From an uncultured Veillonellaceae bacterium (GTDB lineage: Bacteria; Bacillota; Negativicutes; JARBTT01): DNA of 64,000 nt. A model generated the notes under the pieces. That model was not told the DNA's origin. It searched no databases and saw only the letters and a program-made list of their open reading frames with translations. The position numbers were made by a program, and so were the translations under genes. Shown in pieces: positions 1-64,000 of this stretch. Positions within the stretch are counted from its first letter, which is position 1; each line of letters begins with the position of its first letter. The stretch is from assembly GCA_963805085.1 (NCBI GenBank), contig CAWDTA010000002.1, positions 1,280,001-1,344,000 on the forward strand, given 5' to 3'.

Positions 1-1
1 T

Positions 2-1195
2 GATATTTTTAAGGTAGTCGAGGATCTTATGAGTAACCGGGTTGCTGGGTTGGGACTTATGATTATGTCAGTAGCTGGTTATGTGCGATTTATGGACAAG
101 ATAGGAGCCAGTAAAGTTTTTGTTAATTTAGGGGTTAAACCGCTAAAATTTGTTCGTTCTCCTTATCTTGTACTTGCATTAGGCTTTTTTGTTGGACAGA
201 TAATGAAAATGGCGATTACCAGTGCGGCTGGTTTAGGTGTACTGTTAATGGGGACTATGTTTCCTATCCTTGTAAGTTTAGGAGCTAGCCGAGCGGCAGC
301 GGCAGCGGTGATTGTTACAACTTCTTGTATTGATCTTGGTCCAGTAGCTGCATCTTCTCAATTGGTGGCTAAAAATGCTGGTATAGAAGCCATGGTGTAT
401 TTCTTGAAATATCAGTTACCAATTGCAGCAATTGTTTTACCGCTTATTGCGATTTTACATTATTTTACGCAGAAATGGTTTGATAAAAAGAGTGGTCACA
501 TAGCAGTTCAGAAAGAAGAAATAAACGAAATTCAACAAGAAGACGACAAGAATTTACCACCAGTCATATATGCTTTATTGCCGATAGTGCCATTAATTCT
601 AATTTTTGTATTTAATCCTGTATTCGGTTCCAAGGCGAAAATGACACTGATTAGCTCAATTTTAATTGGAATGTTTATTAGTATGGTATTTGAGTATATC
701 CGGCATAGAAATGCACAAACGGTGTTTGGCAGTGTGCAAAATTTCTTTGATGGCATGGGAAGTTCCTTTGCATCAGTAGTTACTTTGATTGTGGCAGCTG
801 AAACCTTTTCAACTGGTTTAACTGCCGTTGGAGCAATTCATAACATTATTGAAAAAACAGAAACAGCCGGGCTAGGCTCTTGGGCGATGATTATTGTCAT
901 GCAGGGCGTCATTGCTGGAGCATCATTATTAACAGGCTCAGGAGATGCTTCCCTGTTTTCTTTTGCTGGATTGGCTCCTGCAATAGCTGAACGCATGAAT
1001 ATTGATCCGGCTCACATTTTACTTCCGATGCAGTTTTCTGGTACGATTGCTCGGGCGGTTTCACCGATTTCAGGTGTTTGCGTTGCGGTTGCGGGCCTGG
1101 CAATGGTCTCACCAATTGATATCGTAAAAAGAACAGCCATTCCCATGGCAGGCGCACTATTGGCTACAACGATTGCTAGTTTTCTTTTCTTTTAA
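2..1195 (+). CDS. dcuC: C4-dicarboxylate transporter, DcuC/DcuD family (5'-truncated by window edge)
   Basis: Frame is open from base 2. Polytopic membrane protein with DcuC-type segments GLGLMIMSVAGY..MDKIGAS, SAAGLGVLLM and GSG.A...SF, and C-terminal R.VSPI.G...AVAG....SP...VKRT..P. Confidence 0.8.
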   Translation, partial: DIFKVVEDLMSNRVAGLGLMIMSVAGYVRFMDKIGASKVFVNLGVKPLKFVRSPYLVLALGFFVGQIMKMAITSAAGLGVLLMGTMFPILVSLGASRAAAAAVIVTTSCIDLGPVAASSQLVAKNAGIEAMVYFLKYQLPIAAIVLPLIAILHYFTQKWFDKKSGHIAVQKEEINEIQQEDDKNLPPVIYALLPIVPLILIFVFNPVFGSKAKMTLISSILIGMFISMVFEYIRHRNAQTVFGSVQNFFDGMGSSFASVVTLIVAAETFSTGLTAVGAIHNIIEKTETAGLGSWAMIIVMQGVIAGASLLTGSGDASLFSFAGLAPAIAERMNIDPAHILLPMQFSGTIARAVSPISGVCVAVAGLAMVSPIDIVKRTAIPMAGALLATTIASFLFF

Positions 1196-1378
1196 TAAGT
1201 ATTTTATACCATAGTTTAAGGGGGCAATACGCAATAAACGAGTTTTAGTTTTTTCACTTATTAAGATAATTTACAGTACTTAGTCAAATATCTTCTAAAC
1301 AATAACTTAATCAAAGATGAGAGAAATATCTAGGTTAGTGTTAAGTAAAAAGAGATATTAGAGTTGGAGGGTTTTTAC

Positions 1379-2299
1379 ATGAAAAACAAACTTTTTAAGG
1401 TATATATGGTTGTTATTTGTCTTTTCATTCTGCTACAGGCAGCAGTCGGGTGCGCCGCTAGCCCGCAAAAAGCTGCATCATTAGATGTTGGGGCAGGAAT
1501 GTTTACTATGCCGGAAACTACAGGTGCAAACAAAGATGATCTTCAGGTCTTTTATTATCGTCCAGCCGGCTGGACTCCGGACAAGCCAGTTGTTATTGTA
1601 CAGCATGGCATACAGCGTAATGCAGAAGAGTATCGTGATGGCTGGAAGACATATGCAGATCAGTATAATTTATTAGTAGTATGCCCACAATACTCCGAAG
1701 CAAAGTACCCGGGGGTGCGTTACTATAATACAGGGAATGTATCGGATTCCGATGATAATACAGGAAATTTACAGCCAAAAGACCAATGGATATTTCCAGT
1801 AATTAATCATGTAATTGATGAAGTACGGATACGTTCGGGAGCTAAGAGCAACAACTTTACGGTATTCGGACATTCGGCTGGGGCTCAGTTCGTCCACAGA
1901 TATGTACTTTTTGGTGGGCAAACAAAGGCACAGAGAATCATTTCTGCTAATGCCGGTTGGTACTCGATGCCAGATACAAATGTGGCATTTCCCTATGGCA
2001 TTAAAAATATGTCCATGAGCAACGAAGATTTGGCACAAGCATTTGCGAAACCAGTGACAATTTTATTAGGTGAGCAAGATATTAAGAGAAGTAAGGTACT
2101 TCGTAAAACTCCACAGGCAGATGCACAAGGGGCGAACCGTTTTGAACGGGGGAACCAATTCTTTGAGAAATCAAAAGCAAAAGCAGCAGAATTGGGCGTG
2201 CCATTCAACTGGAATTTAATTACGGTGCCGGGTGTTGGGCATGATGATGTTGGAATGGCAGCAGCGGCAGCAAAATTGATTGCCGAGGGAGCATTATAA
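1379..2299 (+). CDS. Secreted alpha/beta-fold hydrolase (esterase/depolymerase-like)
   Basis: GGAGG RBS before ATG 1379. N-terminal signal peptide, HG oxyanion motif, GHSAG nucleophile elbow and C-terminal GVGH catalytic His. Confidence 0.75.
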   Translation: MKNKLFKVYMVVICLFILLQAAVGCAASPQKAASLDVGAGMFTMPETTGANKDDLQVFYYRPAGWTPDKPVVIVQHGIQRNAEEYRDGWKTYADQYNLLVVCPQYSEAKYPGVRYYNTGNVSDSDDNTGNLQPKDQWIFPVINHVIDEVRIRSGAKSNNFTVFGHSAGAQFVHRYVLFGGQTKAQRIISANAGWYSMPDTNVAFPYGIKNMSMSNEDLAQAFAKPVTILLGEQDIKRSKVLRKTPQADAQGANRFERGNQFFEKSKAKAAELGVPFNWNLITVPGVGHDDVGMAAAAAKLIAEGAL

Positions 2300-2450
2300 T
2301 TATTAAGTTATGACTTAGAGAGAAAGTACGTTTTTTAATAAATGTTTCTCTTAAATTGCAATTCGTAAATTACTATCAAAAGAAACTGCATGTAAGTATT
2401 GAGATACGTTCTTTTACTGTAAAGGCGTATGGTTATAGTAGTTCGGATAT

Positions 2451-2502
2451 AAATAAAAAATGACTTGAAGTTTATAGTTGAACTTCAAGTCATTTTTTAT
2501 TT
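2451..2502. terminator. Bidirectional intrinsic terminator between convergent hydrolase and MFS genes
   Basis: Perfect 22-bp inverted repeat aaataaaaaatgacttgaagtt / aacttcaagtcattttttattt. Confidence 0.8.
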
Positions 2503-2547
2503 AATCATATCTCGTTGATTGTATACTTAGAAATTAATTCTTGTAAA

Positions 2548-3735
2548 TTACTTGCTTCTTTCAGTGAAATAATATATTAATGCTAGAACTGGCATACTTA
2601 GGCCAAGCATAGATGCAAACATCCAGCCACCATATGCATATGACCAGCCACCTACTGCAGAGCCAATTGCTCCGCCGATAAAGAAAACGGCCATGAATAC
2701 TCCATTTACTCGCCCACGTATTTCATTGCCTAGTGAATAAATCGCACGCTGACCAAGAACCAGGTTACCAGACACCGCCATGTCTAAAGTAATGGCGGCA
2801 ATGACAAGCATCGTTAAAGCGACGGCTGAAGAATCTTCAACTATATGCGTAAGCAAAAAAGACAGAATCGCAATGACAATGGCCAAGCCTGTCAATCGTT
2901 TGGTCCAGCCCTTATCAGCCAATCTTCCAGCGATAGGAGCAGCTATGGCGCCGGCCACGCCTGCAAGGGAGAATAAGGCAATGCCCTGTTGTGATAAATG
3001 GAAATGACTAGCCAGAAATAAGGGGATTACTGTCCAAAATAGACTGAAAGAACCAAACAACGAGGCTTGATAGAATGCACGACGGCGTAACACAGCTTGA
3101 GTTTTAAAAAGTGACCATAAAGAACAAATTAAATCACCATACTTCATCGTATGTGAAAGGCGCCGCTCGGGAAGTAAAAAAGCTAACATTACTGCCAATA
3201 TGGCCGTAATGACGGCCGAGAAAATAAAAATTGCCTGCCAACCCCAAAGGTCAGCAACTAAGCTTGATATTGGACGGGCAAGCATGATGCCGAGCAATAA
3301 ACCGCTCATTACATTACCTACCACTTGACCACGCTGCTCTTCTGTTGCTAAATGGGCTGCATAGGGTACCAGGATTTGCGTTGCTACGGAACCTAGCCCG
3401 ATAAGCATTGCCGCTATAAGAAAAAGCAATGCATTATGCGTAAAGGCTGATGCAAATAATGCACAAATCACAACCACTAATGTGGATAAGACTAGCCGCC
3501 GATTTTCGACAAGATCGCAAAGGGGAACAATAAATAATAAGCCAGCAACATAGCCGATTTGCGTTAGTGTTACGATTAATCCTGCTGAGGCTAAAGGAAG
3601 ATGTGTATCGATACTGATAGGGCCAACTAAAGGCTGCGCATAATAAAGATTAGCAACAATGACGCCAGAGGCAATTGCTAGTAGAAGTGTAATCCAGTTT
3701 GGAACTTGTTTGGTTTTTGGCTGTACTGTATTCAT
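2548..3735 (-). CDS. MFS transporter (putative efflux)
   Basis: About 12 TM segments. Motifs VANLYYAQPL, TQIGY..GLLFIVPL.D..E.RRL and G...G.VMSGLLLGIMLAR. Confidence 0.9.
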   Translation of the reverse strand: MNTVQPKTKQVPNWITLLLAIASGVIVANLYYAQPLVGPISIDTHLPLASAGLIVTLTQIGYVAGLLFIVPLCDLVENRRLVLSTLVVVICALFASAFTHNALLFLIAAMLIGLGSVATQILVPYAAHLATEEQRGQVVGNVMSGLLLGIMLARPISSLVADLWGWQAIFIFSAVITAILAVMLAFLLPERRLSHTMKYGDLICSLWSLFKTQAVLRRRAFYQASLFGSFSLFWTVIPLFLASHFHLSQQGIALFSLAGVAGAIAAPIAGRLADKGWTKRLTGLAIVIAILSFLLTHIVEDSSAVALTMLVIAAITLDMAVSGNLVLGQRAIYSLGNEIRGRVNGVFMAVFFIGGAIGSAVGGWSYAYGGWMFASMLGLSMPVLALIYYFTERSK

Positions 3736-3775
3736 AAAATATCCCTGCCTTAACTTTGATTTTCAATTGCAATAT

Positions 3776-3833
3776 AAATACTAAACGTTTAGTTCACTTA
3801 TTAATTGAATTATAAACTAAACGTTTAGTATTT
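3776..3833. promoter_or_regulatory. Two perfect palindromic TetR-family operators ACTAAACGTTTAGT (3780-3793, 3816-3829)
   Basis: Identical 14-bp palindromes 36 bp apart in the divergent MFS/TetR intergenic region. Confidence 0.8.
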
Positions 3834-3918
3834 GTAAAGTATTTTATTTTCTTATAAGAAAATATTTAGTATAATGTACGTATAGTTTTAATTAAGAGAA
3901 ATACACAGGAGGGGTTTT

Positions 3919-4500
3919 TTGGAAAAGAAAAAAGGGCGTCCTCGTAACGTCGAAACGGAAAAAGCGATTCTTGCTGCTTCTTATGATTTATTGCTAGAGG
4001 CTGGCTTTGGGACTGTAACTGTTGAAAAAATTGCTGAACGTGCCAAGGTGAGTAAAGCCACCATTTATAAATGGTGGCCAAATAAAGCTGCAGTTGTTAT
4101 GGATGGATTTCTATCTGCGGCGATGTCTAGGCTTCCCGTACCGGATACAGGTTCTGTTGTTAATGATATCATCATTCAGGCTAGCAATTTAGCCAAATTT
4201 CTGACTAGCCGAGAAGGTAAGGTAATCAATGAAATAATTGGAGAAGGACAATTTGATTTAAAGCTAGCAGCAGAATATCGATTAAGGTATTTTAATCCTC
4301 GGCGGCTTGATTCAAGGCGGATTTTAGAACGAGGTGTGCAAAGAGGCGAGCTAAAGGAAGAGTTGGATCTTGAATTGTGCATTGACTTAATTTATGGTCC
4401 GATTTTCTATCGTTTGTTAGTAACTGGTGAAAACCTAGAGGAAGATTTTATTAGAGTTTTAATAAATTATGCTTTTGAAGGTATTCAATTAAAAAGATAA
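3919..4500 (+). CDS. TetR/AcrR family transcriptional regulator
   Basis: GRPR...IL.A...LL.E.GF...TVEKIAERAKVSKATIYKWWPNK HTH. AGGAGG RBS before TTG. Confidence 0.93.
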   Translation: MEKKKGRPRNVETEKAILAASYDLLLEAGFGTVTVEKIAERAKVSKATIYKWWPNKAAVVMDGFLSAAMSRLPVPDTGSVVNDIIIQASNLAKFLTSREGKVINEIIGEGQFDLKLAAEYRLRYFNPRRLDSRRILERGVQRGELKEELDLELCIDLIYGPIFYRLLVTGENLEEDFIRVLINYAFEGIQLKR

Positions 4501-4537
4501 TATAGAAATGGATGATAGGTGTCTTACCTTTACCTAC

Positions 4538-4577
4538 AAAAAAACTGCCATAAACTTAAGTTTATAGCAGTTTTTTT
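4538..4577. terminator. Bidirectional terminator after tetR
   Basis: aaaaaaactgccataaac-ttaa-gtttatagcagttttttt hairpin. Confidence 0.7.
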
Positions 4578-4598
4578 ATGGATAAGATAGTATTTATA

Positions 4599-4720
4599 AA
4601 AACAGATGGTATTTAAATTATAGGCTGGATTTATTTCAATGTTATAGTATCGCGTATGATTTTTAATAGAGCAGTCTTTAAAATACGTGGTTGATACTTT
4701 CGGTGGGGCAAACAACCTGT
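4599..4720 (+). repeat. ~122-bp direct repeat, copy 1 (flanks usp)
   Basis: Colinear with 5276-5397 at roughly 84% identity by eye. Identical 37-bp core taaattataggctggatttatttcaatgttatagtat. Confidence 0.9.
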
Positions 4721-4738
4721 CACCATGTTCCTGCGCTT

Positions 4739-5167
4739 TTATTTACAAATCATTACTGGAATTTTGATTTGGTTTAATACTTCCTGACTTACAGAACCCA
4801 AGACGATAGATTTTATTTTGCCTAATCCGCGTGAACCCATGATAAGAAGGTCTGCATCTATTTCATTTGCATAAGTTAAGATGGTTTTTGCTGGATGGCC
4901 ATATAAAATACGACTATACGATGAAATTTCTTGAGGAACTTTTTGCATTGTAGACTGTATAATTGATTGTGCGATTTGATCATTTGCGGCCAGAACATCA
5001 TCAACAAGGTACACGTCGTCTCCCGCTGTATGTATCGCTTTTACGTGAAGAAAATATATTGCTGCTGCAAATTTTTCCGCTATTTGTATAGCTGATAAAA
5101 CAGCCTGTGATGAATGCGTTGATCCATCAATTGGAACAAGAATACGTTGAATAAATTCTTTTTTCAT
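4739..5167 (-). CDS. Universal stress protein (UspA family)
   Basis: ILVPIDGS..S..A, G.P...IL..A....ADLLIMGSRGLG......LGSVS..VL....PV motifs. Confidence 0.95.
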   Translation of the reverse strand: MKKEFIQRILVPIDGSTHSSQAVLSAIQIAEKFAAAIYFLHVKAIHTAGDDVYLVDDVLAANDQIAQSIIQSTMQKVPQEISSYSRILYGHPAKTILTYANEIDADLLIMGSRGLGKIKSIVLGSVSQEVLNQIKIPVMICK

Positions 5168-5275
5168 TCTTAACCCCCCTTAAGAGTTCTTCTTTCATTT
5201 TAGTATAGTACACAAATATGTATAAGTAAAATCTGGATTTTATGAGGAAATGGGACAAGATGCTTGTCCCATTTG

Positions 5276-5397
5276 AAAACAGAGAGTATCTAAATTATAG
5301 GCTGGATTTATTTCAATGTTATAGTATTGAGTATAGTTTTTTATAGAGTAGTTCTTAAAATGTGTGGTTGATATTTTCGTTGGGACAGATAACCTGC
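5276..5397 (+). repeat. ~122-bp direct repeat, copy 2, preceded by palindrome aaatgggacaag-atg-cttgtcccattt (5248-5274)
   Basis: Offset 677 bp from copy 1, with no indels. Confidence 0.9.
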
Positions 5398-5486
5398 CGT
5401 GTGCCACGAACTAGTAAAGTATTATCAAAAGAAGCTAGATCTAACTGGTGATTCTAGCTAGTGTATGGAAACGATATAAATGAAGA

Positions 5487-5690
5487 AAATAACTGCTATG
5501 AACTTAGGGGTGTAGCAGTTGTTTTTTGCCTGAAAACAGATGCTCTCCAACAAAAATAGCAAGTCGGCAAGAGACGAATCTCGAGTTAGTGCTAGGTTCA
5601 AAGTTCGCAATGAAGGCTAAACTCCCTGCGGTCAGAGAGAAAGCCTTCAAAGCTAATTGATGGTAGGATTCGTCTGTGTTGCCTTGATTG
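5487..5690. ncRNA. Candidate structured ncRNA (long rod with internal loops) next to a terminator hairpin at 5487-5527
   Basis: Nested complementarity: ggcaa.gagacgaatc / gattcgtct..ttgcc, tgaaggct / agccttca, ctccctg / cagagag. GC-richer than the flanks. Strand not resolved. Confidence 0.4.
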
Positions 5691-5743
5691 AAAAATTTTC
5701 TTATGTAAAGCATCTATTTATGCCTATAATTTTTATTTGATAA

Positions 5744-5833
5744 TTGAATTCTTTGCTTAAACAATATATAATAAATGTAAATAATAATAAACAATTAAAA
5801 ACAATAATAAACGATAAAAACAATAAAAACAAG
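5744..5833 (+). promoter_or_regulatory. SigmaA promoter of the GRE operon with downstream phased direct-repeat (DeoR-type) operator
   Basis: TTGAAT(5744-49)-17 bp-TATAAT(5767-72). AAACAAT-like repeats at 5779, 5789, 5799, 5809, 5818 and 5827. Confidence 0.7.
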
Positions 5834-5850
5834 CAAAGGGGAGTTATATC

Positions 5851-8208
5851 ATGAACGATTTATATATGTCTCCACGGATTTTTAAATTGAAGGATAAAAT
5901 GTTATCTGATAAGCGGTTTGCGTCGATTGAGCAGGCGATGATTATTACGGATACGTATAGAGAGAATGAAGATAAGCCTGTGATTATCAAACGGGCATTG
6001 GCGTTGAAAAATGCTTTAAGTAAAATGGAAATTGCCGTGGAGCCAGGTGAGATCATTGTTGGCAATCGTACGAGGGGGGTACGGGCTGGGGTGGTGTTTC
6101 CTGAGAGTGGCAGTTCATGGATTGATCGTGAAATAGAAGGATTGCCAACGCGTCCACAAGATCGGTTTGAGGTACGGTCAGAAGACGTTGCGACGTTTCG
6201 TGAGGTAATCAAGCCATATTGGCAAGGAAAATCATTAGAAGATGTGATTCGGAATCGTTTTGGCAGCGAGATCGACGAGATTGCTAAAGTGGTAAAAATC
6301 AATCAAAAAGACCATGCGCAAGGGCATATTTGTCCAGATTGTGAAGGGTGGCTATCACAGGGGCCAGCGGGGATTAAGGCGAGAGCAGCAGAAAAACTAA
6401 AACATGCTACCGCTCAATCCAAGGATTTTTATCAGAGTGTTATCCTTGTCATGGATGGGGTACAAGGGTTTATGCTGCGCTATCATGACCTTCTGCTCAA
6501 AATGGCAACGAACTGTGAGGATGCAGAGCAGAAAGAAGAACTGAAAAATGTGGCAGTGATTTGCAAAAATTTAGCGCATCGTTCGCCGGAAACGTTTCAT
6601 GAAGCAGTACAAGCGTTATGGTTTTTATTTGTGGTATTGCATATGGAATCCAATGCTTCTTCCTTTTCACCGGGCAGAATGGATCAGTTTTTGTATCCGT
6701 TCTATAAAAAAGATCGTGAAAACGGAATTTTAGATCAACAAAAAGCACTAGAAATCATCGAATGCATTTGGCTGAAATTTAATGAAATCGTTTATTTGCG
6801 CAATTCGCATAGCGCAAAGTTTTTTGCTGGTTTCCCGATTGGGTTCAATATCGCCATTGGCGGACAAGATGAACAGGGGAACGATTACGTCAATGAACTA
6901 TCCTTCTTGCTGCTAAAAGCGCAAGAACACCTTGGTTTGCCACAGCCGAATTTATCGGTGCGGTTAAATAAAAATACCTCTGAGGCGTTATTGAAAGAGA
7001 GTATTAAAGTAGTGGCTAAGGGCAGTGGGATGCCACAATTCTTTAATGATGAAGCAATTGTCAAAACAATGATTGAAAAGCTCGATATCACCAGAGAAGA
7101 TGCGCTTGATTATGCTATTGTTGGTTGTGTCGAACTTACCACGCAAGGCAATAGCCTTGGGTGGAGCGATGCGGCGATGTTCAATTTAAATAAAACGTTA
7201 GAAGTGACGTTGACTGGTGGTAAGTGTTTATTAACGGGCGAAAAAATTTCGCCAGATTATGGGAATTTATGCACGTATGAGACCTATGAAGCATTAGAAA
7301 CTGCGTTTGCTAAACAAATTGATTATTTTATGGACAAAATGGTGCTAGCTTGTGAACAAGTAGAAAAAGCCCATATCGATGTATTGCCATCGCCATTTTT
7401 ATCTTCGGTCATCCATGATTGTATCGAGAAAGGAGTGGATGTTACCGCTGGTGGCGCGCATTATAATTTCTCGGGGATTCAAATGATTCAAGTGGCAAAT
7501 CTCGCCGATAGTTTGGCGGCGATAAAACAATTGGTTTATGAGGAAAAACGTGTGGATAAGGAGCAGTTATTAGCCGCGTTAGAATGCAATTTTGACGGCT
7601 ATGCTGTAATCAAAGCATTGCTTCTAAATAAAGTGCCGAAGTATGGCAACGATGTAACTTGGGTAGATGAATTGGGGGCAAAATGGGCCCGCTATTTCCA
7701 TGGAAAAATATCAAGCTATACAAATTATCGTGGCGGCAAATATCATACGGGGATGTACACGGTTTCAGCGCATGTACCGATGGGTGAAAATGTTGGAGCA
7801 TCGCCAGATGGTCGCTCGGCAAAAGCACCACTTGCGGATGGCGGAATGTCGCCTGTGTATGGCAGAGATCTTGCTGGACCGACGGCAGTGCTAAAATCAG
7901 TAGCCCGTTTAGATAATCAATTGACGACCAATGGTGGTCTATTAAATATGAAATTTTTACCGGAGTTTTTTGCTACGGAGCGAGGCGTTGATAAGTTCGC
8001 TAAGTTTCTGCGTGCTTTTGTTGATTTAGAAATACCGCATATTCAGTTCAATGTCCTCAGGCGTGAAGATTTGCTGGCGGCGCAAAAAGATCCAGAAAAA
8101 TACCGCAGTTTAACTGTTCGGGTGGCAGGTTATACTGCGTATTTCACGGAACTGGCTGGTGAATTGCAAAATGAAATCATTGCGCGTACGAGCTATGGTG
8201 ATATTTGA
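5851..8208 (+). CDS. Glycyl radical enzyme, PflD-like (not a true pyruvate formate-lyase)
   Basis: RVAGY glycine-radical loop and single-Cys GCVE loop. Shares PTRPQDRF, QGHI, ESNASS, FAGFP, LPQPNL and YTVSAHVP blocks with E. coli PflD as recalled. Confidence 0.9.
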   Translation: MNDLYMSPRIFKLKDKMLSDKRFASIEQAMIITDTYRENEDKPVIIKRALALKNALSKMEIAVEPGEIIVGNRTRGVRAGVVFPESGSSWIDREIEGLPTRPQDRFEVRSEDVATFREVIKPYWQGKSLEDVIRNRFGSEIDEIAKVVKINQKDHAQGHICPDCEGWLSQGPAGIKARAAEKLKHATAQSKDFYQSVILVMDGVQGFMLRYHDLLLKMATNCEDAEQKEELKNVAVICKNLAHRSPETFHEAVQALWFLFVVLHMESNASSFSPGRMDQFLYPFYKKDRENGILDQQKALEIIECIWLKFNEIVYLRNSHSAKFFAGFPIGFNIAIGGQDEQGNDYVNELSFLLLKAQEHLGLPQPNLSVRLNKNTSEALLKESIKVVAKGSGMPQFFNDEAIVKTMIEKLDITREDALDYAIVGCVELTTQGNSLGWSDAAMFNLNKTLEVTLTGGKCLLTGEKISPDYGNLCTYETYEALETAFAKQIDYFMDKMVLACEQVEKAHIDVLPSPFLSSVIHDCIEKGVDVTAGGAHYNFSGIQMIQVANLADSLAAIKQLVYEEKRVDKEQLLAALECNFDGYAVIKALLLNKVPKYGNDVTWVDELGAKWARYFHGKISSYTNYRGGKYHTGMYTVSAHVPMGENVGASPDGRSAKAPLADGGMSPVYGRDLAGPTAVLKSVARLDNQLTTNGGLLNMKFLPEFFATERGVDKFAKFLRAFVDLEIPHIQFNVLRREDLLAAQKDPEKYRSLTVRVAGYTAYFTELAGELQNEIIARTSYGDI

Positions 8209-9131
8209 TGACAACGTTAAAGGGAACGATATTTGACATCAGGAGATTTTCTACCCATGATGGGGACGGTATTAGGACGACTGTATTTTTGAAAGGTTGC
8301 CCATTAAAATGTGTATGGTGTCAAAATCCCAAAGGGATTGAGAGAGAAACGAGTCTTGTTCACTTTTCGAATCGATGTATTGGTTGTGGCTTATGTGCGA
8401 GTATCAGCGTAGATGGTGATATTACGATAAAAGATCAACTGCCAGTGCTGCATAACAGCCAAGCAAAGCAGTGGCAGGAGTATGTAACGATTTGTCCAAC
8501 CAATGCGTTGGTAATGGATAGTAAACAGTACACAGTTGCTGAAGTAATCGAAATTGTCTTACGTGATCAACCATTTTTTCAATATGGCGGGGGTGTTACT
8601 TTGTCGGGCGGTGAGCCACTATTGCAAAAGGAGTTTACGCTCGCACTATTAAAAGCACTTAAACAAAAGGCTGTGCATACGGCAGTAGAAACTTCATTAT
8701 GTGTAGATCAAGCGTATCTGCTACAGATCCTGCCCTATATTGATACCTTATTTGCTGATTTTAAGGTATTTGATGATGGCGCTCATAAGCGGGCGACGGG
8801 AATTGATAATGGGCTGATTAAGGATAATATTGCAATGGTATTAACCTCTGCGTATTGCGATCGTGTGATCATTCGCACGCCACTGATTCCGCAGTACACG
8901 GCAACAAAGGAAAATATTGCGGCGATTTGTCAGTATATCGCTAAGTTGTATCCGCAGGTAACCTATGAACTACTCAACTATAATCCATTGGCACAGGCGA
9001 AATATAAACAGGTGGGGATCGAGTACTGCTTTAAGGAAAATCCGAAGCTGTTTACAAAAGAAGAAATGCAGGAGTTTCAATGGATTGCGCAAGACGCTGG
9101 GATCATAAACTTGCTAAAAGATGACGAATAA
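8208..9131 (+). CDS. Glycyl-radical enzyme activating protein (radical SAM)
   Basis: HDGDGIRTTVFLKGCPLKCVWCQNP (CX3CX2C), ferredoxin-like insert CIGCGLC...CP and GGGVTLSGGEP. TGATG overlap with the GRE stop. Confidence 0.93.
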   Translation: MTTLKGTIFDIRRFSTHDGDGIRTTVFLKGCPLKCVWCQNPKGIERETSLVHFSNRCIGCGLCASISVDGDITIKDQLPVLHNSQAKQWQEYVTICPTNALVMDSKQYTVAEVIEIVLRDQPFFQYGGGVTLSGGEPLLQKEFTLALLKALKQKAVHTAVETSLCVDQAYLLQILPYIDTLFADFKVFDDGAHKRATGIDNGLIKDNIAMVLTSAYCDRVIIRTPLIPQYTATKENIAAICQYIAKLYPQVTYELLNYNPLAQAKYKQVGIEYCFKENPKLFTKEEMQEFQWIAQDAGIINLLKDDE

Positions 9132-9154
9132 ATAAAGTTGAAAGAGATGAAAAG

Positions 9155-9916
9155 ATGTTTGTTGAAGAAAGACAGGAAAGTATCGTTTTATTATTAAATA
9201 AATTTGGCAAGGTTAAAGTAAAAGAGCTTAGTGAAAGGTTTGCGGTAACCGAGGATTGTATTCGCAAAGATTTGGCGAGCTTAGAAAAAGAAGGCTATTT
9301 AAAACGAGCTTACGGCGGTGCGGTTATCGTGCGAACCAATGTGCATAAAGCTGAAGTCCGTAGCCGAAAAAATATCGATGTGAGTGCAAAAAAAGCGATT
9401 GCTCAAAAATCATTTGCGCTTATCAAAAATCAAGATATGGTCTTTTTGGATATTTCGACGAGCAATCTTGAGCTTGCGCATTTGTTAGTTGAAAGTAAAA
9501 AAGAGATCACTGTCGTGACCAATATGATTGAGATTCTTGTTTTATTAGCAAAAAAAGCTGAGATAAAAATCGTATTTGTCGGCGGTGTCATCAATAAAAG
9601 TCGTGATGGTTTTTGGGGGAGTATGACGATGGAGTTGATTGCGAAATGTAAGCCTGATATTGCCTTTGTCGGCGCTGTCGGCATTGACGTTTATGAAAAT
9701 AGTATTTCTACCTATGACATTGAGGATGGTAACAATAAAGCAATGATCATCAAAGCGAGTAAAAAGGCTTATTTAGTTGCTGAATTTACTAAATTCAGCA
9801 AAGATGGTAACTATAACTATGCAACCTTAGATGATTTAACCGGGGTTATTACGAATCAGACATTATCAATAGAAGTACAAGAAGTGATGCTTGAACATGG
9901 GGTGGAGCTGCTATAA
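9155..9916 (+). CDS. DeoR/GlpR family transcriptional regulator
   Basis: ERQ..I...L...G.V.V.ELS..F.VTED.IRKDL..LE..G.L.R.YGGA HTH plus DeoRC sensor domain. Confidence 0.93.
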   Translation: MFVEERQESIVLLLNKFGKVKVKELSERFAVTEDCIRKDLASLEKEGYLKRAYGGAVIVRTNVHKAEVRSRKNIDVSAKKAIAQKSFALIKNQDMVFLDISTSNLELAHLLVESKKEITVVTNMIEILVLLAKKAEIKIVFVGGVINKSRDGFWGSMTMELIAKCKPDIAFVGAVGIDVYENSISTYDIEDGNNKAMIIKASKKAYLVAEFTKFSKDGNYNYATLDDLTGVITNQTLSIEVQEVMLEHGVELL

Positions 9917-10089
9917 CGTATGCTTTAGGGAAGGCATCGCTAAAGAAAAGATGAGATAGAGGCCAGTTGAACGTGAAGAAAAATAGCAATTTAGCGCGGA
10001 AGTTAGTAGAAAAAGACGATATTTGTCACTTGCACAAAGATGAAATTCGTAGTAAGGTTTCTGTAATAGAAGACTACGGAGGATTTTTT

Positions 10090-12084
10090 ATGGTTTTGAA
10101 ATGGATCAAGCAAGTGCTGAACTGGCAAAAGTTTTATGAATTGATTCAGCAAGATATCAAATTATTTATCTATTTATTGGCGCTTCTTATGCTGTTTAGA
10201 ATTGGCTTTATTGGTATCATGCAAGCTTATTTAGGCGGTAGTACCAATTGGGCGGATATTTTATTGGCCTTGTATTATGGTTTGAAACTGAGTTTAAAAA
10301 GTGCCGGTTTATTGGCGGTAACTTCTTTTTCTAGTTGCTTGATTTTTTATTGCTTTTCCTCTAAAACAACAGTGTATGTACGAAAATTCATCGGCTCGGT
10401 TTATACGATTGTCTTAACCATATTGTTTTTCGCGCGCATTCCTTTTTATCAGCAGTTTCACTCAGGCTTTAATCAACTGATTTTTAATACAATCAATGAT
10501 GATGTTTATGCGCTTGTCCTTTCACTCATTGATCAGTTTAATTTGCCCTTACGCTTATTTGGTGCTTTGGTAGGGGCGGGGATGCTATGCCTTCTCTTAT
10601 GCAAGTGGTTGGATACGCGAATCCTTTACCTGCCAAAGTTAAAAAATTGGTATGTAAATATCGCCATGAGGGTTGCCTTTTTCGTGGTACTGTATCAGTT
10701 TGCTGTGTTCGTTAATTTTGGTGGCAGCCTGAGTTTTGCTGGCAATGTCGATTGGGAGAACTCTGGGGTTACAAAGGATCAATTGCTCAATGAAGCAATT
10801 TTAGATGATGTGCAAGCTGTTTATCGTGCCTATGAGATGAATGGTCGACTCGCAAGTTCTACAGGGCTTATGTTTGAACCAACACAAATTGCTGACTATG
10901 CGCGCCAGTTGTCAGGAAAGCAAATAGAAAGTGATAATTTGGATGATTATTTGAAAAAATCAGTGCAGGGACTACGAGCGGAAAAGCCGAAACAGATCTT
11001 TTTGATTATTTCGGAGAGCTATGCAAATTGGCCCTTACTTGATAAATACAAAAACCTCAATATCGCCAATGGGGTGAAAAATATTATTGCTGAACCTGAT
11101 AGTGCTTATGTTAGTACGTTTTTACCAAATGGGATGAGTACGATTTCGGGTGTTATGGGAATCGTCACTGGCTTTACTGATGCCAATTTGTATTTGACGA
11201 CAATGCCAGAAGCATATAAAGAACCATATTCGACGGCGGTTGCACCTCAAATGAAGAAACTTGGCTATCGAGCAAAGTTCTGGTATGCTGGGCCAAGCTC
11301 TTGGGAACGGGTCAAAGATTTTTCTCTTGCGCAAGGCTTTGACGATTTTTACGGTAGTGGTGATTTTGACGGGAGAGCAGGTAATGTTTGGGGTTGGGAT
11401 GATGAATATTTGTATGACGCCGTGCTAAAAGGCGTCAAAACAGAAGAACCTAGCTTTAATATCGTGCTCAATGTATCGAATCATTCACCGTTTACCGTGG
11501 ATTTAGACAAAGCAGGATTTGATCGGGAGGCTGTGACTGCACAGCTACCAGATAGCGTAAAAAATGACCAAGAGTTGGTGAAGCAGCTTGGTCATTTCTG
11601 GTATGCTGATAAGATGCTGGCTGAGTTTGTGGTGCGTGCAAAGAAAAAATATCCGGATAGTGTATTTATTATTGTTGGTGACCATGCCGATCGGATGAAT
11701 ATTGATAAAACACCAACAATGTATGAACGGTATGGTATCCCTTTTGTCGTGACGGGCAAAGGGATTACCAAGCAAAGCTTACCGGCAGGCGTGGCCGGCA
11801 GCCATATTGATGTGATGCCAACCTTATTAGAACTAATTGCGCCAAAAGGTTTTACGTATTATTCGGTAGGAAATAGTTTGACAAAGGGAAATGCTTTTGG
11901 TGTTAACTATGGATTTTGGATTACGCCAAACTATATCGGTAAAACAGATATGGTTGCTCAGCCAGAGGCCATCACCTCGCCAGATGCTCCTGAGCCAGAC
12001 CCAACAATGGTGCAAGGCACTGTCGAAGCGGTGCGGAGTGTATCTTGGTGGCGGAGTAAGTATGGAAATCAATTAGCGAAATGA
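10090..12084 (+). CDS. LTA synthase-like / sulfatase-fold phosphoglycerol transferase family membrane protein
   Basis: About 5 N-terminal TMs, then IFLIISES, SNHSPF, GDH and SHIDVMPT alkaline-phosphatase-superfamily motifs. GGAGG RBS before ATG 10090. Confidence 0.8.
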   Translation: MVLKWIKQVLNWQKFYELIQQDIKLFIYLLALLMLFRIGFIGIMQAYLGGSTNWADILLALYYGLKLSLKSAGLLAVTSFSSCLIFYCFSSKTTVYVRKFIGSVYTIVLTILFFARIPFYQQFHSGFNQLIFNTINDDVYALVLSLIDQFNLPLRLFGALVGAGMLCLLLCKWLDTRILYLPKLKNWYVNIAMRVAFFVVLYQFAVFVNFGGSLSFAGNVDWENSGVTKDQLLNEAILDDVQAVYRAYEMNGRLASSTGLMFEPTQIADYARQLSGKQIESDNLDDYLKKSVQGLRAEKPKQIFLIISESYANWPLLDKYKNLNIANGVKNIIAEPDSAYVSTFLPNGMSTISGVMGIVTGFTDANLYLTTMPEAYKEPYSTAVAPQMKKLGYRAKFWYAGPSSWERVKDFSLAQGFDDFYGSGDFDGRAGNVWGWDDEYLYDAVLKGVKTEEPSFNIVLNVSNHSPFTVDLDKAGFDREAVTAQLPDSVKNDQELVKQLGHFWYADKMLAEFVVRAKKKYPDSVFIIVGDHADRMNIDKTPTMYERYGIPFVVTGKGITKQSLPAGVAGSHIDVMPTLLELIAPKGFTYYSVGNSLTKGNAFGVNYGFWITPNYIGKTDMVAQPEAITSPDAPEPDPTMVQGTVEAVRSVSWWRSKYGNQLAK

Positions 12085-12171
12085 TTTGTCTAGCGTTATT
12101 AGTACGATATAGTATGATTTGAGATTTATCATAAAATAAAATCTATAAAGACATAGTATGAGGTGAGTTCT

Positions 12172-12903
12172 ATGGCAATCGTCCATAAAGGCAAGAAAAC
12201 TTTAAATGGACAAGCAAATCAATATTTGCTAACAAGTATAGCTTGTGTGGTGATGCTGATTGCGTATGCGTTTATGATGGTGCAAGGACAGGGCGATGTG
12301 GAAGTAAACGTTGTCTTTATGGCATTACCAGTGTTTTGGGTTATTGGTGCGGTATTTTACTTTAGAAAGTATAAAATCTTTAAAGCTGGGGCGGCTGGTG
12401 AGTCTGGGTTATTGGAATATGTACGAAAATTGCCTAACCAATATCATATTTTTACCAATTTTCAGATCACAGAAAAGCGTATTCACGATGAGGTGGACTT
12501 ACTCGTTGTTGGGGATACCGGTGTTTTTGTCATTGAAGCAAAAAATCATGTGGGTAAAATTGATGGCACTGCTGATGATGTTGAGTGGAAACAATACAAA
12601 ACTGATCAGGCAGGCAACACCAAAATAAAGTTGCTGGCAAATCCAATCAAACAAGCGGATTGGCATACGATCAATATCGACCGATTGCTTAGGCTTGATG
12701 GTTTTCATGTTACAGTAATTGGCTTGCTGGTCTTTACCAATCCGAAGGCGACCTTGGAAATTGGCCCAAGCAAACTGGCTATTTTAGATAATTGTAAAGC
12801 CGTGAATCAATATATCCTAAATTACAAACCACAACAGAGGCTCAATAAAAGTCATATTAATAAAATTGTTCGTGCTTTAGAAGATAAGGTGAACAAGAAG
12901 TAA
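12172..12903 (+). CDS. Membrane-anchored NERD (nuclease-related domain) protein
   Basis: Two TMs, then G..GE, EVDLLVVG..GVFVIEAKN..G.I and NPIKQ motifs. Confidence 0.85.
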   Translation: MAIVHKGKKTLNGQANQYLLTSIACVVMLIAYAFMMVQGQGDVEVNVVFMALPVFWVIGAVFYFRKYKIFKAGAAGESGLLEYVRKLPNQYHIFTNFQITEKRIHDEVDLLVVGDTGVFVIEAKNHVGKIDGTADDVEWKQYKTDQAGNTKIKLLANPIKQADWHTINIDRLLRLDGFHVTVIGLLVFTNPKATLEIGPSKLAILDNCKAVNQYILNYKPQQRLNKSHINKIVRALEDKVNKK

Positions 12904-12986
12904 AAAGATGTCCGCTAGGCCAGAAAAAACGCGTAGTTATTATTTGGCTAAAGTTATTATTAATTATTTTTTTATAAATTTGGTCA

Positions 12987-13013
12987 GTAGGATTTTAGTA
13001 TGTTTTGGCGAAT
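12987..13013 (+). promoter_or_regulatory. SigmaH-type promoter upstream of cheR
   Basis: AGGA(12989-92)-17 bp-GAAT(13010-13). Confidence 0.45.
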
Positions 13014-13073
13014 GATATAGATAATGGTATATAGCAATAATGTTATGATGCTGAATGCAATGGAGGATAAAAT

Positions 13074-13856
13074 ATGAGTGACGAAAGAGATTGGGATTTG
13101 TTTAAACAAAAGTTAAAAGTGAAAACTGGCATTGATTTAAATGAATATAAAGCGAACCAAATGCAACGTCGGATTACAAATTTGATGACAAGACATAACC
13201 ATAAATCCTATGTTGAATTTTTTAATTCAATTGAAAATGATAAGAAGGCATTTGCTGATTTTATAGAGTATTTGACGATTAATGTAAGTGAATTTTTCCG
13301 TACACCAGAAAAATTTTCTGAATTAGAAGCGAAAGTAATTCCTGATTTATTAGCAAAAAGCCCTAAGTTAAATATTTGGAGTGCCGGTTGTTCAATTGGG
13401 GCTGAGCCTTATTCTTTGGCGATGATTCTAAAGGATATGACACCATCCGCAAGACATCGTATTTTAGCCACCGATCTTGATATTGAAATTTTGAATAAAG
13501 CCAAAGCTGGCGTTTACAATGGCAATGAAATTAAAAATATTTCTACATCGCGTAAAAGCACTTATTTCAACATTGAAGGTGATAAATATACAGTTTTAGA
13601 TGATATCAAATCACGCATTGACTACAAACGTCATAATTTATTGTTAGACAGTTTTGAAACTGGTTTTGATTTGATTCTTTGTCGTAATGTGGTTATTTAC
13701 TTTACGGAAGAAGCAAAGGATAAACTTTACCGCCGTTTCTTTGCAGCGCTAAAACCAGGTGGCGTTTTATTTGTAGGCGGTACAGAGGCAATTTTGAATT
13801 TCCGTGATATTGGATTCGCAAGTTACTTACCATTTTTCTATCGCAAACCATTTTAA
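13074..13856 (+). CDS. cheR: Chemotaxis protein-glutamate O-methyltransferase
   Basis: LTINVSEFFR, IWSAGCS.G.EPYSLA, ILATD, FDLILCRNVVIYF and LKPGG.LFVG. Confidence 0.95.
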   Translation: MSDERDWDLFKQKLKVKTGIDLNEYKANQMQRRITNLMTRHNHKSYVEFFNSIENDKKAFADFIEYLTINVSEFFRTPEKFSELEAKVIPDLLAKSPKLNIWSAGCSIGAEPYSLAMILKDMTPSARHRILATDLDIEILNKAKAGVYNGNEIKNISTSRKSTYFNIEGDKYTVLDDIKSRIDYKRHNLLLDSFETGFDLILCRNVVIYFTEEAKDKLYRRFFAALKPGGVLFVGGTEAILNFRDIGFASYLPFFYRKPF

Positions 13857-15013
13857 AAAATACCCCAATTAGAAAATATTTTAAATAATGCAGTTAATTT
13901 GTTGAAAATGACGCGAACGAAGGTCTTTTCTTCAACGGAGGATTGTGCGAGCAAGTCGACTTTCTTGACGACATTGTTATCGACAAGCAACTTCAACTCA
14001 CCGATTTTTTGCCCCTGATAAACAGGGGCTTTTATTTTGTCTGGAATATCAATATCTACGGTAACAGAACCTTTTTTTGCTTCTTCGACGACCATTGCGG
14101 CATCGCTACTTAAGATGGCATCGACGTTTTCACCAAAGCCGCCTTCAACTGCAACACTGTCAATAAAGGCGCCGCTATTGGCATATTCAAATAATTCGTA
14201 GTTATCAAAGCCCCATTGCAATAGATTCTGTGAATTTTGCCAGCGAGACTTGTCGTGCAGTATAACAGCGATTAAGCGCTGATTTTTTTTTGTGGCACTG
14301 GCTACGAGACATGGGCCAGCTTCAGTTGTTGTTCCCGTTTTAACACCATCGGCTTCTGCGAGCATCCACAGAAGTTTGTTGGTGTTTTTTAAATTCTGCT
14401 CGTGGTTATAACCACGGCTATCTTTCCAATCAACATTGGTATGTTTGGTGTTGACGATTTCGGCAAAAATCGGATTATTCATCGCATAGCGTGTAATCCA
14501 AGCCAGATCATAGGCACTAGAATAATGGTTTGGTGTAGGCAAGCCATTTGGATTTTGAAAATGGGTATGATAGGCGCCAAGTTCTTTGGCTTTTTCATTC
14601 ATTAGTACAACAAAATCATCTACGGAACCGGAGATAAATTCGGCGATGGCAATGGCACTGTCATTACCAGAACGAAGCATAAGCCCAGTAAGTAATTCGT
14701 GGAGTGTGATGATTTGACCTTTTTCAAGGTACATGCTAGAGCCAGAAGTATTTGCAGCCTTGGCACTAATCGTAGCATTCTCTTCAAGTCGGTTACTTTC
14801 AATGGCCAGAATTGCAGTCATAATCTTTGTAGTACTGGCAGGTGGTAACTGCTCATAGGCATTCTTTTCAAATAGTATTTGCCCAGTTTTCGCATCAATC
14901 AGGACAGCGCCACTGGCGCTGATGGTTGGGGGAGCTGGTTTGCAAAAAGCGAAATTGGTAATGAGTAGCATAGGAACTAAGATAGACGCAATTTTTTTTA
15001 TCCAAGGAAGCAT
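13853..15013 (-). CDS. D-alanyl-D-alanine carboxypeptidase (peptidase S11, DacB/DacF-like)
   Basis: PASTTK (SxxK), SGND (SxN), GVKTG, signal peptide and PBP5 C-terminal domain. Confidence 0.92.
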   Translation of the reverse strand: MLPWIKKIASILVPMLLITNFAFCKPAPPTISASGAVLIDAKTGQILFEKNAYEQLPPASTTKIMTAILAIESNRLEENATISAKAANTSGSSMYLEKGQIITLHELLTGLMLRSGNDSAIAIAEFISGSVDDFVVLMNEKAKELGAYHTHFQNPNGLPTPNHYSSAYDLAWITRYAMNNPIFAEIVNTKHTNVDWKDSRGYNHEQNLKNTNKLLWMLAEADGVKTGTTTEAGPCLVASATKKNQRLIAVILHDKSRWQNSQNLLQWGFDNYELFEYANSGAFIDSVAVEGGFGENVDAILSSDAAMVVEEAKKGSVTVDIDIPDKIKAPVYQGQKIGELKLLVDNNVVKKVDLLAQSSVEEKTFVRVIFNKLTALFKIFSNWGIF

Positions 15014-15045
15014 GCAAAATCCCCCTCATTGTTTCGTAGTATTTT

Positions 15046-15209
15046 AGAGTGTGTTTCAAAAAAACACACAACCTTAAAAATGCAAGAGACTGTTACAAGA
15101 TGCCTAGATGCTAGGTAGGGCGAGAACGAGAGCGAGTGCGTCCAATGTAGTACGTTGATCAAGGGATCGCAGGATGAGCAACGCAGATGGGGATTTTGCA
15201 ACAGTCTCT
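15046..15209. mobile_element. MITE/REP-like repeat family A, copy 1
   Basis: gtgtgtttcaaaaaaacacac hairpin, then inverted ends agagactgttacaa (15085) / ttgcaacagtctct (15209). Internal agatgctagg ... gagcaacgcagatgg. Near copy at 46660-46794. Confidence 0.8.
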
Positions 15210-15303
15210 TTTAGCAGATTATATTACTTAACCGAGGAGATGATGCATATATTTAAAAAAAAAGCGTACTATCCAGTAAGGTCATAGAAGGGAGGCAAAG
15301 CTT

Positions 15304-16047
15304 ATGGTTTCTATGCGCAATTGTTTTGCAATGACGGTGATTGCTCTCGCCTTGGTTGCTAAAGTAAGCCAAGGCATTTTTTTAGAAGAAGTAAAAGTCG
15401 TAAAAAAAATTCCTACCACGCATAAGGTAGTTGCTCTAACCGTTGATGATGGACCGCATTATAAAACAACGCCAGAATTGTTAAAAGTTTTAAAAGAAAA
15501 AAATGTGAAGGTGACGATGTTCGTCTTGGGTGAAAATGTTAAAGAACATCCGGAATTGGTTGCCCAGGCAGCCCAAGATGGGCATGAAATAGCTACCCAT
15601 GCCTATACACATATCCCTTTAACGAAAATGAGTCAAGGAGAATGTGCAGCAGAATTGGATAAAACAGAAGCAATTCTCAAAAAAATTGAAATAAAACCGC
15701 ATTTGTTTCGTCCGCCGGGGGGCTTATACAACGATGCCGTGATCAAAGAAGCTGATAAACATTGCTATACGACGGTTTTGTGGTCAGTTGATCCGAAAGA
15801 TTGGCAAAGACCAAGTGTAGAGAAGGTGGTAAACACGGTTACCACTACAGTAGAACCGGGGAGTATTGTGCTATTGCATGACGGTCAATATCCATTGCCT
15901 ACCCCACAGGCAATTGGACAGATTATTGATAACTTACGGGCAAAAGGCTATACCTTTGTTACCATAAGTGAACTGCTTGAATATTATGAAGTGCGAGAAA
16001 CAGGTCTATTTTCATATTTAAATTATCAAAAGATTTTGTTAAACTAA
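15304..16047 (+). CDS. Polysaccharide deacetylase (NodB/CE4, PdaA/PdaB-like)
   Basis: LTVDDGP, HAYTH, FRPPGG, WSVDPKDW and LLHDG motifs. Confidence 0.92.
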   Translation: MVSMRNCFAMTVIALALVAKVSQGIFLEEVKVVKKIPTTHKVVALTVDDGPHYKTTPELLKVLKEKNVKVTMFVLGENVKEHPELVAQAAQDGHEIATHAYTHIPLTKMSQGECAAELDKTEAILKKIEIKPHLFRPPGGLYNDAVIKEADKHCYTTVLWSVDPKDWQRPSVEKVVNTVTTTVEPGSIVLLHDGQYPLPTPQAIGQIIDNLRAKGYTFVTISELLEYYEVRETGLFSYLNYQKILLN

Positions 16048-16125
16048 ATACAATTATAATTATTTACGCCGAAATGTGTTAGAATAGAATAAAAGCATAT
16101 TGTCAGTGAAATATGGAGGATAAAT

Positions 16126-17085
16126 ATGTATTGTAATCATGAAGTCGAAACGATGCCTAGAGCAACAATGATTGAATTACAAACGCAAAAATTGCAAAAA
16201 ATGATAAAATGGGTCTATGAAAAAAGCCCTTTCTATAAAGAAAAAATGGCGTCATTGGGGCTTAATGATCAATCCATTCAAACGCTTGAAGATTTGCAGA
16301 AGCTACCTTTTACGACGAAAGAAGATTTGGTTACCAATTCGCCCTTTGGATTTTTGACTGTTCCGCTAAGTAGTACCATTCGTATGCGTATGATTGGCGA
16401 TTATAAACCAGTGACAAAAGCCTACACCAGTGCAGATATTGGACGGAATGTGGAAATGACCGCACGTGCCTTAGTAGCAGGTGGTGTCAATATGGCGGAT
16501 GTTTTACAAATTTGCGAAGATTATACAAGCGAACAGGCGCTAGGAATTCAGTATGCTGCGGAAATTTTGGGGGCGACTGTCGTTCCGACTGAGATGACAA
16601 AGCTGGAACTTCAATTGGAAATGATCGATAAATTGCGGATTACAGCTATCGCTAGTAATGCCCAGCAGATGCTGCAATTATTAGTGGCGGGTCAAGCTTT
16701 AAATTATGATGTAGCACAGCTGGCAATTTCCAAAGTTTTTTCTTTAAACAATGATACAAAAAATAGCATGGATGAGCATATTGCTAGTCGTTTTAACGCA
16801 AGAGTATTCAACTTGTATTCTCCTCCAGAACTTGGAAATTCAGCAATGATGTTTGAATGTCAGAAAAAATGTGGTTTACATATTCAAGAAGATTATTATT
16901 ATCCAGAGATCATTAATATCATAGATGACAGCAATATTTTGGATTGTCATATGGGGGAATTGGTGCTTACTACATTATCAACTGAAGCGATGCCGATTAT
17001 TCGCTATCGCACCGGACAAATGGTAGCGATTGATCGTGAAGTGTGTTCTTGTGGCCGAACACTCTCCAGAATAAAAATGCCATAA
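16126..17085 (+). CDS. Phenylacetate-CoA ligase (PaaK)-like protein, degenerate/short
   Basis: SPFY, DLQKLPFTTKEDL....PFG, GLHI.ED.YYPEI, GELVLTTL..EAMPIIRYRTG and CSCGRT. Lacks the SSGTTG P-loop and the C-terminal domain. Confidence 0.75.
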   Translation: MYCNHEVETMPRATMIELQTQKLQKMIKWVYEKSPFYKEKMASLGLNDQSIQTLEDLQKLPFTTKEDLVTNSPFGFLTVPLSSTIRMRMIGDYKPVTKAYTSADIGRNVEMTARALVAGGVNMADVLQICEDYTSEQALGIQYAAEILGATVVPTEMTKLELQLEMIDKLRITAIASNAQQMLQLLVAGQALNYDVAQLAISKVFSLNNDTKNSMDEHIASRFNARVFNLYSPPELGNSAMMFECQKKCGLHIQEDYYYPEIINIIDDSNILDCHMGELVLTTLSTEAMPIIRYRTGQMVAIDREVCSCGRTLSRIKMP

Positions 17086-17160
17086 GAATTTATTTACAAT
17101 GATGATTTTGTTTTTTCTGACTCAATATTGGGTACATTACCTATTGAGGAGGTGTTGTAT

Positions 17161-17301
17161 ATGATGTTTGGTCATAAAAAACGTTATCCGATGATTGGCT
17201 CGGTGGATTCCAACGATATGAGAAGTATGGCAAAAATGGCATTTGCAGGCTTCATCTTTTATCAAGCAGCAAAATACGTTGTAAAAGAGATCATGGATTA
17301 A
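17161..17301 (+). CDS. Small 46-aa protein MMFGHKKRYPMIGSVDSNDMRSMAKMAFAGFIFYQAAKYVVKEIMD (not in ORF track)
   Basis: Strong RBS GAGGAGGTG ending a few nt before the ATG. Own terminator at 17312-17348. Hydrophobic/amphipathic C-terminal helix. Confidence 0.7.
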   Translation: MMFGHKKRYPMIGSVDSNDMRSMAKMAFAGFIFYQAAKYVVKEIMD

Positions 17302-17311
17302 GTCTCCTTAG

Positions 17312-17348
17312 AAAATTGCTCTGGCTTTTTAGCTAGGGCAATTTTTTT
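17312..17348 (+). terminator. Intrinsic terminator after the small ORF
   Basis: aaaattgctctggct-tttt-agctagggcaattttttt. Confidence 0.7.
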
Positions 17349-17350
17349 AT

Positions 17351-17378
17351 GCAGGATTATTGAAAAAAAACCAGAATT
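17351..17378 (+). promoter_or_regulatory. SigmaH-type promoter of the sbcDC-addBA operon
   Basis: GCAGGA(17351-56)-17 bp-GAAT(17374-77). Confidence 0.5.
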
Positions 17379-17404
17379 TTTAAGGTATAAAGGAGGGAAC
17401 GCTT

Positions 17405-18559
17405 GTGCGATTTATACATACTTCAGATTGGCATTTAGGCAGGTTGTTTCATGGTAAGCATTTAACGGATGACCAGGCTTATGTACTAGAGCAGTTCCAG
17501 GCTTTAGTAAAAGATACAAAGCCCGATGCAATTATAATTGCTGGGGATATTTACGATAGATCGGTACCGCCGACGGAAGCGGTAGAACTTTTAGATGATA
17601 CCTTAGCGAAACTTTTATTGGATGAAAAAGTTCCAATTATGATGATTGCAGGAAATCATGATAGTCCAGAACGCGTTGGCTTTGGCAGTAAACTGTTAGC
17701 AAGGCAAGGCCTCCATGTCGTGGGCACTCTTGAAAAGAAGGTGCAGCCCATTGTCTTTCACGATGCGTTTGGTGAAGTATACTTTATGCCGTTTACGTAT
17801 GCCGAACCAGCTTTGGTGCGCCATTTATTTCAGTTAGATAAGTTAGATAGTCACGAGCTGGCAATGCAGTTTCTCGTGGAGCAAAGTTTAGCGAATATCC
17901 CTGCCAAGGCGCGTAAAGTTGCGATTGCCCATACGTTTATTGCTGGCAGCGTGGAAAGTGAATCGGAGCGCCCCTTGTCGGTAGGTGGTACAAGTAATGT
18001 GAGTAGCAGTGTCTTTGCTCCTTTTCATTATACAGCGTTGGGGCATTTACATAATTCACAACGCGCTGGGGCAGAGCATATCCGCTATTCGGGTTCACTA
18101 CTAAAATATTCGTTTGATGAAGCGAATCATAAAAAAGGGATTAATATCGTTGAGCTAGATCCAGCGGGCAATGCAAGTATCGAAGTGGTAAGTTTAACGC
18201 CGAAATACGATGTTCGGGTTGTCGAAGGACATTTTAACGATATTTTAAAAAATCGCATCGACTATCCACTGAGTGATGACTACATCAGTGTCAATTTGCT
18301 GGATACGATGCCGATTTTGGATGTGCATGGGCAATTAGAAAAGGTATATAAAAATTTGATGCAGATCGAGCGCCCTTATTTAACCGTTGCTGGTAAATTG
18401 CAAAAGCCAAGCGGCGATCATCGACGCATGAGTGAAACGGAATTGTTTGATTCTTTCTTTGAACAAATGACAGGGGAAAAACTAACAGAAGCGCAAAGTA
18501 AAGTGTTTCGTGAGAATTTAGACGAATTATTCCAAGCAGAAAGGGAGGTGAAAGTATGA
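17405..18559 (+). CDS. sbcD: Exonuclease SbcCD subunit D
   Basis: HTSDWHLG, IAGDIYD, GNHDS, ALGHLH and RYSGS..KYSFDE. Confidence 0.96.
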   Translation: MRFIHTSDWHLGRLFHGKHLTDDQAYVLEQFQALVKDTKPDAIIIAGDIYDRSVPPTEAVELLDDTLAKLLLDEKVPIMMIAGNHDSPERVGFGSKLLARQGLHVVGTLEKKVQPIVFHDAFGEVYFMPFTYAEPALVRHLFQLDKLDSHELAMQFLVEQSLANIPAKARKVAIAHTFIAGSVESESERPLSVGGTSNVSSSVFAPFHYTALGHLHNSQRAGAEHIRYSGSLLKYSFDEANHKKGINIVELDPAGNASIEVVSLTPKYDVRVVEGHFNDILKNRIDYPLSDDYISVNLLDTMPILDVHGQLEKVYKNLMQIERPYLTVAGKLQKPSGDHRRMSETELFDSFFEQMTGEKLTEAQSKVFRENLDELFQAEREVKV

Positions 18560-21500
18560 AACCGTTAATGCTCAAGATCAGTGCTTTTGGCCCTTATGCG
18601 GATGAAGTTGTTTTAGATTTTAGTGCACTTGAGGGACGGACTTTCTTTCTGATTCATGGACCGACTGGTTCGGGAAAAACGACGATTTTAGACGCGATGT
18701 GTTTTGCTCTTTATGGTGATACGAGTGGGAATGTCCGCGATAGCAAATCGGTACGCAGTGATCATGCCGAGCTTGCCATTGCCACTGAAGTGGAATTTAC
18801 CTTTGCGATTGGGGAAACAAACTATAGAGTAAAACGTAGCCCCGAGCAACTTCGCCCGAAAAAACGTGGCGATGGGACGACGCTGCAAAGTGCCGAGGCC
18901 GAGCTCTGGAAGTTAGCTGAAACAGAAGAAGCCTTACTCACCACGGGGTATAGTGATGTCATCAAACAGGTAGAAACCTTACTGGGCTTTAAGAGTAGTC
19001 AATTTCGGCAAGTGGTGCTCCTACCACAAGGCGATTTTCGAAAATTACTCACGGCAAATTCTGCCGAACGGCAAGAAATCATGCAAACGCTGTTTAAGAC
19101 AGAACTTTACCGAAAAATTGAAGAACATTTGAATAGTAAATATAAACAAACCAAGCAAAATGGTGAAGAACTTACCAAAGAGCGCAATTGGGTACTGAGC
19201 GACGCAAGCGTTGAGACACTAGAGGAATTGCTCGAACAAATCAAAGTAAATCAGGCTAGTTTAGCCGATAAAAATAAAGAACTGCTCAAGTTGAAAATAG
19301 CAGTGGAACAAGCACAAAAACAGGTTAGCAATGGAAAAATCATTGTCAATAAATTTAACGAATTAACAGATGCAAAAAACAAATTGACAGAGTTAGAAGA
19401 AAAAGTCGACACAGTTAAAGTTGGTCGAGTAACGCTAGAAAAAGCTAAGAATGCCGCTACCCTAATGGATGCAGAAAAGCAACTATTGCAATTAGAAACC
19501 GATCAAAAACAATATATTGAATTACAAACAAAACAGCAGAATCAAGTGTTAAGTTTAGTAAGTAAGTTGAAATTAGCCGAAGAAAAATTAAAACTAGAAC
19601 TGGCAAAAGAAGCTGAACGCGAAGCTGTTGCCAATGAGGTAATCAAGCTTGGCGAGATTACGGACAAGGTTAAAGCCTTGGTACAAGCGGAAGCGGAAAC
19701 TCTGCAGTGTCAGAAAATCGTACAGCAATCGTTGGCACTAAAAACAACAGGGCAAGAAGTACTAGCGCAAACAAAAATGACGCTGCAAGCGAAACTAGAG
19801 CAAGAAGAAACGTTAAAACTACAAGCAAGTAAATTGACCAGCAGTAAAATTGAGCTTGAGCATGCCAAACGAATTGCGCAAAAACGTGAAGAGATAGAAG
19901 TACTGGGCAAGGATGCTGTGATTGCCAAGCAAAACTTAACGCGGGAAGAAAATAAACTAGTAACATTGCAAGAAAACTATGTGACGATGCAAAGTACGTT
20001 AAGTAAGTTGCAATATCTATTCGCAGCTGGACAAGCGGCTGTCTTAGCGAGTGATTTAGAAGAAAATGCACCTTGTCCTGTTTGTGGCTCGACCTCACAT
20101 CCGAAGTTAGCAGTGCCGACAGATCGTTTGCCGAGTGAAACAGAAATAAAAAAAGTACAAGACCATCTAGGCGAACTTGATCAAGCGCGCAGTAAAGCGC
20201 AAACGCTAGTGAATAGCTGCAGAACAACTACGCAGACCATCCTCAATCGCATTGCCGATATGCAAGGGGAATTGGGTGAAGCGCACCAAGCACAGGTAAG
20301 CGAGCTCCTGACTAAGGTTGTAGAATTAGAAAAGTTATGTCAACAAGCGCAAACTGCGGGTGAGGGATTAGGGATACTCAGTAAAGAGATTGCCACTTTA
20401 AAGGAAACCGAGCAGAAGCAAACCTTGGCGCAAGAAAGATGTGAGGAAACTTGGCGACTGGCGGATAGTGCACTTCGTCAAAAGCAAGCGGTTGTCGTAG
20501 AACGGCAAGCCTTAGTGCCAGAGGAGTATCGTAACAGCGAAGCCTTGGCAGTAGCGCAAGAACGAATGCTGGCGAAGCAACAGGCATTAAAAGCTAGTTT
20601 TGAAGCGGCACAAACTGCGGTGAAAGAATTCCAGCAGCAGGTTGCGGTTGCGCAGACGAGTTTTGCCAGCACGAAAGAACAATTGGAAAATACGCAGGCG
20701 CGCTATCAAAGAGAGGAAGAACTTTTCAAGGAGCGTCTAGAGCAAGCAACGTTTGCATCACTAGAGGAATATCGCGGTGCAAAGAAATCGACCGATTATA
20801 TCGAAAAGTTAGCAGAACGAATCGGACTATTTGATACAAATATGAATAGTGCCAAAGACCGTTTGCAAAGAGCACAAGCGGCAACGATCGACTTAGTACT
20901 GCCGGAAATGGCAAAGCTAGAGCAAGCCTTAGAAGCAGTGACCAACCAGCACAATCAAGTTTTAACTGAGCAGGTTAAACTCGCAAATCAAGTAGGCAAA
21001 CAAGAAGAGGATCGGAAAAAAATCCAAAAGATCAATGGTGAACTAGACAAACTCGCTGAAGTATATGGACTGATTGGTAAGCTCGCGGAGACGGCAAATG
21101 GTAAAAATGAATACGGTTTAACATTTCAACGGTTTGTTTTGGGATCGTTACTCGAAGATGTGGCTGACGCGGCAAATATGCGCTTAAAAATGATGAGTCG
21201 GGGACGTTATTTGCTCCAGCGAACGATGGATCGTGCGCGTAAAAATTCCGCTGGCGGTTTAGAACTCGAAGTGCTGGATAATTATACTGGTATCGCACGT
21301 GGTGTAGGAACGTTGTCGGGGGGCGAAACCTTCTTGGCTTCTTTATCCTTGGCTTTAGGTCTGGCTGATGTGGTGCAAAGTTACGCCGGCGGTATCCACC
21401 TCGATACCATTCTTGTCGACGAAGGGTTTGGCACACTAGATCCAGAGGCCTTAGATATGGCGATCAGAGCGTTGATTGATCTCCAAAAGGGCGGTAGACT

Positions 21501-21606
21501 CGTCGGGATCATTTCCCATGTACCAGAACTTAAAGAGCGTATTGATGCACGCTTAGAAGTAAGTACAAGCAAACATGGCAGCAGTGCACAATTTAAGGTA
21601 GGATAG
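18556..21606 (+). CDS. sbcC: Exonuclease SbcCD subunit C (SMC-like ATPase)
   Basis: Walker A GPTGSGKT, LPQGDF, zinc-hook CPVCGS, LSGGE signature and DEGFGTLD. Confidence 0.96.
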   Translation: MKPLMLKISAFGPYADEVVLDFSALEGRTFFLIHGPTGSGKTTILDAMCFALYGDTSGNVRDSKSVRSDHAELAIATEVEFTFAIGETNYRVKRSPEQLRPKKRGDGTTLQSAEAELWKLAETEEALLTTGYSDVIKQVETLLGFKSSQFRQVVLLPQGDFRKLLTANSAERQEIMQTLFKTELYRKIEEHLNSKYKQTKQNGEELTKERNWVLSDASVETLEELLEQIKVNQASLADKNKELLKLKIAVEQAQKQVSNGKIIVNKFNELTDAKNKLTELEEKVDTVKVGRVTLEKAKNAATLMDAEKQLLQLETDQKQYIELQTKQQNQVLSLVSKLKLAEEKLKLELAKEAEREAVANEVIKLGEITDKVKALVQAEAETLQCQKIVQQSLALKTTGQEVLAQTKMTLQAKLEQEETLKLQASKLTSSKIELEHAKRIAQKREEIEVLGKDAVIAKQNLTREENKLVTLQENYVTMQSTLSKLQYLFAAGQAAVLASDLEENAPCPVCGSTSHPKLAVPTDRLPSETEIKKVQDHLGELDQARSKAQTLVNSCRTTTQTILNRIADMQGELGEAHQAQVSELLTKVVELEKLCQQAQTAGEGLGILSKEIATLKETEQKQTLAQERCEETWRLADSALRQKQAVVVERQALVPEEYRNSEALAVAQERMLAKQQALKASFEAAQTAVKEFQQQVAVAQTSFASTKEQLENTQARYQREEELFKERLEQATFASLEEYRGAKKSTDYIEKLAERIGLFDTNMNSAKDRLQRAQAATIDLVLPEMAKLEQALEAVTNQHNQVLTEQVKLANQVGKQEEDRKKIQKINGELDKLAEVYGLIGKLAETANGKNEYGLTFQRFVLGSLLEDVADAANMRLKMMSRGRYLLQRTMDRARKNSAGGLELEVLDNYTGIARGVGTLSGGETFLASLSLALGLADVVQSYAGGIHLDTILVDEGFGTLDPEALDMAIRALIDLQKGGRLVGIISHVPELKERIDARLEVSTSKHGSSAQFKVG

Positions 21607-21617
21607 GGGGCAGTTTC

Positions 21618-24600
21618 ATGGCACTAAAATTAATATATGGACGTGCTGGCACTGGCAAAACTGAGTATTGTTTAGATGAAATTCGCCAGCGTTTGCGTCA
21701 ATCACCAGAGGGGGATTCGCTCATTATGCTGCTGCCAGAGCATGAGACGTTTAAAGTAGAAAAACTGCTGGCCAATACACCTGAATTAGGGGGATTTACA
21801 CGTAGCTATATCTTTGGGTTTCGTCGCTTTGCACATCGTGTCCTGATGGAAACTGGCGGTGCACTTCGCCCTCAGATTACGGAGCTTGGGAAAAGACTGC
21901 TACTAACCAAGGTGCTTAGTGAACATAAAAAAGACTTGAAATCACTTGGCAGAGCGGCAAAACAACGAAACTTTGCCGATACGCTAGCAACTATGATCGA
22001 AGAATTTAAATCGTATGGCATTCAAAGTGAAGAGCTGAGTAGGGCAGTTTCTGACATGGAGGATTCACCACTCAAAGATAAATTGCAGGATTTGGCGCTT
22101 GTGTACCAAGGTTTTGCCGCGGGGATGGCAGGACATTATACCGATGCGGAAGATTGTCTGAACCTGCTGGCTAAGCGGCTAGCAACGTCAAGCATTGTGC
22201 AAAATTCTCAGATATGGATTGATGGGTTTCGCTGGTTCAATCCGCAGGAAACAGCGATTATCACCAGTCTGCTCAATACGACAGCTGATGTGACAATTAC
22301 GCTTTGTATTGATGATGTTGAAAACCAAGAACATCAAATAGAAACTTCACTGTTTTACCGACAATGGCAAACTGGGCAGAAGTTACTCGAACTTGCCAAA
22401 AAATTAAACATTCCTGTCGTCGAAAAAGAATTAACAGAAAATTATCGATTTGCTGATGCGGTAAGTCTTCAACATATTGAACAAAATTTCTATCGTTTCC
22501 CGATTCGGGTGATCAACGAAAATGAAGGAATACATCTCGTTGAAGCGGCAAATCGTCGTTTAGAAGTAGAAGGAATTGCGGTTGATATCATTCGGCTTTG
22601 TCGCGAAGAAAAGTATGCCTGGCGTGACATTGCCATTTTAGTGCGCGACCAGGAGAATTATGCCGATCTGTTAAGCGTGGTGCTAGCGGATTATGGGATT
22701 CCGTTTTTTAGTGATAGCAAACGGCACAGCGTTCACCATCCGTTAGCGGAATTGTTACGCTCGGCACTAGAGGCAATCAATGGATGGAAATATGAGCCGC
22801 TGTTTCGTTGCTTTAAAACTGATTTCTTTGGCGCCAGCCGCAGTCAGATTGATGTATTAGAAAACTATGTTTTACAGTTTGGTATTCGTGGGAATCGTTG
22901 GACGATGCCAGAGGACTGGAAATTTGTGAAGCGTTTGTCTTTAGATGAAGACAGTGAGCTAGATGAAAAAGCAACGGAACAGTTGGCAAAGCTCAACGAA
23001 GTTCGCTGGCAAGTCATTGCGCCTTTACTTCGTTTTGAAAAACGAATCCACAAGGCGAGTACAGTTACGGAGCTGACAACAGCCTTGTACAATTTATTGG
23101 TAGACCTAGATGTGCCACAGCAACTAGAAAAATGGGCCTTTGCGGCAGAATCGCAAGGCTATTTAGATGAAGCACGTGAGCATCAGCAAATGTGGGATAG
23201 TGTTATTGTATTATTTGAACAAATGGTGGAAACCTGTGGCGAAGAAACAATGAAGTTAGAAGACTATGAAGCGATTATCAACGATGGTTTAGAAGGGTTA
23301 AAGCTTAGCTTAATTCCGCCGGGATTAGATTATGTAACAATTGCATCGCTGGATCAAAATAGTGTATCGGGCAGTAAGGCAATCTATATTGTCGGTGCAA
23401 ATGAAGGTGTATTGCCTAAACGCAGTCGGAGTGAAGGACTGCTTACTGATGCAGAAAGGGTGCAGATGGCAAGTATTGGCCTAGAATTATCGCCTGGCGC
23501 CAGTGCGGATAATTTTGCCGAACGCTTTTTACTGTATAGTGCGATGACTAGAGCGAGTCGGTATCTTTGGATTAGTTATCCTTTGGCAGATAGTGAAGGC
23601 AGTGGACTCGGTCCATCTTCGATCATTAGTCGTTTGCGCGAAATGCTCTGCATCCAGCAAATACAGAGTATCCCGCTCGAAATAGCAGCAGGAACGGAGC
23701 ATGGAATCATTGCTGAGCCTCGCCAAGCGTTATCTCATTTATTAGGGGCATTTCGCCAGTATCAGCAGAAGAAACAGCTGAGTCCGATTTGGCAAGATGT
23801 TTATAATTGGTCATTGCTCGATGAATCCATAAGGCCACTCTTAAAAACGATTTTAGCTGGCTTGTTTCACCGAGATAACGTTGAACCGTTACCACCAGAA
23901 TTGGCGGGGAAACTGTATACGATCAATAAACGTTTACGTGGTAGTGTAACGCGTTTTGAACGGTTTAAAGCCTGTCCGTTTCAGCATTTTGCTCAGTACG
24001 GTCTTAGTTTAAAAGAACGCGCGGAGTTTCGTCTTCAAGCACCTGATTTAGGGCAATTTTTACATGCTGCGTTGAAAAATTTTGGCGAACGTATGGAAAC
24101 GGAAAATCGGACTTGGGGTAGTGTGGGCGATGAAGAATACAAAGCAATCTGTACGGAAATCGTCGATGATTTGGCACCGAAACTGCAAAATGAAATTCTC
24201 CTTAGCTCCAATCAGCATAAACATTTGCTGGGTAGAATCAAACGAACCGTCGAACGCTCCATTCAACGGTTAATCGAGTTTGATCGAGTGAGTGAATTTA
24301 GCCCAGTTGGTTTGGAAAAGTCGTTTGGACGTGGGAAAGATGCGCTGCCACCACTTGAATATGCCTTAGAGAATGGCTATCGTCTAGAAATCAGTGGACA
24401 GATTGACCGAATCGATAGCATAACGCATGAGGGCAAACGCTATTTTCTCGTCATTGATTATAAATCGGGGAATGCCTATATCAATTTAATTGATGTGTAT
24501 TATGGACTCAAATTGCAACTCTTAACGTATTTACTAGTAGCACAGAATTCTGCCAAGGAGATGCTCGGAGAGGCAGCCTTGCCAGCAGGGATTCTCTACT

Positions 24601-25052
24601 ATTTCTTAAAAAATCCGCATATTACGGCAAATGCAAAACTATCAGAAGCAAAAGTAATGGCAGAAATCAATAAAAAGCTTAAAATGCCAGGCTGGGTATT
24701 AGCGGATGCCGATATGGTGCAAAAGATTGATAGCTCCTTCAACTTTATCAAAGTTGCTCTTACGGCAAAAGGAACGATCAATGCATCGACAAAAAATAGT
24801 GTAAAGACCGAGGAAGAGTTTTTTGCTTTGCTCCATTATATGGATGAAGTGCTCATGGCTACAGGTAAGCAAATCTTACAAGGTGATGTTGCGGTGAGTC
24901 CGTATGAATTGGATGCAAAACAAGCTTGTACTTTTTGCCAGTATCATTCGTTTTGTCAATTTGATCGCCTACTAGCAGACCATGAATATCGAAAATTGGC
25001 GAAGCTCGATAATGAAACGATGATGCAGAATTTATTAGCGGGGGTGAAATAA
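21618..25052 (+). CDS. addB: ATP-dependent helicase/nuclease subunit B
   Basis: GRAGTGKT, IDGF..F, CPFQHF, GQIDRID...IDYKSG nuclease motif and C-terminal Fe-S cysteines CTFC...C. Confidence 0.96.
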   Translation: MALKLIYGRAGTGKTEYCLDEIRQRLRQSPEGDSLIMLLPEHETFKVEKLLANTPELGGFTRSYIFGFRRFAHRVLMETGGALRPQITELGKRLLLTKVLSEHKKDLKSLGRAAKQRNFADTLATMIEEFKSYGIQSEELSRAVSDMEDSPLKDKLQDLALVYQGFAAGMAGHYTDAEDCLNLLAKRLATSSIVQNSQIWIDGFRWFNPQETAIITSLLNTTADVTITLCIDDVENQEHQIETSLFYRQWQTGQKLLELAKKLNIPVVEKELTENYRFADAVSLQHIEQNFYRFPIRVINENEGIHLVEAANRRLEVEGIAVDIIRLCREEKYAWRDIAILVRDQENYADLLSVVLADYGIPFFSDSKRHSVHHPLAELLRSALEAINGWKYEPLFRCFKTDFFGASRSQIDVLENYVLQFGIRGNRWTMPEDWKFVKRLSLDEDSELDEKATEQLAKLNEVRWQVIAPLLRFEKRIHKASTVTELTTALYNLLVDLDVPQQLEKWAFAAESQGYLDEAREHQQMWDSVIVLFEQMVETCGEETMKLEDYEAIINDGLEGLKLSLIPPGLDYVTIASLDQNSVSGSKAIYIVGANEGVLPKRSRSEGLLTDAERVQMASIGLELSPGASADNFAERFLLYSAMTRASRYLWISYPLADSEGSGLGPSSIISRLREMLCIQQIQSIPLEIAAGTEHGIIAEPRQALSHLLGAFRQYQQKKQLSPIWQDVYNWSLLDESIRPLLKTILAGLFHRDNVEPLPPELAGKLYTINKRLRGSVTRFERFKACPFQHFAQYGLSLKERAEFRLQAPDLGQFLHAALKNFGERMETENRTWGSVGDEEYKAICTEIVDDLAPKLQNEILLSSNQHKHLLGRIKRTVERSIQRLIEFDRVSEFSPVGLEKSFGRGKDALPPLEYALENGYRLEISGQIDRIDSITHEGKRYFLVIDYKSGNAYINLIDVYYGLKLQLLTYLLVAQNSAKEMLGEAALPAGILYYFLKNPHITANAKLSEAKVMAEINKKLKMPGWVLADADMVQKIDSSFNFIKVALTAKGTINASTKNSVKTEEEFFALLHYMDEVLMATGKQILQGDVAVSPYELDAKQACTFCQYHSFCQFDRLLADHEYRKLAKLDNETMMQNLLAGVK

Positions 25053-28000
25053 TGGCATGGTCAGAAGCACAACTGCAAGCGATTACCACGTACAATAAAA
25101 ACTTACTAGTTGCCGCGGCGGCAGGTTCAGGAAAAACCTCAGTATTGGTAGAGCGTATTATCAGACGATTATTAGATGAAAAGCAAAAGTTTAACATTGA
25201 TAAAGTTCTAGTCGTTACCTTTACAAATGCGGCAGCAGCGGAAATGCGGGAGCGGATCGGCAATGCCATTAGCAAAGCGTTAAAAGAACGTCCTAAGTCG
25301 CGCCATTTAGAGAGGCAATTGGTGCTGCTCAATGCTGCTTCGATTTCGACGATTCATGCATTTTGTCAAAATGTCATTCGCCAAAACTTTCATCTGCTGG
25401 ATATCGATCCAAAATTTCGTCTAGCCAATGAGCAAGAAACTAACTTACTCAAACAGGATGTATTAGAAACGTTGTTTGAAGAAAAATACACGGATGCAGA
25501 TGCAGATTTTTTAACCTTTGTGGACCATTATGGTAACGAACGTAGTGATGAAGAGCTCTATGAAATTATTTTAGATTTGTATAAATTTTCTTGTAGCCAA
25601 CCGTATCCGCGCGTTTGGCTCGAACGATTGAAAGATAGTTTTGCGCTGGCGGAAGATACTGATATTGATACGACTGTGTGGGCGAAACTCATTCGGCAGC
25701 AGCTAGAATTGGCGTTATTAGAATGTCAGCATCTCCTCGATGAAATGATTCTGAATGCCCAGCAAATTGACTTTGATTTTTATGTGCCAACCTTTGAGGC
25801 TGATCGCGGGCTGATTGATAGCTTGGCAAAATTGCTGGAGGCACCGTGGGACGAGTTGCAAAAAGAGATGTACGCTGTTAAATTTAGTGCGATGGCACGA
25901 GCGCCTAAAGAAACAGATGAAGCGCTAAAAAAAATATTTAGTGATAAACGTGGTAAAGTAAAAAAAATCATTACTACACTGAAAGACAATTATTTTACGA
26001 TCACAGGTGCAGAACAAATTGCTGATCTCATCCAGGTTGAGCCGATGATGGCTGCAATCTGCCAATTGACCATTCAGTTTGCTGAAAGTTTTGCCGCGGC
26101 GAAACGCACCAAGGCGATTGCTGATTTTAATGATCTAGAACATTTTTGTTTGAAAATCCTATTGCATGAAGAAGCTACGCCAGAAAATGCCCAGCCATCC
26201 GCTGTTGCGAAAGCCTTGCAAGAAAAATACGAGGAAGTTATGGTTGATGAATATCAAGATACCAATGGGGTACAAGAAGCAATCATATCGCTAGTGCGCA
26301 AAGCAGAAAAACCAAACTTATTCCTCGTAGGGGATGTCAAACAAAGCGTGTATCGTTTCCGCTTGGCTGAACCAGAGCTATTCCTCGAAAAGTATCGTAA
26401 CTACCCTAAAAGCGGGGAATCGTTTGCCCGCATTGATTTGGCGCAAAACTTTCGGAGTCGCGGAGAAATCCTAGCGGCAATTAATTTTTTGTTTTGTCAA
26501 TTGATGTCGCCCAAAGTTGCCGAACTGAGCTATGGCGAACCGGAAAAATTAAATCCGGGGACGGGGTATGTAGAGACGCAGCAAAAGCTTGTTGCCGGGG
26601 CAGTCGAGCTAAGTATTATTGATCGTGATAGCTGTGAAAGTGAAGATTTTCATGAGCAAGACAGCGAAATGCAGACCGCTGATAACCCGCAAGAGGAAGA
26701 AGAGCTCTCTGGTTTCGCGTTAGAGGCAACGTTTATCGGACAAAGAATACAAACGCTGATGGACGAGGCTGCTTATGTTTTTGATAAAGAGACGAAGAAC
26801 TATCGACTCCTTGCTTGGCGTGATATCGTCATTCTTTTACGCTCAGTAAAAAATAAAGCCAATGTATTATTAGAAACACTTCGTAATGCAAATATTCCTT
26901 CCTATGCCAATGTAGATTCTGGCTACTTTCAGGAAATTGAAATTCAAATCATGCTCGCTTTGTTACATGTGATTGACAATCCATACCAAGACATTCCGCT
27001 CGCCAGTGTACTACATTCACCGATTGTCGGACTATCGACGATAGAACTTGCCGAAATCAGGCTAACATTACCACAGGCTGAATTATGGTCGGCTGTTATT
27101 AAGGCAAATGCAGTAGAAACTGAGTTAAACGCTGAGATTAAGGCAAAATTAAGCCATTTTATCGCGCAGGTTAACGAATGGCGTAATTTGGCAAGGCGGA
27201 AGAGTGTTCCTGAACTCATTTGGCAATTGTTCCGTGATACCGGCTATTATGATTACGTTGGTGGTATGCCGGGAGGGATGCTGAGACAAGCAAATTTGCG
27301 GATGCTGTATGATCGGGCAGGTCAATATGAGACGACGAACTTTCGGGGGCTATTTAGATTCTTGCGCTTTATTGAGAAGATGCGTGATACGGGGACCGAT
27401 TTGGCGGTAGCGAGAACGCTGGGCGAAAGTGAAAACGTCGTGCGCATTATGAGCATCCATAAAAGTAAAGGGTTAGAGTTTCCCGTAGTGATCGTTGCCG
27501 ATCTTGGCAAACAATTTAATCTCATGGATAGCAAAGGGACGCTACTTATGCATAGGAAGCTAGGCTTAGGCCCTTATGTTACCAATGGTGATTTAGAGTT
27601 CAGATATCCTACAATTGCGCGGCAAGCAATCGCTTATAAAATGAATATGGAAAGTAAAGCAGAAGAGCTGCGGGTATTATATGTTGCGTTAACTAGGGCC
27701 AGAGAAAAATTAATCTTAGTCGGTTCAGTGGCGAAACTTTCGTCAAAAGCCAATGCCTGGTCTCAACATATTGCTTCTAGCAATCGTTTACTGCCCGATT
27801 ATGCGATCGCTGGTGCCAGTACCTATCTCGATTGGGTTTGCCCAGCGGTGGTGCGTCATGCGGATGGAGAAACGCTCTTAAAAGTAGCCGATACGACCCA
27901 AATGCGGATCAATGCCATTCATGAAGACACTTCGCATTGGCAGGTGTCGATCATTCCTGCCAGTGATGTCTTGCGCAATGAAGAATTGAGTGTGGAAGAT

Positions 28001-28759
28001 AATGCATTTATGCAAAAGGTAGGACACTTGCAACCACTTGCAGAAAGTGATGAAAAGGACTGGGTGAAGTCCGTACTTGATTGGCAATATCCTGATATGA
28101 CGACCAAAGAAGTTCCGGCGAAATTATCCGTAACCGAAATGAAACGCCGTTTTGATCTAACGCAGCAAGCCGAAAATCCTAGCGAGACGATTTTTAAGAA
28201 ACCAGTGATCGTTACACGTCCGCGATTTATCCAAGAAAAAACCAAATTAACTGGCGCGGAATATGGCACGTTGATGCATAGTGTCATGCAGCACATCGAC
28301 ATATTTGAGGATGTATCGATGGATGGCTTGAAAGCGCAATTGGCTCGTCTGGTGTTAGAAGAAAAAATCTTGCCTGAACATGCTGAGGTCATCGACTTAA
28401 ATGGCGTACGATCGTTTTTCGCTAGCGATATCGGCAAGCGGATGCTCGCCGCCCATAACATTCGGCGCGAGTTGCCTTTTAGCGTTATGTTGCAAGCGAA
28501 ACGGTTTTATCCGGACATGAAAAATGAGCAGGAACATATTTTTGTGCAAGGGATTATTGATGTTATTTTCGATGAAGGCGAAGAAATGGTCTTAGTTGAT
28601 TATAAGACGGACCACAGCGATAGTGAAGCAGAGCTCACAGAAAAATACGCCTTGCAACTTACGATTTACGCTGAAGCGATTGAGAAAATCCTCAAGAAAA
28701 AAGTAAAAGAAAAATATCTATATTTATTTCATAGTGGAAAATTGCTACAGGTGAAATAG
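25052..28759 (+). CDS. addA: ATP-dependent helicase/nuclease subunit A
   Basis: AAAGSGKT, VTFTNAAA.EM, DEYQDTN, VGDVKQS.YRFR, SIHKSKGLEF, YVALTRA and QGIID...DYKTD. Confidence 0.97.
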   Translation: MAWSEAQLQAITTYNKNLLVAAAAGSGKTSVLVERIIRRLLDEKQKFNIDKVLVVTFTNAAAAEMRERIGNAISKALKERPKSRHLERQLVLLNAASISTIHAFCQNVIRQNFHLLDIDPKFRLANEQETNLLKQDVLETLFEEKYTDADADFLTFVDHYGNERSDEELYEIILDLYKFSCSQPYPRVWLERLKDSFALAEDTDIDTTVWAKLIRQQLELALLECQHLLDEMILNAQQIDFDFYVPTFEADRGLIDSLAKLLEAPWDELQKEMYAVKFSAMARAPKETDEALKKIFSDKRGKVKKIITTLKDNYFTITGAEQIADLIQVEPMMAAICQLTIQFAESFAAAKRTKAIADFNDLEHFCLKILLHEEATPENAQPSAVAKALQEKYEEVMVDEYQDTNGVQEAIISLVRKAEKPNLFLVGDVKQSVYRFRLAEPELFLEKYRNYPKSGESFARIDLAQNFRSRGEILAAINFLFCQLMSPKVAELSYGEPEKLNPGTGYVETQQKLVAGAVELSIIDRDSCESEDFHEQDSEMQTADNPQEEEELSGFALEATFIGQRIQTLMDEAAYVFDKETKNYRLLAWRDIVILLRSVKNKANVLLETLRNANIPSYANVDSGYFQEIEIQIMLALLHVIDNPYQDIPLASVLHSPIVGLSTIELAEIRLTLPQAELWSAVIKANAVETELNAEIKAKLSHFIAQVNEWRNLARRKSVPELIWQLFRDTGYYDYVGGMPGGMLRQANLRMLYDRAGQYETTNFRGLFRFLRFIEKMRDTGTDLAVARTLGESENVVRIMSIHKSKGLEFPVVIVADLGKQFNLMDSKGTLLMHRKLGLGPYVTNGDLEFRYPTIARQAIAYKMNMESKAEELRVLYVALTRAREKLILVGSVAKLSSKANAWSQHIASSNRLLPDYAIAGASTYLDWVCPAVVRHADGETLLKVADTTQMRINAIHEDTSHWQVSIIPASDVLRNEELSVEDNAFMQKVGHLQPLAESDEKDWVKSVLDWQYPDMTTKEVPAKLSVTEMKRRFDLTQQAENPSETIFKKPVIVTRPRFIQEKTKLTGAEYGTLMHSVMQHIDIFEDVSMDGLKAQLARLVLEEKILPEHAEVIDLNGVRSFFASDIGKRMLAAHNIRRELPFSVMLQAKRFYPDMKNEQEHIFVQGIIDVIFDEGEEMVLVDYKTDHSDSEAELTEKYALQLTIYAEAIEKILKKKVKEKYLYLFHSGKLLQVK

Positions 28760-28760
28760 T

Positions 28761-28982
28761 AGGGTGTGTTTCAAAAAACACACTTCAGACTGTAGAAAAA
28801 ATAAAATATTTGTGTCGATGATTTAGAAAATATCTAAATCCGGTCAAATTATAAACTAGTACGAAGATAGACTGCCGGTTGGTGAAAAGTGCTCAGATGC
28901 TAGGAACAGCACCTTGTCGGAGGGCGCAGATGAGTGCTTATCGCCGACCGGCAGTCTGTCTGTCCATAGTAGGTCTACAATC
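28761..28982. mobile_element. MITE/REP-like repeat, family A-related composite copy
   Basis: Same gtgtgtttcaaaaaacacac hairpin and inverted ends cagactgtaga / tctacaatc. Nested long hairpin gatagactgccggttggtga..agtgctcagatgctagg / gcagatgagtgct..tcgccgaccggcagtctgtc. Confidence 0.65.
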
Positions 28983-29032
28983 AAAAAAAAGCGTGAACAA
29001 TATCGCAATCGCGGTACTGCTCACGCTTTTTT
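28983..29032. terminator. Bidirectional terminator (addA vs corA operon)
   Basis: aaaaaagcgtgaaca ... tgctcacgctttttt. Confidence 0.65.
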
Positions 29033-29043
29033 ATGCCCTCAAC

Positions 29044-29274
29044 TTAACAGGTTAGTCTGCCAAATCGAGGATGATTGACTGGTTTTAAGCTAAGTTTGCG
29101 AACTATCGTAACGGCTTCTTTTAAAGGAATATCAATACGATCGGTTTTTGTTTCTAGTACGCAGATGGGATTGTCTACGCCAATTTCGCTGCCTGGCATA
29201 TAGACATATTCTTGATTGATGTTATCACCGTAGATAACACCAGCTTTGAGTTCTGCGGTTACCATTACACTCAT
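29044..29274 (-). CDS. Hypothetical protein (76 aa), likely co-transcribed with corA
   Basis: AGGTG RBS, 18 bp after the corA stop, followed by a terminator. Confidence 0.75.
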   Translation of the reverse strand: MSVMVTAELKAGVIYGDNINQEYVYMPGSEIGVDNPICVLETKTDRIDIPLKEAVTIVRKLSLKPVNHPRFGRLTC

Positions 29275-29292
29275 AAAAAGTTCACCTAATTT

Positions 29293-30246
29293 CTAAAACA
29301 TATCTTTTTTCCAAAGTACAAATATACAAATAGCAGTCAGAAACGTTGCAATCGTAGAAACGTATAAAAAGCCACTTTCAGCATCACCAAAAGGAACTGG
29401 TACATTCATGCCAAAAAAGCTCGAAATCATCGTCGGAATGGCGAGGATAATCGTGATTGAAGCCAAGAATTTCATTACTAAGTTCAAATTATTAGAGATG
29501 ATCGAGGCGAAAGTATCAGCCACGCGACTCAAAATTTTGCTATACATTTCAACCATTTCTTTGGCCTGCTTATTTTCGATAATAACGTCTTCCAGTAAAT
29601 CTTCATCTTCTTCATACACTTTGACAATATGTTGTAAGTTGTGACTAGAACGTAGCCGCAATAATTTGTCTAGAACGGCACCATTCGAACGAAGTGAAGC
29701 ATTGAAGTAGGTTAAGCCTTTTTGCAATTCCAATAGCTGTAAGAGTTCTTGGTTTTTCATGGAGCCACGCAGTCTTTTTTCGATTTCATCAGATAATTTG
29801 CTGATCTGCCGCAAATACTTTAGATATAATGTTGCGGATTTATAAAGAAGTTGGAATAAAAAGCGTGTCTTTTTAAAGGTCCGAAACGTACGCGCTGTAG
29901 TTTCATTAAACTCAGAAATGACAGGATTGTCTTCCAAACTAACTGTTATTGTATAATCTTGTGTTAAAATAATAGCGAGAGGTAAAGTGTCATAGCTGTC
30001 GTTGGAACGTACAATCGGTACGTTGGTCACAACCATTACACAATTGTCCTCTAATTCTGTATGAGAACGTTCTTCTTCATCCAATGCGGATTTTAAAATA
30101 TCTATCTCAACTTCGGTTATATTACTGACTACTTTTAGTTCATAAGGTGTTGGATTCACTAAATTAATCCACGCGCCCCGTTCAATTGTTTTTATGCTTA
30201 GCTCGAGCAGTGGACCACTTTCCGAACTTTTGAAAATTCTAAGCAT
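29293..30246 (-). CDS. corA: CorA family Mg2+/Co2+ transporter
   Basis: WINLVNPT, ALDEEERS, ASIISNNLN.VMK.L, FFGMNV (GMN signature) and two C-terminal TMs. Confidence 0.93.
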   Translation of the reverse strand: MLRIFKSSESGPLLELSIKTIERGAWINLVNPTPYELKVVSNITEVEIDILKSALDEEERSHTELEDNCVMVVTNVPIVRSNDSYDTLPLAIILTQDYTITVSLEDNPVISEFNETTARTFRTFKKTRFLFQLLYKSATLYLKYLRQISKLSDEIEKRLRGSMKNQELLQLLELQKGLTYFNASLRSNGAVLDKLLRLRSSHNLQHIVKVYEEDEDLLEDVIIENKQAKEMVEMYSKILSRVADTFASIISNNLNLVMKFLASITIILAIPTMISSFFGMNVPVPFGDAESGFLYVSTIATFLTAICIFVLWKKDMF

Positions 30247-30284
30247 AGTATTCCCCCTTCAGACAGGGAAATACCGCTATATTT

Positions 30285-30380
30285 TTACAAATTTATATTA
30301 GACAAGTAAAAAAACGGCAATATTCCCCTGATTTTATTTGTTTTTAACAATAACCGCAAACTAGGAGGGTCTACATCCAT
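30285..30380 (-). promoter_or_regulatory. Putative corA leader peptide uORF (31 aa, MDVDPPSLRLLLKTNKIRGILPFFYLSNINL), part of a translational attenuator
   Basis: RBS aggcaggtg 6 nt before the ATG. DPP motif. Segment 30317-30330 pairs with 30264-30277, which can alternatively pair with the corA RBS at 30249-30258. Upstream TTGACT-17-TAATAT promoter (30450-30422). Confidence 0.7.
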
Positions 30381-30594
30381 TTTTCTCACCTGCCTTCGTG
30401 TTTATAAGATATTACATTAAGATATTACTCCTTGCGTATATAATAGTCAAGACAAGCGCACTGAAAATCAGGTTAAAGTTGCGTTAAGAATTATTTTTTT
30501 CCTTCATTAATATAAAATGTATACAATTCGATCGAGAGGGAATCATAAGCAAACAATAATTGTATTCTTTTTAGATTATGGAATATTTTTTTTA

Positions 30595-30624
30595 TTGACA
30601 ACCATTTATAAATTTTGCTATAAT
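30595..30624 (+). promoter_or_regulatory. SigmaA promoter of the tRNA-Ser pair
   Basis: TTGACA(30595-600)-18 bp-TATAAT(30619-24) with extended TG. Confidence 0.8.
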
Positions 30625-30642
30625 ACTAAATGTGTCAAGCAC

Positions 30643-30731
30643 GGAGAGGTGTCCGAGTGGTTTAAGGAGCTGGTCTTGAAAACCAGTGATTCCGCAAGGG
30701 ACCGTGGGTTCGAATCCCACCCTTTCCGCCA
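30643..30731 (+). tRNA. tRNA-Ser (TGA)
   Basis: GGAGAGG acceptor, ctggt-cttgaaa-accag anticodon arm, long variable arm, GGTTCGAATCC and encoded CCA. Confidence 0.97.
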
Positions 30732-30765
30732 TAAAATCTAATTGTTTTTATGAATTAAGCTTAAT

Positions 30766-30854
30766 GGAGTGGTACTCAAGAGGCTCAAGAGGACGGTTTG
30801 CTAAATCGTTAGGTGGGTAACCATGCGTGGGTTCGAACCCCACCCACTCCGCCA
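30766..30854 (+). tRNA. tRNA-Ser (GCT)
   Basis: GGAGTGG / CCACTCC acceptor, acggt-ttgctaa-atcgt anticodon arm, long variable arm and CCA. Confidence 0.96.
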
Positions 30855-30871
30855 TTTAAATTGAAAGTTAA

Positions 30872-30900
30872 GACTTTGGAATATTTCCAAAGTCTTTTTT
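30872..30900 (+). terminator. tRNA terminator; left copy of the island-bounding repeat
   Basis: gactttggaa-tat-ttccaaagtc-tttttt; 28/29 identical to 40096-40124. Confidence 0.85.
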
Positions 30901-31257
30901 GTCGCCCCAAAAGGCTGTTGATAGCGATAAAGTTATGTCGTTTGTACGGCAGCCTATTTTATTCTGCAAATAATATGCTATAATGAAATTAATGTAATAA
31001 TGCAGTTTAAAATGGAATAATGATCTTGTCGTATAGTGAATTTTGAACTGAATTTTATTGAAGAAACACTGGAAATATAAAGATAAACTTATAATTTATA
31101 TCAGTGTTTCTCGTAAAAATTAAATAGTTTTTAATTAGGCAGTGCACATCTTTTAACTATATATAAATCGAAAAATTGTATAAGAAAGAATTCTTATACA
31201 ATTTTTTTTTAGTCTGAGCTGTACGTACATAAAATTTGGAAAGAGGATGGATGCGTT

Positions 31258-33288
31258 ATGTCAAATCTTAATGATACATTCACTAACATTGACTCTATTT
31301 CTCAACAGAATATTGGCATAAAGATTTGCAGCATTTATGCCTTAGTAGGAATTTTATGGATAACATTTTCTGATCAATTAACCCGCTACTTAGCTAGAGA
31401 CGTTGATGAAATGGTCTTAATGAGTACATATAAAGGTTGGGGATTCATTTTACTGACGACACTACTCCTCTATATTTTGGTACAACTTTTTCTTCAAAAA
31501 ATAGTTAAAATTAACGAACAGCTTAGTCTCTCTAATCAATCATTGGAGGCGTCTTATGAGGAGATTGCTGCCTCTGAAGAAGAACTACGTGACCAATATA
31601 GCCTGCTTGAACAGCAAAATAATGCACTGTATACTAGTGACCAGAATTTTCGCAGTCTGTTTGATAATATGCTCACCGGATTTATTGTCTATGAAATCAT
31701 TTACGATGATAAGGCGAATTTTATCGGTTTTCGCTTTCTAGCCGTTAATCCAGCTTTTGAAAAATTGACTGGCTTGAAAGAAAAAGATGTTCTTGGCAGA
31801 ACATCTTTAGAAATCTTCCCGCAAACTGGGAAATTGTGGCATGATCCATTTAAGGTAGTTGCCGATACTGGCAAACCTTATTCATTCACTTTGTTCGGAT
31901 ATGAAACGGGAAAATACTTTGAAGGAACCGCTTATCGCCCCACTTCCGACAGGGTTGCCATCCATTTCTTTGATTGTACCGCTCGCATTATGGGCCAGGA
32001 AGAAATTGAGTATATGGCGTATCACGACTCACTGACCCAATTGCCAAACCGCTATTTTTTTCAAGAACATCTGCGGCAAGCACTCGCCGCAAATGAGCGA
32101 CTGGCAGTAATGCTTCTGGATTTAGACGATTTCAAATTGATCAATGATACTTTAGGACATGCATCTGGAGATGAACTTCTGCAGGAAATCAGCAGACGAC
32201 TGTTATCCATTCTACAAACGGAAGATATTGTATCACGCTTGGGCGGAGATGAGTTTATTGTCCTGATTACAAATCCTCAAAGCTTGGAGAAACTTGACGA
32301 CCTCGCCCAAGAACTAAGTCGGGTCATCTATGAACCTTGGTATTACAATGAAGTGGCTTATCAAGTATCGTGTAAAATTGGCGTTGCTCAATTTCCAACC
32401 GACAGCTGCGATGCCGATACGCTAATTAAACAGGCAGATATGGCAATGTATCAAGCCAAAGAACAAGACATGGGGAATCACTTATTTTACCAGTCTTCTA
32501 TGGAAGTAAAGGTAGCCGAGCGAATGGAAATTGAACGTGAGTTGCAGCTCGCCATAGCTCGCGAGGAATTCGTCCTTCATTACCAGCCACAGGTTGACTA
32601 TACTGGTAAAATACTAGGAGTGGAGGCCCTTGTTCGTTGGCAGCATCCGACAAAGGGGCTTATTCCCCCAATGAAATTTATTCCCATCGCCGAAGAAAGT
32701 GGCTTGATCCTTCCTATGGGTGAATGGATTTTGAAAACCGCCTGCAGGCAAGTCGACGAATGGAAAAAAGCGGGGCTTTCTCCCATCGCTATGTCGATAA
32801 ATCTCTCTGCTCGGCAATTCCTCCAGCAAGATATACTAGACAAAATTTTAAAAATTATCAATGAATCCAGAGTAAATCCTCAGCAGATCGTACTTGAGAT
32901 CACTGAAACAGCTGCAATGAAAAATGCTGAAAAAACTGTGCAAATTCTGCAGAAATTAAAATCACTAGGCATTAGAATTTCTCTCGACGATTTTGGAACA
33001 GGGTATTCTTCACTGCTTTATTTAAAAAGATTCCCGGTAGATTCAATCAAGATTGATCGTTCATTTATCGTCGATTTCAGCACTGATTTAGAGGGGGCCA
33101 GTATCACAAAAACCATAGTGTCTTTGGCCAAAAATCTAAAATGCAAAGTTGTCGCCGAAGGTGTTGAAACAATTGAACAATTGAATTTTTTAAAGGAGCT
33201 AGAATGCGAAGTAATGCAAGGGTACTTGTTCAGCAAACCGTTGCCGGCGCAAGAAATAACTGCACTGTTAGAGGAAACTATGAAATAA
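31258..33288 (+). CDS. Membrane PAS-GGDEF-EAL diguanylate cyclase/phosphodiesterase
   Basis: Two TMs, coiled coil, PAS (VNPAFEKLTG), HDSLTQLPNR, intact GGDEF, EALVRW, DDFGTGYSSL and AEGVET. Confidence 0.94.
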   Translation: MSNLNDTFTNIDSISQQNIGIKICSIYALVGILWITFSDQLTRYLARDVDEMVLMSTYKGWGFILLTTLLLYILVQLFLQKIVKINEQLSLSNQSLEASYEEIAASEEELRDQYSLLEQQNNALYTSDQNFRSLFDNMLTGFIVYEIIYDDKANFIGFRFLAVNPAFEKLTGLKEKDVLGRTSLEIFPQTGKLWHDPFKVVADTGKPYSFTLFGYETGKYFEGTAYRPTSDRVAIHFFDCTARIMGQEEIEYMAYHDSLTQLPNRYFFQEHLRQALAANERLAVMLLDLDDFKLINDTLGHASGDELLQEISRRLLSILQTEDIVSRLGGDEFIVLITNPQSLEKLDDLAQELSRVIYEPWYYNEVAYQVSCKIGVAQFPTDSCDADTLIKQADMAMYQAKEQDMGNHLFYQSSMEVKVAERMEIERELQLAIAREEFVLHYQPQVDYTGKILGVEALVRWQHPTKGLIPPMKFIPIAEESGLILPMGEWILKTACRQVDEWKKAGLSPIAMSINLSARQFLQQDILDKILKIINESRVNPQQIVLEITETAAMKNAEKTVQILQKLKSLGIRISLDDFGTGYSSLLYLKRFPVDSIKIDRSFIVDFSTDLEGASITKTIVSLAKNLKCKVVAEGVETIEQLNFLKELECEVMQGYLFSKPLPAQEITALLEETMK

Positions 33289-33403
33289 TAGTTTCCTCTA
33301 ACAGTGATAAACCTGCTAAGTAAAACGCACCAAAGAAAAAAACCACCTACTATGCAGGTGATTGATAAAAGTTAGTGGTGACCATGATATGCGGATGAAT
33401 TTT

Positions 33404-33643
33404 CTAAAAACCACGAATGTTCGAGAATCCTAGACGTTCTTTCTCAATATCAATTTTAATTATATCATCAATGTATATAAATTCTACCCGTCCTGTATCA
33501 TCTTCGCGCAGCTTATAAAGGCTCTTTTTCCCAAAGTAATCAAAAACCATACACTCGTTACCATTAGAGTCAATTAACGTACATTTAATATACTTAACCT
33601 CTGCTAATTCAATTGTACTATTAGAAGTATAGACAGTTATCAT
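33404..33643 (-). CDS. Hypothetical protein (~79 aa)
   Basis: AAGGGG RBS upstream of the ATG. Tandem with the next small ORF. Confidence 0.5.
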   Translation of the reverse strand: MITVYTSNSTIELAEVKYIKCTLIDSNGNECMVFDYFGKKSLYKLREDDTGRVEFIYIDDIIKIDIEKERLGFSNIRGF

Positions 33644-33703
33644 ACAGTTACTCGTATTCCCCCTTTCCAATAGAAAACTCTTCTATTATAACAACAATAG
33701 AAT

Positions 33704-33892
33704 TTATCTCTCTGTTTCTTCACTACCAAGTATCTCGAATATGCTAGATTGCACAACAGTAATTGCGGTACGATAGGAGTTGGCTGCTCCTGCAAAATAT
33801 ACATCACCGCGAACAGCTTCCATTTCCTTTGCCATCACCTGTAACCATTCAATGAGCTGTTGAGCATCGATCACTCGGGTTGCCTTTGTCAT
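33704..33892 (-). CDS. Small phage-like hypothetical protein (62 aa)
   Basis: AAAGGGGA RBS. N-terminal RVIDAQQLIEWL resembles the RLIDAD.L motif common in Firmicute phage small proteins. Confidence 0.6.
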   Translation of the reverse strand: MTKATRVIDAQQLIEWLQVMAKEMEAVRGDVYFAGAANSYRTAITVVQSSIFEILGSEETER

Positions 33893-34098
33893 AGTTATGT
33901 CCCCTTTCACCCTAATAATCGGGTCAATAACTATAAATTATTGAAATTCATAAACCGATTATTAATTGAAGAATTTTATTTCTACTATATTTTACACTTT
34001 TCCCCATTTGGAATAAACCGGAAGAAACAGTTATTTTTACCTAAAAAAACGTAAAATTACAGCAGTCTGCGTGACCAAATAGTCAACAGACTGCTATT

Positions 34099-35184
34099 TT
34101 ATATATTCATTTTTCTGAATTCAATCGGTGTATGCCCTGTGTAACCTTTAAATAGGCGACAAAAGTAATCCGAGCTGCTATAACCAAGCTTTTCACTTAT
34201 TTCATAGTTCTTATATTCACTTGTTACTAGCAGATATTTCGCATGTTCCATTTTTACTTTAGTGACATAATCATTATAATTATATCCTGTTTTCTGCTTA
34301 AACAACTTGCCAATATAATCTTTGCTTATCAGTACTTCTCTAGAAATATCATCCAATTTTATGGTTTCTTCTACATGCTCCATTATATAGAAGCAGGTTT
34401 TTCCAACCATGCTGTCAGGACGATGCAGTTCGTATTTTCTTATAATTTCCAGCATAGTATTTATACAGCTCAAAAACTTTGCCTCAAGATCATCAATGGA
34501 TTCTACATCAGTCAAAGTCTCGTTAAAGACTATTTCCTCAAGGGTTACCAACCAGGGGAAATTTTTATTAAATTCCTCTCTGAATTTCAAGAGCATTTTT
34601 CCTAGCAGTATACCTGTCTTAACGAGGTCTTGATTTGTCAAATTAAATAGTTCTAAACAAGTGCTTGATGCTTCATCAATAGCCTTATAGTCACCGACCA
34701 TCATTAAATCAATAAGTTTTCTTTCCTGATCCGTCGGGTAGAAGAATCTAAGGTTATCTTCAAATAGCATTTGCTTTTCTTCGTCTCGTCTTTCTTGCAG
34801 GTATTTTTTTTCATCCAAATGCATTTTTACCCGTGTTAATGCTTTACTAAGCACATTATCGTCTATTGGTTTCATTATGTAGTCAAATATTCCAATTCGT
34901 ATGCCTTGTTGGGCATATTCAAAATCATTATATGTACTCATGATCATTAAACAAATATCTAAGTTTCTAGCTTTAAGCTTACTTAAAAATTTGAGTCCGT
35001 TCATACCAGGCATTCTGATATCGGTAATCGCTAAGTCAAAATCTTTTTCGGTTAGTTTTTCTAACGCGCCTATGCCGTCGTGCGCTTCAGCTTCAATAGT
35101 AAATCCACACGATTCCCAATCTTCAAATTGTCTAAGCCCAAATAGAGTGGACTCATCATCATCAACAAGTAATACTTTATACAA
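34099..35184 (-). CDS. Two-component response regulator, REC + AraC HTH (YesN-like)
   Basis: VLLVDDD, TDIRMPGMNG, DYIMKP and C-terminal FKQKTG...ISEKLGY....YF.RLFK..TG.TP.EFR. Confidence 0.93.
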   Translation of the reverse strand: MYKVLLVDDDESTLFGLRQFEDWESCGFTIEAEAHDGIGALEKLTEKDFDLAITDIRMPGMNGLKFLSKLKARNLDICLMIMSTYNDFEYAQQGIRIGIFDYIMKPIDDNVLSKALTRVKMHLDEKKYLQERRDEEKQMLFEDNLRFFYPTDQERKLIDLMMVGDYKAIDEASSTCLELFNLTNQDLVKTGILLGKMLLKFREEFNKNFPWLVTLEEIVFNETLTDVESIDDLEAKFLSCINTMLEIIRKYELHRPDSMVGKTCFYIMEHVEETIKLDDISREVLISKDYIGKLFKQKTGYNYNDYVTKVKMEHAKYLLVTSEYKNYEISEKLGYSSSDYFCRLFKGYTGHTPIEFRKMNI

Positions 35185-35406
35185 AGAATATCCCTCCAGT
35201 CCAACATACTGGTTTAATTATAGCAAATTCTTACAATAATTTGCTATAATTAAAAAAAATATATTGAAATACACCTACGGTATTAAATGATTTCTTACAA
35301 ATTCATTTAATACCAATACTACCTTAAACTAGCACAAGGACGTTAATGTCTCTATAGATAGTATCTAAAAAGGGTAATTGATTGACTGAAAAGGATTATT
35401 TTTACA

Positions 35407-35447
35407 AAGATAGATAAAGCCTACCAACTTTATCTATCTTTCTTTTT
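35407..35447 (+). terminator. Intrinsic terminator-like hairpin in the RR/GNAT intergenic region
   Basis: aaagatagataaag-cctaccaa-ctttatctatcttt-cttttt. Confidence 0.6.
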
Positions 35448-35691
35448 GCCCAAAAAGCAACTAACAAACATTTAATCTAATTCTAGGCTAAATTTTTCAC
35501 ATAGTTAGCGCTTCTCCTCGGCGAACTAGATCTCACGACGCTCAATGTGTTCGCTTGGTGGCACAGTGACCTTCTATAGCTGGTTTGTCTCCTGTCTTAT
35601 ATCTAATAACTTTACAAGTCCCTATCGTTACGTCGATATTAGATAGGAATAAAAAGATTCTTGTCTTTTTATATCAAAAGGAGGCGTTTTT

Positions 35692-36816
35692 ATGAAAAAC
35701 ATTAACCAAGCAACATCTGTATCCACAAAAGAAGAACCTATAAGAATAGGTGTCGCAACAACACCCGAGGAAAAAAGGGAAGTCTATCGATTTCGCTACA
35801 GCATTTACGCCGAAGAAATCGCTTATGAGCTTCCGTACGCAGACCATGAAAACAAACTTTTATATGAAGAGTTAGATGGTTGGGCTATACTGCTCACGGC
35901 TCATGTCGGGTCGATACTTGTTGGGACAACTAGAGTAAATATTGGAAAAATATCAGATTTCCCCCCCGATATAGTACAGGTCTATTGCATGAAAAAATTT
36001 AGAAAGTTTTATAATGAAGAGGACAATCCTTATTTTACAGTAATTTCAAGGGGAATGGTATCTCCACAATATCGTAGTTCAGCGATAGCGTACTTATTTA
36101 TGGTAAAAATGTATGAGTTATGTTGTGATTATCAAGTACAGTTTTCCTTTTTAGAATGCAATTTTCATTTGATCCAGTTTTATGAGCGCACTGGACAGAT
36201 TCGTATTGATAAAAATACTCTAGATTCTAATGACGGAAGTCCATTAGCCAGTTTGGTTATGCTAATAGACGATGTCGATCATTTGAGAACAGTGGGATCG
36301 CCCTTATTCCGTACTGCGCGCAAAAAAATTGCATTAAATAGGAAAGCAGTTGATTGGTTTTATTCAGAATTTTCTCATGAAATTAAAACAACTATTAATA
36401 GTCGGCTTGTTACCGAAGAAAAACTATGGACTATTATTCATCAATATCTTGGAAACCTGCCTAATTACAGTATATCCATACTGAATGGGTTGTCTGTTTT
36501 AGAAGCAAAGCTCTTTTTGCATTCCTGTGGCAGTATTGTTCATTGTTACGCTGGTGAATATATTGCATCGTGTGGCACTATAAGTCAAGAACTAATTATC
36601 TTATTATCAGGAACAGCATACGCTTCGCAAAAAGGCACTATCAAGCCAGGACAATACTGTGGCGATAATGGGTTGGCATACATAACAAAACATGCTTCAA
36701 CTGTTATAGCTTTAGGCGACTTAGATATTTTAGTCTTATCTAATTACAATTTTAGCAATTTCAGGAAACGCAATTCTGCTATTTCACACAAGATACTTAG
36801 TAATTTACAGAAATAA
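35692..36816 (+). CDS. GNAT-superfamily acyltransferase (FeeM/LuxI-like fold) fused to a cyclic-nucleotide-binding domain
   Basis: VATTPEE...VYRFRY.IY..E, LL.EELD, VGT.RV, SR..V.PQYR and HL..FYE..G. C-terminal GE.I...G....EL.ILLSG...PGQ..G...L.....STV.A cNMP-like fold. Confidence 0.75.
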   Translation: MKNINQATSVSTKEEPIRIGVATTPEEKREVYRFRYSIYAEEIAYELPYADHENKLLYEELDGWAILLTAHVGSILVGTTRVNIGKISDFPPDIVQVYCMKKFRKFYNEEDNPYFTVISRGMVSPQYRSSAIAYLFMVKMYELCCDYQVQFSFLECNFHLIQFYERTGQIRIDKNTLDSNDGSPLASLVMLIDDVDHLRTVGSPLFRTARKKIALNRKAVDWFYSEFSHEIKTTINSRLVTEEKLWTIIHQYLGNLPNYSISILNGLSVLEAKLFLHSCGSIVHCYAGEYIASCGTISQELIILLSGTAYASQKGTIKPGQYCGDNGLAYITKHASTVIALGDLDILVLSNYNFSNFRKRNSAISHKILSNLQK

Positions 36817-36823
36817 AAATTGA

Positions 36824-36979
36824 GGCTCAATGCTAAAAGTGTGCTTGACAGTGCTTGTCATTCTGAGAAGATGTTAGCCGACGTGGCAATCTCTATTTGT
36901 TGTCTACTGACCTGCTACTTGAGATTACCGGGTTTTGCTCAGAGTGACAGAAATTCAAGTACACTTTTTGGTAAGAGCC
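36824..36979. repeat. Palindromic REP/MITE-like element
   Basis: Nested inverted repeats ggctc..aaaagtgtgcttga / tcaagtacacttttt..gagcc, tgtcattctgag / ctcagagtgaca and gcaatctc / gagattac. Confidence 0.7.
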
Positions 36980-37113
36980 AAGATTAAATTCTATTATTTT
37001 TCAAAAATTTTAAACTAATTATGCGGGAATAGATAATTTGTTGAAGCTTATGTAAAATTTTGTTATAATTTATAAATATGTAAGTATGTTACTTTCCACA
37101 AGGAGATATTAAT

Positions 37114-38469
37114 ATGAGCTATTTTGAAATGTCTAATATTGCAGTAGTCGCAGCAACTATTTTTACAGCGCCTATGTACGTTTATTTATATATCATTTAT
37201 CGCGAACGTTTTATGGGGATATGGATGATATGTTGGCTGTTACTTTTTATCAGATTCTTTCTCTTTGACTATGGAGTAATAAATTGGGAGAATTCAGCTA
37301 TTGGATCATTCTATTACCAAGCGTTTTATATAGTCCCTGCCTATCTTCTTATTTATGGTATACATAATTTTATCAATCAGCCAATCAAAAAACACTGGCT
37401 ATACGGCTTTGTCATTATAATGACTTTGAGTATTGTGTTTACAGTATATCAAATTCCATTAGTATATCAACTGATTCCTTCTACTTCGTTTGGTTCTGCC
37501 ACACTTATCTATACTGGGTATATTTTATTAAATATTAAAACACGATGTTTGGGGAAATATGTTACCGGATGTTCTTTAATTCTATGGGGTATCCTCACTT
37601 TAACAATTTTTTGTTTATATACATATATTCAGGATACGGTGCTCTATTCAATATTCATTTGCATCTGTGGAATATTACGTCTATTTATTACATGCGGTAT
37701 TCTATTAGTATACTTTGAAAAAACAAGAGCAGATTTGATTAGTAATCAAGAAACTCTCCAACAAGTTAATCTTGAACTTCAGCAGGCTAATCAAGAACTC
37801 AACCATTTCTGTCATTGTGTAGCGCATGATTTTAAAGCGCCATTGCAGTCAATCAATAAACTTTCTAAATATTTTATGCGTGATTATGCTGATAAGGTTG
37901 ACAGTAATGGAAAAGAGTTAATTACACACATTCAAAACAAGTCAGCGGAAGTTGTTAATATTACGGATCATTTGCTGGAACTCTCTAGAATGTCTCAAAA
38001 ACAGATAGCAATGAAAGATATTAAATTGGAGATTTTATTTCGTGAGGTATATGATGAACTAATAGAACTCCAGCCAGAAAGACAAGTCGTTTTTAAGATA
38101 AAACAGCTCCCTATGATTCATGGCGACCCCATTATGATAAAAATACTGGTGGCCAATATCCTTTCTAATGCGCTTAAATATACCCGCAATTGCAAGCAGG
38201 CGATCATTGAAGTCACTTCGGTGGAGAATGAAAACGATTATATTATTTCAGTTAAGGATAATGGTGCAGGCTTTGATATGAGTGAGTCTTCTCGGCTTTT
38301 TAAAATTTTCGAGAGACTTCATTCTGTTGATCAGTTTGAAGGAACAGGTGTCGGGCTTGTGGTATGTCAGAAGATTTTGAAACGGCATAATGGAAGTGCG
38401 TGGCTTACTGGCAAGGTAAATGAAGGGGCAATTTTCTCCTTTAGTTTTCCGAAGAATTTATTGCTTTAA
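37114..38469 (+). CDS. Multi-TM (about 7) sensor histidine kinase 1
   Basis: About 200 aa hydrophobic sensor, AHDFKAPL H-box, NILSNALKY, DNGAGFD and FERLH....FEGTGVGL. Confidence 0.93.
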   Translation: MSYFEMSNIAVVAATIFTAPMYVYLYIIYRERFMGIWMICWLLLFIRFFLFDYGVINWENSAIGSFYYQAFYIVPAYLLIYGIHNFINQPIKKHWLYGFVIIMTLSIVFTVYQIPLVYQLIPSTSFGSATLIYTGYILLNIKTRCLGKYVTGCSLILWGILTLTIFCLYTYIQDTVLYSIFICICGILRLFITCGILLVYFEKTRADLISNQETLQQVNLELQQANQELNHFCHCVAHDFKAPLQSINKLSKYFMRDYADKVDSNGKELITHIQNKSAEVVNITDHLLELSRMSQKQIAMKDIKLEILFREVYDELIELQPERQVVFKIKQLPMIHGDPIMIKILVANILSNALKYTRNCKQAIIEVTSVENENDYIISVKDNGAGFDMSESSRLFKIFERLHSVDQFEGTGVGLVVCQKILKRHNGSAWLTGKVNEGAIFSFSFPKNLLL

Positions 38470-38635
38470 CAATTTCAGAAAAAACCATCCTGATATGCTG
38501 ATAATAAATAACTTACGATAATACTATAGTTATTATATATAGAAAAATTGTTATGATGTATTTTGCTACTGTAAAGAATTATTTCTCTTTTTTACAATTA
38601 CAGTTTTGATATTAATGAAGGAGATACAAATAATT

Positions 38636-39967
38636 ATGGAATACTTGCAAATGTCGCAAATTGGTACTATAATTACGACTCTTGTAATAATGTTTATATA
38701 TTTATATCTATGCTTTGTTTATTGTGAGCGCAATATGGGGTGGTGGATTGTAGCATGGCTACTCTTTATTGTCCGACTTATCTTTTTTGATACGGACTTT
38801 ATTACCTGGAATAATTCAGTATTAGGATTTATCGTTTATCAACTGCTTTATATTGTTCCGTCGTTTCTGACCATGTACGCTTTTCATCTCTTTACAAATA
38901 AAGAACTAAAGAATTACTGGTTATATGGTATTGCAATCGCTGTTATTTTTGGTATAGTAGTTATTTTGACGAAGTTACCACATGATTACAAATTAGCTCC
39001 GCCTTTATGGTGTTCTGGCATTATACTCATATATACAGGTAAAATGCTGTTAGATATAAAGACGCAAGGTATAGGCAAATATATTACTGGAGTTGCATTT
39101 ATTCTTTGGGGTGCTCTGACCGTGCTATATCCGTTTTTTCATTATGATAAAATTGCTTTGCTAGCTGGACCGATAAGTGGTGTATTACGACTCATCATTA
39201 TGTCTGGTATACTAATGGTCTCTTTTGAAAAAACCAGAGCAGATTTGATTACGAAAGAAGAACATTTTGAAAGCCTACAGCAAGCTAACCAGGAACTCAA
39301 CTATTTTTGCCATTCTGTAGCGCATGATTTTAAAGCACCATTACAGTCAATCAATAAACTTTCTAAATATTTTATGCGTGATTATGCCGACAAGGTTGAC
39401 AGTAATGGACAAGAGTTAATTACACATATTCAAAACAAATCAGCGGAAGTCGTTGGTATTACCGATCATTTGCTGGAACTCTCTAGAATGTCTCAAAAAC
39501 AGATAGCAATGGAAGATATTAAATTGGAGATTTTATTTCGTGAGGTATATGATGAACTAATAGACCTCCAGCCAGAAAGACAAGTGCTTTTTAAGATAAA
39601 GCAACTCCCAATGATTCATGGCGACCCCATCATGATAAAAATACTGGTGGCCAATATCCTTTCCAATGCGCTTAAATATTCCCGCAATTGCAAGCAAGCG
39701 ATCATTGAAGTGACCTCTGTGGAGAATGAAAACGATTATATTATTTCAGTTAAGGATAATGGTGCAGGTTTTGATATGAGTGAATCTTCTAGGCTTTTTA
39801 AAATTTTCGAGAGACTTCATTCTGTTGATCAGTTTGAAGGAACAGGTGTCGGTCTTGTGGTATGTCAGAAGATTTTAAAACGGCATAATGGAAGTGCGTG
39901 GCTTACTGGCAAGGTAAATGAAGGGGCAAATTTCTCCTTTAGCTTTCCGAAGAACGTAATGCCTTAA
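38636..39967 (+). CDS. Multi-TM (about 7) sensor histidine kinase 2 (tandem paralog)
   Basis: Same architecture. Kinase half is nearly identical in DNA to kinase 1. AAGGAG RBS. Confidence 0.93.
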   Translation: MEYLQMSQIGTIITTLVIMFIYLYLCFVYCERNMGWWIVAWLLFIVRLIFFDTDFITWNNSVLGFIVYQLLYIVPSFLTMYAFHLFTNKELKNYWLYGIAIAVIFGIVVILTKLPHDYKLAPPLWCSGIILIYTGKMLLDIKTQGIGKYITGVAFILWGALTVLYPFFHYDKIALLAGPISGVLRLIIMSGILMVSFEKTRADLITKEEHFESLQQANQELNYFCHSVAHDFKAPLQSINKLSKYFMRDYADKVDSNGQELITHIQNKSAEVVGITDHLLELSRMSQKQIAMEDIKLEILFREVYDELIDLQPERQVLFKIKQLPMIHGDPIMIKILVANILSNALKYSRNCKQAIIEVTSVENENDYIISVKDNGAGFDMSESSRLFKIFERLHSVDQFEGTGVGLVVCQKILKRHNGSAWLTGKVNEGANFSFSFPKNVMP

Positions 39968-40095
39968 TGTCAGACATAGAACAGTCATGTAAAGCGGTTG
40001 TAGGGACAAGAAAGTAATATAGAATTTCTATAGGGGCAGTATCCGTATAATACTTGATATTTATAACTCTGTTCACCATCTATCGATGATTTCGT

Positions 40096-40126
40096 GACTT
40101 TGGAATTTTTCCAAAGTCTTTTTTTT
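40096..40126 (+). repeat. Right copy of the tRNA-Ser terminator (putative decayed attR)
   Basis: gactttggaatttttccaaagtctttttt, one mismatch to 30872-30900. Confidence 0.75.
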
Positions 40127-40273
40127 CTGAAAATTTATTACTGATCATAATTAATTTGATTGCAAAAATTTGTAAAAGTGATAAAATGAATTTATATAGA
40201 AATAGATAATTGAAGTTTATTAATAATAATTATAAATAAGTTTTCGTTTATAGAAAAAGGAGTGAGCTGGTAT

Positions 40274-41788
40274 ATGAATAAAAATATTAATCAGGAACCA
40301 GTAGTTATTGTTTTATTTGGTGCTTCTGGTGATTTATCAGCACGAAAAGTGATTCCAGCTTTATATAATTTACATATAGGTGGATTTTTACCGGAGCAGT
40401 ATTCCATTGTTGGGGTGGCACGTAGTGAGCTGAGCGATGTATTATTGCGCCAGCACTTGCATGATGGAGTGAATAAATTTTCGAGAAGAGGCATAGCGGG
40501 CGAGCAGGAGTGGGATTCTTTTGCTGAGCATGTCCATTATATTCAAGCGGATTATGATGATCGGGAACTTTATGAGCGTTTGATTAACCTAGGGGATCCT
40601 TCTTGGGAAAAGCCGCCAAATATTATTTTTTATTTGGCGACACCACCGAATTTATTTACAGTAGTAATTGAGCAGTTGGGGAAAATACCTGCGCTGCGTG
40701 GCGATATGCGGTATCGGATGGTAATCGAAAAACCTTTTGGTCATGATCTGGAATCGGCACGCGCTTTAAATCAAAATTTACTGCAGGTCTTTGAAGAACA
40801 GCAAATTTATCGTATTGACCATTATCTGGGTAAAGAAACCGTACAAAATATATTAGCATTTCGTTTTGGAAATGCGATTTGGGAACCGATTTGGAATCGT
40901 AACTTTATTGACCATGTGCAAATTACGGTTGCTGAGAAAATTGGGATCGGTCAGCGTGGTCGTTACTATGATTCGGCAGGGGCACTTAGAGATATGATTC
41001 AGAATCATCTGATGCAGCTCTTATGCCTGATAGCGATGGAAGCGCCGTCGGCGTTTACTGCTGATGAAATTCGCAATAAAAAAGTCGATGTGATGAATGC
41101 GATACGCTTAATTACTAAAGCGGAAGTTCCCGCTTATGCGGTGCGTGGACAATATGGACAAGGCTCAGTCGTTGGTAAGCAGGTGCAGGGCTATCGTGAG
41201 GAAAAAGATGTGGGGAAAGCGTCAAATACAGAAACCTTTGCGGCTTTAAAACTATTCGTTGACAATTGGCGTTGGCAAGGCGTTCCGTTTTACTTACGTA
41301 CTGGCAAGTGTATGCCAGGGCGTGTTTCGGAAATTTCGCTGCAATTTCGTCCAGTGCCACATCATCCATTTTCACATTTAAATACACAAGTGTTTCAGCC
41401 TAATCGTTTAGTGATTCAAATTGAACCAAATGAAGGCGTAGTACTTCGGACGCAGGCAAAAGAGCCTGGACTAGGCATGCAGTTAAAACCGGTGGATATG
41501 ATGTATTGTTATCAAGACGTGTTTCATCAACCGTCACCAGATGCGTATGAAACATTGTTGGTCGATATTATGAGAAATGATCCGAGTTTGTTTATGCGAG
41601 CAGATCAGGTGGAAGCGGCTTGGACCGTGATTCAACCGATTCTTGATGTTTGGAGTGAAACGAAAGAGTTGAACTTCCCGAACTATCAAGCTGGGCAATG
41701 GGGACCGTCAGAAGCGGAAAATTTAGTAGCACGTGATCGGAAAACTTGGCTTTTACCAATTTCTTTTGAACCAAAACGAGGGAGTTGA
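40274..41788 (+). CDS. zwf: Glucose-6-phosphate 1-dehydrogenase
   Basis: FGASGDL..RK, EKPFG.D, RIDHYLGKE, RDMIQNHL and RW.GVPFYLRTGK. Confidence 0.97.
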   Translation: MNKNINQEPVVIVLFGASGDLSARKVIPALYNLHIGGFLPEQYSIVGVARSELSDVLLRQHLHDGVNKFSRRGIAGEQEWDSFAEHVHYIQADYDDRELYERLINLGDPSWEKPPNIIFYLATPPNLFTVVIEQLGKIPALRGDMRYRMVIEKPFGHDLESARALNQNLLQVFEEQQIYRIDHYLGKETVQNILAFRFGNAIWEPIWNRNFIDHVQITVAEKIGIGQRGRYYDSAGALRDMIQNHLMQLLCLIAMEAPSAFTADEIRNKKVDVMNAIRLITKAEVPAYAVRGQYGQGSVVGKQVQGYREEKDVGKASNTETFAALKLFVDNWRWQGVPFYLRTGKCMPGRVSEISLQFRPVPHHPFSHLNTQVFQPNRLVIQIEPNEGVVLRTQAKEPGLGMQLKPVDMMYCYQDVFHQPSPDAYETLLVDIMRNDPSLFMRADQVEAAWTVIQPILDVWSETKELNFPNYQAGQWGPSEAENLVARDRKTWLLPISFEPKRGS

Positions 41789-41794
41789 AATAGA

Positions 41795-42514
41795 ATGAAA
41801 AAAATTTATCAAGATATGAATGAAGTATGCGTAAAGACTGCAGAGTGGTTTGTTGCTGAAGCGAACAAGGCGATGGCAAAACATGGTAAATTTACAGTCG
41901 CCCTTTCGGGTGGCTCAACACCACGTCAACTGTTTGCGGAGCTGGCCAAACCAGAGTGGCAAAAGCAAATGGATTGGTCAAAAGTTATTGTCTTTTGGGG
42001 TGATGAACGATTTGTGGCACCGACTGATGCGCAAAGTAATCAAAAAATGGCACGTGAAACTTTGTTAAATCATGTGCCTATTGCTCCCAAAAATATCATT
42101 CCCGTTCCATTTTTAGCAACTGCAGAGCTATCAGCAAAGCAATACGAGTTTGAGCTTAAACAAATATTTGCTGATTTACCGAAATTTGATCTCATTTTAT
42201 TGGGCTTAGGTGCCGATGGACATACGGCTTCCCTTTTCCCGGGCTCGTTGGCATTGACGGAGGAAACCCGTTGGGTTTGCCCGTCGCAGCCCAAAGCAGG
42301 GGGACCAGAAAGAATTACGTTGACGTATCCAGTGATCAACAATGGAGCTTTGGTTTGCTTCTTAGTTACAGGGGCTGAAAAAGCGGCGATGATAAAAGAG
42401 ATATTAGAAGCTACACCCGGTAGCGAAGTTTATCCGGCACAGCGAATTCAGCCAACTTCAGGAAGAATTTTGTGGCTGTTAGACCAAGCGGCAGCAAGTG
42501 CATTAAAAAAATAG
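41795..42514 (+). CDS. pgl: 6-phosphogluconolactonase
   Basis: ALSGGSTP, FWGDERFV, LLGLGADGHTASLFP and RITLT. Confidence 0.96.
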   Translation: MKKIYQDMNEVCVKTAEWFVAEANKAMAKHGKFTVALSGGSTPRQLFAELAKPEWQKQMDWSKVIVFWGDERFVAPTDAQSNQKMARETLLNHVPIAPKNIIPVPFLATAELSAKQYEFELKQIFADLPKFDLILLGLGADGHTASLFPGSLALTEETRWVCPSQPKAGGPERITLTYPVINNGALVCFLVTGAEKAAMIKEILEATPGSEVYPAQRIQPTSGRILWLLDQAAASALKK

Positions 42515-42552
42515 CAAACAGATTAGCGTGAAAACGGCAGAGGAGGAATAGT

Positions 42553-43983
42553 ATGGCTAAGTTATATGATATTGGGCTAATAGGTCTGGCTGTTATGGGA
42601 CAAAATATTGTTTTAAATATGAGCAATCATGGTTTTCGTGTCGCGGTTTATAATCGGACAAGCAGTAAAACGGAGGAATTTAAAAAAACAATCGGAAATA
42701 ATGTGAACATCGGTGCTGCGCATACGATTTCTGAATTTGTGCAGATGATTGAGAAACCACGGAAGATTATGCTGATGGTAAAGGCAGGCGACCCGGTGGA
42801 TAAGATGATATCTGAACTTCTACCGTATTTGGATGAGGAAGATATTATTATTGATGGAGGGAATTCATTCTTTCTTGATACAAAGCGGCGTTTTAAGGAA
42901 CTAGCTGATAAAAATATTCGTTTTATCGGTATGGGCGTATCTGGTGGTGAGGAAGGTGCTCTACATGGTCCAAGCCTTATGCCAGGTGGTGATTTCTCCG
43001 CCTATCAAGAAGTGGCACCGATTTATCAAAAGATTGCGGCTAAGGTGCCCGGGGGCGTTTGTTGCACGTATGTCGGAAAAGATGGTGCTGGGCATTATGT
43101 GAAAATGGTGCATAATGGCATCGAATATGGTGATATGCAACTGATTAGTGAGGCCTATTATATTATGAAAATGGTCTTGGGCTTAAAAGCGGTAGAGATG
43201 CATGATATTTTTGATGAATGGAATAAAGGCGAGCTGAATTCTTATTTAGTTGAAATTACGCGGGATATTTTATTGAAATACGATGAGGAAACAGGAGTGC
43301 CATTGGTTGAAGTGATTCTCGACAAAGCGGGACAAAAAGGTACCGGGAAATGGACCTCACAAAGTGCTTTAGACCTAGGTGTACCAGTGCCTACGATTAC
43401 TGAGGCAGTGTTTGCTCGTTGTATGTCTGGCTATAAGGTTGAAAGATTGGCCGCTGCAGAAATTCTTTATGGACCTAAACCTATATATGAGGGTGATCGT
43501 GAATCTTTAATCCAAGCAATTCATGATGCCTTATATGCTTCGAAAATTTGTTCCTATGCACAGGGTTTTACACTTTTAAAAGCGGCAAGTGATGAATATA
43601 AATGGAATCTGAATTATGGTGATATGGCACTTTTATGGCGGGGCGGTTGCATTATTCGGGCGCAATTTTTAGATCGTATCAAAGATGCGTTTTCTGCCAA
43701 TGTAGATTTGCCAAATCTCATGCTTGATCCATTTTTTAGAAATCTATTGGCGAAGACGCAAGAGAATTGGCGGCTCGTTGTCAGCTTATGTAAGCAACAA
43801 GGAATCCCAACGCCTGCGTTTTGTGCTTCGTTGGATTATTATGATAGCTATCGGCAGGCTGTGCTTTCTGCCAATATGATACAAGCGCAACGTGATTATT
43901 TTGGCGCGCATACCTATGAACGTGTTGATAAACCGGGCGTTTTTCATAGCCAATGGTTGGTTGAGGGCGCAGAAAAGGGATAA
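42553..43983 (+). CDS. gnd: NADP-dependent 6-phosphogluconate dehydrogenase
   Basis: GLAVMG, IIDGGN, GVSGGEEGA, VKMVHNGIEYGDMQ, GQKGTGKWT and QAQRDYFGAHTY. Confidence 0.97.
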   Translation: MAKLYDIGLIGLAVMGQNIVLNMSNHGFRVAVYNRTSSKTEEFKKTIGNNVNIGAAHTISEFVQMIEKPRKIMLMVKAGDPVDKMISELLPYLDEEDIIIDGGNSFFLDTKRRFKELADKNIRFIGMGVSGGEEGALHGPSLMPGGDFSAYQEVAPIYQKIAAKVPGGVCCTYVGKDGAGHYVKMVHNGIEYGDMQLISEAYYIMKMVLGLKAVEMHDIFDEWNKGELNSYLVEITRDILLKYDEETGVPLVEVILDKAGQKGTGKWTSQSALDLGVPVPTITEAVFARCMSGYKVERLAAAEILYGPKPIYEGDRESLIQAIHDALYASKICSYAQGFTLLKAASDEYKWNLNYGDMALLWRGGCIIRAQFLDRIKDAFSANVDLPNLMLDPFFRNLLAKTQENWRLVVSLCKQQGIPTPAFCASLDYYDSYRQAVLSANMIQAQRDYFGAHTYERVDKPGVFHSQWLVEGAEKG

Positions 43984-44054
43984 AGATCGTCAAGTATCAG
44001 GGGAGCATGAATAAAAAATAGTTGTACTTGTAGCGATAAAAAGGAAAATTACTT

Positions 44055-44083
44055 TTGACAAATGACTGAAAAATCGCTATACT
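44055..44083 (+). promoter_or_regulatory. SigmaA promoter of tRNA-Cys
   Basis: TTGACA(44055-60)-17 bp-TATACT(44078-83). Confidence 0.75.
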
Positions 44084-44132
44084 ATATCTACTGACTCTTT
44101 GGAAGCAAAGATAGGAAAGCTAAATAGAGTTT

Positions 44133-44207
<75 letters not shown>

Positions 44208-44375
44208 AATTGTACTGATAGCTCATAATCGAAAGATTATGGGCTTTATTGTTTTATATGTACAAAGTGAAGCAAACGAACCTGAATGTGAAGTATAAAT
44301 AATAGGGCATACTAGAAGAGCTATTGCAAAATAAAAATGCAATAGCTCGTTTTGTTTTCTAAAGCTAAATATAAC

Positions 44376-44404
44376 TTTACAAAATAGAACATATATTCTA
44401 TTAT
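44376..44404 (+). promoter_or_regulatory. dinB promoter with LexA (Cheo/SOS) box in the spacer
   Basis: TTTACA(44376-81)-17-TATTAT(44399-404). GAAC-ATAT-ATTC at 44387-98 has one mismatch to GAAC-N4-GTTC. Confidence 0.7.
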
Positions 44405-44437
44405 GGGAGTAATGAAAAATCTTAGGGGGTGATAGGT

Positions 44438-45589
44438 ATGGAGAAACGAATTATGCATGTGGATATGGATGCTTTCTTTGCAGCCATAGAGCAAAGAGAC
44501 CATGCAGAATATAGAAATAAGCCAGTTATCGTTGGTGGGCTTAGCAACCGTGGCGTGGTATCGACAGCTTCTTATGAGGCGCGAAAATTTGGTGTTTTTT
44601 CGGCAATGTCGATGGCGGAAGCGAGAAAACGTTGCCCAGATGGAATTTTTGTTTCGACGAATCATCACAATTATAGTGAAGTATCACGGCAGATTTTTGC
44701 CATCTTTGCAGATTTTGCTCCTAGTATTGAGCCGCTATCTTTAGATGAAGCGTTTATGGATGTCAGTGGTATGGAAAAGTTGGTACAAGATTGGCGCGAG
44801 TACGCGTTAAAACTTAAAAAACGTGTCGAGAATGAAATTGGTTTAGTGGCTTCTGTAGGGGTAGCTCCGAATAAATTTTTAGCAAAACTGGCCTCCGATT
44901 TAGAAAAGCCAAACGGATTGGTAATCATTCAAAAAGAAAATGCCAGAGATCTAATCAAGGATTTGCCGATTCGTTCATTATGGGGTGTGGGCAAGAAGAC
45001 AGCAGTGCAGCTCAACGCGCTGGGTTTTTACACAGTAGGGCAAATTGCTACCGCGGAGCTTGGTTTTTTAGTGCAGCACTTTGGCAATTTGGCGTATCGC
45101 TTACTCGAACTTGCCAATGGTCGTGATGATCGAGAGGTCGAAACGGATCGTTTGACACAATCCATAGGTAATGAGATTACATTTGATCAAGATTTACTAA
45201 GTCGAGCGCAAGTAGAAAAAGAGCTCCTTGCCTTAGCGGAAAAGGTGGGCTGGCGCTTACGAACAGAAGGGTATGCGGCAAGGACGATTACGATTAAAAT
45301 CAGATTTGCTTCTTTTGCAACGATCACCCGTAGCCAAACTTTGCTGGAAGCGACTAATTTTGATGAGGATATCTATAGAACAGCCGTTGATTTATATAAA
45401 AAATGTGCGATCCCCGAGAAAATTCGCTTGCTTGGGATTACTGGCAATCAGCTATCGCTGAATGAACAGTTTAATTTATTTGAAGAAGATACCAAGAAAA
45501 AAACGCTTTACGGAACGTTGGATCAACTGAAAGGACGCTTTGGTGAAAAAATTATTACGAAAGCAAAATTGTTAAATCCCAAGGATTAG
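44438..45589 (+). CDS. dinB: DNA polymerase IV (Y-family)
   Basis: HVDMDAFFA, RGVVSTASYEAR.FG, SLDEAF.D, NKFLAKLASD..KP.G and LWGVG. Confidence 0.96.
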   Translation: MEKRIMHVDMDAFFAAIEQRDHAEYRNKPVIVGGLSNRGVVSTASYEARKFGVFSAMSMAEARKRCPDGIFVSTNHHNYSEVSRQIFAIFADFAPSIEPLSLDEAFMDVSGMEKLVQDWREYALKLKKRVENEIGLVASVGVAPNKFLAKLASDLEKPNGLVIIQKENARDLIKDLPIRSLWGVGKKTAVQLNALGFYTVGQIATAELGFLVQHFGNLAYRLLELANGRDDREVETDRLTQSIGNEITFDQDLLSRAQVEKELLALAEKVGWRLRTEGYAARTITIKIRFASFATITRSQTLLEATNFDEDIYRTAVDLYKKCAIPEKIRLLGITGNQLSLNEQFNLFEEDTKKKTLYGTLDQLKGRFGEKIITKAKLLNPKD

Positions 45590-45600
45590 TTTACATAACG

Positions 45601-45628
45601 AAAAAAGACCTTACAGTTGTAAGGTCTT
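45601..45628. terminator. Terminator shared by dinB and 6S RNA
   Basis: aagaccttaca-gt-tgtaaggtctt with a T-run on the minus strand. Confidence 0.7.
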
Positions 45629-45633
45629 ACTAA

Positions 45634-45815
45634 AGGTTTAGCCCGTAATGTCGCTCCTCGTTATGTCTAAACCTGCAACCTAGCAGGTGGGCATCATAGT
45701 TGTGATTTTGCTATCCACTCAAGGTGGTTCAGCAGCTGCAAAACATCCGATTCCCTAATGAAAAAAGTAGGTTAGACATAATTAAGGTTGGCGTGCACCG
45801 CAGGCGTCATCTCTA
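45634..45815 (-). ncRNA. ssrS: 6S RNA
   Basis: Minus strand reads gcctgcggtg...ttatgtctaacct...ggga...gcccacctg..gcaggtttagacataa...cattacgggc. This gives a closing stem, central bubble and CCCACCTG/CAGGT motif typical of Firmicute 6S. Promoter TTGCAT(45852-47)-17-TATTAT(45829-24) and a downstream terminator. Confidence 0.85.
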
Positions 45816-46041
45816 TGGTTGTAATAATACCATAAATGAAAGCGGTATGCAAGTAGAGAGGGCGAGGTTTTTATCTTAAAATTTTGGCAAATGAAAAAGT
45901 TTACATAATATAACGTAAACTTAAATTATTTATAGTTCAAAGGGGATTATAGTAAAAAAGGTTTTTTTTAGTGTTTGGCGAATTTAAATTAGTTGATAAT
46001 TACGGGGCTTATATATAATATGCACGAATAAGGAGAAAGTT

Positions 46042-46653
46042 ATGACAGATGAAGAAAAAAAAATAATTCATGCGATTTTAGTAAAACCTGGAGAAGAACC
46101 AGAGATTTGTCAATTACCACTCAATGTGGATGAACAGATAGAAGTGATTTCAGATATTTTAGAAGGAAACATTGGCAGTACGGAGTTTTTTGATATTGGC
46201 AATGGTGCATCCCTTTGGATTTTAGTAAATGATTTTGCGGTACCATTGGGCTTAAACCCAAATCGCCATCTACCGGGCAAAGATAAAGATGAGATTCTTT
46301 TTGGCAATGTGATTTTTATCGCGATTTACAATGAAAAGAGTGAATTTGAAGGCCCTGTCAATATGCCAGAAAATATTTGTAATATGTTTATTGAGCAGAT
46401 TAAAGCAAATTTTGAACAATGTAAAGGCGATGAGAAACCTCGTTCTCAAGATGAAGTTTATGTAGAATTTCCTGATAGCGAAAACGAACGCAGTTTTAAA
46501 TGGCGTGAAATCGAAAAACCAGAACATGTTGATAAGTTTGTTCAAGCAGGTCGGGCAAAGCTAATTAAACATGATGAATATGAAGTGATCGAACTTAACG
46601 GTCGTTATTTTAAACAAGTAACCATTGCAACAAAAAAGACACCATTGAATTAA
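46042..46653 (+). CDS. DUF3846-like domain protein
   Basis: LVKPGEEP, G.I and LVND.....GL.PNR......L.GN.IF pattern. AAGGAG RBS and sigmaH-like promoter at 45959-45983. Confidence 0.6.
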   Translation: MTDEEKKIIHAILVKPGEEPEICQLPLNVDEQIEVISDILEGNIGSTEFFDIGNGASLWILVNDFAVPLGLNPNRHLPGKDKDEILFGNVIFIAIYNEKSEFEGPVNMPENICNMFIEQIKANFEQCKGDEKPRSQDEVYVEFPDSENERSFKWREIEKPEHVDKFVQAGRAKLIKHDEYEVIELNGRYFKQVTIATKKTPLN

Positions 46654-46659
46654 CTTCAT

Positions 46660-46794
46660 AGAGTGTGTTTCAAAAAACACACAACCATAAAATTCAAGAG
46701 ACTGTTATAAGATGTCCAAATGCTAGGCTGGGCGAGAACTCGAGTGAGGGCTCGCAGGTTGAGCAACGCAGATGGGTATTTTGTAACAGTCTCT
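46660..46794. mobile_element. MITE/REP-like repeat family A, copy 2 (internally deleted)
   Basis: Highly similar to 15046-15209 but about 27 bp shorter internally. Inverted ends agagactgttataa / ttgtaacagtctct. Confidence 0.8.
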
Positions 46795-47861
46795 CATAGT
46801 GTCTTGTTAAAGCGCAGTAGTTTACAAAGTGCATATAACATTTGCGTAAAAACTCCAGCTTGATGTAGTAAATCTTTTCGGATTGCTTTTTCAGTTGGAG
46901 TTTTAATTTTTTGATCAGATAAATAAAGGGCGAGCAGACCACGGACAATTGTTTTAGTAAAAAAATTATGCGGGGTAAGTTCAGCTTTCCTGTAAGCTTC
47001 ACGATAAAACAGTTGCAACCGAGTAACTGTTTCTACCTCATCTTTATAGTAAAAGACAAAATTAAGGTCGCCATTATGAAGGTCTTCGGCTTGATCAATA
47101 AAATAATCCAGTTGTATATGTAATCCGCAAATCCACGGGAAGTAGGCAGTTTCAACCGCGGTAACTTCCGCTGGGGATAATTCGGGATTGTAGGCAATTG
47201 CCGTTAGCATAAACATACCAAGGGTGGAACCAGTTGCTGCGGCAAATTCCCAATCAGTTAAGTATTCGGTGGTGTTACATTCTTTTAACCAGGCGAGCAT
47301 TGCTGATTCTCGCACGGCAGGATCAATATGCTTATAGGTTTGCAGCTGACTATAAAGAGCTGCTAGTTTTAATATCACGGGTTTCACCAAGCCATAGCTA
47401 GGAATTTTTTTTACAATGGTCTGGCAAGTTGTAACGAGGTTGGCTAAGTAGGAACCGTCATCGCGAAACGGGTACTGCGCGTAATAATCTTTTTGTATTG
47501 CCTCTGGATCAAGCGCATCGGTCATCGCAAAGTGCAATTGACGAAAGGCTGCTTCGTCAGTAACCGCTGCCCGGTCGCAAAGATTATCAAGATAATCGCT
47601 GATCGTTTGCAGGGCAACGATAAATTTTATAAAATCCTCGGCGTCCACACCAGGATAAATGCTATAAAAGTTACCACCCTGACAATGAAACCGCTTGCCT
47701 GAGATACTTGCCAAAGCTTGTTTTTGTAGTTCACCATGCATGTTAACTTGGGCATAGGATTGCCAGGCATTTACCTCTTGATTTACTAGAGGTAAAACCT
47801 TATTTAAAAATTGTCGAATCATTTTTATGCTTGCAGTGGTAGTATAAAAAATTGTTTTCAT
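46794..47861 (-). CDS. ytpB: Tetraprenyl-beta-curcumene synthase family protein (YtpB/DUF2600)
   Basis: QALASI..K.FHCQGG, QTISDYLDNLCDR, W.FAAATGSTLG and GLHI.LDYFIDQ.ED...GDLNF. Confidence 0.88.
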   Translation of the reverse strand: MKTIFYTTTASIKMIRQFLNKVLPLVNQEVNAWQSYAQVNMHGELQKQALASISGKRFHCQGGNFYSIYPGVDAEDFIKFIVALQTISDYLDNLCDRAAVTDEAAFRQLHFAMTDALDPEAIQKDYYAQYPFRDDGSYLANLVTTCQTIVKKIPSYGLVKPVILKLAALYSQLQTYKHIDPAVRESAMLAWLKECNTTEYLTDWEFAAATGSTLGMFMLTAIAYNPELSPAEVTAVETAYFPWICGLHIQLDYFIDQAEDLHNGDLNFVFYYKDEVETVTRLQLFYREAYRKAELTPHNFFTKTIVRGLLALYLSDQKIKTPTEKAIRKDLLHQAGVFTQMLYALCKLLRFNKTL

Positions 47862-47928
47862 CTGAGAACCTCCGCAGTGTAAAAAAATACAATATATAAT
47901 AAGATATTCAAAGTTTTATATATTTATG

Positions 47929-48384
47929 CTATAAAAATAACTTTCCAAACGATAAGACCATATAAACAATACCGGCGGCAATTAATGGGCCAACAGTGAT
48001 TCCCTTGAAGAAGAAAACACCGATCATGGTTCCGATAATTAAAGAGCTAACAACCTCGGGGGAACTTTTTAATAATTGAATGCCAATGCCACCAGAAAAA
48101 GCAGCGAAAACACCAGCTAGTATAGCAATGATACCAATCGGCGTTTTAAAAGATTCTAACATAATCGGCAGTGTGATACGCCCAGTCGCAAGGGGGACGA
48201 GAAGTGCTAAGGTAAGTAACGTAATGCCTAGATTTAACCCGTGGGCTTCAATCGTAGGAAACCAAGTATCTAAACCTAATAGTTTCATTACTAATAAAGC
48301 TCCTGTTGCATAAGCTACGGACATATTATGTCCGAGAAAACTAATTGCGAAAATCGCAAGTAAGGTGATATAAATACTATTCAT
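47929..48384 (-). CDS. DUF441 (YtwI-like) membrane protein
   Basis: N.SVA.A...LL, G...LT.A.L.P.ATG.I and GT..GV.FFKG..VGPLIAAGI. Confidence 0.8.
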   Translation of the reverse strand: MNSIYITLLAIFAISFLGHNMSVAYATGALLVMKLLGLDTWFPTIEAHGLNLGITLLTLALLVPLATGRITLPIMLESFKTPIGIIAILAGVFAAFSGGIGIQLLKSSPEVVSSLIIGTMIGVFFFKGITVGPLIAAGIVYMVLSFGKLFL

Positions 48385-48812
48385 TTTGTCGCGTCCTTCC
48401 AAGTGTTGTCATAAGAGGAACTAACTCAGTGGTAAAAAATGTCATCCTAATGAAAACAGTTAAGAAGTAAATTTACCATAAAATAGTTACCTAGAGATAT
48501 TCACTATAAATAATACACAGTTTACACTAAATAAGCCAAAAAATAAATACTTAACAAACATAGAAGATCGCTTGTTATTGGTAAATGAAGTATAAAAAGT
48601 AGTCACACATTTAACAATACTAATTATAAACGTGATTTGCTTACATATAAAATACGTTGATATACTTATCTTTATATGTAGAAGCCCAAGAAAACGGAAT
48701 AAAAAATTTACAAGACAAATTCTTTTTCAAAGATTATAATATTATTGTGATGATTGTTGTAAGTATAATAATACTTACGAAGACTTTATTAGAATTTAAA
48801 GGAGTATATTAC

Positions 48813-49106
48813 ATGGAAAATGTTTATCGTATAGCGATCCATTATAATGAGAATAACGGTTATATTGAATATGCAATTGATGCAAAGACTGCTAAGGTTG
48901 TACTAGACTCAGAAGAGAAAAAGGCAACAGTAGAAGCATATTTAGCGGAGGATCATGAAATAAATGTGCCACACGAAACCTTGATGGATTTTTCCAACCA
49001 ACTTGTAAAACCATTAAGTAGTCTAGAAGACTTAAAATTATCTCTTACAAGATTATGGGGGATTACTGGGGTATATGTTGATTGGAGTAGACCAGTTAAT
49101 GTATAA
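48813..49106 (+). CDS. Hypothetical protein (97 aa)
   Basis: AAGGAG RBS before ATG 48813 and a terminator at 49110-49142. Confidence 0.75.
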   Translation: MENVYRIAIHYNENNGYIEYAIDAKTAKVVLDSEEKKATVEAYLAEDHEINVPHETLMDFSNQLVKPLSSLEDLKLSLTRLWGITGVYVDWSRPVNV

Positions 49107-49166
49107 GTTAAAAAGATCTGTTCATAGGAACGGATCTTTTTTAGTTATATAGGAAAATAGGGCAAG

Positions 49167-49534
49167 TTGTTCACATAGATATTAACTTATCCACATTTTT
49201 ATCCACAAAACCCATGTTCTTGTGGATAAAAATGTGCAAATCCAAAGAAATCATAGGGGGAAAACAAACAGACTGTGCATAAATATGGGGATAGGTGTGG
49301 AAAAATAGAAATATAGTTTACAATTTACTGAATTTTAAAGTTGTTAGTTGCTATAATAAAAATATATTGAAAGCGAACGATCTCATATGACTATTTATCT
49401 AGTTACATAATAATAACTTATCCACATTTTTATCCACAAATTTGATAAATGTGTTGATAAGTAGGTGGAAAAGTCATATTTATGTTAGTAAAATAAATAA
49501 AAATGTGAATAAACCAGTAAATCCTTGTGGAAAA
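49167..49534. promoter_or_regulatory. DnaA-box cluster in two architecture-identical units
   Basis: TTWTNCACA matches at 49187, 49199, 49221r, 49274r, 49296r, 49418, 49430, 49504r and 49526r. One-mismatch boxes at 49167, 49233r, 49452r and 49464r. Confidence 0.85.
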
Positions 49535-49693
49535 GTAGAATTTTTTATTATTTATGGTTTTGATTATTGTTCACTTGGTAACGGTAATCAGGCCTGATAA
49601 GAAGAAAAAATAACCATCAAAATATTTATTGACAATATATTAAGATAGTGGTATTATAATATTTGTTGGTTGTGCGAAACGATTAATAAACAT

Positions 49694-49770
49694 GACTCTG
49701 TAGCTCAGCTGGATAGAGTGTTTGACTACGAATCAAAAGGTCGCAGGTTCGACTCCTGCCAGGGTCACCA
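49694..49770 (+). tRNA. tRNA-Arg (ACG)
   Basis: GACTCTG / CAGGGTC acceptor, tttga-ctacgaa-tcaaa anticodon arm and CCA. Promoter TTGACA(49629)-17-TATTAT; terminator at 49782-49813. Confidence 0.97.
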
Positions 49771-49895
49771 TTTTGAAATTTAAGGCTTTACGGCTTATCG
49801 TAAAGCTTTTTTTGTCTTTTAATCACTAGAATATTCTAGCGAATCATGAATAGTATAATATGCAATTTAGTTGATCACAGGGAGGGTTTTTAATC

Positions 49896-50273
49896 ATGGC
49901 TTCAAGACCGATAGATATTATAGTGATTAATGATACCAATTCAACTTTAAAGTTTGGATATGCAATTGCGCTACGTGGTAAAGTACCGTATGTGAGCTTG
50001 GGAGATGATACTTTAGTAGCGAACGGAGGCCGATGTACAGTTCATGCAGAAGAAAAGGATTCCGTAGATGGCTTCGGAATACAAGGTTCATTTTCATTTT
50101 TATTTCAAGACTATTCAGAACGTGTATTTAATTTTGCCTATAATTACCCAATGGAAATTTGTCAAACCTATGCACGTGTATCTGGCCCAACAGGCTATAA
50201 TTACAACACGAAGATCAATCATTTATCAGCAAATAGCGCAGTTTACACAATTATTTTGCAAAAACTTGAATAA
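49896..50273 (+). CDS. Aegerolysin/Cry34(Gpp34)-like small beta-sandwich protein
   Basis: 125 aa, beta-rich. MASRPIDIIVINDTNSTLKF, AE......G..GS..F, Y.YP and C-terminal YTI align by eye with the recalled Cry34Ab pattern. GGAGG RBS and own terminator at 50289-50328. Confidence 0.55.
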   Translation: MASRPIDIIVINDTNSTLKFGYAIALRGKVPYVSLGDDTLVANGGRCTVHAEEKDSVDGFGIQGSFSFLFQDYSERVFNFAYNYPMEICQTYARVSGPTGYNYNTKINHLSANSAVYTIILQKLE

Positions 50274-50436
50274 GTATGATTTAAATTTAAAATCCAGCTA
50301 TATCAATCTGACATAGCTGGATTTTTTTATTGGAAAAATAGGACTATAGGAATATAATTATGGTGAAATTGGTTATTTGTTCATGGAACATACTATTTTT
50401 GAAACTTTCGAAAAAATGAGTGGAGAGGTGTTTGTT

Positions 50437-50826
50437 TTGAGAATCGAACATGTTGCTTTATACACGAACAATTTAGAGAAAATGAAAAATTTTTATACGA
50501 AATATTTTAATGGCAATGCAAATAAAAAGTACAAAAATACGAAGAAAGGTTTTGAATCCTATTTTATTTTCTTCGAAACTGGTTCTAGACTAGAGCTTAT
50601 GCACCAGAAGGGAATCTGTGATACTAAAACTGAGTGTGATAACCTAGGGACTGGCTTTGTACACATGGCTTTTTCCGTTGGCAGTAAGGAAAAGGTAGAT
50701 GAACTCACCGCGACCTTAGTAGCCGTCGGCTGCCTAAAAGCCAGCGATCCTCGTACAACCGGCGATGGATACTACGAAAGCTCCATTTTCGATCCAGATG
50801 GGAATTTGATTGAGATAACGGTGTAG
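50437..50826 (+). CDS. VOC/glyoxalase family protein
   Basis: IEHVALY..NLE.M..FY..YF, RLELM, H.AFSVGS and PRTTGDGYYES...DPDGN.IE. GGAGAGGTG RBS before TTG. Confidence 0.9.
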   Translation: MRIEHVALYTNNLEKMKNFYTKYFNGNANKKYKNTKKGFESYFIFFETGSRLELMHQKGICDTKTECDNLGTGFVHMAFSVGSKEKVDELTATLVAVGCLKASDPRTTGDGYYESSIFDPDGNLIEITV

Positions 50827-50945
50827 GGGGAAAGCACTTCTATGCTAAAATATGTTATAATTTGAAAAATAAATACTAAAGCATAGCAAGGGGAATTTTT
50901 CAGATTATTTCGTGTTTTGAGTTTACAAAAGGAGTTGTGATAAGA

Positions 50946-51643
50946 ATGAAATCTTGGCAACGGTAAGTGCAGAGGAACGTAAGGATGAATGGAAGCAATC
51001 TGCTTATTCGTTTGAATCGATGAAAATGGTGTTTGTAGATATAATATTTGATCAGAATGCGCAGGTGGACGAGTTAAATCGGCTTGTTCTAAGTGATAAA
51101 GTCCAAGGTGTGTTTTCGCGGAATTTGGATTTTGCACAGGCTGGACTTTCGTTTTTAGGTCAAGATGAATTGGTGAAAAGATTGAGTGCGACTAGTGGCG
51201 AGGATGTGGCTGCGCTGGCGCAGAGTGATCCAGAGCGATATGCAAAGATTGTAAAGGATGGAGCTGTTTTCTATTGTCAGGGTATTTTAGAGGTGCGTTT
51301 CAAGCGCTATCAAGATACGGTTCGCTATATTCCCGAACTTATTGAAACGTATCAGACAGAGAAAAAAGTGCGTATCAATAAAACAGTGACCTCTTCCAAT
51401 GGACAAAATGTGACGGTCGATCAATGGGTAAGCGTGCCTGTGATCGAATCTAGAGTTGTGCCAGCAAATGATGAAATCACGGCACATACAGCCGTGGAAC
51501 TGACATTAATCGATACCAAGACTAATAAGACAGTATGGAAAATGGTGGACAGCCGTGATGCTGTGGACAAAGATAAGGATGGCATGATAAATCGTATTTT
51601 AAAACGTGTTTCCGATCGTTTGCTAGCAGTTAAAAGGTTTTGA
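50946..51643 (+). pseudogene. Exported-protein gene with apparent signal-peptide deletion/frameshift
   Basis: RBS AAGGAG plus ATG AAA at 50946 hits a stop after 6 codons. The main frame begins at the signal-cleavage remnant ATVSA|EE. Confidence 0.5.
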
Positions 51644-52102
51644 TATCTATAATGGATGTATGAGACATGGGCTCACGTCGTTGTTTATTTTGCTTGCATT
51701 GTTTGCATTTTTTAGATGATTTTATGCGGGAGTTATATAGTATTCATTCTGAAGTATAGAAGAAAATAATCTGTGAATATTATAAAAGCATTGAAATATT
51801 ATACAGTTATAAAGGTAGAGAAATTTTTTGAAAAAAATAGTTGAATTATGATAAAATACAGCTTGTGGGTAGAATATAGTATTTAAATTTTTTATTAAAA
51901 AAAACTCCTCAAGTGTACGAAAATCATAAATTTATTGATAAAAATTTAGTGCGATAGAAAAATGTAATTTAAGTATAGATACAATTTTTCGGCAACTATA
52001 GCCTGAGATTGCAAGTAATATTCTCAGAAATATTAAGATTTTATTACTGTTTCTAGTTACGTAAGTTGATATATTATTAATTTGATAAGAGGTTAGTTAT
52101 TA

Positions 52103-52735
52103 ATGGAGAAAGAAATAAAAATTGTTAGTCCAGTATATCAGCAAATAGCAGCTGATATTGCTTCTAAAATTGCAAATGGCTATTATGAACTCGGTTCTAA
52201 GATATATGCACGATCAGTACTTGCTAGCCAATATAGTGTTTCACCAGAAACTGCGAGAAGGGCCATTGCAATCTTGTCAGATATGGAAATTGTCGATGTC
52301 ACTAAAGGGAGTGGGGTAATCATTCGTTCTTGTGAAAACGCCATCAAATTTGTGAAGCAATATGATGATATTAAAACGGTCAATGATTTAAAACAAGATA
52401 TATTACATAGCCTTGAACGTCAAAAAAAAGAAAACGATTATTTAAAAAATCAGTTGATTGAGTTAATTGATAAAACAGATCGTTTTAAGTCAATAAATCC
52501 ATTTATTCCTTTTGAAATACTGATCAAGGGAAAAACTCCTTATCTTGAGAAAACAGTAGCTGAAATCAACTTTTGGCACAATACTTCAGCAACTATTATT
52601 TGTATAAAAAGAAATCATTGCCTTGAGATGTCGCCAGGTCCTTATGCAATTTTAAAAGAAGACGATATTTTTTATTTTATTGGTGATAAAAATTGTTATG
52701 AAAGAGTGAACAAATTTCTTTATCCATATAGCTAA
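52103..52735 (+). CDS. busR: GntR-HTH + RCK_C (TrkA_C) regulator, BusR-like
   Basis: YQQIA.DIA.KI..G.Y..G.KI..RS.LA.QY.VSPETARRA, C-terminal FWHNT.ATI..I.R.....SPGP RCK_C. Lies upstream of the osmolyte ABC genes. Confidence 0.8.
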   Translation: MEKEIKIVSPVYQQIAADIASKIANGYYELGSKIYARSVLASQYSVSPETARRAIAILSDMEIVDVTKGSGVIIRSCENAIKFVKQYDDIKTVNDLKQDILHSLERQKKENDYLKNQLIELIDKTDRFKSINPFIPFEILIKGKTPYLEKTVAEINFWHNTSATIICIKRNHCLEMSPGPYAILKEDDIFYFIGDKNCYERVNKFLYPYS

Positions 52736-52781
52736 AAAGGGTTGAAAATTAATGAAAGGTTAATTTTCAACCCTTTTTTTT
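52734..52781 (+). terminator. Terminator after busR
   Basis: aaaaagggttgaaaattaa / ttaattttcaacccttttt. Confidence 0.8.
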
Positions 52782-52789
52782 GAGCATTT

Positions 52790-52880
52790 TTTGTAAACAC
52801 TAACAACTTCATGGTAGATTGAAAGTTGTTAGTGTTTACAAAGAAACAACTTTATAATATAATTAAGTTGTTTCTTTGTA
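52790..52880 (+). promoter_or_regulatory. opu promoter with two overlapping perfect palindromes (candidate BusR operators)
   Basis: 20-bp arms at 52790-809 / 52823-42 and 16-bp arms at 52837-52 / 52865-80, both with an ACAACTT..AAGTTGT core. TTTACA(52835-40)-17-TATAAT(52858-63). Confidence 0.7.
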
Positions 52881-52938
52881 ACCGTAATAAAAAATAAATT
52901 TACGGTGTGATAAAGTCGTTAAATGAGGAGGAGATTTT

Positions 52939-54066
52939 ATGATAGAGTTTAAAAATGTAAGTAAATTTTTTAATGACAAGCAAATTTTGCGTGATATTTC
53001 TTTTATGATAAATCAGGGAGAACTAGTTGCAATTATTGGAGCAAGCGGGTGTGGAAAGACGACAATATTAAAAATGATTAACCGCCTAATTGATTCGTTT
53101 TCGGGAAAGATTTTTATCAATGGAGAAGATATTGTCAAGCAAGATATTATAAAATTACGGCGTAATATCGGTTATGTTATTCAACAAACAGGTTTATTTC
53201 CACATATGACGGTTAAAGAAAATATAGAAATTATTCCGAAAATTGAAAAAATGCATGAAGAAAAAATAATAAAAAGAACCTATGAAGTTATGGAGATGGT
53301 TGGTTTAAATAGTGATGAATATTTAAATCGTTATCCAAGTGAACTTAGTGGTGGACAGCAGCAAAGAGTGGGGATTGCGAGAGCTTTTGCTACAAATCCT
53401 AAAATTATCTTAATGGATGAACCATTTAGTGCACTTGATCCAATCACACGTTTACAACTTCAAGATGAGCTAATTAATTTACAGGCAAAAATAAAGAAGA
53501 CCATTGTTTTTGTAACACACGATATGAATGAAGCCATAAAAATAGCAGATAAAATTTGTATTCTCAATCAAGGCGAGATTATACAATATGATACTCCAGA
53601 AAATATTTTAAAAAATCCTGTTAATGATTTTGTTAGTACATTTGTTGGTAAGAATAGAATATGGTCTTCACCTGAATTTATTCGGGCGAAAGATATTATG
53701 ATTGATCAACCTCTTACCTGTTCTAAAAATTTATCTTTGTTAGAATGTGTAGAAAAGATGAAATTTACAAATGCAGATAGCCTGTTGATAGTTGACCCAT
53801 GTGATTATCTTTTGGGTATTGTTACGGCAAAGCAAACCCAAAATAGATCAGATAGACATGTGCTTGTAGAAAGTATTATGAAAAATGATTTTATCAAAAT
53901 TAATTCAGATGAGCCAATTATAAATATCCTTGAAATATTCAAGCAACATAAAATAGTTCAAGCACCAGTTGTTGATGAAAAAGGCTTATTAAAAGGGCTT
54001 ATTACCCAAAGTAGTTTATTGATAGCTCTTAGTCAGCAATTTTTAGATACTGAGGAGGTTGGATAG
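52939..54066 (+). CDS. Glycine betaine/carnitine/choline ABC transporter ATP-binding subunit with CBS pair (OpuCA-like)
   Basis: GASGCGKT, IGYVIQQTGLFPH, LSGGQQQR, MDEPFSALD and C-terminal CBS domains. Confidence 0.93.
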   Translation: MIEFKNVSKFFNDKQILRDISFMINQGELVAIIGASGCGKTTILKMINRLIDSFSGKIFINGEDIVKQDIIKLRRNIGYVIQQTGLFPHMTVKENIEIIPKIEKMHEEKIIKRTYEVMEMVGLNSDEYLNRYPSELSGGQQQRVGIARAFATNPKIILMDEPFSALDPITRLQLQDELINLQAKIKKTIVFVTHDMNEAIKIADKICILNQGEIIQYDTPENILKNPVNDFVSTFVGKNRIWSSPEFIRAKDIMIDQPLTCSKNLSLLECVEKMKFTNADSLLIVDPCDYLLGIVTAKQTQNRSDRHVLVESIMKNDFIKINSDEPIINILEIFKQHKIVQAPVVDEKGLLKGLITQSSLLIALSQQFLDTEEVG

Positions 54067-54067
54067 C

Positions 54068-55642
54068 ATGAACGAATGGTTTAGTTATTTATTTGAATTT
54101 AAAAATGAAATATTTTCTTTATCTGTTGAACATATAGAACTTACTTCGCTCGCTGTAGTGATAGCAATTTTATTAGGGATACCTTTAGGAATATTAATTA
54201 GCTATGTAAAAAGATTAAACAAGCCAGTTTTAGGTGTAGTTGGTGTTATACAAGCAATACCAAGCATGGCATTACTAGGTTTTTCTATTCCTTTATTGGG
54301 TATAGGAACAATGCCGGCCGTCGTGATGGTTATTTTGTATTCTCTTTTACCGATTATTAAAAACACAACCACCGGAATTAATAATATCAATTTGCAGACA
54401 TTAGAAGCAGCTAAAGGTATAGGTCTTACAAAATTACAAATTTTGTTTAAAATACAGCTTCCTTTAGCCATGCCAATGATTATGTCTGGAATTAGAATTG
54501 CAGCGGTTACTGCGGTGGGGTTAATGACAATGGCAGCCTTTATTGGTGGTGGTGGTCTAGGTTATTTGGTTTTCTCAGGAATAAGAACAGTGAATACAGA
54601 TCAAATTTTAGCTGGTGCCATTTCTGCTTGTATATTAGCAGTAGTTGTAGATGGAGTATTTGGAATTATTGAAAGCCTAGTCACGCCAACTAATTTACAA
54701 AAAAACAATAATAAAAAGAAATTAATGAAAATGGAAAGAAATACGCTAAAAAAAGGTGTATTAGTGAGTGTCGCTTGTGTTTTAGTGGGCTTATTTTTTG
54801 CTACTGGAATTTCGCAAGGATATACAGAAAATAAAGTAATCGTTATAGGAAGCAAAGACTTTACTGAACAAGAAATTATTGGAAATATGCTTGCGGAAGC
54901 TATTGAAAGGAAAACTGATATTTCTGTAGAACGTAAATTAGCTCTTGGCGGTACGCAAATTTGTTTTGAAGCGCTTAAGGCAGATGACATTGATATATAT
55001 GTTGATTATAGTGGCACCTGTTATGGTGATACGTTAAAATATTCGCCAATAACTAATGTTAAAACAGTATACAATACAGTGAAAAAAGATTTTAAAGCAA
55101 AGTTTAATATTGATGTGTTGAAACAAATGTCTTTTAATAATACGTATACTTTAGCAGTAAAAAAAGAAACGGCAGATAAGTATCATCTTAAAACAATTAG
55201 TGATTTAGCTAAGGTTGGCAATCAACTGACTGCAGCTACGTCATTAGAATTTCTTAATAGAGAAGATGGTATTATTGGGTTAAAGAAAAAATATAATTTT
55301 CATTTTAAAGATCAAATCGGTATTGATGGCAGTCCTAAATATTTAGCTTTAATGAATAATGAAAGTGATGTTACAGATGCATTTTCAACGGACGGACTAT
55401 TAAAAAAATATGATTTAACAATTTTACAAGATGATCAGCATTTTTTTCCGCCTTATTATGCAATTCCACTTGTACGCGCTGAAGTGACCGCAAAGTATCC
55501 AGAGATTGTTCCGATTATTGAAGAAGTAGGAGAATTGCTCAATGATAATGTAATGATTGCATTAAATTATCAAGTGGATGAATTAAAAAAAGATCCGAGG
55601 AAGGTTGCTATTGAATTTTTAAGAGAAAACAAAGTTATTTAA
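54068..55642 (+). CDS. Fused permease / substrate-binding subunit of osmoprotectant ABC transporter
   Basis: QAIPS.ALLG, EAA.GIG, IGGGGLG permease motifs, then IGSK.FTEQ, NNTY.LAV and FFPPY OpuAC-type binding domain. Confidence 0.92.
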   Translation: MNEWFSYLFEFKNEIFSLSVEHIELTSLAVVIAILLGIPLGILISYVKRLNKPVLGVVGVIQAIPSMALLGFSIPLLGIGTMPAVVMVILYSLLPIIKNTTTGINNINLQTLEAAKGIGLTKLQILFKIQLPLAMPMIMSGIRIAAVTAVGLMTMAAFIGGGGLGYLVFSGIRTVNTDQILAGAISACILAVVVDGVFGIIESLVTPTNLQKNNNKKKLMKMERNTLKKGVLVSVACVLVGLFFATGISQGYTENKVIVIGSKDFTEQEIIGNMLAEAIERKTDISVERKLALGGTQICFEALKADDIDIYVDYSGTCYGDTLKYSPITNVKTVYNTVKKDFKAKFNIDVLKQMSFNNTYTLAVKKETADKYHLKTISDLAKVGNQLTAATSLEFLNREDGIIGLKKKYNFHFKDQIGIDGSPKYLALMNNESDVTDAFSTDGLLKKYDLTILQDDQHFFPPYYAIPLVRAEVTAKYPEIVPIIEEVGELLNDNVMIALNYQVDELKKDPRKVAIEFLRENKVI

Positions 55643-56030
55643 AATAATACTATTCTTCTATAATTTTTTTTATATCTTAATAAAACTCATTGCTTGTGTA
55701 GGAAAAAGATAGCATAATCGACAGAATTTCAAAACATACTTCTAGGCGGTTAAAAGCAGTGAAAGAATACTTTGAAATTTATCTTTCAAGTGTGAGTTAC
55801 TTTAACGGTGAAGAAACTCTCTATTGTATTCTTAAAAATCAATAATTAAAAAAATAATTGGTGAAAAAGCGACTACGTTTTCTTGGACTAAACAGTAAAG
55901 TAAACTGTATACTGCATAGGAAACGGGTGGAGTCGGCACAATGGGCTTTATCCGTTCTTTTTAGAATGAAAACTATGAAAAAAGTGAAGTGCAAGATTTT
56001 ATCATTATTATTGGAAGAAGGAGAAGGTTT

Positions 56031-57839
56031 ATGGGGAAAGTCATTGTCAGGCGGGTTGATATCATTAATTGGATAGTTTTATCAGTTTTTATCGTACTTA
56101 TTGGCCGTTTAGGTTATTTACAAGTAGTACAAGGTCAGCATTACGCAAGGCTTGCAGATGGTAATCGTATTCGCATCATACCTATTAAGGCACCACGCGG
56201 GAATTTTTATGACCGCAATGGTGTGATGTTAGTCACTGACCGCCCAAGCTTTGTAGTGACGGCAGCAATTATTCCAAAGTCTAAGCAAGCGCGTGTGATT
56301 GAGAATTTGAGTAAAGTATTAAATATGAAGGCAGAAGATATCCGAAGTAAATTCAATCGAAATACAGGTTTTTCTTTTGAACCAATTCAAATCAAGTCAG
56401 ATGTTAATCAACAGGTAATAACCAAAATTGAAGGGAATCGAAGTGAGTTCCCCGGTGTAGTTATTAAGGCCCAACCAGTACGTCAATATATTTATGGTGG
56501 CGTTGCGGCGCACGTTTTTGGATATGTCGGAGAGATTAGTGAGGAAGAGATAAAAAAGAACAAAGAACATGGCTATAAAACTTGGGATATTGTAGGAAAG
56601 TTTGGTTTAGAAAAGGTGTATGACAAATATATTCGTGGAATAACTGGCGCCGAAAGAGTAGAAGTGGATGCTGATGGGCAGTTTATAAAAGTATTGGATG
56701 ATAAGCTCCCAATCTTAGGAAATAATTTAATGCTGACGATTGACAATTCTATTCAGCAGGCTGCAGAAAAGGCGATTGATGAAAGATTACTTTATTTGCA
56801 GTCAAAGGAACATAGAGCTAAAGCAAAAGCGGCGGCGGTTGTAGTTATGAATCCGAAAACTGGCGAAATTTTAGCAATGGCAAGCCGTCCAACCTTTAAT
56901 CCGAACTTATTTAATGACGGTATATCTAAAAAAAATTGGGATTTACTGATTGATAATCCGTTTAATCCTATGGAAAATCGAGCAGTTTCCGGTGAATATC
57001 CGCCAGGATCTGTTTTTAAAATTGTTACGGGAACAGCGGCATTGGAACTGAAAAAAGTTACCATAGAGGAAAAGATATTAGATACTGGCAAGCATTGGCT
57101 AATTGATAAAGGAAATGCCGGGGGAGAAGCCTTGGGCTGGATTGATTTTCAAGAAGCGTTAACAAAATCGGATAACGTATATTTTTATGAAATGGGTAAT
57201 CGGGTTGGAATTGATAATCTAGAAAAATATGCACGGATGTATGGATTAGGAAATGTTACTGGTATCGAATTACAGGGCGAATCTAAGGGGTTGGTAGCAA
57301 ATCGGCGATATAAGGAAGAAATGTACAAGGATAGATGGTATCTATCGGAAACTTTTGATGCTGCAATTGGTCAGGGATTTCAATTGGTGACACCGCTTCA
57401 AATGGCTATGCTTATGGGAGAAATCGCTAACGGCGGCTACCGCTATAAGCCGTTTTTAGTCAGTAAAATTATTTCGCCTAAGGGTAAAACGATAAAGACA
57501 TTTTCGCCAAAACAGACAGGTAGGATAAAAATATCAGAGCCTACGCTTGAAGTCATCCGCAATGCTTTAAAAGGAGTATCATTGCCAGGAGGTACGGCTG
57601 CGCAAGCTTTTCAAGGATTTCCTATTTCGGTTGCTGGTAAGACTGGAACGGCGGAAAACTCACATGGGGATGATCATGGTTGGTTTGTCGCTTATGCACC
57701 GGCCGATGACCCGCAGGTTGTGGTTTCAGTGATTGTCGAAAATGGTGGGTATGGATCACAAGCGGCGGCTCCTATTGCCAAAGATATTTTGGCGGCATTT
57801 TTTCATGTACAAGGGTCTGTAAATGTCATAACAAATTAA
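56031..57839 (+). CDS. mrdA: Penicillin-binding protein 2 (class B transpeptidase)
   Basis: APRG..YDRNG, GK.GLEK.YD, PPGSVFK (SxxK), SDNVYFY (SxN) and GKTGTAE. Confidence 0.9.
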   Translation: MGKVIVRRVDIINWIVLSVFIVLIGRLGYLQVVQGQHYARLADGNRIRIIPIKAPRGNFYDRNGVMLVTDRPSFVVTAAIIPKSKQARVIENLSKVLNMKAEDIRSKFNRNTGFSFEPIQIKSDVNQQVITKIEGNRSEFPGVVIKAQPVRQYIYGGVAAHVFGYVGEISEEEIKKNKEHGYKTWDIVGKFGLEKVYDKYIRGITGAERVEVDADGQFIKVLDDKLPILGNNLMLTIDNSIQQAAEKAIDERLLYLQSKEHRAKAKAAAVVVMNPKTGEILAMASRPTFNPNLFNDGISKKNWDLLIDNPFNPMENRAVSGEYPPGSVFKIVTGTAALELKKVTIEEKILDTGKHWLIDKGNAGGEALGWIDFQEALTKSDNVYFYEMGNRVGIDNLEKYARMYGLGNVTGIELQGESKGLVANRRYKEEMYKDRWYLSETFDAAIGQGFQLVTPLQMAMLMGEIANGGYRYKPFLVSKIISPKGKTIKTFSPKQTGRIKISEPTLEVIRNALKGVSLPGGTAAQAFQGFPISVAGKTGTAENSHGDDHGWFVAYAPADDPQVVVSVIVENGGYGSQAAAPIAKDILAAFFHVQGSVNVITN

Positions 57840-57958
57840 GAATAAGTGGCATAGTTGCTATACATATTCATACAAAAACAGTACTTATAATAGGAATTAT
57901 AATAAGTTGATATAATAAATAAAAAAAGAAAAAATACGGTGATGAAGGAGGAAAAATA

Positions 57959-59050
57959 ATGATCAAAGGGTGTCCTGTTCTTGAAATAGATTTAGATAAA
58001 ATTACTGAAAATACATATAGAATAGTAAACAGATGTAATGAAAGGGGGATTAAGGTTATTGGTGTTACCAAAGGGTTTTGTGCAATGCATCAAATTGTTG
58101 ATGCATTGATTGCAGGAGGTATTGAAGAGCTAGCTGACTCTAGGATGGAGAATATCATTGAGCTGAGAGAAAGACAGCTTTATACTCCAATTACTTTATT
58201 GAGGATTCCTCGTCTGAGCAATGTAAAGAATGTAATACAGTATGTCAATACTAGTGTCAATTCGGAAATTTCAGTTATAAGGGCCTTAGCTAACGCAGCT
58301 ATCGATGTTAATAAAGTACATAGAATCATTCTGATGGTGGATTTAGGTGATTTACGTGAAGGGATTATGCAGGAAAATGTGTTAGATACCGTATCACAGA
58401 TTAGTAAGTTATCTGGGGTAACTCTTGTTGGACTAGGAACTAATATGGGATGTTTTGGTGGGGTACTGCCAAGCGTAAATAACTTAGGTCTTTTAGCTGA
58501 AATAGGATTAGCTGTGGAAAATCAGATAGGGAGAAAACTTGAGCTTGTTTCTGGTGGTGGTACGTCTACATTATTGCTAGTAGAAAACGGTAGTATACCT
58601 GAAGCAATCAATCAACTGAGAATTGGTGAAGGAATTTTACTTGGAACAGACACAACAAATAATCGAATAATTCCTTGGCTATATCAAGACACATTTACTA
58701 TTAGTGCTGAAGTAATTGAGGTAAAAGATAAACCTTCTGTTCCAATAGGAAAAATCGGAAAGGATGCTTTTGGCAATGTTCCTAAGTTTAATGATGTGGG
58801 AATACGAAAGAGAGCCATTTTGGCATTAGGAAGGCAAGATGTATATATTGAAGGGATTTTTCCATTGGATAAAAATTTGAGTATACTGGGTGCTAGTAGC
58901 GATCATACGATTGTAGATATCACAGAGACAAGCAAAGATATTGCAGTTGGTGATAGAATGGTTTTTGGCTTAACGTATCCGGGGTTACTTTCAGCAACTG
59001 ATTCAAAATATGTCAAAAGCCACTTCAAAGGAGGTATGTATATATCATGA
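57959..59050 (+). CDS. Alanine/ornithine racemase family PLP-dependent enzyme (Orr-like)
   Basis: GVTKG (PLP Lys), LADSR..N, MVDLGDLREG, GTN.GCFGG, SGGG, LRIGE.ILLG and GASSDH. Confidence 0.85.
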   Translation: MIKGCPVLEIDLDKITENTYRIVNRCNERGIKVIGVTKGFCAMHQIVDALIAGGIEELADSRMENIIELRERQLYTPITLLRIPRLSNVKNVIQYVNTSVNSEISVIRALANAAIDVNKVHRIILMVDLGDLREGIMQENVLDTVSQISKLSGVTLVGLGTNMGCFGGVLPSVNNLGLLAEIGLAVENQIGRKLELVSGGGTSTLLLVENGSIPEAINQLRIGEGILLGTDTTNNRIIPWLYQDTFTISAEVIEVKDKPSVPIGKIGKDAFGNVPKFNDVGIRKRAILALGRQDVYIEGIFPLDKNLSILGASSDHTIVDITETSKDIAVGDRMVFGLTYPGLLSATDSKYVKSHFKGGMYIS

Positions 59051-59496
59051 AGGTTGATTTATTACAGACGGTAGATTTATCTTCAATTACTCGTTTGGTG
59101 CAATTAGAACGAGAAGCTTTTGGTATAGGGGGACTAAATGAATGGCATCTTGTGCCTTTTATTAGGCATGGTAAGGTATATATTATTCGGCAGAAGGAGG
59201 AAATTGTGGGATTAATTCAATATATGCGAGATTGGGATACCCCACGTAAAGCATACTTGATGGGAGTGTCAATCGCAAAAGAAATGAGAGGTAAAGGGCT
59301 CGGAACAACATTAATACGTGCCAGTTTGCAAGAGATAAAAAAAGAAGATATAGTAGAAGTTGAATTGACTGTAGACCCTGAAAATCAAAATGCAATCAAA
59401 GTTTATAATGAAAAGTTAGGATTTGTAATGAAAGAAACAAGAATCGATGAATATGGTGCAGGTGAAAAACGCCTGGTGATGCACTTATCGTTATAG
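59047..59496 (+). CDS. GNAT family N-acetyltransferase
   Basis: RGKGLG acetyl-CoA loop and LTV.P.N..AI..Y..KLGF. 4-bp ATGA overlap with the racemase. Confidence 0.9.
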   Translation: MKVDLLQTVDLSSITRLVQLEREAFGIGGLNEWHLVPFIRHGKVYIIRQKEEIVGLIQYMRDWDTPRKAYLMGVSIAKEMRGKGLGTTLIRASLQEIKKEDIVEVELTVDPENQNAIKVYNEKLGFVMKETRIDEYGAGEKRLVMHLSL

Positions 59497-59734
59497 ATAA
59501 AATAGTGGTTTGTTAGAGTATAAGATCAGTATCAACCATACGTATTTGAAAAATCTGAGATGCCAGTGAGGACATTATCTATGGGGAATTTGTACGTTAA
59601 AATATGGCTATAAAAGATAAAACAATTAATGAAATCATAGCAACGGTGTGGATGATTGATGTTACTTCTTACGAACTGGATATTTCTAATAGGGATAAGT
59701 GTTGAGAAGCTTAAAAACCAGTAGAAACAGAATG

Positions 59735-59892
59735 GTTATTGAAACCTATAAAACGACAAAACAAGTACGTGTATAAGATGATGTGGAAAATGGCGATAGT
59801 CGTGATGCTGTGGAAAAGGATAAGGATGGCATGATAGACTGCAGTTTAAAACGTGTCTCCGAACATTTGGTCGCAGTAAAAAATCTTGATAT
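59735..59892 (+). pseudogene. Decayed relic of the 3' part of the 50946-51643 gene
   Basis: tggaaaatgg..cgtgatgctgtgga.aa.gataaggatggcatgata....tttaaaacgtgt.tccga matches 51536-51645, and ttattgaaac.tat matches 51339. Confidence 0.75.
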
Positions 59893-59907
59893 ATTAAAGC
59901 AAAAAAT

Positions 59908-59960
59908 AAATGTGTAAGTTCTTTTCGTTTTTTATACGAATGTAGAACTTACACATTTTT
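59908..59960. terminator. Bidirectional terminator downstream of the RND gene
   Basis: aaatgtgtaagttct ... agaacttacacattt. Confidence 0.7.
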
Positions 59961-60028
59961 ATAAAACATACTATTGGTAATTCTGCTTGGTATCATTATC
60001 GACTAAGGAATGTTAAGTATTGGTACTA

Positions 60029-63000
60029 TTATAAATGAGGGGAAAATGAATTGTCTGGTGGTTCATTTTGCTTTGACGGAATGATTTGCGGTGGATTGCT
60101 TGCCTGCACTTTAAACCATGTCGCATACATAGTCGGTAAAACAAGCAACGTCAATAATGTAGCACCAAATAATCCACCAGCAATGGCTACTGCCATCGGA
60201 CCCCAGAAAGTACTCGCTATTAGAGGAATCATTCCTAATATGGCGGCCGCAGCAGTAAGCATAATAGGACGAAATCTTAGTATAGTCGAATCAATAATAG
60301 CATTCCACGGCGACTCACCGGCTTTTATATGCTGCTCAATTTGATCAATCAAGATAACCGAGTTTCGTATAATCATACCACTAAGAGCCAAAATACCCAG
60401 TTCGGAAACGAATCCCATAGGTCGCTGCGTCAACAGCATTGCTATACTGACACCAATTATACCAAGTGGTGCAGTTAGTACTGTCAAAAACATTAGAGAC
60501 ATCTTCTGAAGTTGAAACATTAAGAGTGTAATAATAATTATGATCATGGCTGGCACTGGTTGTAATAAATATCCGATGGATTTTTGACTATTTTCGAGTG
60601 AGCCAGCGATTGTGATACTATAGCCTGGCGGCAAATTATTACGCAAATCTTTGAGGTTTTCGTATACCTGTTTGGCCGCATCGTTTCCAGTTACCCCCTG
60701 AGTTACGTCAGCCTGTACTGTAATTGCAGGTTTAAGATCACGTCGCCAAATCAAACCATCCTCGGCCTCATAGCTTATTTTGGCAATCTGCTCCAAAGGA
60801 ACAAATTTGCCATTGCCAATATGGATATTAAGATCTTTTATATGAGATAAATCGTTTCGATTTTGGGGATCAATACGAAAGACAACATCAACGGTTTTAT
60901 CTTTCTCACGGAACTCAGATATATCTGCACCTGATAGCTGCGTTTGCAAACTAGTTGCTAACGATTGACTATCAATTCCTAACATTCTAGCTTTGTCTTG
61001 ATCAACAGACAAATGCATGGTTTTGATCTTTTCATTCCAGTCAAAATTAATACCAGTAATGTTAGGATTAGCTGCCATTGCTTCACTCACCTGTTGGGAA
61101 ATCTCCCTTACCTTGTCGTGGTCATATCCTGCGACACGCAGCATGACAGGATAGGGTGATGGTGGTCCAGTCTGGATTAATTTGGTATGTCCACGTACAT
61201 TTGCGAAGTCCTCAATAAATAAATTATTTATTTTTTTATTTAATACTTCACGTGCTTCTGTATTTTTAGCTACAATAACAAACTGAGCATAATTGTTCGC
61301 TGGAAGTTTAGGATCACTAGTTAACACAAACCGGGGAGCACCTTTTCCCACATAATAGCTGTAATTTTCAATGTTAGCATCATTAGCAAGGCACTGAGCA
61401 AACCTTTGGGCTTCCTGTTCGGTCGCCTGGAGAGAAGCTCCTTCCGGCAAAGTCATTTCTACAATAAGCTCAGGACGTATGGATGGTGGAAAAAATTCTT
61501 GCTTTACAAACTTCAAAAGAAAAATAGAACAAACAAAGCATAGCATTGTTATACCAAGCACCAGCTTACGACGATCTAAACACCAGATTAGTACCCGCCG
61601 AAACAACCGGTAAAACTTTGTATCATATATATCATGACCAGTGTTGGCTGTAGGTTTAACCTTTATCAATCTAGATCCTAAAAGTGGCGTTACCAAGACT
61701 GATACCAGCCAAGATATCAGTAAAGCTATGGTTATTACTTTGAAAATAGAATTGGTAAACTCCGCGGCACTCCCTTTGGCAAAACCTATGGGTATAAAAC
61801 CTGCACACGTGATCAAAGTTCCCGTCAGCATGGGAAAAGCAGTAGCAGTGTAGGCAAAGCAAGCTGCCTTAAACATATCCCAACCTTGTTCCAGTTTCAC
61901 GCTCATCATTTCTACAGCAATAATTGCATCATCTACCAACAATCCCAATGCAATTATGAGTGCACCTAATGAAATTTTGTGCAAATCAATCCCCATGATT
62001 TGCATACAAGCAAATACACCGGCTATTACCAGTGGAATACATAGAGCAACTACTACACCAGAACGTACGCCAAGACTTATAAAGCAGACAATCAACACAA
62101 TGATGATTGCCTCGCGCAATGATTTTACAAATTCACCAATAGATTCCTCAACTACTTTGGGCTGGTTTGATACTTGATTGATTTCAAAGCCAAGGGGTAA
62201 ATCATGCTTAATTTGATCAATAGTTTTACTTAACTCTGTACCTAGTGTAAGAATATTTCCACCCTTATCCATCGATATGGAGATTCCGATGGCAGGTTGA
62301 CCATTATAATACATTTTAGGCTCAATTGGATCAGTATAACTACGCTGAACTTTAGCAATATCACCCAATCGAAAGGTGCGGTCATTAGCACGAATTGGCA
62401 GATTACGAATACTATCTATATCATCAAACATGCCGCTGACGCGTAAGTAAACATTGTCAGACGAGGTTTCGATCATTCCTGATGAGGTCATTGCATCTTG
62501 TGTTTTCACAGAGTTGATAATTAGATTGGGATCAATACCAAGTTGAGCTAACTTGCTGCTCTCCATTTCAATATAAATTTTCTCATCCTGCACACCAAGC
62601 AGTTCTACTTTTTTTATGTTGGAAATTCCCAGTAAAGTCCTGCGTATTTTCTCTGCTCTATCGCGCATTTCTTCATAGGTAAATCCATCAGTTGTAAGTG
62701 CATAAATTGAGCCAAAAACATCATCAAATCTGTCATTAAAAGAGGGGCCAACTACTCCCTGAGGTAACGTACTTTTTATATCATTGACCATGTTACGTAT
62801 TTCCACCCAGGTTGGTCTAATATCTTTTTCACTTACCTCACTTTTTAAGTTTACATAGATCACTGCCTGCCCTGGCTGTGAATAACTTTTCAAGTAATCC
62901 ATTCCAGGTGTATCTTGAAGCTTTTTTTCTATTTTGTCGGTTACCTGTTCTTCCACCTGGCGAGCACTGGCACCTGGCCAAGACACTGAGACAATCATTT

Positions 63001-63139
63001 GGCGAATGACAAAATCGGGATCTTCCATTCTTCCTAAACGAGTATACGAAAATATTCCCATTACAAAAGTTGCAATGATGAAATAATAGATAAGCTGTTT
63101 ATGATTAAGCGCCCATGCTGTCAAATTGATCTGTTTCAT
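60029..63139 (-). CDS. RND efflux permease (AcrB/AcrD/AcrF family)
   Basis: EDP.F, PGAS...VE..VT..IE, LGLLVDDAII and R.RPIMLT. Confidence 0.95.
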   Translation of the reverse strand: MKQINLTAWALNHKQLIYYFIIATFVMGIFSYTRLGRMEDPDFVIRQMIVSVSWPGASARQVEEQVTDKIEKKLQDTPGMDYLKSYSQPGQAVIYVNLKSEVSEKDIRPTWVEIRNMVNDIKSTLPQGVVGPSFNDRFDDVFGSIYALTTDGFTYEEMRDRAEKIRRTLLGISNIKKVELLGVQDEKIYIEMESSKLAQLGIDPNLIINSVKTQDAMTSSGMIETSSDNVYLRVSGMFDDIDSIRNLPIRANDRTFRLGDIAKVQRSYTDPIEPKMYYNGQPAIGISISMDKGGNILTLGTELSKTIDQIKHDLPLGFEINQVSNQPKVVEESIGEFVKSLREAIIIVLIVCFISLGVRSGVVVALCIPLVIAGVFACMQIMGIDLHKISLGALIIALGLLVDDAIIAVEMMSVKLEQGWDMFKAACFAYTATAFPMLTGTLITCAGFIPIGFAKGSAAEFTNSIFKVITIALLISWLVSVLVTPLLGSRLIKVKPTANTGHDIYDTKFYRLFRRVLIWCLDRRKLVLGITMLCFVCSIFLLKFVKQEFFPPSIRPELIVEMTLPEGASLQATEQEAQRFAQCLANDANIENYSYYVGKGAPRFVLTSDPKLPANNYAQFVIVAKNTEAREVLNKKINNLFIEDFANVRGHTKLIQTGPPSPYPVMLRVAGYDHDKVREISQQVSEAMAANPNITGINFDWNEKIKTMHLSVDQDKARMLGIDSQSLATSLQTQLSGADISEFREKDKTVDVVFRIDPQNRNDLSHIKDLNIHIGNGKFVPLEQIAKISYEAEDGLIWRRDLKPAITVQADVTQGVTGNDAAKQVYENLKDLRNNLPPGYSITIAGSLENSQKSIGYLLQPVPAMIIIIITLLMFQLQKMSLMFLTVLTAPLGIIGVSIAMLLTQRPMGFVSELGILALSGMIIRNSVILIDQIEQHIKAGESPWNAIIDSTILRFRPIMLTAAAAILGMIPLIASTFWGPMAVAIAGGLFGATLLTLLVLPTMYATWFKVQASNPPQIIPSKQNEPPDNSFSPHL

Positions 63140-63999
63140 TGGTCAGCACCTGCAGTTCGTACCTTTTGTCCTTCCTGCAACTTGTGTACACCAGCGATTA
63201 CAATCATATCCCCATCATTGAGCCCTTCCAGAACCTTAACTTTGTTGTCACCAAAAACGTCGATTTTGATCGGTTTTAAATTTACTATATCGTTATGAAC
63301 AACCCAGACACTCGGTGTATCTCCGGTCTGGTATAAAGCAGATAGGGGAATATAGGTTGCTCTTTGACTATCTGCACTATTAACCGTCACAGTAGCCGTC
63401 ATGCCCAAGTTTATTTCCTGTGGCGGATTTACTAAACTAATTCGTACTTTATATGTACGGGATACTTTATCCGCCATGGGCGAAATTTCTCGTACTTTGC
63501 CAGTGATAGCAATCTCTGGCAAAGCCCAAAATGTAACTTTGAGTTGTTGCGCTTTGCGCAGTTCTTCAATCCGATTTTCAGGGACATTGATTTCTATTTC
63601 CCGTTCGCCATCCTGCACAATGGTCAGCACCGTTTGTCCAGCACTGACCACTTGCCCTATCTCAGCGACAATGTCGGAAACGATACCTGGTTTATCGGCA
63701 CATAGGAGGCTATAATCGAGCTTGTTGGCACCTTGAGTATACTGAGCCGAAGCCTGTTGTAGCGTTGCTACGGCGACATCATAGGCACTGGCATATTGAT
63801 CATATGTCATGCGCCCGACAGCACCTTGTTCATAGAGTTGCCGATAGCGGTCCAAATTGCTTTCAGCCAGACGGAGCTGTGATTCAGCGGAGGATACTTG
63901 GGCAGATGTGCTGTTAACGGTTTGTTGAATATCTTTGGGATCAATCTGCATCAGTACATCGCCAGCGTTTATTATACTGCCCAGCTCGATATTTCTCTT
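63136..63999 (-). CDS. RND periplasmic adaptor (membrane fusion protein), 5'-truncated by window edge
   Basis: Frame is open to the window end. Coiled hairpin, lipoyl-like G.V......GQVV.AG, GM.A.V and V..GL..GD.IV..G. Confidence 0.92.
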   Translation of the reverse strand, partial: KRNIELGSIINAGDVLMQIDPKDIQQTVNSTSAQVSSAESQLRLAESNLDRYRQLYEQGAVGRMTYDQYASAYDVAVATLQQASAQYTQGANKLDYSLLCADKPGIVSDIVAEIGQVVSAGQTVLTIVQDGEREIEINVPENRIEELRKAQQLKVTFWALPEIAITGKVREISPMADKVSRTYKVRISLVNPPQEINLGMTATVTVNSADSQRATYIPLSALYQTGDTPSVWVVHNDIVNLKPIKIDVFGDNKVKVLEGLNDGDMIVIAGVHKLQEGQKVRTAGADQ

Positions 64000-64000
64000 A

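Follow-up and report, generated by a model that had tools for sequence, protein, structure and literature searches.

To our knowledge, Escherichia coli (datA, DARS1 and DARS2) and, in part, Bacillus subtilis, with its six DnaA-box clusters, are the only bacteria in which the control of replication initiation from sites outside the origin has been elucidated. These clusters outside oriC, the six DBCs, were reportedly described by Ishikawa in 2007, and we know of none among the six named loci that adjoins a tRNA-Arg gene. As far as the accessible part of a later report goes, cells of B. subtilis deleted for the six non-oriC DBCs initiate early, and bacteria that lack SeqA and Hda were predicted to have origin-proximal DBCs commonly (Okumura, 2011/12; PMC3245932). 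The datA site of E. coli is, according to the portion of the source at hand, a site of DnaA-ATP hydrolysis downstream of the glyVXY operon, whose read-through transcripts traverse it (PMC10950094). The core of DARS1 and DARS2 is described, in the part of the source that is accessible, as three DnaA boxes, two in one direction and one in the opposite direction, with the opposed boxes 5 bp apart (PMC6868365).

Here, we describe a locus from the Negativicutes that we regard, with moderate confidence, as a conserved origin-proximal DnaA-box cluster outside oriC, one that would draw DnaA from oriC or alter DnaA activity and so help to time initiation. It resembles the B. subtilis DBCs in being a dense intergenic array of the box TTATCCACA in a genome of the Bacillota for which no SeqA/Hda system is known, and in lying outside yet near oriC and being conserved among relatives. 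Unlike those DBCs, it is located between a terminator and a tRNA promoter and not in a divergent promoter, and it forms one syntenic locus across at least 18–21 families with a fixed three-box geometry. With datA, as portrayed in the accessible part of its literature, it shares the character of a predicted high-affinity cluster of DnaA boxes away from the origin, hundreds of kilobases from oriC and directly beside a tRNA gene; it differs from datA, on the same partial basis, in that transcription of the tRNA leads away from the cluster and in that there is no sequence homology. Control by read-through of the datA type is not applicable as such, because the tRNA promoter points away from the cluster. 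In the portion of the source available, datA is also said to need an IHF site. The cluster shows none by the E. coli consensus: WATCARNNNNTTR, which may not suit this class, has no match in 49160–49640 and 12 elsewhere in the stretch analysed.

The conserved triad described below has the same composition as the DARS core in the available part of its description, namely two boxes one way and one the opposite way, but its opposed boxes have 13 bp between them (22 bp from centre to centre) as against 5 bp, and no IHF or Fis region is evident. The datA and DARS mechanisms are therefore not simply transferable, given that no IHF-type site was found with this consensus and that the spacing is 13 bp rather than 5 bp. 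Finally, the triad pattern is common to the cluster and to dnaA-flanking arrays of Bacillota (at least 13 of 80 listed loci), whereas the cluster, unlike the oriC arrays of this phylum, has no nearby dnaA or dnaN, no skew switch, and no unwinding element or DnaA-trio array that could be named from the sequence. The cluster is not homologous to the six named B. subtilis loci, to datA or to DARS, and may work like one of them. The literature searched, which lay outside subscription journals and supplements, contained no description of DnaA-box clusters in Negativicutes, and searches for DnaA with trnQ-Arg or for DnaA boxes with tRNA-Arg returned nothing relevant.

Box content and layout of the cluster

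The window is the whole 64-kb stretch of DNA that was analysed (positions 1280001–1344000 of contig C2 in the genome G000), and coordinates without a contig refer to it. The cluster consists of the elements listed below, in which G019 and G004 are two related genomes with DnaA proteins 89–90% identical to that of G000.

49167–49175, + strand: weak forward DnaA box TTGTTCACA with two mismatches; kept in G019 and G004, the block TGTTCACATA being invariant
49187–49229: core triad of unit 1, with a forward box (49187–49195), 3 bp, a second forward box (49199–49207), 13 bp and a reverse box (49221–49229); all three are perfect
49274–49304, − strand: distal reverse boxes of unit 1 at 49274–49282 (one mismatch), 49286–49294 (two mismatches) and 49296–49304 (one mismatch)
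49305–49417: AT-rich linker between the units, 21% G+C; largely deleted in G004 and diverged in G019
49418–49460: core triad of unit 2, with a forward box (49418–49426), 3 bp, a second forward box (49430–49438), 13 bp and a reverse box (49452–49460; TGTTGATAA, one mismatch)
49464–49534, − strand: distal reverse boxes of unit 2 at 49464–49472 (two mismatches), 49504–49512 (one mismatch) and 49526–49534 (one mismatch)

When at most one mismatch to TTATCCACA is allowed, the window contains 35 sites, compared with 19.8 ± 4.7 in shuffled sequences, and ten of them (49187+, 49199+, 49221−, 49274−, 49296−, 49418+, 49430+, 49452−, 49504− and 49526−) fall within the 348 bp between 49187 and 49534. Five of these ten are perfect, out of 56 perfect boxes in the genome. 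The whole 4.21-Mb assembly has 1610 sites with at most one mismatch (0.38–0.40 per kb); 0.14 boxes are expected in 348 bp, with a Poisson P(≥10) of ∼5e-16. With two mismatches allowed, 13 boxes are present in 49160–49575 against ∼1.9 expected at the window rate of 4.6 per kb, in agreement with the count of about 13 given in the initial annotation of this DNA, which had also reported the AT-rich linker measured here. A genome-wide scan of box density, proposed in the same annotation, places the cluster above every other site in the assembly: the richest 400-bp segment starts at C2:1329187 and holds ten boxes, while the oriC flanks of dnaA hold seven and five. The local density is far above the genome background, which is the property by which a DBC is recognized.

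The two units are offset by 231 bp at first and by 230 bp thereafter. Six box pairs had been proposed at this offset, of which five are sound and one (49233/49464) is weak, with three and two mismatches. Identity between the units is 43/45 at box positions and 41/99 at non-box positions (chance ∼0.31), and the geometry is kept across at least 18 families, as would be expected under the selection on architecture that had been suggested from the letters of this one sequence. The triad pattern (at most one mismatch) occurs at three places in its own genome, the two units and C2:416706; the reversed pattern has no match there, even at three mismatches. The third triad is part of a histidine-kinase gene's promoter region; it and dnaA are ∼406 kb apart, and it is on the opposite side of the origin. 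Tandem doubling yields the strongest predicted DnaA-binding site of the genome.

We considered whether the likeness of the inverted repeats to DnaA boxes could be superficial, the repeats serving as an operator for some other dimeric DNA-binding protein or as an RNA hairpin, and find this highly improbable. Boxes 2 and 3 with their flanks do form a 17–20-bp palindrome with an RNA fold of −22.6 kcal/mol, but the hairpin has no U-tract and no Rfam match, the fold of unit 2 is no better than 4 of 200 shuffles, and the spacer or loop sequence is not kept across families. The 9-mers, on the other hand, match the DnaA consensus exactly, and a palindromic operator would leave unexplained why boxes are found as direct repeats too, and singly at variable distal positions.

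The cluster is bordered by the following elements.

48813–49106, + strand: orphan gene (P0001) for a 97-aa protein; across the class, the neighbour most regularly found upstream of the cluster
49110–49143, + strand: intrinsic terminator of the 97-aa gene, a 14-bp stem followed by UUUUUU; −21.1 kcal/mol, z-score −7.6 against shuffles
49629–49657, + strand: sigma-70-type tRNA promoter, TTGACA, 17 bp and TATTAT, with TG ahead of the second hexamer (11/12 matches); kept in G001, G019 and G004
49694–49770, + strand: tRNA-Arg (anticodon ACG), identified by ARAGORN and by Rfam (RF00005, 68.1 bits); transcription is directed away from the cluster
49782–49809, + strand: terminator of the tRNA gene

The last box of the cluster is separated from the −35 hexamer of the tRNA promoter by 95 bp. 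Farther upstream of the locus are zwf, pgl, gnd, tRNA-Cys and genes for a Y-family polymerase and a DUF3846 protein, with DUF2600 and DUF441 genes upstream on the opposite strand. The tRNA was the sole family found in an Rfam search of the locus; weak miRNA rows in the output were dismissed as noise from the hairpins of the inverted boxes. A soil metatranscriptome (X1), the single RNA run found, contained a fraction of 0.07 of the words sampled.

Position relative to the replication origin

The genome has one clear rpmH–dnaA–dnaN origin, and the oriC flanks use the same TTATCCACA boxes. The dnaA gene is at C2:822881–823366 on the minus strand, with dnaN downstream and, by our own reading of the translations, an rnpA-like ORF and an rpmH-like start upstream; as had been stated at the outset, none of dnaA, dnaN and rnpA is in the window. 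Along C2, cumulative GC skew is lowest at ∼800–820 kb, and the skew remains at ∼+0.2 from C2:840 kb to 2.1 Mb, including the interval 1.26–1.38 Mb, with no switch at the cluster. The cluster is on one replichore, 506 kb from dnaA and from the GC-skew switch, and the skew check suggested in the initial annotation gives no ground for relabelling the site as oriC.

That annotation had left two readings open, a non-origin cluster of the datA, DARS or DBC type and a displaced or cryptic origin. The former fits everything that was computed. A cryptic, secondary or displaced origin is very hard to credit at a site where the skew stays near +0.2 throughout, where neither dnaA nor dnaN is adjacent and where no unwinding element can be named from the sequence. 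The only run of three TA[GA] triplets, TAATAATAA, is upstream of unit 2, and none follows a box pair. It could be argued in favour of an origin that the consensus boxes outnumber those at oriC, that the units are joined by a linker of low G+C content and that the triad stands beside dnaA in at least 13 of the 80 listed loci of other Bacillota. However, the linker is largely deleted in G004 and diverged in G019, and the ancestral form is a single ∼43-bp triad squeezed between a stop codon and the tRNA promoter. Judged by its sequence, the locus has all of the attributes of a DnaA-box cluster outside oriC and lacks the GC-skew switch and the adjacent dnaA or dnaN of an origin.

The cluster is origin-proximal in all ten genomes that carry dnaA and the cluster on one contig (104–506 kb, 2–12% of the genome), these genomes being kin and not independent samples. 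The distances between cluster and dnaA, with the share of the genome, are as follows.

G000: 506 kb, 12%
G019: 304 kb, 11%
G018: 391 kb, 10%
G004: 408 kb, about 10%
G032: 305 kb, 8.6%
G128: 379 kb, about 8.5%
G060: 298 kb, 6.2%
G091: 148 kb, 5.6%
G072: 167 kb, 4.0%
G124: 104–105 kb, 2.0%

When G040 is added, the cluster is found on the side upstream of dnaA, with the 97-aa gene transcribed away from the origin, in ten of 11 genomes, G032 being the exception. This conserved position and orientation with respect to oriC could merely be inherited gene order, although B. subtilis DBCs and datA have been described as placed in the same way.

The proximity to the origin in ten of ten genomes, together with the second triad ∼406 kb from dnaA on the other side, would also suit a cluster that anchors or organizes the origin-proximal domain, with bound DnaA bridging to oriC or to the triad at C2:416706 and the pool of active DnaA left unchanged; a role of DBCs in chromosome organization around oriC is raised in the accessible part of the B. 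subtilis report (PMC3245932). Two sites per genome are a thin basis for such an arrangement, however, and the site has been lost from many families. We consider anchoring improbable, and continue to prefer a cluster that acts on the supply or the activity of DnaA.

Conservation and genomic neighbours in the Negativicutes

A DNA search of 40 relatives revealed box arrays upstream of tRNA-Arg(ACG) in other families, in which the order of the boxes is constant: forward, forward, reverse and then further reverse boxes. The 97-aa gene is present in 119 of the 151 genomes of the class, and its flanks were taken from 118 of them, one partial hit at a contig end being excluded. The 400 bp downstream of the gene contain 333 boxes in 46.5 kb (7.17 per kb), compared with 13 boxes in 46.8 kb (0.28 per kb) in the 400 bp upstream and 12 boxes in 33.2 kb (0.36 per kb) inside the gene. 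A cluster, defined as at least three boxes within 400 bp inside the 1.3 kb downstream of the gene, is present in 59 of the 118 genomes and in 21 of the 25 gene-bearing families, while three or more boxes upstream of the gene were found in none of the 118.

The remaining 59 loci, three of which have less than 400 bp of DNA downstream, show no cluster beside the gene; every genome of families f12 (22) and f14 (12) is among them, and most genomes of families f17 and f24 likewise carry the gene without a cluster. In five genomes from these four families the triad was not found genome-wide at up to two mismatches. Much of the class can therefore do without whatever role the cluster has.

The triad has a fixed geometry. 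In 40 loci from 18 families a reverse box begins exactly 22 bp after forward box 2, the 13-bp gap in 40/40 holding by construction of this count (+22 start to start), and 37 of the 40 have box 1 at −12; no alternative box offset was found more than six times among the loci. The consensus built from one sequence per family for the 18 families is TTATCCACA-aAn-tTATcCACA-aAa..cct..aa.-TGTGGATAA, in which conservation is confined to the boxes and some A residues at their flanks, and the spacers are variable. These alignments clearly point to purifying selection on the box geometry across at least 18 families, and the single unit is the predicted ancestral form for a large part of the class Negativicutes.

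Double units are restricted to a small clade, being found in G000, G001 (of the same genus), G019 and G004, with single units in all other families. Unit 1 shares even its 13-bp spacer among these four genomes and unit 2 shares TGTTGATAAGT, which implies that the doubling is older than the split of these lineages. In a four-way alignment, invariant columns across G000, G019 and G004 make up 75 of 90 box positions and 104 of 379 positions outside the boxes, a comparison that treats these three genomes as three lineages and in which the columns are non-independent. The linker is not under selection, as judged from its large deletion in G004 and its divergence in G019. Additionally, a metagenome-assembled genome of Massilibacillus sp. 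(record L085) encodes a 98%-identical 97-aa protein and has two triads 231 bp apart.

The neighbours of the cluster are less constant than the boxes. The gene that follows the 59 clusters is tRNA-Arg(ACG) in 26 cases and tRNA-Arg(CCT) in ten. In the other 23 it encodes a protein; judged by eye, these genes include nagA-like, azlC-like, peptidase, rubrerythrin-like, aldehyde dehydrogenase and integrase genes, among others. The synteny beside tRNA-Arg that was to be looked for in relatives is thus present at 36 of 59 clusters, with the 97-aa gene upstream being the more constant partner. On the upstream side, 0.7–0.9 kb separate the 97-aa gene from the cluster in G019 and in family f23, where the insert reads as a GGDEF-type gene, and 8.5 kb separate them in G004; the cluster still adjoins the tRNA in each. 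In G010 and G031 the cluster and the tRNA are present and the 97-aa gene was not found with the query used. The cluster persists after loss of one or the other neighbour, and therefore the box array itself appears to be the conserved and selected element. It would accordingly have its own function and not depend strictly on the 97-aa protein.

The same neighbourhood data bear on a role of DnaA as a transcription factor, in which the boxes would form an operator array upstream of tRNA-Arg, or of whichever gene comes next, and tie the expression of that gene to replication status, as at sda, ywlC and yydA in B. subtilis. The cluster is always upstream of a gene on the same strand, which is tRNA-Arg in 36 of the 59 cases, and in some genomes the last box is ∼70–100 bp from the 5′ end of the tRNA, near the −35 region. 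The tRNA promoter of the window is 95 bp downstream of the cluster, and the triad at C2:416706 is itself in the promoter region of a histidine-kinase gene. Some B. subtilis DBCs are known to control adjacent genes, as far as the accessible part of that work indicates (PMC3245932). Against such a role, the downstream gene varies between two tRNA-Arg species and protein genes in the proportions given above, the box nearest to the tRNA is a variable 72 to 172 bp away, the last box of the window ends 95 bp ahead of the −35 hexamer, and ten boxes far exceed what an operator needs. Control of this copy of tRNA-Arg(ACG) would moreover alter little, because further copies are present at C5:429034 (identical over 81 matched bases) and C3:353490 (88% identical). 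Transcriptional control as the main function is possible but on the unlikely side, and we retain an effect on DnaA supply or activity as the preferred reading.

The 97-aa protein is a class-restricted orphan. It has no family in Pfam or NCBIfam, and its named homologues are all from Negativicutes (Anaerosinus/Massilibacillus, Selenobaculum, Selenomonadaceae and Sporomusa). An AF2 model built from a 45-sequence alignment has an α/β structure with a pLDDT of 94.1 and a pTM of 0.83. Foldseek gave no clear fold match in the PDB (best E 0.39), the best hit of VIA-align against 48 161 chains (Z 4.4, RWD-like domains of kinetochore proteins) is inside the noise range, and the ESM Atlas, with a top score of 0.75, gave no lead. 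Prediction of a complex between DnaA and the 97-aa protein returned a score of 0.00 and a mark of 0.32, values that weigh neither for nor against binding. Co-dependence of gene and cluster was also considered and is not supported, since the gene occurs without the cluster in every genome of f12 (22/22) and f14 (12/12), and the cluster occurs in the two genomes in which the query did not find the gene. The tie between the two may be mere synteny.

A putative role in the timing of initiation

The protein most likely to read the boxes is the DnaA of the host. Its domain IV motif is kept, and R445, D446, H447, T449 and H452, which we take to be the DNA-reading motif of DnaA, are invariant in 21 Negativicutes DnaA sequences. 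A scan of a species-level genome collection with an IUPAC form of the triad gave 80 listed matches, in no taxonomic order, which were examined. Among them, at least 13 have dnaA no more than 1.5 kb away, in Clostridia, Eubacteriales-type genomes, a Halanaerobiales MAG and a Bdellovibrionales MAG, and at least 23 represent the Negativicutes locus, 18 with an adjacent tRNA-Arg and 12 with the 97-aa gene (overlapping sets); the remaining 44 of the 80 are outside the count of both groups. Records of Pelosinus, Propionispora and Sporomusa are among those that carry cluster loci. The presence of the triad beside dnaA in other Bacillota, among the matches listed, suggests that it is a general DnaA-assembly module, and supports DnaA as the protein that reads it.

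The building block is a triad in which two boxes in the same direction, 3 bp apart, precede an inverted box by 13 bp; beyond it come two to four more inverted boxes of looser match. The direct pair is spaced 12 bp start to start, close to the spacing of head-to-tail DnaA contacts in origins. DnaA would occupy the perfect boxes, a small oligomer would form on each triad, and the inverted box, 22 bp away centre to centre (about two helical turns), would set a third DnaA facing the direct pair. The site would be copied soon after initiation, because it is 2–12% of the genome from oriC, and the early-copied cluster, like datA and the DBCs of B. subtilis, could then leave less DnaA for oriC once initiation has taken place. 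Since the cluster is just behind the tRNA promoter, its occupancy would perhaps depend on growth rate; supercoiling generated by that promoter might likewise act on the upstream cluster, which is purely conjectural. We infer from the arrangement of the boxes that DnaA would bind the cluster, that titration or a change of nucleotide state would follow and that replication would be affected.

A more specific and rather unlikely proposal is that the triad is the Bacillota counterpart of the DARS core, i.e. a DNA machine that makes two DnaA molecules face each other and so alters the nucleotide they carry, instead of simply sequestering them. The triad would then be an ancient cell-cycle element of diderm Firmicutes, with the 97-aa gene perhaps encoding an accessory factor and the tRNA promoter linking its activity to growth rate. 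A model of a head-to-head DnaA dimer spans 19–26 bp of DNA, as given in the accessible part of the DARS report (PMC6868365). This span would fit the 22 bp of the triad, provided that the facing ends are the same, and is best taken as a lead.

A site of this kind is unsurprising in principle in view of the prediction of Okumura et al., and is unusually clean and strongly conserved. The locus offers a short DnaA-assembly module, strongly conserved and with fixed spacing, and a natural series of forms, from the single unit to the tandem double and to loss in whole families, at a genomic position that is easy to delete. The geometry of the triad could be used to find similar sites in other phyla. 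Should the cluster play no part in replication, it would clearly exemplify conserved regulation by DnaA at a tRNA locus. If it does control initiation, as we favour, origin-proximal sinks or converters of DnaA would be a general Bacillota solution, as Okumura et al. predicted.

Gene and promoter-like element at the DnaA-box locus

The surroundings of the main DnaA-box cluster include three features in the window:

48813-49106, plus strand: small gene encoding a 97-aa orphan protein, of a family restricted to Negativicutes
49349-49357, plus strand: perfect extended -10 element, TGCTATAAT, inside the AT-rich linker between the two box units
44133-45589: lone tRNA-Cys, then a gene for a DNA polymerase of the Y family (ImpB/MucB/SamB type); this pair lies shortly upstream of the DnaA-box locus

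The 97-aa protein family is present as a single copy in 119 of the 151 class genomes, and its C-terminal motif VDWSRPV is invariant. The AF2 model has a confident fold (pLDDT 94); no Pfam or NCBIfam family was assigned to the protein, and comparison of the fold with the PDB gave no match. The extended -10 element is oriented toward unit 2 and the tRNA and is found only in the source genome and its relative G001; in G004 and G019 this stretch has been lost or has diverged.

Variants of the locus among relatives

In L166, the locus on contig C155 of the relative G029, tRNA-Arg is absent after the cluster, and a tyrosine-recombinase-like gene follows instead, ∼570-1500 bp beyond the small gene on its downstream side. 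This arrangement suggests that a mobile element integrated into the tRNA site or close to it. Family f3 (loci L226-L233 and L239-L242) has a different, longer array of ∼9-10 boxes over ∼390 bp, which does not contain the exact triad (two forward boxes and an inverted box starting 22 bp after the start of the second). Here the small gene is followed by the box array and a nagA-like gene, with no tRNA in that place.

Other box clusters and triads beside dnaA

The source genome carries two further clusters on the same contig (C2), both outside the window:

C2:416618-416748: second cluster, six boxes, containing the same triad as the main cluster
C2:1862736-1862938 (L003): third cluster, six boxes with at most one mismatch

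The triad of the second cluster is part of a near-symmetric forward-forward-reverse-reverse array, ∼406 kb from dnaA on the opposite side of the origin from the main cluster. The array is located where a minus-strand gene has its promoter region; the translation of this gene reads as a putative DegS/NarX-type histidine kinase. The third cluster includes an inverted tandem pair and is followed downstream by a short plus-strand ORF starting near C2:1863010.

Among the matches listed from the species-level genome collection, 13 of the 80 named loci have the same three-box pattern no more than 1.5 kb from dnaA:

L027, L038, L040, L047, L048, L052, L059, L061, L066, L074, L092, L094, L101: triad loci adjoining dnaA

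The majority of these belong to Bacillota classes other than Negativicutes, so this geometry is not peculiar to the Negativicutes.
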